From Dimorphilus gyrociliatus (lineage: Eukaryota > Animalia > Annelida), in assembly GCA_904063045.1 (NCBI GenBank), contig CAJFCJ010000021.1, forward strand, positions 682,001 to 746,000: a stretch of 64,000 nt of DNA, given 5' to 3'. Below the pieces are notes generated by a model that did not search any database, was not told where the DNA came from, and worked only from the letters and a program-made list of their open reading frames with translations. Both the position numbers and the translations under genes were made by a program. This document shows, in pieces, positions 1 through 64,000 of the stretch. The number at the start of each line of letters is the position of its first letter. The first letter of the stretch is position 1.

Positions 1-270
1 TATCCAATTCTTTTTTTTGTTAACCGGGTCAAAATATTTCATAACGAGAATCAATAGGATTTTTTTAGTCCTATGTGAAATACATAGAGAGCAATTATAT
101 GCCAAAAAAAGCATTAGACTGGCTGTATCTCAACATTCGTTTCGGATCCTAAAGAGTTATCAGATAAGATAAGAATCCACACTTTATAAGTAGCAGACGC
201 CATTTTCTCTACCCATTTCTTTTTTAATTGTTGTCCGGTTTAGGAAAGAACTAAAAAAACTAACTTAATC

Positions 271-1614
271 ATGTCTTTCTCTGGTATGTGGAAATTGGTT
301 GAAAGCGATAAATTCGATGATTATATGAAGGCAATCGGTTTGTATTTTTTATATACAATTTGCTTTTTTTCGTTTATAAAGAAAGAGAAAAAAGCATCAT
401 TTTCTATTAGAAATCGACTAATCTTCGTTTTTGATCGATATAAGTACGTTTATATAAAGAATATATATATATATAAATTTATATATATGGAATATAAGTG
501 TCTATATTTGATTCAAGAGCTTAAATGGAGCAAACGCTGGTTGTATCCTATTGTAGGACTAAAACACTATAAAAGTATCTTATTACATGCTTTAAACAAT
601 TGTTAGCAAGCTATTTCTTTCCAAGTCTTATCGCTATTTATATCATTATCGCTGTTTTCGTAGTTGTAAACTCTCTTTTGAATGAAATTATAAAAGAGTA
701 TGATTAGGATCAATTAAAAAGAGATCTCTCAGATTACGGATACAAAATGTCCTTATAACTCATCTTAATTATCTTCCCCAGACAGCAAAAAGTAGTTGCA
801 TCCTGTGTAATAATTTTCTTTATCTAGCAGAAGTTAGATTACAGTGATATCGTATCCTCTTTATATTATAAATTTTTATCTGAAAGTACCGTATTTGTAA
901 AAGATTAACGACTATTCCCAACCTACTATGTACTTAAACCGTAATATTTATCAACATAATTAGTCATTATAATCTTTCATTGAACAATAGGCGTTGGCTT
1001 GGCACTCCGAACCATCGGTAACAAAACTAAGCCATCTCAAGAAATCATCATCGATGGAGATAACTACACCATCAAGACTATTTCTACTTTTAAAAATACC
1101 GAAATCAAGTTCACCCTCGGTACTGAATTCGATGAAAAGACCATCGATGGAAGAAACGTAAAAGTAAGTAGAAAACAATAAAATAAATGTTATAGGTGTG
1201 GTTCAGGAAATAACTATTTCTTCACTCTCTTTTTAGACTACTCCAACTAAAGATGGTAATAAGATCGTCTTACACCAAAAGGGTGATCCCGATTCAATCA
1301 TCACTAGAGAGTTGGTCGATGATAACACAATGAAAATGGTAAGCAATATGTCCTAAAAAAAAACAATAAAACCTTACTAAGAAAAAACAGAGCAAACATT
1401 CTGTTTACATGGATTTATCACAAAAAAACACATTTAACTTTACTATTGTTTAGTGACATTTAAACAAGATAAAGTCAACAAATAGTATTAGTTATCTTCT
1501 AATATAATAAAAATAGTTAAATAATAAAAACTATTAAAATTTATAATATATTTCAAATTTCAGGTTCTTACTTGCAAAGGTGTCGTTTGTACAAGAGTTT
1601 ACAAGAAAGAATAA
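271..1614 (+). CDS. FABP: Fatty acid-binding protein (iLBP/FABP family), 4 exons, 130 aa
   Basis: Exons 271-337, 991-1163, 1237-1338, 1564-1614, all GT-AG and in frame. Product: [130 protein letters not shown]. It has the GxWKLxxSxxFDxYMKAxG motif, the F-x-LG-x-EF-x-E-x-T-x-DGR motif and a C-terminal R-x-Y. Internal exons of 173 and 102 nt match the canonical FABP gene structure. AATAAA at 1654-1659. Confidence 0.97.
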
Positions 1615-1871
1615 GCACTTGGCTTTTGGTCTTAGTCTCTAGTTGCCTAGAAAAATAAAATGTTCTTACAATTTTTAATTGTCTTCTTTGCTTTATTTTA
1701 CTATTCGTTAGATGAAAATTTTCGCACTGCTTATACAGTATATACTATATATATATGTGCAGTATATATATATATTGTATAATATAAATGTTCAACAATT
1801 ATACGTACATAGTTTATTCCGGTCAAAAGATGTCAACTATTTTAGACCGACTACTACTAAGATTATTAATT

Positions 1872-3912
1872 TTAAATCGGTTGAAAAAGCTTTTTAAGAG
1901 ATTCCTTGTCGTCATTCACGGCGATTTGTAAAGCTACATCAAAATCTGGAACGTAAGCGGCTTGTTTAGCTTTCTCTTTCATTTCGACTTTAAAATCATT
2001 CGACTGAGATATAAAATATAAAAAAAAAATAATTAATTAACTATTTAAACATCTTAAGAGATCAACTTACAGCTTTTTTAAGTTTTTCATATCCTCTATT
2101 ATATTGTGAAGATATTAAATCCATTTCGTTTTGTATTCTTTCCAATTGTTCGCAAGTTTCTCGATTTTCCGTCTGGAAAAAAAAAAAGCATTAAATATGA
2201 ATATTTAATTACTTAGAAACACAAAAAATGCAACTGAAAACCTTTAATTTTTCACTTTCACATTTAATTTTTTTAATTTTATCTTCTTCCGTTGAACTCG
2301 CTGATAAATTATCACTCATCATCTTCCTAGCTTTACTTTTTACTTTCTCAACTTCTCTTTCTAATTTTATACAATTAGATTCCGATATCTCAAGTTTCTG
2401 TTTACTTTCGTTAAAAGATCTCTGATCATTCTCTAGACTTCTTCTCGCCTCGACGAGAGACGCTTCCACTTTTAATAATTTATCTTTTAGAGTTTCCTCA
2501 ATCTTTTGCTGATTTTCATAATTATCAACCTCCAAAGAAAGTTCATCAATAAGACTGCTACAATACTCAATTCTTTGCATTTGATTGCGAAGTTGTAGCT
2601 TGTCTTCCGTAAAACGAGTCTTTTCCTCTTTCTTCTCCTATTAAGCATGAAAACAAAGTAGAGTTCAACGAAAGGTCTACAAAGAATGAAAAATTCTCTA
2701 ATTGAGAATTCAAAACCTCAATGGTATGCTCCAATTTTCTCATTTCTTCTTCATGGTTTTTGACGTTAAAATTTTTAATACTTTGTAATTTTCTAGTCGA
2801 ATCTTTTGTTATATTAACCATTGTACTTTTAGATTTCTGTATAGGAAATAATGGTCAAGTTGAAATAGATACATATATATATTAAACGTATTGATTTCAA
2901 TTAATTAATTACGTTTTTACTGCCAATTTCTTCTACTTCTTTTTTCATGTTGAGTAAACGATTTTTTTCGTCGTTTTTCTCTTTCGTTAAAACTCTCTTC
3001 CTTGCAATCAGCTCTTCCAACTTTTGCTTTATCTAGATAAATCAAAAAACAGAATAGAAGAAATAGATACAATAATAATAATAATTTCATACTTCTCTTT
3101 GACGCACTAATCTTTCATGTTTTTCCGTTTTTAGCGTCTCCAACTCATCTCTTCTTTCAACTAATTTTTGTATTGTTCTCTCCTTTTCACCTCTCAATTC
3201 AACTTGCCTTTCCAGTATGTACGTAATGCTATTGTGTTGATGAGATTTGAACAGGTAATAGTTCAATAACGGACTGAGAATTCTGCATATCGTGGGACTA
3301 TCTATAATGGAGAAAGAGAGAGAGAAAGAGAAAAATTGTGATTTTCTTTCTTAAACAAAATTTATACTCAGGAATAAAAAATCATGAACGGTGAATTGAT
3401 CAACTTTACAAACTTCTAATGCAGTTCTCCTAAAATGATTAATTTAACAACTAAATTAGTAATATAGCTAAAAGTTTAAATTTTCATTCAAAAGAAAAAT
3501 GAATTACTTACAATATCTTATAAAACCATAGCCAATTCATCGTTCCTACATATAACTGTTCGTAAAATTCAATGTTTGTATAGTTAAGGGGTACCTATGG
3601 AAACAAAGAGTTTAAAAAATTGTACCAGTGTCGTTTACAATTTTTAGATATATACCGTATCGATGCAAGTATCGGAAACACCAAGAATATGTTTTATAAA
3701 AAATCTGAATACAGTTAGCCATTTTGTTCGCTTAAATAAAACGTAGATCATTAATATTTCTTAAATATTTTTTAAAGTTTGGAGAAAATACAAACATCCG
3801 GTTTCTCAAAATCGGCTATTTCTAGGCGAAATTCCGTAAAAGTTTTATTACAAGTATTCACTAGATACTTGGGAGATTTTGTCGGACATTGATAAGTCGT
3901 TACATTAGCCAT
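1872..3912 (-). CDS. NUF2: Kinetochore protein Nuf2 homolog (NDC80 complex), 10 exons, ~471 aa, divergent
   Basis: Minus-strand exons 3912-3796, 3730-3656, 3594-3512, 3429-3368, 3301-3093, 3032-2913, 2836-2717, 2637-2242, 2172-2071, 2003-1872. All are GT-AG with consistent phase; the 2717 donor was chosen over an alternative 36 nt downstream. The N-terminal segment LRTALEVCKVDQFTVHDFLFLNSPTICRILSPLLNYYLFK aligns with the Nuf2 CH-domain segment (human, from memory: [40 protein letters not shown]). It is followed by ~300 aa of E/K-rich coiled coil, and the total length is close to known Nuf2 proteins. Confidence 0.82.
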
Positions 3913-4365
3913 TATTCAACTTAAAGTACGAAAAAAACGGTCAACACGAACTATAGAGCTTATTTATTCCCGCTCGACGCCATTTTGAAATTTTTTTATT
4001 TAACCGTCACCTTCGTAATTTTTTATTTAACTGATAATTATAATATTAAATAATAATTTAAAAAATAACAAATTTAATGATTTGAATTTTTCATAAGAAA
4101 ATTTTTAATTTTTAATGAGAACCATTTTGTAGACTTCCACCACAATTGTGTGTGATAGTCTGTCGATTTAAACTCTTCCTGAAACGACTCTACTCTCTTT
4201 TAAAAAATCTTATAAAAATTTCAAGTTGTTTATAAAAATGGATGAAACTTGGCGTGTTAATTTTGAAGAGATCAACTAAGAGATAGTATCAAATCGTAAA
4301 CGCCATTGTTTCAGAAGAAGAGAAAGAAATTTCTAGTTAATTAATTCTTTAAATAGAGAGCAATA
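3913..4365. promoter_or_regulatory. Compact bidirectional promoter between NUF2 (-) and USP3 (+)
   Basis: The two start codons (3912 minus, 4366 plus) are 453 bp apart, head-to-head. YY1-like CGCCATTTT at 3978-3986 and CGCCATTGT at 4301-4309. Confidence 0.7.
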
Positions 4366-7289
4366 ATGGATTGTCCTCATGTTGGTGGAATGGTGAAAAT
4401 TGCTTCGCCACCGTCTAGACTTGATGGAGATCCTAATACTTGGAAATGTGAAGGTATATATATATTATTCAATTATTTGGTCACGTGATTTTTTCGAATT
4501 TATAAGTTACTATTGATAATTAGAACACGTGTTAGATGACCATACCCAGCGTTTGAAGTTGTAGATTGATTTAAAAGGATTATTTATAGGGCAAAAATGA
4601 GGTTACATTAGAAAAATAAGCCTTAAAGAAAGTTTATTGAATTTTATTTATCTTATCTATCTACTTTAAAGGGATTAAAGTAAAAATTGAATTATATTTT
4701 TAAGGAAAAAAAGACTGATCTTGTTAAAAAAGGTTGTTAGAGTTTTAACAGTTTAAGTCAAAGAGAAGAGGTGAAAGGTACGCTTTAAGGATTTAACAGT
4801 TTAAAAAAAAAAGCCTAGAGGGTAATGTAAATATCTTGAAAGAACTTTCAAAACTTTTTACCTAAATATAAAAGGTAAAACAATTTAACGACATAGTTTC
4901 ACTTATTTTCTACATTCTTTCTTTTGATCGTATTGTTTGATAAAGCGATTATTATGTATATTTTATATTTTTACTCATACTCTATACACTTGCTACAGGT
5001 TGTGATAAGGACGTATACACATCCCTTTGCTTGTGTCTAACTTGTGGAAAGCTAAATTGTGGACGATATGATAAAGGACACGCCGAAGAACACTTTAAGA
5101 AAAGCTCAAGCGAAGTAACATGCGCTCATTGTATTTGTATGAACGTTTTGGATACGAGCGTTCATTGGTTAGTTTTCTTAAATAGATTTTAGATGTATGA
5201 TGGAATTCTTTTCTCACTTATTTTAGCTATATATGCAATACTTTTATCTATACCGACACACATTCTCACCACGTTGAAAGACTAAGGAGAAAATTGCTCA
5301 AGCTAAAAACAACTGAAGAAGAGAATTCAAAAGAAAATATTGGAGTATGTTGCAAAAGGAAGATAGCTGTAACCCATAATGAACCAGTTAAGAAACCAAG
5401 ATCCAATCAGTTATGTCCACTTAGACGAGCTGGTTTAAAGAACTTAGGAAATACTTGTTTCATGAATTCTGTTTTGCAATGCTTGAATAATTTGATTTTT
5501 TCGTCATTTATCCAATCTCTACCTGATATTCAGGTAGTTAAAGCAATGAGATTGACAAGAAGTAAAAAATCTTCGGATTGTATAGGAGACGAGTAAGAAT
5601 TTTCTTATTTTTTCTTTCACACCTTTCCTCCCATCTCTCTTATTGTTTCTCTTTCACACTACTATCATTAATAAAATGCGTAGGTAGGAGTAACTAGGTC
5701 GTTGAACTTCAATGGCTTTTATTATATCCTCTGTGAAGTGTATCAACTAAAGCCAATTTATAAATATCACAAGAATAATAATAGATTTTTATGTTCAGTA
5801 CGTAAATTTATATTTCATGACTTATAGTATTGTGATTCATTGTCATCTTGGCGTATAAATTTTTCAACCTATAAAAAGACATGTCTGCATTTCGCCTTGC
5901 CTTTTTTTCTCCCTACCAATTCCCTGAAAAGAAGGAACTTGAACATTTTTGTCGAATATTTTTATCAGCAGCGTTTCATTTAAATTTATTGGCTTAGTGG
6001 CAAAGGGAATTTGTCCTTGTTCTAAGACGCTCTCTGTCTCATCATGCTTATTTTTATTTATTTTTCACCTAATATGCTAATATCTTGTAATGCATTTATT
6101 GATTTTATACAGATTGCTAACAGACAAATTGAAGAAGGTTTTATCTGAAATGGATGTTAAGGGTAAAAGGACGACAGTTCACACTCAAGAATTACTTTCA
6201 ACAGTTTGGAGAGTTGTTCCCAGATTTTGTGGCTATCAACAGCAAGATGCTCATGAATTTATGCGATATCTTTTAGATAGAATACGAGGAGAACTCCAAA
6301 CATACGAAGTAATATAAATATATATTCATACATATATAGATATATATATATATATATTTTTTTTTTTCATAAATAGATAGGAAAGCAGAATGGTGTCAGT
6401 AGCAGCTCTAGAAATATTGTTGATGATGTTTTCGGTGGTTTATTGCAGAGTAAAGTAAAATGCTTGAATTGTTGTAGTTTATCAAATAAATTTGATCCAA
6501 TGTTAGGTATGTATATATAGTTTAATTATTTATGGTAATTTTATGCGTGTATGTGAATAAACATATTGATTTTTAGACATATCTGTCGATATACCGTTCA
6601 ACGACGACGATACTTGCGATTTAAAAGGTTTGTAATTGCTTTCTATTGCAATATGTATTTATATATACAGTAATATATATATATATTTATTTATTAATAT
6701 TGTTAACTGAACTGTTAATTTACTTTTTTTAGACTGTCTCAGACATTTCACGGAAAATGAACTTTTAAGCGAAAATGATCAGTATTACTGCGAAAAGTGT
6801 AAAAGTAAGCAACCCTCGACAAAGAAACTTTCAATTCGAAGATTACCTAACGTAAGTTTCTAAACAATCGACTTTAGAAGACAAGAAAAGTCGTTTCCCT
6901 ACATTTGACTAAATTAAATATCATTTAATCTCTTTTAGGTACTATGTATCCACTTAAAACGCTTTCGAGTTAACGCTAATCAGAGGTTGAAGATTTCTAA
7001 GCATGTTTCTTTTCCGCTTCAAGAATTAGATATGTCCGAACTGGGCTTAGAAGAAGACACTAGAGCTACTAGATCTCAACAGTGTGGTGGTACTGTCTAT
7101 GACCTTGCAGGTTTAATAGTTCATCATGGCAAGAGTGTGTCTGGAGGTCATTATACAGCTTATGTTGTTGAAGATGATCATTGGTTACATTGTAACGACG
7201 CCCAAGTAACGTGCTCTGATGAAGAAACCGTCAAAAAAAGTCAAGCTTACGTATTATTTTATTCCAAGACGAAAATAGGGTCGAAATGA
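4366..7289 (+). CDS. USP3: Ubiquitin carboxyl-terminal hydrolase, USP3-like (ZnF-UBP + USP catalytic domain), 8 exons, 489 aa
   Basis: Exons 4366-4453, 4999-5167, 5227-5592, 6113-6308, 6377-6506, 6577-6627, 6733-6851, 6939-7289 (1470 nt, in frame). Starts MDCPHV (USP3 MECPHL). ZnF-UBP: CLCLTCGKLNCGRYDKGHAEEHF...CYIC. Cys box GLKNLGNTCFMNSVLQCL; GYQQQDAHEFMRYLLD; VLCIHLKRF; His box YDLAGLIVHHGKSVSGGHYTAY...WLHCND. Confidence 0.9.
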
Positions 7290-7468
7290 ACGTCAAATAT
7301 GATTTAAAACAAATAATATTAATTTTTTTTGTTATGTCTAATTGCTCAATGTCTTCAGTAATTTTTAGTCACTGCATTCTTTAACCAGAATCTATATCAT
7401 TATTGTTTTCTCGTATGTTATTGTGTGGTACAATATATATGATAGAAATATAAGAAAATGTCCGTAAA

Positions 7469-7499
<31 letters not shown>

Positions 7500-9124
7500 C
7501 AATATATGTATGTGCCTTAGTGAAAAGAGAAAAACAGAAAGTGTATTTGTAGTAAAGAAATTAGTGTCTTTGTTTTTAAACAAAGTTTAATGAATAATTA
7601 AAAAGAAAAAAAGGAAATAAACAAATATATATATATATTATTTGATAAAAAAGATAAAACAACGTATATGCACTAATTCTTATCTTAAAAGAAAGAAACG
7701 GAATTGAATCATTTTGAATAAGTTAGTAATGCGAAGGAAATAGTCAATTTTGCGGTTGTTTGAAATGTTTAAGCCTCTTTCGATCATACCCAGTATTATA
7801 ATCATATAAAAAACAGTATATACAGTTTATACAACTGAAGGTAAATTGTTTCGCTTCATTAGAAAAACGTTACTAATTGAATTTTTCGAGGAAATTCTCT
7901 TACACGATATTAATAGATTAGAAATTCTTACTAATCAAAAGGTTTTTGTTCTGACCCTATTATTATTAAAAATTTTTTTACATCTTTTAATGAGGAGCGC
8001 ACTTGTCTTCTATTTAGGTCTTTTTTATTCTATCATTAACTGCCAATTATTAAGCTTCCCTAAAGTAATAATTATCGAATACGTTGAGAATATACTGTAT
8101 ATTTTTTTAGGGCAATGTCAATTTCTTCTTGTGGAGAATGTACATTGTTTCCTAAAGTTCTATTTTCTTCTCTATTTTGTTTTTACCTTTTCTTTTTAAT
8201 TAAATGCTTATTAATAGATTAATTAATTAGTTCAGTTTTGCTGTATATGCTCATCATGTCTTTGTTAATTATTTGTGACAAAATAAATCATTTTATTCAA
8301 AATATTCTTATTAATACATAAAATACAAAACCATTGATCATTTATTCTAAATACGGTATTGCATTCGAAATTCGTAGGACGAATAGGGAGTTGGAGAGGG
8401 AGAGGCGGAAAGGGAATTGAGGCAGAGATTGAAGTAAATTAAGGACGTATACACTAATCTATAAGATCCTATCTTTATAAAAATTAATTATTAGTGGAAC
8501 AATGAAAAAAAAACCTATGTAGACCTATACGGCGTATTTAATTTCTATTATTAAGCCTACAATAATTCTCCGTTATCAAAGAAAAACACTGGAAGGCGGA
8601 AGGGGGTAAGAGAAGAATGAAAGTGTGAGAAGCGATTAAGAGATTTTCTCGTAGTTTATCAAAAAATGTTGCGTAACATTATGTTCCTATTCGACGAGTG
8701 AATGAACACTTTTCTGGGATTAATAGATTCTTTTTTTACAGCTAAATAAACTAACAGATTACATTTCATTTACTACAAATATAGTACTCAGTCGTACGAT
8801 ATTTCTTAGAAATTTCATTCAGGGATGTGATATTCAATATTAATAATTTATTTTTTTAGCTTCATATCAAAAAGTGGGTCGCTTAAAAATTACTTAATTA
8901 ATAAATGCACATTCCTGAAAGTTATGCATAGAATTTAGTAAAATTTCTCATAAAGGGAGATTATTATTAGAAACTTTTAAAATTGATGACTGATGTTGAT
9001 TAGGCTAAAATGATTATGAATGTAATTAGTGCTGACTACTAATTATTGAGTTAACTTCTTTATAGAACAAATTGTAGGATTACACCTATGAATGTTAATT
9101 ACTTTTAGATTGTTATAGTTTAGG

Positions 9125-9351
9125 ATGGTTGTCTTCGATACGTTGTATCAGCAGGTGGCGAGATCAAGCTATTCTGAGAAGGACTTGAATATTCCTTCAA
9201 AGGAAACACTGAATTATAGGAGTAAGTGAATGGGAAGAATGTATCTAAATAAAGAAAAAAGTTGTAAAATTTGTTAGAACAAACATATCTTTTCCATAAT
9301 CTGAACAAGTGTTTATTGAATGCAAAGGAAGCTTGTCAGCCTAACTGGTAA
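9125..9351 (+). CDS. Candidate spliced small ORF (56 aa) upstream of secreted gene A; unknown product
   Basis: ATG at 9125 follows an AG acceptor (9122-9123). Exon to 9221, 56-nt intron GTAAGT...TTGTTAG (9222-9277), second exon 9278-9351 in matching phase. Product: MVVFDTLYQQVARSSYSEKDLNIPSKETLNYRKQTYLFHNLNKCLLNAKEACQPNW. No family recognised. Confidence 0.3.
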
Positions 9352-9688
9352 GATGAGTTTTTATCAGCTGGTTCAATGCTTCCTTTGAAAGAAGAGTGAA
9401 TGTCTTTGGAGACATCTCCAACATGGGATTGTCTTACGACTTAAACCTATATAAATTCATCCTTTATCTTCTGAGAAGTTGAACTTTTTCAATTCAACAG
9501 ACTGAAATTTATGCTATTCAAACGAAATGAACTTCGGCGGAAAGGATTTATTACTTCGGCAAAAACTTCCTCCACATCAATTTTCTTCCTTATAATTTTA
9601 ATATAAAATCCTGAGATTTGTTCAGTAAGTTATCCAAAAACTTTCCAAAGTTTATCAATAAAACAAAAACAATTTGAAAACAATTAAA

Positions 9689-10363
9689 ATGATGACTTTT
9701 AAAGTTTGTCTTGTTGTACTTTTGCAGGCTGCATTTACTGATTTGGTTTTGGGAGTAACTACAATAATTGATGTTCAACAATCTTTATCCGTGGCCAGAG
9801 ATGAAGCTAGCGAACTTTTCACTGAATCTGTTGAACAATTTTATCCTGTCCATGCTAATTGTTTTGGTGGAGTAGGAAATGACGAATTTGAAAAATGTGC
9901 CCACTGGGCTGATGGACTTTCCGTATCGCTCTCAGCACCTGAACCTTATCTTTACCTTGGTGGACCAGGTAGTAACAGCGATCTTGCAGTAATTAGAGAT
10001 GTCCTGCAAACATATAAACTTCTCTTTGAACAAATACAAGCCGAACAAGACCGCGAATTCTTTTGGCCATGCACTAGACAGACTTCAAGCCCTTGCAGTT
10101 ACGTTTGCGATTACAAGAGATTGGATTATTTGGACTATTGTTGTTATATTTACAGCGATATTCTTCCTGCAGTTGATAGCGCTGTACTCGATATTCAAAA
10201 TTACTTGGGACAAGCAGCAAATGTAACTTACGAGCTAACCGAAATCGGCCTTACCTCTACCGATTCTGATATTAGGGAATTTCAACTTTTAAGCTCTTTT
10301 ATCCTAAAAAAGCATTTGGAACATGGAATATTGTATGCCCAAAACTACCAACCACCAGTTTAA
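9689..10363 (+). CDS. Intronless predicted secreted protein A, 224 aa; putative long-chain four-helix cytokine (IL-6/G-CSF/Unpaired-like)
   Basis: 675-nt ORF from ATG 9689 (the ORF track starts at an upstream TTG). Hydrophobic N-terminus MMTFKVCLVVLLQAAFTDLVLG is signal-peptide-like. Amphipathic helical segments at aa ~25-52, 97-120 (DLAVIRDVLQTYKLLFEQIQAEQ), 146-173 and 196-220. Cys at 58, 70, 128, 136, 140, 151, 152; N-glycosylation sequon N178-V-T. TATAAAA at 9602 and AATAAA near 10408. The ORF is well supported; the cytokine label is inference. Confidence 0.85.
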   Translation: MMTFKVCLVVLLQAAFTDLVLGVTTIIDVQQSLSVARDEASELFTESVEQFYPVHANCFGGVGNDEFEKCAHWADGLSVSLSAPEPYLYLGGPGSNSDLAVIRDVLQTYKLLFEQIQAEQDREFFWPCTRQTSSPCSYVCDYKRLDYLDYCCYIYSDILPAVDSAVLDIQNYLGQAANVTYELTEIGLTSTDSDIREFQLLSSFILKKHLEHGILYAQNYQPPV

Positions 10364-10779
10364 ATCTTAATATAAATAGTAAATATATATTAGGATGAAT
10401 GAAATGGAATAAAAAGAATGAATGGATTAATTTTAAAAGAACTTGCCGATAAATAAGAATTGCATGTTTGTAAAAGTATGAATCTTTAGTAATTAGTTAA
10501 GATATAACATCTAAAAGTAAAAAGAAATGAACTTGTATTGAATAAATATGTTCCTCTTTTGCCTTTAAAGGAAAGAAATATAAATCAACTGGTACATCTA
10601 TGCAAAACAAATGTATTATTATATGCTTTTGTTCCAAATATGCAAACTCATTTATTTTCAAAATTCTTTATTATCATATTCAAAAAGTAATAAAATGCAT
10701 TTAAAAACAAAACACAAAAGTCTTTTTTAGTTCTTTTTATTATAAATGAAGAGAGTTTTTAGGTATACAATTTAAAGAG

Positions 10780-10997
10780 ATAGAGAGTGAGAGAGAGAGA
10801 GGGAGGGAGGGAGAGGGAGAGATGAAGAAGGAAAGCCAAGTTGGTGTGAAAGACAGAATGAAAGAAAACTAAAGAAGAGGTAAGGATTTACTTATCTCTT
10901 GAAAGAAAAAGAAACAAGTATAAAGATTGCTTATCTTCAATTCTTTATCAATTACTCAGACAGAAAGACAGACACCAAGAAAGAAAGAAAGAAAGGG

Positions 10998-11028
<31 letters not shown>

Positions 11029-11040
11029 GGATGAAAAGGA
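10780..11040. repeat. Purine-rich GA/GAAA low-complexity tracts between the convergent secreted genes
   Basis: GAGAGAGAGAGGGAGGGAGGGAG and AAAGAAAGAAAGGGAGAGAGAAAGAGAGAG runs are directly visible. Confidence 0.8.
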
Positions 11041-11425
11041 CTTATAATTTTAATAGCTTAACTTCCTAACTCGCTATTCAAGCTCTCCTTCAATAAATAT
11101 GTAAATACATATATGTATATAAAAGCTACATAGACATTGTCTCCTTAAACTTATGAAAGATTGATAAAAGGGAAAAAAAGGCTAAAACAGTAGACAATAT
11201 AGATTCAATACTTTTCTGTATTGTAAAATATTCAAACTAATAAACAAACACGTTAAAAATTACACTCTGAACACTTTTAGGTGAAGAACACAAGAGATTA
11301 TTTGAATATTAGCAATATTAATAATAATGTTAATCATAAAGAAAAAGGTTATAGTGATATGATAATAGTATTTTTTCTTTTCTTTTTTCCTTTCTTTTTC
11401 GTTATTTTCTTTGCTTTTTCCTTTC

Positions 11426-12100
11426 TTAAATATTGTAATTATCGATAATCTGCGCCATTTCCTCAGTTTGTATTTGCAATAGACGTGCAACACCAAAGTT
11501 TAGATAGAAGAAATCGTAATCTGGACTATAACTATTAACATCCTTAATTATAGGATTAATGGTTAAAGTCGATTGATATGTAAACATATAATGAAAACGT
11601 TTGTTAATAAGATTTAAATTTTTCAGGGCATAAGTTTGAATAAAGCATAAGTAATTCTTGTAAAACTCTATATAATGATTACAATAGTAATGACATATGT
11701 TATTTTCACTCTTCTCGCAACTAAACAAAAAACCATCGGAGGTTATATTCACCATTTCTTCAATTATTCTCTTATAAATTATTAATTGATTTAATAATTT
11801 GTTTACATCTTCATCAGTACTATTTCCACCGTTGTATCTTATAGGTTTTGGTAGATGTATATCTAATAGAATTTCGTCGCTAAAATCTTTACAAGCGTCA
11901 TTTTTCGTTAATTTTTTCTCTTCTCCCATTTCGCAATTTACGTAAAAAGGCGTTAAAACACTTTTAGTTTCTTTCCATAAATTTAACGAAATCTTTTCGT
12001 AAGATTCAAATATTGTATTTAAATCATTTCTATTCCAATTCTTGCTTTCGATTGTAAGATTTTCAACAATTAACAAACTTATTACGATAAACTTTAACAT
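11426..12100 (-). CDS. Intronless predicted secreted protein B, 224 aa; paralog of protein A, putative long-chain four-helix cytokine
   Basis: 675-nt ORF from ATG 12100 in very AT-rich DNA. Signal-peptide-like MLKFIVISLLIVENLTIES. Cys at 56, 70, 128, 136, 140, 152. Aligns without gaps to protein A over aa 70-159 with 22 identities. Sequons N93-S-T and N118-I-T. TATAAAA at 12183-12177 and CCAAT at 12344-12340 on the minus strand. Confidence 0.85.
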   Translation of the reverse strand: MLKFIVISLLIVENLTIESKNWNRNDLNTIFESYEKISLNLWKETKSVLTPFYVNCEMGEEKKLTKNDACKDFSDEILLDIHLPKPIRYNGGNSTDEDVNKLLNQLIIYKRIIEEMVNITSDGFLFSCEKSENNICHYYCNHYIEFYKNYLCFIQTYALKNLNLINKRFHYMFTYQSTLTINPIIKDVNSYSPDYDFFYLNFGVARLLQIQTEEMAQIIDNYNI

Positions 12101-15100
12101 TCTTCTCTTTATTCTTTTTCTGCTTATTACCTTTAACAAACTCTTTCTTATGCTTCTACGAACGAATTTTCTCTGATTTTATAGGAATTTGAGGGAAGTA
12201 TTCTTGTTTTTCTTATTGATTTGATAAATAATCAATAGAACCCAAAACCTGGTAGCTGGTATCCTTCTGTCTTCATTTACAATTGAAACTGTTCATTTAA
12301 AAAACCAGATCGAAAGCAACCATTTCAAGACAGGGAATGATTGGCTGACAAGTGAAATAGAGGAGAGGAGAGAATGACACATCTCAGAACTTGAATATAA
12401 CTAAAAGAAACATAACTTTTTTTATTATTGAAATAATCATATGTAGTAGTTATATAACTATTATAAATTATTATAAGAATGTATTGATAAGTAAGTTATT
12501 TACTTATTAACCAATCATTTAATCAGTAAATGTTTTTTTTATCTAAATGAATATATTTGGACAAAGGAAAGACTTTTTTCTTTTATTTCTAGGAATAGAT
12601 TCGTCCAATTAGAAACTTTCCTTTGTTTTTTTTTACCAAGTAGTAAAGCTGTATATTATTATAAACATAAGTGTTAAATAACTGTACTAATATGTATTTT
12701 ATGTTCTCTCATTCTTTTTCTCTATCTATCTATCTTTTAATAAATTCTGGAATTTCGACTAGTCATCCAAAAGAGAGAGATAAAGGGATAATATATTTTC
12801 AATCAGATAAAATGATAAACAAAAAAACACTTAGAATATATCTAATATTTTAAATTTATTAATAATTTCTCCCTTCTCTTTCTGCATTTAACAATTTGAT
12901 AAGAGGGAAAAAGCAAACAGTTTGACTATCTCAATACTTTTTTCTTTTAAAAAACAAACAAATCTATGAAATTCATTAATAATTATCCATTTTTACGTTG
13001 CCATAACAAAATATATTAGCGTTTATTCAAGTGAATTTGTACTACTTCTAAATATTCTTTGCTCTATTAAATACTCTATTTTAAATCAATAAAAACAACT
13101 TTAATAAATAATAATAATCCTCTTTAAAAAATTAGTCAAGAATCACTGCGTAATTGTATTAGAATAGAATAGTTATTTACCTCTCTATTTAATAAATCCT
13201 TTATTCGAATCAATTGTCAATTTGAACATAACAAATATAATAAATTAGTTGGTTTCTAATTAAGGGGAAAGAATAACAAAATAGATCGTCTGCATATAGT
13301 CAGTGAATGGTAGTTGAAAGGAAAAACATAAAAATAAGGTATGTTCATACAATTCTACGTTTTCTCATTAGTTTATTCATTTTTGGAAAACCAAATTTAG
13401 AATAACCAGAAAGAAGTATATTTCATCATATACATTTATAAAACAGTATATATGTATATATATGTATATACTATACTGTACTTCTTAAAACGGAAAATGT
13501 TCAACAAACAAGTAGTCTTTATTGCGCAACATTAAACATCTGGTATGCGCAACAACAATGAGTTAATAACAAACGTCTTTTATTATACAAATCCACTAGT
13601 GTTAGTCTATAGGTTAAAGGTCTATAAAATAAATGATTAGTCTTTGAGGGGATCTTGCAGCGTAAAATATTGTTGAGGGGCTCCATATGGCATAAATGGT
13701 GCATCTAGTAACATTTTATTCCCTCAGTGAAAGAATGGATCATAGTCCTTTTTGTAAAGTTGTTAGTATTTTGTTATTTACCACTTGTAGGGGTAAAATT
13801 CATTATCATTCTTGACACAAGTCTATGGGGGATTTGCCTTAACTCACCACCAATAGAAAAAAGCTGTTGTCACTTCCATTAGATGGCACAACTAGTACCA
13901 CAAGCAGAATAAAGTGAAACTATGTAGTACAGTACGACTAATATAATGAAAATATACTAAAGGGAAGGAAGAAACGAAGAAATATTGGTATATATATATA
14001 TATATACAGTGTATATATAGAGAGAAAAGACTAAAACATTTGGAAGAACAGGATAAAGTATAAAAGTAAGGATAGCAAAAAAAGAGAATAGGGAAAAGAA
14101 GAATGAAAGAGGTGGAGAATTTCATCAAGCCCAACAAATAGTCAATTAGTTATTTAGACGGTTGAAAATCAGCAATAAGACCCTTTTCGATCAGAGTCGA
14201 GAAAATAAGCGGCTTTTCTAACCGACTCGAGATATATAATCGATTTCCGGACGTAAATATCGATCGATGAAACGGAAAGGATCCACTCATTTTTTAACAG
14301 ATGGAGCTATATGTATCGTGCTAACGTATCCTGTCAAATCCAATATATCTTCGTTTCTCTTATTCCTTTAATCTTATCTTACTACAAGTCACGGTTCGCC
14401 TTTACTTCCTACAATATTTTATCATTTAACAAGTGTTAATTTTTACAAATCAAATCCATAGATATGTTTTTATAGGTCGGTTGGTTAATCTAAGAGATTA
14501 TCTTTTATCAGCTCTATTACAAGCTAATATTGGCTGAAAATTCAATAATTAATCCTTTAATATACACCTTTTCATTCGAGTGTGGAAAGTGTAAAAATGG
14601 GTGCCTAATCATATCGAGTATTTAGAGAAAGCCTCTTATCTCACCAGTTAATTTGACAACACGATAAGCAGCTCTAGGTTAAATCAGTAAGTGTATATGA
14701 TCTATACATACAAATGGAGATATATTATTGCACATATCATTATGTGTACACACAGTACAAAACACATAAGTGAATGAATGTCTAAAATGTCTATCTGAAC
14801 AAGAAGAAAGCATTATATGTGAAGTAGTACTCGTGTAGTAAAATGACTTTGAATATAATATATATACTGTATGTATATATAAAATAATATATATATATAT
14901 ATACAGTATATAAATATAGAGAGAGTATATGCATATTTATAATTTATGTAATTTATCGCCTGCCCGCGTTTCGTCGATAAATCGACAATGATATACTAAC
15001 GTTCGGAAGTAATTATTTCTGTCTATTGAAACACATTTTTCGCATGTTTGTAATCTGGAATTGACTGGATTTTAACTAGGACAAGAAAAGGCTTAACATT

Positions 15101-18100
15101 TGGCAACATTTTCATATTTTAAAGAGCAGAGAAGAAGGAGAAAAAGAAAAACGTTATAGAAATCTTTAAGATTAAAAGGAGTAAATAACTTAGGAGAAAT
15201 CTTGCAAGAAATATTACCAAACCATAACCCTAATCGGAAAAATAGATGTCGCTTTAGTTTTATGTAGTTTTCCCTCATGTGCAGTTAATTTGATTTTATT
15301 ACTACGCTACTTGCATCGTCGTTTTGCAGTTAAATTTATATATTGATATACATGCTTCTTTCTATTTTACTAATAAATAACAGTGTAAAAAAAACTGCAG
15401 CAATACAGCAACACATATATACAATATTAATATTTACATATTACCAAGTATTCATAGATGGTAAACTTTGAAATACATATTGACTGTTTAATTGATTCGA
15501 TATAGGGAATTATATTTATACTGTTTAAACTTGAGGGTGTAATGTATATAGCTTCTTTTTTCTCTACTCTTTTTTCAATAGCTATTTACAATAAATAGAT
15601 CCAACTAGTACAATAACAATGGCAACTAATGAAATGAAGCGCTAATGCACACGACAATGAAAAGTAAATGATATAATTCTTTGTTAAAAGTCCTAAAGTT
15701 TCATTTCAAACAGATAAACCTCTCTTTCTCTCTTTCTTTCTTTCTTTCAATTTAACATCAACGGCTAAAATAGCACCAATATCAATAGAAACTAGAAGAA
15801 CAGCCCTAGTTTTTTTCCTAACCAAAAACATGTGTCAACAAAACTCTAACTAGATTCGTTTCTAAAAAATTTGTAACTAACCTATTAAATGAGAGAGAAA
15901 GGAATGATTTGAGAAAGATAGAGAGAGAGAGAGAGAGGGAAGAAAAGAAAAAACAAAATATGTTACACTATAAATGATTTAAATAACATTTTTTGTACAT
16001 TTATTTAATAAAAATAAATAGATAAATATGACTTTTAGTTTAAAAGATCTAGAAAACATTCCATCAGTTAAAGTATGTACTATTAAATGTTCTGTAATTT
16101 ATTTATAAACAATATATTATATACAATATACAATATGTTTATAAACTATTAATACAGTATATTGTACAAGTACAAGTATATAATTTGCAGTATAACAAAT
16201 ATAAATATACATCCTACATTTAAAAAGATTTATATCTATATTTCATAAATCTGTATAAAAACCTTAAAAATTTATAAAAAATATGGCTTTGTTTATAAGT
16301 ATCATATAAATGAACATGTGTGTGTATATATATATATATATACACACCTACACACACACACACACACACAGACTCTCTCTCTCTCTCTCTCTCGCCATAG
16401 TATATGCTTTATACTTTATTCTTAACTGTATGTTTTCTTTTTTTTTTATCCTTAAAAACCCATTAAGAACTACTATTTTGATTAAATAAAAGAATAAAAG
16501 AGGCGAGTAAAGAGAAGAGGAAATCCCTACTGCAATTCGTGCTGTGTCGAGAAATCTGCCGGTGTTACGGATATAAAATCAAATAGGAGCAGATGTTGCC
16601 ACTTTTCTAACGGAGTAAACAATTAGCAATACATACATAAAGTGGTGATCGGGTTAAATTCGTAAAATTAATAATTTTTCAATTAATATCTAAAAGTCTT
16701 CCACCTTCGTAGATATTTAGAATTGAAGATAAAGTAAATATAAAAAAATCATAGTTTCTTTCTCCTTAATTGAAAATCAACAAAACAGAATAAAAAAAGA
16801 AAAGCTTTTATAAACGATAATTTATATTGCAACTCCTAAACGGTCAAGATAGGCTTTAGAGTAATGGGAAAATCTCTTATAGAATCTTCGTTAATTATCT
16901 CTTTCTTTTAGAAACGGTTTTAATCGAAAACAGATGTCGTTAGTATCTTTGCATAGAAAAGGGGGCGGTTTCTGGTAAACAATTAGCAGCGTGAACACGT
17001 AATCCGGCCAGCAATAACTGACAGCGTTTCCGAATTAAACGCCGTTGGAAAAAGAAAATACGGTCCGACAATCCTAAGAGGCGCGTAAGAGCGTCACCTA
17101 GCAAGATAAATTACTTTACAGTTGCCCCTTTGCCTATAGTTTTCTTCCCTGTTGATTGTTTTCCTACAGCAACACTACTACATAAAACAAGTTGAAGATA
17201 AGATAAGGAAGCGAAATCTTTAGTTTTCTGCCTAGGGAAAAGAAAACCATCTTTTATTAAGTTGAGAGAAAAGAGAGAGAACGATAAGGAGATTACATAA
17301 TATAGAAATGTACAGTATTTACATTTTTATATGTATATATAAAGAAAGTGCTTGTAGTTCTTTCTATAAGTGTTAAATAGAATATAAAGGGAAAAGCTTT
17401 AAAAAAGGAAAGAAATGAAAAAAACTCCATCAAGCGCAAGAAAAAACCGCGTAATCTATTCCGAGGGAAAATAGCACCGCAAAATGTGACTGGAATACTG
17501 CAATCACGCCGAAAGTATTTATTGCTTTCGCACACAAACCGCTTTCCTCAAGACCGTACACATACACTCCGTTAAGTTTTAAAGCCAGTGTGGACTATCA
17601 AACAAAGTATTTTTACGGTCGCTTAGACGTCTATCTATCAAACACCGTAGTCGCCAGACTAGCATATAATCTCTCTTTGCAGTAGAGATGCTTAATCCAC
17701 TCTGCTCTGAACTAGCCTTGTAGTAGCATTGACTCTTTTTTGCAGTGCTATTGCTAGATAAACCAACCATACTTTAATTCTGCGCTTGGCGTGTAGACAA
17801 CTCGCTACATACCCTATCACGACAGGTGCGTATTACAGCCGCCAGATGTCGTTGTTGTCTTCTTTTTGCTCTTGTCTCATCTTATTTAGAATGTTATTTA
17901 GTATACTTATAAACTTCATTATTGTATTAAGCGTAAAAATACGTATAAAATATGTATCTTTATGGTAAAATTATAGTTTGTTCCATGTTATTTATTAGTG
18001 TGAAAGTTTATTCAGTAAAGTAGAAAGAGTAGAGTGGTAGGGGATTGTCTATTAAAAATCTTCTCCTTGTTTCTTGACCCTTTTAAACATAGGGGTCTAA

Positions 18101-18544
18101 GGGGTTAGCTCTATCGATTGATAATCCTCTCTATACTTTTTCGTTGCGACCTAATTAACGCCTAATTAACGACGTTTTTTTTTATCGTAAGCTAAAGCGT
18201 AAATAATAAATGACTCTCTTCTCCGTTAATCTCACTCGATAGTCAGGTGAGAGCAAATAAGTCGATTTGTATACGCATTTATTAAACGTTATCAGTTAGT
18301 AGCGACATGTTGGCTCTTTATAACATAATTTATTCAATTATTCGATTATTGTAGCGAGCAAAAAGTCATCAAACACATGTAGATATATATTTATATGTAA
18401 TGTATATATATATATATATATATATCAAAATCTATACACTATATACTATACAGTAGTAATAATGCTAAATAGATATGCATATAAATGCGCAATATTATTT
18501 ATACTTTATATATTTATATATGAAATCATAGAAATCATACGCCG

Positions 18545-18562
18545 CAACGCCAGATGGCGTTG
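18545..18562. promoter_or_regulatory. CTCF-like site embedded in a perfect inverted repeat (CAACGCCA-GA-TGGCGTTG)
   Basis: CGCCAGATGGCG matches the invertebrate-type CTCF core (YAGRTGGCG). It is one of a cluster of similar motifs at 16.9-19.5 kb. Confidence 0.55.
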
Positions 18563-21500
18563 AGTAGATTTTTTTTATCACAGCAGACAAAAATCTTCTC
18601 CCCTTCTATTTTTACGATTTTTTACTAATTTTGTAGAAAAGAGCGTCAGATCAATATCAAATCCGGTCGAGCAGAAAGAATAGTCGACGCAGGCGTCTCC
18701 TTTTCTTTACCCTTTCCCTCTATGCTTTTCCCTTTTAACACTAACAGACGATGCTAAGTTTCCGCCCTTATATTACGCTTATATAATTGTATGTGATTTC
18801 TCATTTTGCGTATGCAATCCTAAACACCTGTAATAAAGAGTAAAGAGAGTCAACTTTTGACGTTATAGACGCTTTTTATGGCATTTTATGGTTACGCAAT
18901 CGATCGCTATTCTAGTCACGTATTAGAACGGAAAATATTATTCGGAAAAAAAAATTGGACGGTATCAATCGGCTAATGCGACACGGTCGATTATTTTCAT
19001 ATTTTTGCCAGTCTAGATGGCGCCAAGGCATTATGGGGGTTAATTTGACAGATCTGTTTTGAGAGTTTCACGATATAGCGCTTTCTCCCAACTGTCAATC
19101 TGTGGAAAATTGGGAAATAGTATTCGGATTATAAACAACAATTGTATAAAGCTTATAACTTTACTGATAAAATTTACAACTTATCCTGCCCCCTTCCCTT
19201 TCCCCACCCCGCCAAACGTTCGCCTTCCGCCCTTTCATTTTGTTTTCATTGCTTTTCCTATGAATTTATAACTATTTAGCTTTTTACAAGTATATATATA
19301 TATATATTACATAATCTTAGTTAGTGGTTAAATTGCAATATTTAAGTAGGCCTAATCACCTTGGGATAACGATCGAGGTTAGGGATAAATCTTCAGTAAA
19401 AGAGAGCCCAAGGACCTTCCCGTTGACTTTATTAATATATAGACAATTTAGTCAATTTTGCGTTACAAATAGATGGCAGTAGTGTTAAATCCATAAGCAT
19501 AATATTAATAATGATAAATATAGTACAAAAGCAGTTTTATTATTATTATTATCATTATTAATTTTTATTTTTTTTAAAAGTCTCTCTTCTTTCAATCAAT
19601 CCATTTCCTTCTTTCTTTCTGTCTTTCTATCATTGCTGTTTAGTTTGGTTAGATGTTGCTTCTTCTTCTTCTTCTTCTTCTTCTTCTTGAAAATAGAAAA
19701 CAAAAAAAAAACACTTTTTATTATAAGATTGATTGTCAACTTGAAACCAAAACAAGATAGAAAAAATATAAATTAATTCTTTGCATAGAACAACAGAACA
19801 ACATAAAACAAGAAGAACAGGAGAGAAAACAATTATATAATTATCAATTAATTTATTACTTTAAATAAGGGAATCTTGTCAAAATCTGTAATCATCGTTG
19901 TAGCGTTAAGAGCGATAAGACAATAAAGCTGTTAACGGAAGTAATCGACCTCGACAACATTCTAATCTCACAGCGGTTTTACAAGCTGTCTTTGTACATT
20001 ATATCCTTACGCTTAATTTACAATCATAAATATAAATTCTTCTATTTTTTTTACAATTAGAGAAATGGTGTTTAAATATGAAATATACGTTTTTGTTAGA
20101 AAACAGTAGTAATCATAGTAAAGACCATAATAATAACAACAGCAATACACTTAAATGTATTTATTTATGATTATATACAATATATATATAACGCTATTGG
20201 CTCATTAAGCTCGACTTTTCTTTATTCCTTTTTGATCTATTACGTAAAAATAATCTTTAAGATGTATTGATTGACAAACTTTTGTATGTAGAGACTAAAT
20301 ATATACAAGTACACCGTATATAGGTATAGTCTACATTTATATAAGACTAGCTAAACCTATAAACAGATCTTTATATCTGTGTATATCTCCTCGCCTATCT
20401 ATGTATACATGTATGTACAAGTATATAGAATCTATCCTTAAATTCCTATTTAATATATAGTACGAAATATATACTCATCATATTCATCCGTCAATAATCC
20501 TCCTAATAAATTTTATACTTTTTGTATAAAGTAAAAGATCAAGTTGATAAAAAAGAAAAAGTAAAAGTCAGATGTTATACGCTTTGGCAATATATATCTA
20601 TAGCTGTAAGCGCTCATGGGACTTCGCAAGCTGTCTCAGTAAATTTCTCCCCTAATTACCGAAGCTAATAAATTAATTAGGGGGACGACTTCAGTAGTTT
20701 TTGTTTTCTTTTATTCTTTTTCGTTTCTGATTTAAACAAACAAACAAATAAATAAATAAACAAATCAACAGCAACAGAATCAAAATCAAAATAATATAGA
20801 CAGATATCGGCATAAAGAATCAGAATAAAAAGTCTCTATCGACCTTACAAATAATAATAATTGTAGTAATGATAATAGCAATTACGATAGTCTTTTTTCT
20901 ACTAATTAGGAAAGAAAAGAAAACGTGTTAATGAATTAATTAAGTGGGCGTTGATGAACCATAGAGAAAGCGGCATATGTGTATTATTAACCATTTTTTC
21001 TTCGTTTATAATTATAATTATTTCCCTTATTTTGAAAGCCTATATACAATCTTAAAAAGTTTGTTAAGCTGCTTATTAAGTGTATAAAGTATATAGTGTT
21101 TATATATATATATAATATATATATATAAATAGTATATATAGATTTTAAACGATGGACACAGTATGACCTTTAGAGTTAAGTACCTGATGATATCGTTTAA
21201 AATTCATTTATCGTGTATTATTTCTGATTAGGAGGTGAAGCAAAATAAAAAGTGTGAATGGGAAATGTTTATGGTCAATGAAAGACAAAGATAAGTATAG
21301 ATAAAGATTTATAGTGAGGAAGGACGAAGGGGAAGAGGGAGGATGAAGGGGGAATTAGAGAAAAGAAAAAAAAATCATGTATTCGTCGAGAGAGGCGAGA
21401 GAAGGAAACTGATTAGATAGACTTTTGGATATGGAGTATATCTATATATTATATACATGTCTATATATACCGTATATACTGTGTATATAAACAATTAAGA

Positions 21501-24425
21501 AAGATTTTCCATAGACTATATGTGCATTAAAAAAATGAAGTTGTATCGTTTTTCCTTCCGTTTCCAGCTAATTACATCATATGTAGTCCTTGGTAAAGAT
21601 GTAGTTTTCCCTTTGGGTAAAGTATTGAAAATTATTTAAATTTCTACTCTACAACAAAACTATTATAAAGTCTTAATAAATATAATAGATTAATAATAAA
21701 CTAATAATTTGAATAGGTTGAGAAAGAAAAGGCGAGAAGAGGAAAGAGAACAAAGAGAACTAGAAGATAAAATATAAGAAAAAAAAAGAGGGTCAAGAAC
21801 AAATCCTCTGCGAATTACTCGACTGTTAAATGTTATTTTATCGACTAAACGATTCTCTCATTTCTCCTCTTAAATAGACAAGTAAGTCAATTTTTTACTT
21901 ACCACCCTATTTATTCTTTATATTCAACTTTTTCTATATATAACAATGTTAATAAGAACCGGTAGCGATAGGAGCTCGTGTGGTTAAATGGTTTCCGAAC
22001 GTAGAAAGCGAAATAAAATGATATCTTAACTTATTTCCTAAGAGAATCAGTTCAAATAGTGGCCTCATTCGCTGAACCCTGAAAATTGTAAATCCCTTAT
22101 GCTAAAGCACTCTGTGTTTCACAAGCTGCCTCATCCACTTACTTTCGGATAAAAGCTCTAAATAAATTAATTATATCCAAATGTCATAAGCCTCCCAGAA
22201 CTGTCAGTTCCTTAGAACTTAACATCCACAGTATATTTCCTTACTATCATTTATTGTACTTATTTAAGCTTCTTCTTCTCACTCTTCTTCCTTTATTCCC
22301 TTTCTTAAACGATAATTTAAGATTTAGAGATATGCGATACGGGACGAGGATGAAGGGGATCTTATAAATTAGAATCGAGTAATTAAAGCCGTGAAAAAAA
22401 AAGAGAAAAGAATTGTATGAATAAGAATAAAATCATGTGAAAATCTGTCGGTTTGTTCCATTATTAAGTTATTTCAGCCACTTATTTCCCTTAAAACCGG
22501 ATGTAAGTAAATTAATTATGCCGAAAAGTTGTTAACCTTCGATATAATGTAAATTCTTTAGGATTTTTCCCCAAAGGCTTACCTTAAAAACTCCCAATGC
22601 AATTTTACACAAATTTTCAGTACTCTTCCTAAAGGAGATAATCGAGTTGTTATTAAATGTATATAAAAAAAACTCTTGGCGTTTTTTTTTAGTGTTAAAT
22701 TACATTGAGATTAGTATTTAGATATTCTATTTTTGTTTTTTTAAAAAAACAACACGTTATAAACATCTCTACTTTGTAATTGGTTTTCTATAGATAGTTA
22801 TATAAGTCTATATACAGTATATATATATTTACAGTATAGAAATATACCTACTAGTATCCCTTATGAAATTGCAATGTAATATATTATTAACGAAATCGTT
22901 CAATTTTCTTTTTATGTTAATTAGAGAAATTATCTTTCATTTTAATTGGTAAGGATTAATTTACTTCTTATCGAAAACAAAAAGATTATTTAAATCATCA
23001 ATTGTTGCATTATTGATTTTATTTTCTTTTCTGTTTCTTTTTTGCTTTTTAAAGACGTAGTATATCTATTAAAATCTCTTCAACCGAGAGTAATCCCTCT
23101 AATCTCGTGCTTCTAATTACTCTATAATTCCTTCTTTTTTTTATTAATTAGCACCATCTTATACAACTCTTACTTTTATAACTAAGTATGTTATAATACG
23201 TATAATAGAATGAGAAAGAGAGAAAGAGAGAGGAAGAGTTGTAGGTGTTCCTAGAAAGTAAATTGTATGCTACAATTAAATCATTTCATTTTAAAAACTA
23301 GGAAATAGAATACTAAATCAAGTAGACTGTTATTATTATATCAATTAATTCTTCAGTAGGCAATCGTTCTGTTCTTTAATATTCTTTTCAATTAATTAAT
23401 TCATTTGTTGCCAAAATAATCACTGTAAAGTTAAATTATACAGTTGTTATCTTTTCTTCTTTACTTGTCTTTTCAATCTTCTCTCTCTCTCTCTCCAGTT
23501 TCTTCTACTGTATATGATATCATGTCTATAATCTAGTTCAAATAATATATCGTTAAAAGTCTTGTCATTAAACAATCTCTCTTTACGGACATACACATAC
23601 ATATATATTACTAGTATACTCTAATATAAATAATATTGATAATGATTATAATGAATAGGAAAGAAATTAAGGTTAAGTGTTTATTTCTTTTTGTGTCTCT
23701 TTCTTATATAATAAAAAACAGTCAAGTAATCATTAATAAACTGGAGTCGGATCGTTGAACCTTAAAAATGAAGGAAACTGTAAAAATTCCCTGAGGTATA
23801 GTCGCCTGGTGTTCCACAAGAAGTGTTTGCCACTTAATTTCAGTGTAAAGAAGTAATAAATTAGTTAATACCCAACGAATCCTTTCAAATGACTACATAA
23901 AAAAAATGTATGTATATGCACGTATATAAATATATACCTATATGTTTGTGCAAGTATACTGTAGCATGGTAAATTGTTGATCATAAAGTGTTTATTATAT
24001 TTATCATATTAATACTAATATATACAATGTATCTTCTAACTGCAAGAAGACAAAAGGAAATAAAATAGTACACCAAATCTTTCCGTTTATTACCAGAACA
24101 AAAAAAAAGAAAGAAAAATTAGTCTGTAAGCACTTGTTAATGTAAGTGTTTTTGGTTAAATAATTAGGCCTAATGATGCTTAAGGGATAATTACAAAAAG
24201 TAATAATTAGAATGGAAGAGGATCCGTTCAAATCTAGAAAATGATTAAATAAACACCTATCATATAACGAGAATTATGTAAGACAAAAATTTTACATATA
24301 AAATAGCGATAAAGTTTTGGATATACAATATTAAATATTGTGAAGGATGCTGCATCGACAAAACTGGCACAGTCAGAGAGAAAGAGAGAGAGAGAAAAAA
24401 AAGAGTCAAAAGGAAAAGAATGAAA

Positions 24426-24465
<40 letters not shown>

Positions 24466-25062
24466 AGAGCAAAAAAGGAATAAGAGGGTAAGAGAGAACA
24501 TCTAAAACAAAAACAGAAATTTCTTCTAAAGGGCTGTTGAAAGAGAAATTAATTAGGCCTAATACATGTCGTACAGGCCTATTCGACCCTTGAAAAAATC
24601 TAAAGCGTGAAGGCATTAGGCGAAAAAAGGGAACAAATTACAAACAACCGCCTCGGCGAAAAGCGTGACGTAATGACAAACGATCGATTTCCCCAACATC
24701 GGTTAAGTAATGCATGGACAGCGATATGGGGAGCGTCTCTTTTACACGGGCGTCACTTTTTTTTGCTGCGGAGGTTGGCGTGCGAAATAAGGCGGCTTAA
24801 TGCGATTTTCTCGTCTATAGACGAAACGACGAATTACTTAATGAATTCGGCTGTGCGACGGCGTTTCCAAGGAGACGCCGTAATAGACGCTAAAGCAGAC
24901 GACGTACTTAATAGGCTCATATAGAAAAGGCATTGACGTCGCGCGAAAAAGTGCTTATAGTTCGGTCAATAATCTTCTGTATGCGGAAGAGTTTGACGCG
25001 TTTTCCTTAAAATACAACACCAGGAATTGTATTTATATGCAGTATATTTAGCAAGAGAAAGG

Positions 25063-25097
<35 letters not shown>

Positions 25098-28000
25098 GTT
25101 TTCAATTAAATAGCAAAATACTTCTATTACGTCTAAATATATATCTCCCTCTTTATTTCTATTTATTTGTATCAAATTTTTTATGTAAATGAAAATATTT
25201 CACTTTGGAGATCAAATTATCATATAAAATGTTATAAAATGTACCAATTAATCAATAATCTCCTATTCTGTATACAATATATAAGTAATATACTATATAC
25301 ATATTTAAATATACTACTATATATCTACTTGTATGTTGAAATAAATCAAACTATATTCCCTTTTATAAGATACTAATTGCTGATTATTTATTAATTTATT
25401 ACGTTTTTCTAATAATATTAAGACTTTTGTTTATTGTTATCATAGGAATTATGAAACTAGACGAATAAGTCAGGAATTAATCGTTTGTTTATAGTAGGAT
25501 TTTTACCAACTACATCCATCTTTTCAATTCGCATTGTTGAGCAACGAAATGTCTTTTACAAATAAAAGGATATTATTAGCTATACCCTTTTCGAAATACG
25601 GATTACCGTGATAAATTTCTTCCTATTATAATTAATAGGGCGGCAAAAAGAAAAAGAAAAAGAAGGAAGACCAAGCATATATGCATTATATCAACTATAC
25701 ATCTCTCTTAAATATTCATTTAAATAGTATTAAAAAAAAATTACTCCTAATTTATCGACTCTTCCCCTTCCCTCCTTCCCTTTTCTTTTATTGATTAGTG
25801 AAATTTAATCTGTTTCCTAACCGAATTGAACTATTGAGTTAAAAGAGGTTTATATTAATAACGAAATTATTTAGATCATTTAACGCTACATTAATAAATA
25901 TTCAATCAATTAATCAATTAATTAATCAATCAGAAAAGTTAAGTATGAGTTTCTGCCTTTTCACTTTTCACCGAGAGAGGAGATAGATAGAGATAGAGAG
26001 AGGAGGAGGAGGAGGAGAAGGAGGAGGAAAAAAGTCGCAAAAATTGAGTAATAGTAGTACGCTTACTGTTATGTAAATATTTTGCCATTCACGCCATAGT
26101 TTTGGCATCAATCGGAAACGATTTAATTAAAAAGAATAAACGAATTTCTTTCTTTCTTTCTTTCCTTTTCTTTCTCTTTGTTTTTGTTTTGTTTTTGTTG
26201 AATTGTTTTGAAAAATTTCTCTCCACTTAGATAGATAGATAGATAGATGGATAAAGGAATTTGGCTAATTGATTAGTAGTTAAGAACAAGTAGACAAAGT
26301 AGATAAAAGGTAAATATTTTAATATTATGTACAGTGTGTTTGCTAACTAGTTTTTATGCCAAAGAAAATGATATATTACTTTGTAAAATCATCTCAACAA
26401 GTTCTTGTTTACTGTCCGCAAAAAATGGAACAGCCCTTTCTTCCTTTACTACGCACAAATAGGGTGAAAAGAAATTATTGTCGTACAACTTATCACAATA
26501 ACTCTATTTCCTACGGGGTCTACGTCTCCATCAGTCAAAATTACTTGCAACGAGTATCTGCTCCTTATCTCATTATGCTGAAAGTATAGCTCTTTTATTT
26601 CTTCTTTTCTCCTCTTTTAGTTTAACTGATTATCCCTAAAGGTTATATAGGATAGGAATCGATTGTAAAGAAGAAATCATTTTCTCAGTGCCTGTCCTTA
26701 AAGTACAATTAACTCGATCGCTATTTACGTACGGAGGCCACGAGACGAATGGGATACGAGCCCTTTAATAACAAGGCGTATATAGTTAAATATTTCCTTA
26801 ACATAATCCCTAATATTGTATTCATTTAATATTTTTACATTCTCTCTTCTCTACCTGCTCTTCCTCTTCTTGTTTTCTTTGTGTTGATACTTTTTTTTAA
26901 CTAATTAAATTATGTATGCACTAAGAATGAATGTTATTTTTTTTATAATATGCCATTATTAAGAGAACAATATGAAAAGAGAAAAAAGTTATGGCTCTTA
27001 TCCCGTAGCGAATTCTCTTCAGTTGTAAGCCTAGAATCCGCTTCGCTACAAAAGCAATTAATTATACTTTCTCTTTCTTTCTTTCTCTCAATCTCTCTTT
27101 TCTCTTTCTTTCTCTTTCTTTCTTTCTTTCTCTTTCTCTGTGTCCCACCCTCTTTGGCTTTCTGTTACAATACATACATTAACATTTATACGTTCATATG
27201 CTGTATCTTGGGTTTGTCCTTCAATCTCTTTTATAAAATATACATAGAGTTCACAGTTTCATTCCATCTTCAAGTACTTTTTCTTCTTCGTTCGGATCCT
27301 TCCTTTTATCTTAAGTCACTCTTAATCATGTGGATTATTTAGATTAAAATAATTCTATTTTTGAAGCTGGAAACTATAAGAGAAAAATCAAGTAATGATT
27401 TTTTAATCTGACAGACTGTTAATTTTCCTATTAATCAAGATATTCCTTTACAAAAGTTACGCGCTAGGCCTATACAACCACAAAAAAACTGAAGCACTAG
27501 TTAACAGCTTAACAAGAAGCACATTGCCGCTCAAATACAGTGACGATACTTAAGAGGAAAAGGAACTAATAGCCTCCTCTTCCTTTTTTTACGTGCAGTA
27601 TATTACTTTTTGTGCTCGAAAAATAATCTGTCATTTGTGTAAAGGCACATTGTACATCTTTTCTATACACATTTATTAATAGATATATATGTATATACAT
27701 TTATGGTACACATGTATAAGTGTATATTAATCAACAGCAGTTACTTATGTGAATTGTAGACAAATATGGTTTTTATTCCATACCAATTTGCAGTATGTTC
27801 TATCATAAGTCAATGGATCAAATGAAATTAACTACGTCTACTGCTTTTGTAGCTCTTACTAAATAGTTTTTTAAAACTTAAAATAGATAAGAAGGCGGTA
27901 CTAGGTATTCATTCTATTTCCGAAACTCTTAGCCCCTAACCTGCCCTTTAAGTATAATTAACTTGTTGCTTACAATTAGCCTATTATTGGAATGGACAAG

Positions 28001-28846
28001 ACGCCATCTATTAGCCAATTAAGAACCTTGGCAACGATAAAAAAAATTGAGGGTTTTGTACTAAAGAAAAAAATGTTAATAGTAAGTTAAAGGTTTATAA
28101 AGATATATTTCAAGTGTAATAAACACGTTTTGAGTGATAAAAATACAAATAATAGTTTTTCTATAAGTTTTTATACGAATATAAACGTATTAGAAAGAAT
28201 GTAAATAAAAAAATTGTTGGCTAGTTGGCTGGTTGATTTGGTGGAGAAAAAAAAAAGGAAAGATAAAATAAGATATAGAGAAAGAGAGAGAGAGAGAGGA
28301 GGGGGGAAGGAGGGGAAAGAATGAAAAAGGAGAAGGGAGGGGGGCCGAGAAGATTGGAATAGAGAGGAGAGAGAGAGAGAGAGAGAGCGTGTGCTCTAGC
28401 GAAAATTATCGCGTAAACAAACGCGGAGGAAAACACTATGCAGAACATTTCAGATGCGGCTAAATGGTATTTATAAATGCTCAATGTTTGCAGTACGGCT
28501 CGCGCTAGAGCTTTGTTTAGACAGGTGAAATTCTCTAGCAAGATACTAAGTCGGTTATAGGGCGATGATTTTTACACTTGAGATTCCTTCTTGATATACG
28601 TATTTAATTCCTACAGGCTAAATAAAAACTATTTGCCTTGTCTCTTTAGCATACTTTGCAGTTGAGAAGGAGAGAAATATTTGTTAGAATTACTTGAAGA
28701 TTCCTACTTTCCTTTTCCATTCTACGATTCCTTACTCCTTTAGCTCTTTTTCGTCGGTCGAAAAATAATGCCTCTCCTCTCCCCTTTCGCGTCTCTTTAG
28801 CCCTCCTACTTACTTTTTTCTCTGTCTCTCGCCTTTACAAATTTTT

Positions 28847-30099
28847 TGATTGATTGACTTTGATGGATTGATGTTTGTTGGTTATTTACAACAAACAGCC
28901 CAGTATCTAAATTGCTGAAGAGGAAACTATCAAGAGAAAATGAAGAAAAGAAGAAGAATGAAAGAATGTATCGTTTTCTCTCAATAAAAAATATTTTTTT
29001 ACCGCCTTTTTTTTCTTTTTTTACCATCGTAAGAACAAAGTATTGAATTATTTTAATTCAATGTTTTTACTCTTTCAACCATAAATTTGATTGATTAATT
29101 TCTATGGATCGGCGTCGTTTAGACTATTAAAGAGAAAGTTCAATAAAAAATATAAAAGTATAAATAATAAGTAATGTTATAAATGATAATAAATAATGAT
29201 AATATTAATAATATACATGATAAATATTAGATTATGTTAACATTATATACCATTTTTCAACCGTATAAAAAGACCAAAGTGTGGATTTGATTGATTTTGA
29301 TGGATCGCTCTTGTTATCTATTTACAAATACTATCAAAATTAAATGCTGTAATGTTGCGAGATTTTTTTTCAAGTGTGTAGTTAAGTTATTTAATCTATT
29401 TTCTACCATTTGATTTCTCATTCTATCAGTATAATATATATATATATATATATACACTCTTATTTTTTCTTTATGCAATATTTACGCTTATTTACATTCA
29501 TAAAAAACTTCTCTTTTACCTACTTATTTTTATATTTTCTTTTACAACACAGAGTTTATCTCCTCCGGCACCAAATTGTATTTTATTAAAAAACACATCT
29601 CGACCTTATAGGCGTCTAAAAGGCCGTAGCTTCTTTTTTTACGTCATTTTTTACGTCAGTAAATTGTTCTCAATTTGTATACCAATATGTAATTGGGCGG
29701 CAAAGAGGGGAGGATGGGGAATTATCTAAAAAATGTCAAAGTCAGTCCAAGGTCAGCGTTAGAGTTAAAACTCTCTTTCCGTTTCTTTTCCCGACGTTTA
29801 GCGAGATTTATGGATGGATGATTTATGGTCCCTTATTTATGCCTTTTAACGCTTATTATTTCTTTCTTTTAATTTGTTTGCGCGTTAAATTTCTATTGGA
29901 AATTGTAAAGAAAATATCATCAGACGACTTAAAATCACACACTATCAATAAAGAAGAGATAGAAGAGATCATTTCCCTTAGCCTCTTTGCATTTCAATTG
30001 TAAAGATATTTTACTGCCTTAAGGCAACTTCCTCTATGTTTCGATGAACACTTTATACTTGATTTATTTTGATGGATTGATCTTGTTTAACTATTTACA
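28847..30099 (+). repeat. Four dispersed copies of a ~40-bp module (TGATTGAT..TGATGGAT..TTGTT..TATTTACA)
   Basis: Copies at 28851-28890, 29092-29131 (degenerate), 29288-29326 and 30060-30099. Confidence 0.8.
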
Positions 30100-30417
30100 T
30101 TGAAGCTTCTCGTTGATAATACTATTGTCTATTATAGCGTATTTATCTTTTCAATAGGCCTAGAAGAGAGGGAGATAGAGTGAGTGAGTGAGTGAGTAGA
30201 GAGTCAGAGCGTCCTCTATTCTCTGAAAGTTATTATTGATGGAAAAAAACTTTTCTATATGCATAACCTAGTTTGATGGTTTATTTTTTTACTTAGTTAA
30301 GAAGAGAAAAAAGGTATAAGGAAAAAGATAGCGAAAATAGAAAGCTAACGGATAAAGTCTAAAGGGGGGAAAAGCGGAGACACAGCAACATACATAATCT
30401 ATATATAAATAGACAGG

Positions 30418-30448
<31 letters not shown>

Positions 30449-30805
30449 TAGCAGGCTAATCGATAAGAACGATCATCGCTTGAGATTTTTCTCGTTTGTT
30501 TTTTTATAGGCGATCAATCGATATAATAGTAAAATTATAACGATTAGGATAAGTATTGGATAAGTTATCATTAAGATATCGATATCTTAGCTCATTCGGT
30601 TAAGTTTCCTCTATTTACTAGGAGCTTGAAATCACATAGCTTGTATTTGTCTATATCTATATAACGTATACTTGTATTGCCTGTAGTACTAACACCTCCG
30701 TCTTTACACTTCACTTATCAAATAGTTTAATTGACTATTGCTTTACGATATAACCTTTTCTTTTTAAAGATGATTTATACTATATATATATACACATAGA
30801 CAAAG

Positions 30806-30812
<7 letters not shown>

Positions 30813-30853
<41 letters not shown>
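30813..30853. repeat. (TA)n microsatellite, ~20 units
   Basis: Uninterrupted TA run. Many shorter (TA)n, (GA)n, (GT)n, (TTG)n, (TTA)n and (CTT)n tracts occur across 13-64 kb, e.g. (GA)n 30418-30444, (CTT)n ~19658-19688, (TTG)n ~43615-43645, (GT)n ~48191-48216. Confidence 0.95.
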
Positions 30854-30856
<3 letters not shown>

Positions 30857-31706
30857 GTATATGCCATTATCCCTCTGATAATTGTTACATTTCATTTTCT
30901 TCTTCTTTTACAATTGATATAAATAGATTAGGCCTAAAACAAGTTATAATAACTGTAATTAGGTCTTTTCCATTTAATTAGTACTTTTTGTCAAATTATA
31001 TGACAGTTAATTCATTTAAGGAAAAAGGAAGAAAATATTGAGAGTCAGTAACATGTTTGTTTGCTTGCCACTATTATACTAAAGTACGTCTTCTTTCCAT
31101 TCTTGTTTCTTGTACTCTTATCCATTTTAAACCTTATTAGAAACCGTATTAGTGTATACATGTGTACTTGTATATATTTGGTTTTTATTGACGTCTAAAA
31201 TCAGTTAGAAGTGATTCTATTTCATTTATAATCGCCTAATTTATGAAAGATTATAGAGGCCGTACAAAAACAGCCGCGATTCGCTTGAGAATTGATCTTG
31301 ATACACAATAATGTTCTGTTTAATCAATGCGGACATGCAGTTTCATTAATCAACTTTGTTTAATTTATATAATCATTTATTTACAAAAACTTGGATTCAC
31401 ACGGGAATTCGCCAACAGAATGAAACTTGTTACGAGGTAATGAGTTCTGCTCTTTAGCTTTGATTAATTAATGTAATTATTTAATTACAACAAAAAATTT
31501 TAAAAAATATGCATAAATTAAAAATATTTCATTTTCTATATTGTTTTATTTTTGTTATTAATTTTTTTTTAAAAAAAAAAAGAAAAACATTTTCTTTCTA
31601 CTTAGAAATTTTTGTCTTCTTTCCTTTTAATTAATCAAACGAAAATTTTTACTTTATTTTTTAAGTAAAAGATCTAAAGTGTAAAAATTTATAATTAATT
31701 ATATTT

Positions 31707-31742
<36 letters not shown>

Positions 31743-31928
31743 AAATTACTTCCTATTACGTAATAGAAATTTTGGTGATATTTTAAAGGTTAATTGAAGA
31801 GATTTGTTAAAAATTTTGTTTATATTTATTTTATGTAATAGCACATTGACATTCTACAAATAATAACAGCAACGTTTAGACTCATTCATGTATGTAAAGT
31901 GTATGCAAGTATATACAATACGCAAGTA

Positions 31929-31971
<43 letters not shown>

Positions 31972-34053
31972 CTCTTCCTCTTTTACTTAGTGTCTTGTCT
32001 TGAGAGTCTTGGAGAATAGCAGATATTTTAATACTATTATACCTACGTTTATAAGCGTTATACATCTTGCCTATATACAGTATATATATATATATAGGCT
32101 GCTATAGAAGATAAATAGAATAATAATAAAAAGGGAGAAAAAAAATAAGAGGAAAATGATAAAGATTATACTTTTTATTTTCCAACACTAGAAAAGATGC
32201 TTAAGTAAACAAAGAGGAAAGAGGAGGAAAAAGGGAGCATAAATGTTAATGGATAATGTTATGAATAATTAAATTAATGTAACTCAGGGAAATCATCTTC
32301 TATAAAATAGCATAAAGAACTCGGTATAAATCACACGATAAATTTGTCCAGCAGCCAAATCTCACGATACCATAGTCAATTATTGCTTGGGCGATTACCC
32401 TCCCTTCTGTATGCATAGTAATTTAATTAAGGCTAAAAAAAATCAGAAATTTTTCCACTAATCTAATAAATTATTGATCGATTAATAAAAAAATATAAAG
32501 ATATATATATTTTTTTTTAAAAAAAAGCAGGAAATATAACAAAACTATTCTTGTTTTATACACAATTACGCAAACACGTAAATCACACAATAAAAACAGA
32601 TCGCACCTGCAAAGCTGGTAAGATGAATGGCAATCGATTTTTTTTATTTCCTATAATGTACCGTATATAGGATTTTTTTTATACATTAAAGTGCATATCA
32701 GCTAATTAATGGCGGCTATGTCATCAAAGAAACATTTTTGGAAAAACAATATGGGTGGAAGGAGGTGGAATATATTCCCTAGTCAATATGTAAAAGGTCA
32801 AGACTATAAATGTATTCTGTTATTGATTGCTGAGGCTGCCATTATTGCAAGCCCCCTTCTTGATTGGCTTTCCTTAGTGCTAAGTAATTACCAATCTTAC
32901 TCCGCTTCTTTTCCATTTATTTCCCTCCTCCGCACCGCTTTTTCCTTAATTACATTTGCGAAAGGGCTCAATAAGTCAATAATAATATCTAAGCCTACTT
33001 TATTTATATTATATACGTATTGTGTAAACAAGACTAGAGTTTAAAGGTCAAAAAGTAAAAATGTGTAGCATACACATAGCATTAGTCTGGTGAATGAGGA
33101 AGCTATCTACGGTGTAAATTTACACTACTAACCGGTGGAAGTCAAAATTACACCGGTGACTAGTCAAGTGCAAATTTTAACGCTTTCAATCAGAAAATTA
33201 CATTGTATACTTTATTGTTACAATATATACAATATAGTTAATATAGTAAAGATGATATATATATATATATATAAACTGCTATATATATATATAGATATGT
33301 ATACTTCTATATATATATATATATATATACATATTTATATATATATACATTCATATCTACATATATATATATATATATCATATAGTATAAATTTACATCA
33401 GTAACTCTAGGCGGTCAATAATAATATCCAAGTTCCACTTATTTGTATTATTATACATATTGTGTAAATAAGAGTATGCAGTCTAAAAGGTCATCAACAG
33501 CAAAATAGAAATACACTGGGCGTCAACTTAATGACACTGTAAACTGTAATAGTGGGGAAATGCTCTTATATCCTTTCCCGTCTTCAACAATCCATTCATA
33601 TTTTCTTTCCCCTATCTCCTCTTTATCCCTCTTATAATAGCTTACATATCTAAAAAATTTACACCGGCTAAACCAGTCGAAAGAGTAGAAAATTACTGTA
33701 GCCAGGCGTAAATTTAACCCTTTCGGAATCTATACGAAATCGGTAGAAAGGGGAGAGGCCCTAAGGGTCGTCGGTTGTAAAAGCGTTAAAGGGGAAAAAA
33801 GAGAACGAGAGAGAGAAGAAGGAATATGAGCGGGTCATACTGGAAAATCCTAAATGGATTTGATGGGATGACTCGATGAGTGTGTATGGGAGGTAGAGAA
33901 ATGGAAAAAGTGTGAACGAGTGTTGGGAAGAAGAATGAGAAGAAGAGTAGGCGTAAAAGAGAACGAAAGGTTGAGAGCCTGGAGGTTGAGGTCGATTTAA
34001 AAGGCATTAAAAAAATAGATAAGAAATGATGAATGAAAAATAAATGAATTAGT

Positions 34054-34095
<42 letters not shown>

Positions 34096-37000
34096 GAGGG
34101 TTGGGGGAATAAAGGGACAGAGACCTTGGATAATGGTGTGAAAGATTATTAAAAGAATATTTTCTGTTACGATAAAAGAGAGAGGAGTAGGAGAAGGAAA
34201 TTTAACTAACTGCTTAAAATGTGTAAGGAGAAAAGGAAAGGGAAGAATGAAAAAGATTAAAAAGACAAGATAAAGTAACGAATAAAATAGGGGGAAAAAA
34301 AAGAAAAAAAAACTGGCGACAATATATAAAAAGCTATCAAGCAACTGACGCCATCATTTACTAGAGAAGATGGCCGCTACAAAGCGAATCGATTGGCGAA
34401 AAGGGAGAAAACACGTGCAATAACGTACTAACCGCTTGCCAATCTGTTCACGTATTTATCACTGTAACTCCCTAATCGCATCTTGTCGACGGCTTTTACT
34501 ACGTTTGCTTTTTTAAAGTAACGATCAAGCGCTGTTGCTATATAGGGGGATTTGGCGTTTTGGGAAATTGATATAAGCTCTCTGTCTCTGTCTCTCCCTC
34601 TTTCCCCTCCTCCTTCTTCTCCATTTCTTCTGTTCTATCTCTCCTTTTCATTTTTTTTTAGCTTCTTAGTTTTCTTTTGACAAAATATATTTATAGAATT
34701 TATAAAAGGACACTTTTTCCTCTTTTTGTATGTATAGGATTAAGCAACGTAATTTTCTCTTTATTTATTTATTATTATTATTTTAAAAACTCTTTTGACC
34801 TAAGTTGTTATACATTTTCTTCTTCGTTTTCTTCTTTTTCTTCTTCTTCTTCTTCTTCATCATCGTCTTGCTTTACCAGTATTTTTATTCTATATAAAGA
34901 GATGAAAGAGCGAAAGATATCTTATTATTTTCTACTTGTAATTTATTTAATTAATCCTTTTTCGTGATGTATGTCAGTAAATTTTGCGGTTGTAGGATTT
35001 TTCTTTCGTTTTTTCCTTGTTAGGAGGCTATTTATATATAAATATATATATATTTATAAATAGGTGACTGCATATAGATATTCTTTATACGGCATCTCGT
35101 GCACGTATTTAATATTAATACATTTTAATAGATATATAACGATATATAACGATAATAAATATCGTTTCGTCAACTAATTGTGCGGGTTAAATGCGGTGTA
35201 TTTTAACAAGGAACGTGGGAATTGGTTTACAAGGTTCCTATCCCGTTGTCTGATTTATCTTAATGTTAATTTTTAACATATTTAACGTATTATATTGCCT
35301 AATTAAGTACTTAATCCTTTTTTTTTTCTTTTGCTTTTCTTCTTCATCTTGACTTTCCTTTCGATAGCCGAAGATAAACATTTCTATTCTTTATACAAGC
35401 GATACAAATACAGTATTTATATATAAAAAAAGAATAATCTTTATACTATAGCATTGTGCAATATGCAAATCTAAGGAAATAGGAAGATGAGTAAGTTTAT
35501 AGAAAGAAAAAAAATTTTTTTAATACATTTACAGAGATGATTATCAACCAAAGTTATTTTATATTGTACAGTTTACATTCCATATCGGAAGTAATCTATC
35601 AAATTAGATTCTAAAGTGACAATTGCAAATCGTTCGCGCCCTATTAATTTGTAATTTATTATAATTAACTTATTTGATTATAATTAGGTGGAAATAATAA
35701 TGAATAATTTTTACATAAAATAAATCGATCAAATAGATAAAGAAAAAAACATATAAATAAATAAATTAATTAATTAATTAGTTGGATAGTTAAAGATTTT
35801 AATAGGTTTTTGATAAGTTAAAAGGGAAAAATCTATCTAATATGTGTATAGATATATGCATGTATGTATGTATGTATGTATGTGTGTGCATCATATAGAA
35901 AGAGTAAAAAAAGAAGAATGTAACTGTACGCGATCATGACGTGTACGAGCCTGTATACTTGACGGTTTGGAAAACTAGCAAAGCGTATTATATTTATTAT
36001 CTTAATACGGTCTCTATTCCACGCCAAAATTCACCTTATTTATTCCGTTGGCGAAGCACAGATAATACAAAAATGTTCGCCTCAATCATACGGAAAACGT
36101 AATTATGACATGGATTTTGTTGGATAGAAATAAAAAAAAAATTGCAGTTAAATGCAGCTGTTTTCGGTAGAATTAGGGTTTTGGGAATTTATTTGAAATA
36201 TTTCCCCAACAACTTGTTAATATTCTATAAGAAAAACGTAAAAGTTCACTTAATACGTCTTTCTTCAAATGTTCGAGTGACTTTGATTAATTCTTTATAA
36301 TTATTCAATGTATGAATTGTAAAAAATCTCAGCAATACGATTCTCTATTCTAATTCTATTATATTCATTCTTCCTTTTCTTTTGTTTTCTTTTAACTCTT
36401 ATATATTATTAATAGAAACTAAATGAACGTTTCATTGTTATTAATCTATTCATTGAATATTGACTGAGACAATTAATAATCAAATGCACAAGTTACAGTT
36501 TATATACACTGTACATAAGTAGAGAAAAGAAGAGGCAAAAAGTAATATGGATCCAAGTTCCACGCTAAAAATAACAATTCAAATTCGAATCCTCGACCCC
36601 GTTTAAATCACTCCATCAATACACTAAGAGAAATTAACCCCTTAACAGTCGTTAATTACCCTTAGTAAAAAAAAAGAAAAAAAGCATTAAAATCACCGCT
36701 AACAAATCTACTAAACATGTAGAAGAGCGCAATTAAGGCGAGAGGCAATATAAAAGATAAATGATTATGGAAAAGCGAACGACAGTGGTAGAATGATGAA
36801 TACGGAAAATGAGCTATAAAAAGCGAGCCGCCTGAAGCCCGATCGACTGCAAAACTGCCGTACTGCAATAATTACTAGCGCGTCGTGTTTACGCTACTCT
36901 AATACTTCTTTTTTCCTGCTAAATATTTTTTGGATATCTCAAATTCAATTTTTTCTTCAAGAAATAATTTCACTAAGCATCATTAGGCGTAATTAATCAA

Positions 37001-40000
37001 AACAATTTATTCGACCAACCGCCAGATGGAAGCACGCTTATTTATTGATTAAGCTCCTATACAGAACTTGTCAGAATATCTTGACGCCCAGCGGATATAG
37101 ATGCTTGCCTCTCACTGGTAGGTGCCTAATTGACCGTCTTTTTTTCAGTTCTCTTTAATTAACCCTTTTTGTATTGTTTAGTAAATGTTTTTTTTCTTGC
37201 CTTCTTTTTGTATCTGAGAAATTCAAATAGAACGTCGTTATAATCAAAAGAAGCCACCTAGCTAAGTAATAGAGTAAATCGAATAAAGACAGAGACGCCT
37301 TTGATCGTATAACGATTAGGATTGTAAAGTTTGCGAAGGGGAAAAGCGATAAAAATCATTCACTATCCCATGCTAACGCCCTCTGGCGTTTTTGCGCAAA
37401 TATTTATTACATAATACCATTAATTACCTATACTTGAGGACGATTTCTTAATCATATATATATATATACATATATATATAAAAATATTGTATTTTTTACG
37501 TTGTAAAAATTAGGTCAATTAATTAATTAGTGTAAAAAAATTGCGGGAGTGTATAATTATGTATGATAGTAGACGCCGCACAAAGCGAAGCGTCGCTAAA
37601 GACGTCTCTCAATAACGCCGCACTCGGCCAGGCGTCACTTTGTTCAGAAACATCGATCGACGCTACCATTTCCGCCATCTTCTGCAATTGGCGTTACTTT
37701 TGCAGTCGGATAGAATACTGCAATAGGCCGCTTGACGACTTGTTGACTCTGACAAGCTTGAAAAATTTCTTGTTTCTTCTGAAGGCCTATTACAAAATTG
37801 GATCTAATATTTTATTTAACAAACCGCATCTGTTTCACTAACTACTGCAATTCTTTGCTGTTTGACTGCGCTCTAAATAATTGACGACGGACAATGTTTA
37901 TTGATATAGCCGCTTTAGCGGTTTTCGACAGACGTTCTCCTTTTCGCACGTTTTTACAGGTGCGTTGATTTTTTTTCATTTATTCATGCTTAATTAGTCG
38001 TGATCGGCTTGTCGTTAAGTTTTTTCTCTCTATTCATTTCTTTCCATCTATCTATCTTTTTGTCTTTTTTTTTCTCTCTCTCTCTCTTTCTCTCTTTCTC
38101 GTTCTCTGTCTGTCTGTCTGTCTATCTATCTCTCTCTCTCCCTTTCTCTCTCTGTGTCCATCTTCCTCTCAGTCTTTCTCGCTCTGTTTCTCTCATTCTT
38201 TGCTGTAAGTGCAATAAAGGAATCCCGACTTTTTTTCAATATTAACAACTATAAAGGTTATTTACGTCTATATTTGGTTTGCCACGTATATATGGATACT
38301 TTGAATATATCGTATAAAAGTATTAATTACCTCTAGACTATAACAATGTCCAATATTAGGTTATCGTAAAAGTATAGCGCACTAAGCGAGGGCTACTACG
38401 TTATTTTTTTTATTATGTTACCTTAAATGTTTTATGCGATTTTCCTTCCTCCCTTGCTCCCTTTCCCATTATTAACCCCCTCCAACCAATTACCAGATAA
38501 GATACTAATTCGCGATAGGATGCTATGTAACTGTCATATTAAATAGGCCCAAGTTTAATTATCAATTTTTTCGCTACAAGTAGACAGAAAGGTGGAGAAG
38601 GTTTTTTGTAGAGCGTTGATTAAAACTATCCGCTTTTCTTTCAAGTAATAACGCTTCAGTTCTCGAAGCAGAAACAAATAATAATAACAGTATTATCGAC
38701 TTTGACAATAGTAATATTGATAATGATGATTACGATAATAATATCGATAACGTTAATAATAATAAACAGGTTGTTTTTTATTACCTCAATTAAGTAGTAT
38801 TTTAAATTCCGTCTAAGGGTGTTTAGGAGTAGTGCAGTTTACATTGCAGTTGCTATTCAGCACGCCGTTATGCGATAGTCTTGTCATGCATAGCTTTGAT
38901 TTTTCTTATATGGTTTGTCGTTTGTTTTGTCATGCAAAGTAATTACGAGTCAAGTAAATTGAAGTAACGCGTGTTTTTTTTTTACTCTTAGTTCCTTTTA
39001 ACACAATATCTTATAGGTAATTAATATAAATAATAAATTACAAATACAAACACTTTTTACATAAATATACATTCCATGGATTTAATCAGTTAGACCTAAA
39101 AGCCTCAAATGTTTTTTATACGAATAGACTACGATAAATATCCATACGGTTGTTCGTATGCATAATTTAAAAGCAAATAATTACTAGTCAAGTATTCCGA
39201 CAGTCTATTTAGTTCTCTATTCTTTATTCCCCCTGATTCTTTATTACTTTTAATACCAGTTGTTTTTATTTTCTTTTTATTTTCTTTTTATGTTTTCTTT
39301 CTCTCTCTCTCTTTCTTCCCCTTTCTTTCTTTTTTATGCTATCTTTATCGTATTATTATTATTACTGCTATTATCATTAAATTATTTATTTTGTTTACTT
39401 ATTTCGTCTTTTTTATCTCTACATATATATATATATATATATCAATCAATCAATTAATTTACCTTTTTTACTCTCATTCCCTCTCTCTCTCTCTCTCTCT
39501 CTATCCCTCTTAGTTTCTTTTTACCTTATACTCCCTCTCTTCCCCTTTAAGTAATATCTTTAATACCTATTACTTTTTAATTGCTTTAATTAAACAAATA
39601 ATTATGTCAATAAATAAATATAGGCGAAAAAGCAGAGTAATCTTTTTCTCTTATTCTCGTTTACAATCCTAATCTTTATCTGGCCTACTATCAGTCTTAT
39701 CTATCAATCTTCTTCCCTCTTTTCCCCCCACCCTCCTCTCCTCTATGTTTCTTTCCCCCCCCCCCCCACCCTCCCTATTTTGTATTTTCTCTTCTCCCTT
39801 TTTTATCATCTGTTTGTCTATACAGATATTTTTTTCTATGCATTTTTAAGCTATATAATCACTACTAATTATCAAACGGTCTGGTGCATTCATCTCATCG
39901 ATTTTCGTTATTGATACTTAACAGGACATGAAAAGTTGTTTTATTCCCAATTCAATACAAGGCTAAGTAAAAAAAAAAAAAAAAACCTACTAATTTAATC

Positions 40001-40806
40001 ACAAATATGTCTTATCAATTTTCTTGTTAACATTAGTAGCCTGCTTGTATTTTATTGTTTGTTTTTTATTATCTATTTGTTTAATATTTCTTTAATTATT
40101 AGATTTTCTACAAGTTGATAACCATATCTGCACAGTAGTACATGTATAGTGGTACTTTGTGTTTATAAAGATATATTAGTATATTATTACCATTAAATAA
40201 GTATACATTTGTTACAATCATTCTACAAAGATTTAGTACAAAAGCTTTATAGTCGTGCTTGTAATATATTCATGTTAACTTACTTAAAGTATGTAGTTTC
40301 GTATAAAGACAAATTTTAAAATCTGCTTATACATATACAGTATATATATATATATTATCTAAAAAGAGCTATAATTACACTAGTCAAGTGTATTGATTTT
40401 CTTCGTATACTACCGATACGAGATTGGTTTGTCATGAGATTTTTTATATACAACGATATAATTACTAGTGACGCGCATTGATTTCTTCTCCAATATTGAT
40501 ACTTAGCAACACATCACAGTTTGTCAAGCGCTCCTTTTCTGTAAGGAATTAAGCCTGTATAATTAACGGTCAATAATTAACGAGCTAAACTCGGCGGATA
40601 TACGCGAATGTCTTTATCATATAGAGCATAGAATTTCCTACAGAGTAGTTTATAATAGAAGGTTGGCTTAGGAAACCTTGCTTCTATAATTGCCCTTAAT
40701 TTCTATGTAGGTAGATATCTGTAGATACTTAAAAAAGAAGAAAATCGGTGTGTAAACTTATAGCTTGTACTTTTGTATAATAAATGGGTAAATAAATAAA
40801 TATACA

Positions 40807-40844
<38 letters not shown>

Positions 40845-43755
40845 TCGCACATTAGCACCTATATATATATATACTAATATACGTATATGTTACAAATATA
40901 ATTCTGTTCTTATTACGATCTTTAACGTTGACTTAGTCAAGGAAAACTGTGAGCTGAGTAAAAAAAAAAGTAAAAGAATAAAGAAAACAAAGGAGGACAC
41001 AAAACAGAAAAAAAAAGAGAACAGAGCACAGAAAAAATCGAAAACGAAATAGTAAAAGGTATTAGGCATTCGGTCTAGCGTCTCGCTTCCTAGACTGGCC
41101 CTTATTCTAGACGCTTTCACGCTTAGCGGCTCCCTGTTCAGGTATACATCTGAAACGATTTGTTTGCAATAGTTGAGAGGAAAAATTATTTCTCGCATCC
41201 ATCGTAAAAGTAGGCCGATAAAGAGACTTTTGATGTTATACGATTACAGTAAATGAGATCAATTGTGCCATTTCGGCGGCGTTTCGTTTGACAAACAAGC
41301 CCGGTTTGGCGCACAACTCTTCTGAGAACGATCAGTCAGTTTATAGATCAATAAAATTGAGCCGTTTTCGCGCTCCGAACAATCTGTTACCTTTCGTTTA
41401 CACTCGATTCGTTTTGATTATTGCGTTTATATTTTTCATATAAACTTAAAAAAAGAAGAAAGATAATTATATCATTCGTCAAAAGAAAGAGCTCACATTT
41501 ACATCAACTTTTACGAAGCTACAAAAAAAATCATCATCTATTTTTAAAATGTACTTATAAACAGAAAGAGAAAGAGAGAGAGAGAGAGATAGAAAGATAG
41601 AAGTAGGGATTTTTTTTATAATAAAAAAAAGTAACATAGGCAAGTAATAGAACTACTTACAAGAACAAGAACAAGAACAAGAACAAGCAACGGATAAAAA
41701 AATCATACATTCCAAGACGTTTCATTCGACTAATTAGTTTTTAATGTTGTTTTTTTTTCCCTATCAGAAAAGGGCTCTCTTAGTAATTTTGTGAGTCTTT
41801 TTTTTATCTCAATGATAACGATATCATTAATATTAATAATATTATTAGAAGTGGAATTTTTTTTATTATTATTATGATTACCTTTAAGCTTATTAGCTTA
41901 ATTGACTAGTTTTTGTGTTATTCACCTATAACATTTTTAGCTTTTGTTATTGATCGGGGAATATTTTAATAGACTTTCTCAATAACTCTGTTTACGATTC
42001 TCCCAGAATCAACAGAGTATATTAATTCCAATTACTGCCACTTTTTACCCTTTTTTTTATACAACTACACTCTCGGTTCTCCTTTCGCTCTTCCTCTTTC
42101 CGTCATTTCCTTTAGTTTTTCCCCCCTCTTTCCTTCTTTTTCTCTTCTCGAACGCTTTGATCGTTTCTATTTAGTTAAGAACTATACGCTGTATACATAT
42201 CTATATACTATGTATACAGTATAGATGCAGTATACATTTTCAATGTATAGACAATGTATTATAAAATCAAATATTATTACACTACTTTTATCTCGGTAGA
42301 CTCTAGTTTATATAATATATTTGTTATGGAGTTTTGATGCTATATCCTTTCTCATTGATCATCTTACTCAAAGAAATACGACAAATATTTTCGGTACTTT
42401 ATCACATAGATCAAATATATACTTTTTCTATTAATTATCATAAAAAAAACTAATCCTAAATAGGAATTTCCGGGTTGAAAAGAGCCTTTTGTTTCTCACC
42501 TTTTCATTTTACGTTTGACAAGATGTATTGAAGTGAGTGAGTAAAACAAGGGTATTACCCTGCTTTTCCCTGCCTACCTCCCTCCCTCCCTCTCTCTCTC
42601 TCTCTCTCACTTTCTTTCTATTGATATATATATATGTAAAAGGTTTTACTCATTCATTTCAACTCGGTTGACAATGTCAAATATTAAACTTTACATAGTT
42701 TGTTTAGCTTACAGTTAGAAGATTAATTAGCTAATTACTCAACGACATATAAATGCTTGATATATAGTGATTTGTTTGCTAATATTCTTACATTGATTAT
42801 GTGTATGTATGTAGATAGGTTTAATATGATATCAAATGTACACTAAATGTAAATAAATTTAGACTATATATAGTAAACATGTTAAGAAATAATAATAATA
42901 TATAAGATATTTTTGTTAGTAAATCTTTGTCAGTATTTTAAGGTTATTTCCAATCTCACACCTGTAAAACAATATCAAAAAACAAAGCATAATAAAGTAG
43001 ACCTTTTCATAAGGAATTAAGTAAGAAATTGAGAAGAGTATACTCATGTTCGTCATCCTCTGACATTTTCCAAAAAACCCTTTTATTTCAATTATACAAA
43101 GTATGAGGTACAGTGAAAATATTTTATAGTTGCTCTTTAATCTGTATAGATTTTTTCTCAGGTACAACTAAGAGTCCCTGAGGCAGAAAAAAGTCGCTCT
43201 ATATTCTTCAAATCGAGATTATTGAATAACTCTAATACTAGTGTATCATTTACACAAAGTCTTGTTAGAAAATATACAAAAAAGGCAAACTTTCACAGGT
43301 GATAACTGTTACTGAAGATGTACAAATATTTATGTATATAAAAATATATGTATACGTCTAAGTAATGTCAGTATTTCAAGGACATTAGGTGGGAATTACA
43401 TTAAATTTTTCTCTCTTCCCTAATCTATATTTTCTAGGATCAAATGTATTAAACGATCATAAATTTTAAGTAACAACTGTTCGTGTAATAAATTTCAATA
43501 AAAATAGCTAAATAGATACATTCATTACACGCTTTAATAAATTAAATATATGTATGTAGTCATTTTCATGATAAGCCATAAATATATATTGTATATAAAT
43601 ACAATATATACTTTTTGTTGTTGTTGTTGTTGTTGTTGTCGTTGTTATACTAGTATAAACTTCTTTTACGTTTATTGGTAGGTAAGATGGGAAAGTAATG
43701 AAAAGAGGAAGAGATAGATAGAGTGAGAGCAAGGGAAAGAGTAACTGTATGTGTA

Positions 43756-43791
<36 letters not shown>

Positions 43792-45571
43792 GTGAGACAG
43801 AGTTGAAAAGTAGAAAGTAGCAGAGAAAATTTTTAAGTGTTTAATAATTGTATTACAAGGGGCTATTTAAGTTTAAAAAAGCATGTTTGTGCACTTGTAT
43901 ATATTCTCTCTCTCTCTCTCTCTCCCTCCCTATCTTTAACAACCATTCTCTTCTCTAGCTTCTATTATATTTAAGGTATTAACTAACGAAAAAGTAAAGT
44001 ACAACAAAAATATCTTCTCTGTTAGTCCTGCTAAGCATTAAAAGGAGAAGCTCTAAAAGAGAGAAAAAGTTAAAAGACGCTTATAACCTTTTACTATGCT
44101 CTAAAACCCTGTAATCTTTAACGATCGTCTCTGCTTCAGGGAAAAAAATACAACTGTATTTACCAGTTACCCGTTTCGGATAATTTCTTTCTCAGGTGCA
44201 ACTGAGAGTGTTGCTTTAGGCAAAATGAGATATATGAGGCGTGAAAGAATACAGATAGGTAGATAGAACGAGGTAAACAAGTAGGGATTGAGATAAGAAT
44301 AGTGAAATTTATATATAGATATTCTATACAGTATATTAGGGGAAGAGATGAATTAAAAAAAAAAACCGGAAGAGGTAATGTACCTAGTTAAAAATAAATT
44401 TATAAGGTTATACACATGTGAGAGGTTATTGTTGGAAGGTGGCTGGGCGTAGTAGGAAACATGTTACTAATTTATTGCTTCCTTAAAGACTTCAATGACT
44501 AGCTTCGTCTATCCATACTATTACATGAACTACAGGGTGAATAGATCATTGAAAGACGTTATAGTTAACAGCATTCTATGAATGCAACAATCTTTTCCCT
44601 GTTCTATTGTCAAGAATTAAAAATCACTTACAGTCAGTCACCTTTTAACATAATTGCTAGCTATAACAAATCGTTGTTTATTATAATTACTTGTACGAAT
44701 GTCTACCTTTAGATTCTTTAAATAACTTTAAATATTATTGTAGACGTAGTGTAAGGAGCGAAAATAAAAGGAAAAGTAGGAGAAGACGATTTATTGTTTA
44801 TGCTTTCAGCAACCAGAACTAGTAGATTCTAAAGCTAATTATTGATTATTCTTAAGTAAATAATCTAATGATGAGCTGTTTAAGGTTAATGGGAAACTTC
44901 TTAAGGTGTTTTATTTTTCTAAATTCTTAAAAAATCACTATCACTAGTTTTCGTTTGTTCTTCATCTCTTCCTATAGTTTATGTAGTTTACTTCCTTCTT
45001 TCATAGCTTTATTCTTCTTGTTTTCTTTTTACAATTTAAAAGAGAGAAAAAGAAATTTTTCCTTTTTATCCTCTTTTTTTCTATCTATTAGAGAAAAAGC
45101 AAGATAAAGATACTATGCTCTTTTTCGCTAGTCAAGTATATTGATTTTGACTTTATATACATCTGCTTTTTATGGCGTTTAACATATGCTCCTATACGAT
45201 TGTGAGACTTAGCGGTGATACTATGAATTATGATACATATACTTGCAGATATTAAGTAGATATAGATATATTAATTTTCTATGTATGTTTGATATATTAA
45301 ATAGACCAATTATCGAATATTTAATATATAGAATAAACTTAAAAGTATATATAATATATTTATAGAAAATAAAGAGTACGTAAGAATACTAATATCCAAA
45401 AGTTGATATTAGTATAATGTTAAAATGTTGTTCTAGAGTTTCTACTATATCTATAATTCATTCATTATTAATTAGTTTAAAATAACATTTAAGTTACTAT
45501 TATCCCTTGTAAATTAACAGATAATGTGAAAAAGGATTTATTGACATAAAACCGCCCTCGGGCTCTGAAAA

Positions 45572-48190
45572 ATGACGACCGATTTCGAGAGGCACGTTCA
45601 ACAGACAAACGACCGCTTGGCTTGCATTAAACAGGTAATTAATTGTTTAACGCTTCTACCCTTCAACTTTTCCCTTTTGTTTCTAGTTAATATTACTATA
45701 ATCGTCACGTGATTATTGTTTTTTTTCCCTCTTCTTTGTTTAAACTCATCAATAAGACGGCTGATATATTATTGGTTTTTCTTTGTTTTACGACATTTAG
45801 GAATTAATTGACACCAAAGTGATATCGACTACCTTGAATAAATTAACCAATGTTTTTCCATTAGGAAAAATTAAGTACCCATTGTTCGTAACACTTTTCT
45901 TTTTTATATTCGTTATGTTCAACATAATTTTTATTTTTTATTATTGTTAAAGAAGTGAATTGCTCTAATTATTTGTTTGATCGGACGTTATTCTATGAAA
46001 AAAGAATTGGGTTAAGCTCCCCTTTCCCTTAGTGTATATCTGCAGGCCTAGTCAATTGACCATTCTAGTACTATTTTGATTTCCGAGTCCTCGGATAGTC
46101 AATGGTATTTAGATACCAATCGTCAAGCAAGTCATGTGACAAAATGACTACTTGAAAGATTAGACGACTTTCTCAGCGGTCAAGGATTATTTTATCCTTT
46201 CTTCTCTTGACGTAATACATAACAAAGTATTATATTTCCTCTCTCTTTTTCACATCCGTAACTTCCACTACCGGAAGTGATAGGTAACTTTTTTTTTCTC
46301 TCTTTTACATAAGAATGGTATCAAAAATATGATATATAGTATACACTTAGAGTATTAGTGACCTATAGGGAAAGAAATAAGAACTTCTCAAGTAGTTTTG
46401 GTAATCGATATTATGTATATTTAAAAGTTTATAACTATATCAACTTCTGTCATTTTTCATTAAATAACATGTTCCTCTTTGTCTAGAATACTCTCTTTCC
46501 TTTTTGCATCTCTGCTTTTCTTTCTTTCTTTATTTCTTTTCATTTTTTAAATAAAATGAAAGAAAATAAAAATTCAACAGCGCCAACTATCGGTTGAATA
46601 AATATATTTTTCCTTTTGCAGACTTTACAGACGCAAAGTGGGTTTCAAGGAGCTGCTCGCGAATTGCTTGAATGGTGTTCGGATACGAGAGCCTTTCAAA
46701 AGCCATTTGAACAAGCTCTTCTTTCGTGTTTAACTGTAAGTTATATAAGATTCTATAAACCCATATACGATCCTCTAAACCGTGTTTGAACACGCCTTTT
46801 CAAGTGCCAGCCTCACTAAACAAATAAGTTGTATAAAACGAGCGCGCTTTTCTTTTTAGTCTCTTTCTTTTTCTCTTTATTATTTTAGCCTTTTATCTGA
46901 TCGATCTAGTGAATTTGGCTTTACTTATTACAACTGTCTCTATTCAAAAATCCTCTCTAACCTAGTTACGCACGTAACCTTCTTATGTCCATTAGCCTTT
47001 TCTTAATTTACTAATCCCTCAATGTATATTGCATTTGTTGAACAGTCTGCTTTCGCAGAGGGTGGGGCAAAGTGGTTACAATGTTGACAAATTTTTAGAT
47101 TTACTATCGATTTCTGTACTTTTTTTTTAACTCGAGTCTTATTTGTTTTTATATCGTAAATTGAACTTAAAAGGTGAATTAGGATCAATAATTTGTAGTG
47201 CATTCAATATAAAAGCTCTTTTTCTAATTAACTTCATTTTCTATTATCTTTAGAAAGTACCGAAATCCTCTTCATGTAATGTTAAGAGTATAAATTTTGC
47301 AGTCAAAGAAAAAGAGTTAAAACAAAAATAGATAATAATTAAAATGAGGACACTAACAAAACTGATGATAGAGATAATTATCTATATTTAGATTTACAAA
47401 CAGTTTTATAATATTAGAGAATAATGATAGGATAAATAGAATGTACGCATTCTTTAATCGTATACTTCTTCCTTAACTATTTAACTTAATTATCAACTTA
47501 TTACAATATTTTACTACTATGTGTAACTTTTATCATTATGCTAATTTGTGTGATTTATTCTAAATTAGCTGTTTCTTTTCATTAATAATAAAGAAAAGAG
47601 AAGAAAAAAAATAAACGGCATATAGCCTTTTTCTCTATTCCTTTTACTTCTCAGGTTATGTTAGGCATTAAATAAGATTAACAATTGTTGTAGAATTATA
47701 GAAAAAAATTCGAACTTGTAAGGATAATAAAATATGTTTATATTAGGCCTATTAAAACGGATAATCAGTTAAGTCTCGTTTATACACACAATTGAACAAT
47801 AATTTATCCCAGTTAGAACTAATGAAAATAAATCTCTCTTATTTTTGCTTTTCATATTGTAGTCATTTTTCTTTTTTACTTTTATTTTGGGCTTGTAAAA
47901 ATTGATAGTTAGCTATAAATCGTGTTTCACAAACGGAGAAATAAACATGATTGATCTTTTATACAAACAGTATAGGCCCCATTTAAGAAGAATCAATAAT
48001 TTACTGAATGTTGTTTGCATTGGAGAATTATAAGTATATGATTGCACTATAATTTAAATAGTATATTTATATATAATGAATGCATTGATTAATAACTATC
48101 TTCCGAATACGAAAATATACATGCAATACGTTATAAAGTATGTATATATTTATTATATTGATGTAAACAGTATACAGTATATATAAATTA

Positions 48191-48225
<35 letters not shown>

Positions 48226-50554
48226 AGGTTTTTTCAAACTATACACAAACAGTATAGTTTTATAGATACTGTATATAGATACAATAGTAATATAATCAAT
48301 ATTATATATTTATATGTCTTATATACATATACTTATCTATATTCAGGTACATTTATGTTTACTTTTTTAAAAGTATCAGAATATAAAAACTGCACTGTTT
48401 TTATTATTATTATTATTATTATTATAATGTTGTAGAGAGGAAAGCAACTTGAGAGATTAATATAATTATAGATAGATAGATAGATAGATAGAAGGTGAAA
48501 AAAGTTGCTATTATAAAAGAACAGCTTATAAATCATTTAAGAAACAGTTTTTTTTTCACATTATTTAAGTAAAAGAAGTAATTTAATAATTAATTAATTT
48601 TGCACTAAAGGAACTTTTCCCCTTCTTTTTTTGTTTCCACTTGACGCTTTATTAATCTATATTCTGGTTTTGTAGCAAATTTAGACATATATATATATAC
48701 TGTACAAATGGTAAATAGAATATGCGTATTGAATATGAAATATGAGAATGACTATTCAGCTGTTGTATATTTAAACAAAGCTCATTTTGAACGTTGTTAA
48801 AATCAACTATCTTACTTACCAGCCCCTTCTTACCTTTCACCCCTTGGCTAGTTTACTTACTTTAGCCCATTTACTTTAAACTTTTTATAAAGGAGTAATG
48901 CAAGTATAATAATATCTAAGCATATTAATACTCTACTATATAATTAAACTATATATCTTGCAATCTAAACTATACTACACGCAATCTATAATTTAGAGCT
49001 AACAAACTAATGAAAATCGAATCTGCTTGTAATTAAATCTGGAAAAAAATTATAAATAAAATAAACACATCTTTGAGTTAAATATAAACATATCAAATTA
49101 TTTATAAAAGTTTATATAAAAGAATAAAAAAGAAAAAAAACCAATATTGGAAGTAAGTATCAACAAATACAAAGGGGAAAAAATTTTTACAAGTAGTTTT
49201 TCTCATAGCATCGTTACGGCCTGCTAAAGGCCTATTTTCCTTCTTTATTTACTTATTGAAAAAAGACCCTTTCTCTTATCCGACTCAAGTCTTCGTATAA
49301 TTTTCAACGAGATAGAAAGGAAACTCGATTTTTTTACTGTACATTTTCTATTGTTATTACAATTATTACGACTGTTTTTGTCTCTTGTATGCATCTATTA
49401 AGATTAAGTAAGTATTTTATTTTTGATAAAAACAATAGAGAGAAAGACAAGATAAAGAAAATTAAGAGGAAAAAGAGAGAAAGGTTAGAAACAAAAATAT
49501 ATTAAATGTTTAATATGATAATAAATAATAAATAGATAGGTGAATTGTTTAGATTGATAGAGATATTTGAAGAGTGAATTAGAGACAAAACGTTTTATAT
49601 AGTTCATCTTTAGCGTTATATTTTACCGAACAATAAGCAACTTTACTAATAAATAAATAAAAGAAAGAAAAAAAAGAAAGGTAAAATTAAGCCTTAATGG
49701 ATATTTACTGTGCTATTGCAAGGTAAACAAACTAGTATTGTAAGTGTAGGTCTTTTCTGCCTATCGATGAAAGCTTTATCACCTCTTTTTTTTCACTTTA
49801 TTAGAAATGAAACCTTTAGGATATAAATAAACATATCTAATTAAAGATCTTAATATTTTTTGATATCAGACACGATAGGAGTAGCTAGCTGCTTGTAATT
49901 ACTTTATACAGTATAATTACGTATAAAATCACGTAAAAAAACAGATTTTTTTTTGTCTATTCTTCCTTCCTCTTTCTATCCGTTCTTTCTATTATTCTTA
50001 AGTGGTTAGGATAATTTATTACATGGCCAGTTAAGTAGTCTTTCAATCGTAATATACTTACCAATCTACCAACAACAAAAAAACACATAAAGAAATTTAT
50101 TGAATAAAATATCATGTGACTCTTATAAGGCGATCATGTGACAATTGGGAACATTCTAATACGAAATACTTTGAATATATACAAAACAGTCTTGTAATCG
50201 TGCTTTTCTTCTAAAACATAAAGGCATTTTTTAAAAGCGTCTAATCGATGTAATTAGCTAGATTTTTCTAGCATACTAGGCACGAGCTGAAAAGCTTTTC
50301 AGAAGCTTTTGTTAGCAATACGAGTACGCGTCACCCCCATTGTTGACAGATTGCGGTCGTGTGTTTTTTTCCCTCCATCTTCTTCTATATAGTCTCATCA
50401 AGATGAAAAAAATTGCTAGTTTGTCACGACAAACATTTTTTTTTACAGGTCGTCAGTCAAGTGGCAACAGAACCCGGATACGACCTCGATTTGGCCTATC
50501 GTTTACTAGCAGTTTGCGCCAATCATCGAGAAAAATTTACCCCAAATTCAGCAT
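45572..50554 (+). CDS. ZMIZ1: Zinc finger MIZ domain-containing protein (ZMIZ1/2, tonalli-like): first three coding exons, gene continues beyond window
   Basis: Exon 45572-45634: [21 protein letters not shown]. Exon 46622-46735: [38 protein letters not shown]. Exon 50449-50554: [35 protein letters not shown] plus 1 nt. All GT-AG and in frame. Matches the ZMIZ1 N-terminal domain (human, from memory: [90 protein letters not shown]). The next exon was not found before 64000. ZMIZ1 versus ZMIZ2 orthology cannot be resolved. Confidence 0.93.
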
Positions 50555-50900
50555 GTAAGTTAATTATCATATTTTTTTTTGAGCCTATTATTTAATTAGT
50601 GCCGGGTTCTTAAGTTAACTTAACTTTATTCATTATATGTTTGTTGCTTGTTTAAGTATAAAGAACTCTAGTTTATCGCTCTTGTTCTGTTATTGTTATG
50701 ATTATTATTCGGTTTATTAATGTTAGTATCCTGTTTTTCCTTTTTTTTTTAAAAAAAAAGAGAAGAAAAAAAAAACGTATAAGAACGAAAAGATAAATAG
50801 ATAGATAGATTTATTTGCAGTAATTTATATTAGTTTGTTGCATAGTAGTTGTTGGATAAAGTAAATTAAAGTAAACAAGTACTAAAATTTATATACAAGT

Positions 50901-50931
<31 letters not shown>

Positions 50932-51395
50932 CTGTATATACCACTACTATGCCATAGACTATAACACATATTTCTATTGAAAGCAATTAAGTATCAAGTT
51001 TTATAGGATAGAAAGAGAATACTTTTCAAATAAGAGCCTTAGGATAAAAGCCGTAAAAAACCGTTTGAAATAGAAAAAAGGGGTGTGTTAAATAAATTAC
51101 CACCACCTCGAAATCCCTTAGTGGATGGGATGACAGTAAAAATTACGTTTTCCCTTACTGCAATAGTAGCAATGATAAAAAAAAGATCTACTTTTAAACG
51201 CTACGTATTATATGTATTTCGATAATATTTTCATTCCCTCTCTCAAATAAAGAACGTGTAATAATGAATGAATGGGAAAGTGTCTAATAGAACAGTGTAT
51301 TTTAATGGGAAGGAAATGGGAGTATATTTTCTAAATACATATACTATATATAGTATATATAACAATATCCACAGATAGAGACGCGCATAAATCGC

Positions 51396-51431
<36 letters not shown>

Positions 51432-53529
51432 TGTACAAGGTATAGGATAAAACTATATCATAGTTTTTTCTCTAGTAACACAAGACGTTTATCGTGTGAT
51501 ATTTGATGTTACCAGAAATATAATAGAGAGAGAATGATTTCTTCTCTATTTAATTTCCTATAACCTACTCTTTCTCTATTTTTCTCTTTATATTCTACGA
51601 CATAAATATGTTTATATAAAAACATATTATACCCACAAACGTATATTTTCCCAACAAATTAAAGATTACACGATCTTTCTTAGAAATGCCGATTACTTCC
51701 CTTTAAACTTTTTAATTTTTGCTTTTTTATACTCAAATATTTAGATATTTAACTTTAAATTTAGACAAACATAAATATATAGTATTTTATATATTCTACT
51801 TATATATAAATAGAGCTACGTTGACGTCACCTTAACTATTTACACAATCCAAATAAAGTAGCCTTAAGAAATCATTGACGTAATAGAGGCAGGATGGATA
51901 AACTAAGGTAAAAACTTACGCATAAATTATAAAAATTGTGTAGGATGATAATAATAATGAAAAAAAAAAAGTTAATATAAGATAGTTTCCCTTTTCTCTT
52001 CAATTTTCATCATCGCTTTCCTCTTATTATTGTTATCTCGAAACTGGATTAACTATAGTTATTAGGGGACTAAGTGTGATAGAAAATAATAATAAGGTCA
52101 GAGTATTACCTCATATTATCGCTATAATATGAATTTCGATACCAAATATTCACTTATATTATACAATTGTATACAATATACGTATATGTGTATATACTTT
52201 CTATATACAACTAACAAGATCTTTCATTTTTCCCACTTTCACTCAATCACTCGCCCTCCTTTTTCTCCCTCCCACTCCCTCTCTCTATCTCTCTCTCATT
52301 CATTACGTCATCTGTAATAAAAATAGACATATTAATAACTATATTAAATTTCATTTCCTAAGGATTATTTAAAAGTAGAACGTAGGGTAGTTTTATTTGT
52401 TTAATTAAATGAAATGCTTCAGATCATCTTAATTATAATTCCAGAAATATGCATATTAATAATAACCGATAGATGGCGATAATATTTTTTAATAAATCTA
52501 CCGAAATATTTAGTCTATTCGTGACAAATCGCCATTAATATTATTATATCAACACTTTCTGACCATTATTATAATTAAACGTATGTAAATCATTTACGTC
52601 AGTTGCCACTTTCTTTATCCATCTAAATGGCCCATTTTCATTCTTTATTACAATGTAAATAGATACGTACTACTAGGACTTTTCTCTCTCGTTTCCCTAT
52701 ATAGAATATCCTTTTCTCTCCCCTTACCGCCCCCTACGCCTTAACCGTTAAATTCGTTACCCATTTAAGAATCTGCAAACGTTGCAGATATTCTAAGGCC
52801 TCGCTATTCCTTATCGTACTGACAGTGTTTTATAGTTTGTATGCGTGTGTATGTGTGTTTGTGGCTACGTATGCGTACGTATGCATATGTGTATGTGTGT
52901 GATATATATACTAATAGATGTCCGTATGCTGATAGTATTGTTGGTTTATGTATGAGAATACGAGTAGTTGATACGAATACATTTTTATTTGATAATAAAA
53001 GAAAGAGGGGTGAAGAAATAAGTGCCTAATGGAATATATATATATATATGTATGGATAGTATAAAAGAGGAAGTTATAAGATATGTTCATGATGCTTATT
53101 TTTGGAATAACGTATTTTTAGTACATTTTACGTATACATTTAAGCAACAGCTGAGAATATAAAAATCTCTTTTCCTCATCTCGCCCATTAAATCGGCTAA
53201 TATTTTATACGGTTTAATGCCAAGGATACTTGCAGATCATAGTTTGTGTAATTTGAGTATGATAGTCGAATGTTCACTTTTTTATGTAACTTTGAAGAAT
53301 CAGTAAAGCAACTTAAAGATTTTGTATGAATTAATTTTATCCTCCATATTATATACATGTCTATAATCAAGATTAAGATAAATAACGTGCATTGATACAG
53401 GTAATATACTTTAGCGAGTTGTCTTTTAATAATCTTACATTAAAGTAAAAAAAATTACACATTCTGTTATATCACATCCTTTCTTTATGTCTCTCCTGTA
53501 TCTGTGTGTTTTTCTCATCTATCACTCAA

Positions 53530-53550
53530 CCCTTTACTTTACTTTTCTTT

Positions 53551-53581
<31 letters not shown>

Positions 53582-54045
53582 CTCTCTCTCTCTCTCTTTC
53601 CCTTCCTCCCTCCCATCCTTTCTCTTTATTTCTTTTCAAATTATATATATATATATACCTTTAGTTCTTTTAACACCCTTCCATCTATACAATGTTTCTT
53701 TCTCTTTCAACAAAAGATCACGATACTTGATTGATTTTCCTAGTTGCTTAGTTTATAGAAAGAACTAGAGAGCAATAAAAAGAGCATCACAATATTTAAA
53801 TTTATTTTGGTAGTTTGATGTCCAATCAAGCAATTTTATTAATAGTTGCTACTCAGAGAATAAAGACGCTCTATTTTGTTTACACATTCTCTCTCTCTCT
53901 CTCTCTCTCTCGCCCCTTCTTTCTCTTACCACCCTGCCCTACCCCCTTCCTTTCTTTCCTACCCCCCCTCCTTCATTTTCCCCTTCCCTTTTCGTTTCTA
54001 ACCCAGCCCCCCTCCTTCCTTCCGCCTTCCCACCTTCCCCCCCTT
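53530..54045. repeat. Long polypyrimidine (CT/CCT/CCCCT) tracts in the ZMIZ intron
   Basis: (CT)n and C-rich runs at ~53530-53640 and ~53885-54045; a similar tract lies at ~38030-38190. Confidence 0.85.
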
Positions 54046-54976
54046 CTTGTTTTGTACTTTATAGTGTCCCTTTTCGCTCGCGTGCCTAGACAGTTTAGTG
54101 GCGTCATCTAGCGTCTGATTCTTGAATTATGCTAATTAGTTTGTAAAAGAGGCAGAGAGTTTTTCTTTGTGTAAAATAGGGTTATATAGCGACAGATGTC
54201 TACACGCGGAAAAATCCGTCGCTCTATACAAAATTTCCTCTTCAATATTATTATTTTTCAATGTCCTCTTTCTTCTCTCTTTCTCTAAAATTTTCTTTAT
54301 ATCATCATTGCTCTTGTATATTTATCTCTATCTGTCGATCTATGTGTGAGTATGAGTGAGTAAGTGAGTGAGAGTGTGTGTATGTGTATGTGAATGTGTA
54401 TGTATGTATGTGTGTGTGTGTGTGTGCATGATTGTGTGTATACAATGTTCATTGTTCACTTGTATACCTAATGAGCTTATGACTTGTAACTTTTATTGAG
54501 AATAATTAGCCAAGATAAAATATTTATATGATTTTTATTATTATTTCCATATTCAACATAGGTATAATTATCATAATTGAACGATATCAAAACGCTTTTT
54601 AACAAAGTATTAGGTCATTGTTAAAAGTTTCGTCGAGTGTTCGCGATCGTTCTATATGTCATATAATACGGTCGTTATCAGATGGCATCTAGGTCATTGT
54701 AAAATTCTATATGGCAACTGTGATTTTCAAAAGGTTAACTTTCATGTAATGCGCATATCATAAAAAAATAAGATTTAGGCCTTCTTTTGCATAAATTATT
54801 CCTTACGCACGTTTTTCTCTGTCGGCCTATATTAGAGAGAAAATTTTTTTAGCCTGTCTTCGTATTGGCAAGAGTTAGCCTTGGAGCCTTAAAAATATCT
54901 ATAGGTGTATATTACATCTATATAAAGTCTATATAGCATATGCTCATGTAGCCGTAGATGTCTCCTCATACGACGT

Positions 54977-55012
<36 letters not shown>

Positions 55013-58000
55013 CATTTGAATACATATGTGTATATAGATATGTAAATGTATTAGCGGTGTATATACCCTACACACGCTTATGCACAGACATATACACATA
55101 GGGAGTACAATATTTACTATAAATTGATAGTGTGCTATATCAGGGGCGAAAAGGGTCGGCGCAGATGTGTGCCACTGTACCGTTTGGTGGATACGCACTT
55201 TTTGGGCCGTTGCCAACATTTTTTTGCTCTTCAATTTTCTTTCTTTATCCCTACGCGCCGCCCAACGTTTTTCGGGCCCCAGAGTTTTTGTATACACTTC
55301 CTTTTTTTACACATAAAAAGGGTCGAAATATTGAGGAAAAAAACGGAGGGGGTGGAGGGAAGGGGGAGCGTATTTTATTTTTTGCTTTATCCTCCTTTTC
55401 CGTACAAAGTATAGCCTTCACTTGTAGTTATATCGTATAAATTATACATATACGTATATGTGTGTGTATAAACAATGTCTATATACTTGTATATATGTAT
55501 ATACATATACATAGACTCTCTTATCTCTTTTTACTAAACTATCTCTAGACAATATACACTAGATATTCACTTAACAATAGTCTTAATTCCGTACTAGATT
55601 GAATGTATTTGTAAAATGTAATTTAGATAGATAGCGTATACCGTGTCATTAGTGACAGCACTATCGTTTGAATTTCATCTACTAGGGTGCGCAAAATTCC
55701 ATTTTCCGGTTCGTTTTCCCGATTATACACTATTGCGCAATCGAATAACTCTCGCCCTTTATCTTTAATACTATATTCTTAAATCAATGTTATCGATAGA
55801 AAAGAATTAGTGTAGATTTGTTTGACAAAACTAAAATAAAGGAAAGAATAGAAAGAAAGGAAGAGAGGGAAGACTAGGATTTCTTTCTTTTGCAGACAAA
55901 CCTTATTTATTGTTATAATTAGCAAGTAAATGAATAATTAGATATGCAGTACACATATTGACTCGTATAATTTCATATCTATGTAAATTTTTATACAAAG
56001 CATATAAAATAGTATTTAAAGTATACGGCCAATTGAAATTTCATTGTTGCGTATATATTTTACGTTTTCCGATCAGCATAAATAAATAGACACGTTCAAG
56101 CGATTTCAAAATAGATCAAGTGTTCCATTCTGATAGACTAACGTGTATAATAACAGATTATAAATATCTAAAGTATATTTTACTCTATATATATACTTGA
56201 ATGTTTAATATGTACATTGTTTAGGTAGAGCTGTAGGTGTAGGTGTACAGGTAGGTGGGCAGGTAGAGGAAAGATAGGCTGGTTAGTTTCGTACATAGGT
56301 AGGTAGACAGACAGACAGATAGATAGATAGCTGGATAGGCATGTAAATAGAGTTATACAAGACAAGAGCTGAACACGCGTCATGCATCGTATATAAAACC
56401 GTCATATTTAAGCGTTTATACATGTATCAAGTGATATGTAAGACAATATAGTATAGTATTTTATTCACCAGTAAGAAAGAACCAGTCTCACAACATTCTT
56501 ATTGGCTACCATATAGCTATATATATATATATATGTATATGTATAATAAATACAGTAAATATATAGATATTTTATAGTATTTACATTTATTTATAAATTA
56601 CCAATTAGTAATTCATTGATACTTGAGAATATAAAAATCGAATTATAAAAATTCTTAATAACTATCTATCAAAAGAAAAAAAAAGTAATATTCTGATATA
56701 AATTCCATACTCTACCTATCTTAATCAGTATCGTTCAATTAGCTATTTCAAGGTTTTAATATTAATCTAATCGAAAAAACACACACCTTTATTACGGTGT
56801 AACACGTGTCTAACAGTTTTGTATAGATAAAATATAAATATTAGTCAAAAAACATATGATTATATTCACAGTAATAATAATAAAATAATGATAATAATAA
56901 TAATCTATTCGTTGAATATAAAAACATTGGATAATAGTAAATTAAAAAGGATGCTATATCTACAATACTGTATAAACATAATACACCTCTACCTTTATCA
57001 ATTTATATATATATATGATTTTCTTTTGATAAATATCTAGGTAAAATAGAGTCCATAAAGCAAAAAAAGGATAGAGTAGATATATGTTAGTTTGATTTAT
57101 TATTCAGCTACACAACTGAATAACTTTCTATTCTATATTTCTTCTTTACGTAACTTGTTATTGTGTGAAATATTGACAAATTTTTTTCAATCATTAAAAT
57201 CTAGTTTCTATTTAATATTATTTTATTACTATCAGTTTATGAATATGTTATATATAATATGTAGTAAATACTATAAAATCCTCATTTGTAACGTTAACCA
57301 GTCAAAAAGCATCTTGCATTCTTACAATCTGTATACGCTCTCTCGTACTACAAAATTTGTATATAAACCGATTAAGGAAGCATGTCAAACGATATGCGAA
57401 CTTCCGAGTGGTAATTAGTGTTGAAGCCATACCGCGAATTCTGGTCAATTAGCAAATCTTCTGTTGGATCGGAAGAGGTAAATTACTCCCTTTTAGCTAC
57501 TTTAACACTCTTAAACGGTTGTGGTTTTTTTTTTGTATCTTCCTCTCTTTTTCCTCTTTCCGAATATAAATTCTCAATATTGTAAGCTTCTTTTTTCCCT
57601 TGTTTCCGCTTTTAAATAACAATTTCTAATTTATAAACGTTGACAACAATTTGATTTCACTTATTAGTGTCTTGTAAACGTCAAATGGTGCCACCTGTTT
57701 CAGAGATTTTCATGTCATCTCTCTCTGCTCTCTTTGCCCTCTTCCCGTTGCTCCCTTCAATTCTTTATCCGCTTAGGCTGATTCTCTTAATTATTGAATT
57801 TAACAATCTTAAAAGAATATCGATTAGAGATTCATCTGCTTTCTTTTTAACCCATTATGATTATCATTACTATTCATTGCGAGCCATTGTTTAGTCAGCT
57901 AGCGAAGCGAAGCCGCTATCAAGTGGTGACAAAGTATAGATATTTACAAAGGAGGCAGATATTACGCAAAATTAATAATGTAATGTTAAGAAATTATAGA

Positions 58001-60379
58001 TAAACGTGAAGTAATAGCATAACGTAAGACATTCTTTTAGTTTTTGACTCTGTTTTGTGATTATGACACTATATTCAGAAATCGATTAAACTTTGCACTG
58101 TGTACAGTATGTAGATAAGATTACATTCTCCCTTTAAAGTCGTTTAACTGTAAGTCAATAGAAATCTGAGCACAATACAATTCCTGTAATAGAGCATACA
58201 CAATTGAATATAATTCATTCAATTCCCTAGCATTTATACTTAAATTATAAATAATCAACAAATAACAAATTAATCTTTATTTTTTAATAGCATTACAAGC
58301 GTAAAAAATGGTACTTGTATAGATTATATCAATGTTCAATGAATAATAATGAAATATTAATATTTTTCAATAGTAAATTCCGTATAACCATATAGAGACA
58401 AGTCTTTATTTATTTAAAGTTTGAACAAGACAAAAAAATCAATATTTCGATTGGCAGGTAGATAATTAGTATTCTTTTCGAATTAATAGGTAAAATTTAA
58501 ACTTTCATCGGATTGTCTAATTAAATTTATATAATAGTATCATACCGCTCTTCTCTTTAATACAATTTGTAGCGCGTACTATCTTTTTCCCTCTCGAAAC
58601 TTTTTTACTTTGGAGAATGTTTGGTATTTTTGTTTGTTTGTTGCCCACTGAGTAGGAAACTTTTTTTCGTACTCTATCACACACAATTAACTGCTTTAGG
58701 GAATCTAATTGGTCTGATTTAATTCGAGTAATTAGGTAGAGATAGACATATATTTATAATGGAAACCGAACGACAAACAAATGATAGATAGGTCAGTAAG
58801 GAAACGAGAGAATAGATACTAAAGAAAGCAGGAAAGAAAGAAAGAAAGAAAGAAAGAAAGAGTGAATGAGTGAGCGAGCGAATAAGTGGAAAAGAGGAGG
58901 GAATCTAGTCAATAATCGAATGTTTTATTATGGCAATCTGTAGGAAATTATCCATTTTTCAAATCGATTTCTTGCAATTAAAGTAAAACGTGTACAATAG
59001 TTTCGTCCCTTGTTTATATTAAACAATCTACTGTTTACGGATAAATACGGACTATATGTATATATTCACTAAGTACATTCTCTTTTCCTTCTCTTCTCCT
59101 ATATTTCCTTTATTCATTTTGACTTTTAAATACCTAATAATGCAGTTCTTCTAGGCGAAAAAGGCATAAAATTGGCAAATAATACTACAATTAGTATTAG
59201 TGATGCGTTAACTTGAAAAATATTATTCTAACCTATAAATATGAGCATATTACATACAATTATTGAATAGATTGAATTGTAATATGGCCATAACATAAAA
59301 AAATAACCCCCCACCCCCCTATCCGCCCTCCCCTCTATCCGTACTCGCTAATTTTTGATATTATCAATGTATATATACAACCAATTTACCTCACACAGCT
59401 ATATACTTTATATTTTATGTATTTATGAAAGAGAAAACTTAAACATTCAATTTTCAATCAATATAGATATATCGCTCAAGGTTTCTTTTCATTCAATATT
59501 CAAATGAGCGAATAAAAAGTTGTTTAAGAGGACAGTTAGATTTAGACAGACACCTGTTTTTCAAGCATTTCTGGTATGAACAATCCGAAACACTTTTAAC
59601 CCCTCGTTTCCAAGGCGATCGACGCGTGGGTCGGTTTATTACGGGGTCAGAGGGGGTGTCGCCATCGTTTAAGCGTCTGCACGTGCATATACGTTGACCA
59701 TTGTCCAGATAGGGGTCGATTATTTAAGCTTAAAAAAAAAAAAGTTTACAAAATAGCCCGCGCGTGCGACTATTAATCACATAGTTAATCTCAATTTCGT
59801 TAGAAATATATTACTGACAAAGAAACTGTTCGTTTCGCTTGAATGGATAACCTTATATATTCAAACTAGAAAATAATCGACATACGCGCTTTTTTTTATT
59901 TTGTCAACATGTCTCCGTTCCTTGTTGCTATTTCTTTTGACAAATAGGCTGCCCAAGTCAATAAAAGCTAGTCGCGTGTCTTAATTTTTCTTACACTACT
60001 AAAAGTTTCAATCACATGTCTTATTAATTAATTATGCATTTTACATATTCATGCATAATATTCAAAGAGAACAATTAAAGTGTGAGAGTGAGTAAGTGAG
60101 CATGTACATGTCTATATACTGTATATATATATATATAGTAGATACGTGTATATGTATGTACGTATGGCTGGATGGATGGACGTGTGTGTGTGTGTGTATG
60201 TGTGTGTGAATGTACAAGTGACTAGCAACGATTTAAGACAAGTGTATACATATGAATATGCGCATGTATATTTATAATATACATAAATATATAGATATAT
60301 ATATTGCAATCTATTCCTAAAAAAAAGAGGGAAAAAGATTGATAAATAGATAAATAGATGGAAAATCTAAAGAGCCAGA

Positions 60380-60419
<40 letters not shown>

Positions 60420-62189
60420 CGGGAGAGATATGTAGAATAAAGTCGTTAAATAGTGGGGAAAAATTCCATTACTCTTTCTTTCAACTGGAAAGTCGAGTAA
60501 TTAAGATGGGAAAAAAAGGAGGAAACGATGAAATGTACAATCGTTAAAGTTGGAGTGAAGATATTCTAATAAAATTTTCTAGCATGAAAATAAAGAAAGC
60601 AAGGAACACCTGTGAACAAATGATTGATCAGATCAAAATAGCTGTAAAAACTGCGCGCGGTAGGAAAAGCGTTGAATCTGATTAGAATACGATGCATATT
60701 CATTAGCCGCCATTGTAAAGGCGACATGGTGTCAGTTAGTTTTGAGTGAGAGTTCTTCGCAAGATCTTTTATTGTTTTTCGAAAAATTTTTGGATTTCTT
60801 ATAAAAAAAATATTCCGCCGGAAGTTGAATACGTAAAAGGACAACGAGGATTTATTATTAGGAGACTATCAAACAAATACTTTACTATACAGATGCAATA
60901 TTTGGGATGTATAAACAAACTGTAAGTACTTGTTGTATATAAAGGCGTTTTTTTTTTTTCTACACTGTTTAATTTAGCTTCCATATACTTGAATATGGTT
61001 AGGCTATTATACTATTATTATAGGCACTTATTTTTCTGTTGCATTTTATTAGCCTTTTCATATATTTAAAGGCTCCCTATTGCTCTGATTTCTTCCCTTT
61101 TTTAACCTAAATTTTTTTTCGAACCGTACGAGACTTTTGTTCTATTATGTAACATTCTTAACCGCCTGACAAAGTGAAAGTCTGCCCTAATTTTTTTTCA
61201 ATACTAGAACATTTATATATGTCTAAATAGAGAAGGGATACATGCGAATACACGCGCATATAACAAATAGAAAATGAACGTGAGCGAAAATGGGAGAAGA
61301 TGAAGCGCGGAGAGATGTAGTAGAGATCTATAACTGATATATACATATATATATATATATATAAATATATATATATATTGTATATATATATATATACGAT
61401 AAGTGCCACGCGCCTCATTTGCATATTGTTATACTTTTTTCAAGGGTAAATATCAATCAAAGTTTGTTAATTTTTGAAATCTTGTCCTTTTAAGAAAGTC
61501 TTAAAAAAAATCAATAAAAGTACTTTACTTTTATTCTGTTTATACGAATATATTGAAATATATATGCAACTACATGCATAAGTGCCTGTAATATCTGTAC
61601 AATATGCTTTTATATACACCTATATTTACTCTGAAATATATATATATATATTTCAATGTTATTGTATAGATGGATAGATACATGCATATGTATCTATGTT
61701 TATACATATATATATATATTTATATATATATATATATATATATATCTAATAATAATAATAAAAGGAATAAGTAGGTCGGTTGTAGCGAGGGGCTAAATGG
61801 CCCTATAATGGTCATTGGGTGGGCCAGACTGAAGTATCCTACTTGTTTATACTTTTCTTATTTATGTCTGTCTGCCTTCTCGTTGGCAGTTAAATATTTG
61901 AAAATTCCACTCTTTTTTTTTTTTCCCAACCATACTAAACTTTCTTAAATTCCATGCTAAACTGTTCTTTATTTTCTTTCTTTTCTTCCATTCTTTAACC
62001 CTTTACCCATCCATATATATATATATATAAGCGTTTTTATTTCCCGCCATTTTACAACATTTATCTTTATTAATGGATTTGTATCTCCCAACGCATCATT
62101 CACTTTCTCTGTGTTTCTATATCGCGCCTTTTGTTTATTTGGGTATTGAATACTTTCCGAAATTATATTTTAATAATACAAAAAATCAA

Positions 62190-62880
62190 CAACGCCATCT
62201 ATTGAAACGACCCTTATCTTTTTAAGTATGTAACAATAATTTTTATCAGCTATATGCATTGTTTAAATTGGTTAACAATTGTCAGAATATCGCAATCTAC
62301 ACTTTGTTCTCTTCAATCAATCGTAAAGAAACGTAACGTCTATCTCATCAAGAAGTTATATACTTATATATATATATACTGGTTTATTTATAGAGATTTT
62401 TTGATACAATATAAAACGAAAGAAAGGTTAGAGGGAACAAATCTTTATGTACTATATATATATATATATATATTGTAACAGAAAAAAAAGAGAATAGAAA
62501 AAAACACTGACAACGCCATCTATCGTTTGAAAATAACTGTATTAAATACGTCAAAATTACTCTATAGAAAATCTAAAGTTATCAAAAATATCTAGTATTC
62601 TTTTTAAGTTGAATAGCAGAGTCTAACACGGCGGTGTAATAACAAGCAATGTTTACTCGCGTTAGTCAGTCGTGCATAAAGGCGGCGACAGAAGAAGTTT
62701 ATTGATTAGCTATTGATCCGATTTCGTTCTTTGTCGAATCCATATAACGTACGATCGTTATAACGCAATCTTTTTGTGTACAAATTATAAATCAATCGGA
62801 CGAAAATAATCTCACTTTACGAGTCTAGCATTGTCGAGTTTAATCTTTACGATTATATTAACCTCTAAGATGGCGCCACT
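62190..62880. promoter_or_regulatory. Three CTCF/YY1-like motifs: two identical CAACGCCATCTAT (reverse) and CTAAGATGGCGCCACT (forward)
   Basis: Exact 13-mer at 62190-62202 and 62511-62523; forward motif at 62865-62880. Confidence 0.5.
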
Positions 62881-64000
62881 TAGCAGTTAAGGTAACAGCA
62901 ATGGGACAATTCCTTTCCTGAAATATAAGTAGTAGCCTAATTGAATATAGAGAGAGAAAGAGAAGAAAAATGCAAAAAGTAGACAAGAATAAAAGACTAA
63001 ATATATAGTATATATATAAAGATATATATTTGTGTATGTATGTGAAAGAGAGTTCCATCTTTACCGTCTACAAAAAAAAAACCAAACGAATCACGTGATC
63101 ATCTGTGCGAACGAACTTTGTTTTTCTTTGCCGTTTTCTCTGTAAAATACGCTGATAGATTTAGAGAAATTTGACTTTTGTATAAATTATTAGGTTTAAA
63201 AGATATTTAGGAAATAGAATGATTGCAGTAGCTGTTTTATATTGTATATATATATATATATATATATGTTCGGTATCTCTTACTATGCCACCCATCACAC
63301 TCGCAAATACCCATTACTTTTTAGCCCTGTCCAATGCAACATTTCTGTTGAGAAAGCGCTTTTGGAGACTAGTAGACGACGGGAAACATCTCTGATTTCC
63401 CTGGGGAATCTTTTCGCCTCTTATTTTCTTTTTAGGAAGGAGGGGAAAGCGGTGCAACCCGGCGTTTTACATCACCCGACCTTCACCTTGCGTGATAATC
63501 AATGTTGTGAACATATGTTACCGAAAACATTGTATTTAAAAAGAACGAGACAAAAAAGACTACGTCCATATGTACATAAAACTTGAATCTCTCGCCAATA
63601 ATTTATTGCAAGTAGGCCAAAATGTTTGTCTCTTATTGTTAGCGTAGAATAACAAAACGGTCAAAACGTAAGGTTAATTACTTAATATCAAGTTTATCGT
63701 ATAAAATAGGAGTATGTATTGTCGTATATAGATATATAACGAATATAATGCTTAGCTTGTAATATTATTATCTCAGCAAATTATATTTAAGATAATAAAA
63801 AAACAATATATGTATTATATATGCATATTATAAATATGTATTAAGGAAACATAGGTAAACAATTGTTTTTAATACTATAATAAAGAATGAAGAGAAAGGA
63901 AATGTTACTATTGATATACACATGAATATATATATATATATATATAATGTATACAGCATATATATGCATATATACATATATATATATATAATTAATTTGA

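Follow-up and report, generated by a model that had tools for sequence, protein, structure and literature searches.

Two convergent, intronless genes of the annelid Dimorphilus gyrociliatus, referred to here as A and B, may encode secreted four-helix ligands of a cytokine- or hormone-like type that form a new family restricted to dinophilids, a reading to which we give slightly less than an even chance. According to this model, each protein would consist of a signal peptide followed by ~200 aa forming four amphipathic helices of 25–28 residues, with six invariant cysteines that would permit up to three disulfides. The products would be secreted extracellular ligands of the physical type of long-chain class-I cytokines and hormones, and class-I cytokine-receptor-like proteins would be the most plausible targets of the abundant acidic A and the ~58-fold rarer B. 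Secretion, the presumed up-up-down-down bundle topology, the ligand function and the receptor are what we only infer here; in size and in modelled helix/loop layout, A and B match long-chain class-I helical cytokines/hormones.

Gene A is located at positions 9689–10363 on the forward strand and gene B at 11426–12100 on the reverse strand. Each consists of a single exon of 675 nt coding for 224 aa from the first ATG, and the two ORFs converge with 1,062 bp between them (10364–11425), which confirmed exactly the coordinates given in an earlier note on this DNA. In the window, i.e., the whole 64-kb stretch of DNA that was analysed, with a base composition of 30% GC, A and B were the only ORFs of at least 150 aa. 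With stops making up 7.9% of random codons, the chance expectation for a 224-codon ORF was ~9e-5, and the longest ORF across 200 shuffles reached 153 aa. Gene A is contained in the assembly's own gene calls (P0001) and gene B does not figure among those recorded for contig CAJFCJ010000021.1. Both are real genes.

Transcripts of both genes were detected in a transcriptome-like sequencing run (X1). The contig of gene A (positions 9654–10658, forward strand) had a word depth of 3518 and was colinear with the genome, with no intron, a 5′UTR of at least 35 nt and a 3′UTR of ~295 nt. The contig of gene B (11248–12035, reverse strand), with a word depth of 61, was likewise colinear, included a 3′UTR of ~178 nt and ended 65 nt before reaching the ATG. 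The depth of A was ~58 times that of B, and the colinear contigs supported the intronless state proposed earlier for both genes. A TATAAAAT box, read directly in the sequence, was present upstream of each gene, at positions 9602–9609 on the forward strand for A (87 nt from the ATG) and at 12176–12183 on the reverse strand for B (83 nt from the ATG). The two boxes had the TATAAAATC string in common and a nearly equal spacing from the ATG (83–87 nt); the one preceding gene A is probably a promoter TATA box.

The spacer between the genes (10364–11425) contains both 3′UTRs and two GA-rich microsatellites (10776–10822 and 10958–11029), and read coverage was absent from 10659 to 11247. A conserved non-coding block was identified ~2.0 kb upstream of gene B (14093–14712, reverse strand), with 82% identity to positions 56–694 of a second locus (L002:56-694). 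In the latter, the matching block also lies ~2.0 kb upstream of a gene encoding a B-type protein, P0002, and because of this shared arrangement B and P0002 are positional orthologs. The Rfam search of the 9–16 kb region found no RNA family, so the block does not correspond to a known RNA. A cluster of STAT/GAS sites (6 of the 24 sites in the window fell within 8.8–12.6 kb) was rejected as evidence, because it was noticed post hoc, was not accompanied by a window-wide enrichment and was not replicated upstream of the L002 ortholog. NF-kB-like sites occurred at chance level.

The A and B proteins were significantly similar in BLASTP (E = 2e-12, 25% identity over aa 43–154), with an overall identity of 19%, and judging from this similarity they are true, diverged paralogs. 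The MAFFT alignment was free of gaps over aa 70–159, as previously described, and reproduced all the residues listed as shared in this segment (C70, D75, P84, P86, Y89, G91, G92, D98, L106, Y109, K110, E114, F124, C128, C136, Y138, C140, Y147, Y150, C152, I154 and L159) together with the offset L-x2-E...P-x3-N-C match. An exhaustive HMMER profile search of 1.8 billion representatives revealed as relatives only P0002 (B-type, 36% identity) and P0003 (A-type, 29% identity). Three other matches, P0004–P0006, were discarded as low-complexity repeat artefacts. Word-indexed homolog searches with A alone, with the four-sequence alignment or with the mature-protein alignment returned nothing outside the family. 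The family is taxon-restricted, its occurrence so far being limited to Dimorphilus and to related organisms, one or two in number.

The orthologs diverge fast (29–36% identity), as is typical of cytokines. For the B/P0002 pair, the NG86 method gave pN of 0.42 against a pS of 0.64; the resulting dN/dS of ~0.44 is a rough bound only, because the synonymous sites are saturated. In the orthologs of both subtypes, neither the length of the ORF nor any of the six cysteines has been lost, and the cysteines are invariant in A, B, P0002 and P0003 (C58, C70, C128, C136, C140 and C152 in the numbering of A).

Inspection of the four members revealed hydrophobic N-termini of 19–22 aa resembling signal peptides, as had been noticed for A and B, and predicted mature chains of 198–205 aa, within the ~160–210 aa of long-chain class-I cytokines. 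In A, the putative signal peptide covers aa 1–22 and the predicted mature protein has 202 aa, 22.8 kDa, a pI of 4.3 and one N-x-T sequon; in B, it covers approximately aa 1–19 and the mature protein has 205 aa, 24.5 kDa, a pI of 5.3 and two sequons. Both proteins are thus probably secreted. In their mature form, A, B and P0003 have ~200 aa and an acidic pI (4.3–5.3), and N-glycosylation sequons occur in all four members.

AlphaFold2 was run twice, with a two-sequence full-length alignment and with a four-sequence mature-protein alignment, and the confidence of the models was low in both runs (pLDDT 38–46). DSSP assigned four helices of 25–28 residues in these low-confidence models (aa 26–51, 96–122, 145–172 and 194–218), nearly identical to the layout proposed in the earlier note (~25–52, ~97–120, ~146–173 and ~196–220), and hydrophobic-moment peaks coincided with them in all four sequences. 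The predicted loops comprised 44 residues with a mini-helix (AB), 22 cysteine-rich residues (BC) and 21 residues (CD). At the level of secondary structure in low-pLDDT models, the layout corresponds to that of class-I cytokines, in which four amphipathic helices of ~25 residues are linked by a long AB and a long CD connection.

Nothing rose above noise in the fold searches, which comprised Foldseek (against PDB, Swiss-Prot and AFDB clusters), VIA-align wide and the shape search of the Atlas; this is attributed to the low pLDDT of the models. Among the non-significant Foldseek matches, those with the lowest rmsd (~11 Å versus ~20 Å) and the highest TM were G-CSF, IL-27 p28, GH, somatolactin and prolactin, which constituted 8 of the 50 top PDB and 11 of the 30 top Swiss-Prot matches, all non-significant. 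In Pfam, the sole match for the four members was an unrelated one with E = 0.09, and A and B matched no family at E ≤ 10. Sequence searches of the PDB by phmmer or hmmsearch, for which the family profile and each of the four members served as queries, yielded chance-level matches only (a Fab, a deacetylase, a de novo TIM barrel and IL-3 with E ~1, or a non-significant 0.8 in the profile search), with no cytokine found for B, P0002 or P0003. Neither the family models nor the solved members of the class-I cytokines were thus matched significantly by sequence or profile.

In the ESM feature search, at least 170 shared features are typical of same-family matches. The neighbours of A, B and P0003 were nearly all either clusters of class-I helical cytokines or unnamed clusters from invertebrates. 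Only these two kinds occurred at the top, scoring 0.87–0.93 with 183–208 of 256 features shared, and for each of the three proteins the nearest named clusters were IL6, LIF/OSM, GCSF, IL11, IL12, CNTF and Hormone_1. The unnamed Atlas clusters came from Cnidaria (223 aa), Arthropoda (230 aa) and Mollusca (229 aa, 11% PF00489), and the model of the top arthropod neighbour matched an IL-27-alpha cluster with a TM of 0.59. The proposal of a cytokine-type pair was thus supported in part, by the secreted-looking paralogs, the helix layout and the feature-space neighbours. The proposed resemblances to motifs of G-CSF, IL-6 and Upd were not supported. The family members had no Pfam or PDB cytokine match apart from the non-significant IL-3, and the motifs were not conserved in the family: the IL-6-like 'LWKET...HLPK' was confined to B and the Upd-like 'LQ-x-Y...EQI' pattern to A.

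The main rival explanation, which we regard as a serious possibility though short of a probable one, is that A and B represent an abundant lineage-specific secreted helical-bundle protein without receptor signalling. It could be a lipid/small-molecule carrier, a humoral stress/defence factor or a gland secretion, with insect apolipophorin-III and the Turandot proteins as physical analogues and B as a low-expressed, drifting paralog. However, the apolipophorin matches did not exceed the noise level that the tool states for helical models, three long loops of conserved length and six invariant cysteines set the family apart from apolipophorin-III, and its feature-space neighbours are cytokines, not carriers. 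B is moreover not simply decaying, because its ORF, cysteines and ortholog have been kept. If this explanation were true, A and B would constitute a clean case of a taxon-restricted, fast-evolving, highly expressed secreted family with a new predicted disulfide pattern, mostly of local interest.

Membership by descent in the IL-6/G-CSF/LIF or insect Unpaired families seems improbable. In feature space, the named clusters closest to the family carry PF00489, PF16647, PF01291, PF07400 and PF00103, and the cysteine pair C58 and C70 falls just past helix A, where the first disulfide of IL-6 and G-CSF is located. Nevertheless, the four members lacked a relevant Pfam match, the only PDB cytokine was the non-significant IL-3 (E ~1) and the cited motifs were not family-conserved. 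Genes of the IL-6 family and upd genes contain introns, unlike A and B, and the Upd proteins are basic and about twice as long, whereas A is acidic. The ligand reading preferred here makes no claim of descent from the IL-6, G-CSF or Upd families.

Even less probable is the view of A and B as rapidly evolving reproductive or recognition proteins (gamete-interaction, cocoon or pheromone), with abalone lysin/sp18, a pair of fast-evolving helical paralogs, as the analogue. The taxon restriction, the very unequal expression of the paralogs and the mere 36% identity of positional orthologs beside an 82%-identical non-coding block would suit such proteins. The block is, however, probably constrained and so gives no calibration of neutral divergence, and lysin-type proteins are not known to have conserved disulfides. 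Finally, the view that A and B are chance ORFs or pseudogenes without a protein product, which the absence of B from the recorded gene calls and its background-like composition might favour, is already effectively refuted, as ~1e-4 such ORFs were expected, A and B are significantly similar and both transcribed, and intact ORFs with the invariant cysteines are kept in other samples.

In a 2026 survey, IL-6-family ligands were confined to vertebrates, and the ligands of insects and shrimp were Upd and a lectin-type protein, respectively (PMC13203501). IL6-like ligands were not found in most invertebrates, with the receptor, JAK and STAT being present in lophotrochozoans (PMC13203501). Lophotrochozoans possess JAK, STAT and gp130/Domeless/IL6R-like receptors, the matching ligands of which are not known, and two short intronless candidate genes in a small, culturable annelid with a compact genome would make the ligand question directly testable. 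A bolder extension of the ligand reading, which we consider rather unlikely, is that A and B are the first lophotrochozoan class-I ligands and form a two-ligand system (agonists, or agonist/antagonist) for gp130/Domeless-like receptors of Dimorphilus, and that they belong, as would the unnamed clusters from Cnidaria, Arthropoda and Mollusca nearest to them in feature space, to a widespread sequence-invisible invertebrate cytokine repertoire.

Among the known systems compared, apolipophorin-III is a bundle of five helices with short loops and no disulfides; neither this five-helix up-and-down architecture nor a match to the family profile was found for A and B. The unnamed Cnidaria, Arthropoda and Mollusca clusters of the Atlas are of the same length class and gave the highest scores (0.89–0.93, feature scores alone), although HMMER found relatives of A and B only within the four sequences. 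The insect Unpaired proteins (Upd1/2/3, ligands of Domeless) resemble A and B in being invertebrate, secreted and predicted helical products of clustered paralogous genes. Compared with Upd, which are long, basic and matrix-associated, A and B are about half as long, A is acidic and the two genes lack introns. No JAK/STAT helical ligands other than Upd are established outside the vertebrates (PMC13203501).

The long-chain class-I cytokines and hormones (the set compared comprised IL-6, G-CSF, LIF/OSM, CNTF, IL-11, IL-12 p35, IL-27 p28 and GH/prolactin/somatolactin) share no detectable sequence or profile similarity with A and B. Another difference is that the 22-residue BC link of A and B contains three of the invariant cysteines, and we know of no counterpart of the C-x7-C-x3-C-x11-C cluster in this class; the genes are also intronless and A is apparently very highly expressed. 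On the other side, A and B share with this class the predicted signal peptide with a mature chain of ~200 aa, the four predicted helices of 25–28 residues, the predicted long AB loop with a mini-helix and long CD loop, the cysteine pair directly after helix A, the N-glycosylation sequons and the fast evolution, and it is these cytokines and hormones that lie nearest to them in protein-language-model feature space.

Genes A and B are real, transcribed, convergent and intronless paralogs belonging to a very narrow, fast-evolving family. Gene A lies on the plus strand (9689-10363) and gene B on the minus strand (11426-12100), each coding for 224 aa counted from the first ATG. The recomputed coordinates bore out the description of two equal-length ORFs facing each other, their stop codons lying 1,062 bp apart. 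Within the entire 64 kb of the AT-rich window (27-34% GC), A and B were the only ORFs of at least 150 aa. Because 7.9% of random codons are stops at this composition, ~9e-5 ORFs of 224 codons are expected, and the longest one in 200 shuffles did not exceed 153 aa. Comparison of A with B by BLASTP gave an E value of 2e-12 and 25% identity across aa 43-154, and all residues listed in the earlier note as common to both proteins were recovered in an alignment lacking gaps over aa 70-159. The observation made in that note was confirmed in full. GA-rich microsatellites (AGAG and AGAA units) were present in the spacer between the two 3' ends (10776-10822 and 10958-11029). The upstream neighbours called in the assembly at 271-7289 (583-7601 of assembly contig L001), encoding a lipocalin, Nuf2 and a zf-UBP/UCH ubiquitin hydrolase, form a compact group unrelated to A and B.

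A public sequencing run dated 2017 (X1, library type unrecorded) contained two discrete contigs matching the genome exactly at A and B. The first one (9654-10658, word depth 3518) spanned the entire A gene with its UTRs and the second one (11248-12035, word depth 61) most of B and ~178 nt of its 3'UTR, corresponding to a ~58-fold higher abundance of A. No X1 sequence was found on the spacer (10659-11247) or on the outer flanks of the genes. From this contig pattern, transcriptome-like rather than expected of genomic DNA, we infer that X1 is RNA, and since the contigs match the genome, both genes are considered transcribed and intronless. Gene A was called in the assembly and gene B was not; although B is transcribed and conserved, the public assembly has an annotation gap at its position. 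The A transcript (9654-10658) further shared words with genome-project DNA runs, with sequencing runs of another organism (share 0.30) and with a marine metatranscriptome from 2025 (share 0.14), a hint that close relatives or strains exist and that expression is sufficiently high for detection in environmental RNA.

An identical TATAAAATC string precedes both genes, 87 nt upstream of the A ATG (9602-9609) and 83 nt upstream of the B ATG (12183-12176, minus strand). Six of the 24 TTCNNNGAA (STAT/GAS-type) sites of the window fell within 3.8 kb around A and B (8803, 9172, 9469, 9818, 12154 and 12587), including a TTCTGAGAA site that occurs twice upstream of A. Over the whole window the number of STAT/GAS-type sites was at chance level, and no clustering was found in the orthologous promoter in L002, the contig carrying the relative P0002 described below. 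The cluster around A and B is a weak, post hoc lead.

When 1.84 billion representative proteins were searched exhaustively with an HMMER profile, only two relatives were found besides A, both from Logan assemblies: the B-type P0002 (218 aa, E 6.5e-27, five runs) and the A-type P0003 (223 aa, E 3.3e-17, one run). Word-indexed homolog searches gave no further family members. The identity was higher within types (29% for A/P0003 and 36% for B/P0002) than between them (19-21%), and therefore the A/B duplication is older than the split from the organism(s) carrying the orthologs. Upstream of B, the window and the P0002 contig (L002) were collinear. They share a block of 640 bp (window 14093-14712, L002:56-694) that begins each time ~2.0 kb upstream of the respective gene and is 82% identical, including perfectly matched stretches longer than 50 bp; two smaller collinear blocks followed. 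The position of the 640-bp block shows that B and P0002 are positional orthologs. As the indels in this block do not come in multiples of three and an Rfam search gave no match, the block was classified as a conserved non-coding element, which may be an enhancer, a promoter or an unannotated non-coding RNA. It sits within a stretch without called genes (12.1-20.3 kb). The coding sequences of B and P0002 were too diverged to be found by blastn, and the NG86 estimates (pN 0.42; pS 0.64, saturated) indicate rapid protein evolution with some constraint retained.

All four family proteins possess N-x-S/T glycosylation sequons and hydrophobic N-termini, in agreement with the signal-peptide-like character proposed for A and B. 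Six cysteines are invariant (58, 70, 128, 136, 140 and 152 in A), as are P53, G61, L106, Y109 and a few other residues. The A and B proteins are presumably secreted, with three disulfides. AF2 models built from the two-sequence alignment (pLDDT 37.6) and from the four mature proteins (pLDDT 45.8, pTM 0.36) agreed on four long helices (~26-51, 96-122, 145-172 and 194-218, full-length numbering), connected by an AB loop of 44 residues that contains a mini-helix, a cysteine-rich BC link of 22 residues with a small hairpin, and a CD loop of 21 residues. This secondary structure, predicted at pLDDT 37.6-45.8, is nearly identical to the four-helix layout of the earlier note, and hydrophobic-moment peaks marked amphipathic helices at equivalent places in all four sequences; the 3D packing of the models is unreliable at such scores. 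An up-up-down-down arrangement would bring all six cysteines to one pole (start of the AB loop, BC link and first turns of helix C). Feasible pairings would likewise exist in an all-antiparallel bundle, and hence the cysteine positions do not discriminate between the two.

Foldseek searches with the low-pLDDT model gave no significant match in PDB (best E 0.28), Swiss-Prot models (best E 0.058) or AFDB clusters (best E 0.17), nor did the Atlas shape search (TM ≤0.39). The weak Foldseek hits with the lowest rmsd (~11 A versus ~20 A) and top TM (0.30-0.36) were G-CSF, IL-27 p28, growth hormone, somatolactin, prolactin and somatotropin, which, all non-significant, accounted for 8 among the 50 best PDB hits and 11 among the 30 best in Swiss-Prot. 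They are a soft signal, suggesting that the helices and loops agree in length and order rather than that the folds match. The model of A provided by the ESM Atlas (pTM 0.61) had no structural neighbours resembling cytokines.

ESM feature searches with A, B and P0003 led to one common neighbourhood. The nearest neighbours were unnamed clusters of 223-230 aa proteins from Cnidaria (56 members) and Arthropoda (56 and 91 members), with scores of 0.90-0.93. An unnamed mollusc cluster of 114 members, 11% of them with PF00489 (IL6), also belonged to these nearest neighbours. Further sets in the neighbourhood were the vertebrate LIF, IL-12 alpha, IL-6-like, G-CSF-like, cardiotrophin-2-like, IL-11 and Hormone_1 clusters (scores 0.87-0.90, 183-198 of 256 features in common). 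Each set listed for A at ranks 1-19 was a class-I helical cytokine or unnamed, with the caveats that 'Recognition' was low for B and P0003 and that top tens of one consistent family also arose for one-third of shuffled proteins. The model of the arthropod cluster itself matched an IL-27-alpha cluster with TM 0.59. The unnamed cnidarian, arthropod and molluscan clusters may be unrecognised invertebrate helical cytokines. Feature-space neighbourhoods of this kind may reflect nothing more specific than a eukaryotic, secreted and helical protein of about 220 aa.

It is possible, and tentatively preferred, that A and B represent a new secreted ligand family built like long-chain class-I cytokines or hormones. 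The main rival, an abundant secreted helical protein with no signalling function, is a somewhat less probable but serious explanation, favoured by the very high depth of A, the intronless and putatively TATA-driven genes and the fold searches without confirmation. Descent from IL-6, G-CSF or Upd is a stronger claim, which is unlikely and is not made here. Pfam yielded no family for A or B at E≤10 and a sole, unrelated match (E 0.09) for all four members; the family profile reached IL-3 among PDB sequences at a non-significant E of 0.8-1.1, and single-sequence PDB searches with A, B, P0002 and P0003 matched no cytokine. The proposed IL-6 echo 'LWKET...HLPK' occurs in B only, and the G-CSF/Upd echo 'LQTYKLLFEQIQAEQ' of helix B in A only, the invariants of this helix being just L106 and Y109. 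As each motif is confined to one protein and no cytokine was matched, the motif arguments fail as evidence. A reproductive or recognition role for A and B is improbable.

The significance of the pair is tempered by the unconfirmed defining fold, the failed motif evidence and the confinement of the family to one small lineage. A literature search found no description of a lophotrochozoan helical cytokine ligand. Set against a 2026 survey placing IL-6-family ligands in vertebrates only and Upd in insects only (PMC13203501), A and B are a legitimate and cheaply testable ligand candidate on purely architectural and statistical-neighbour grounds.
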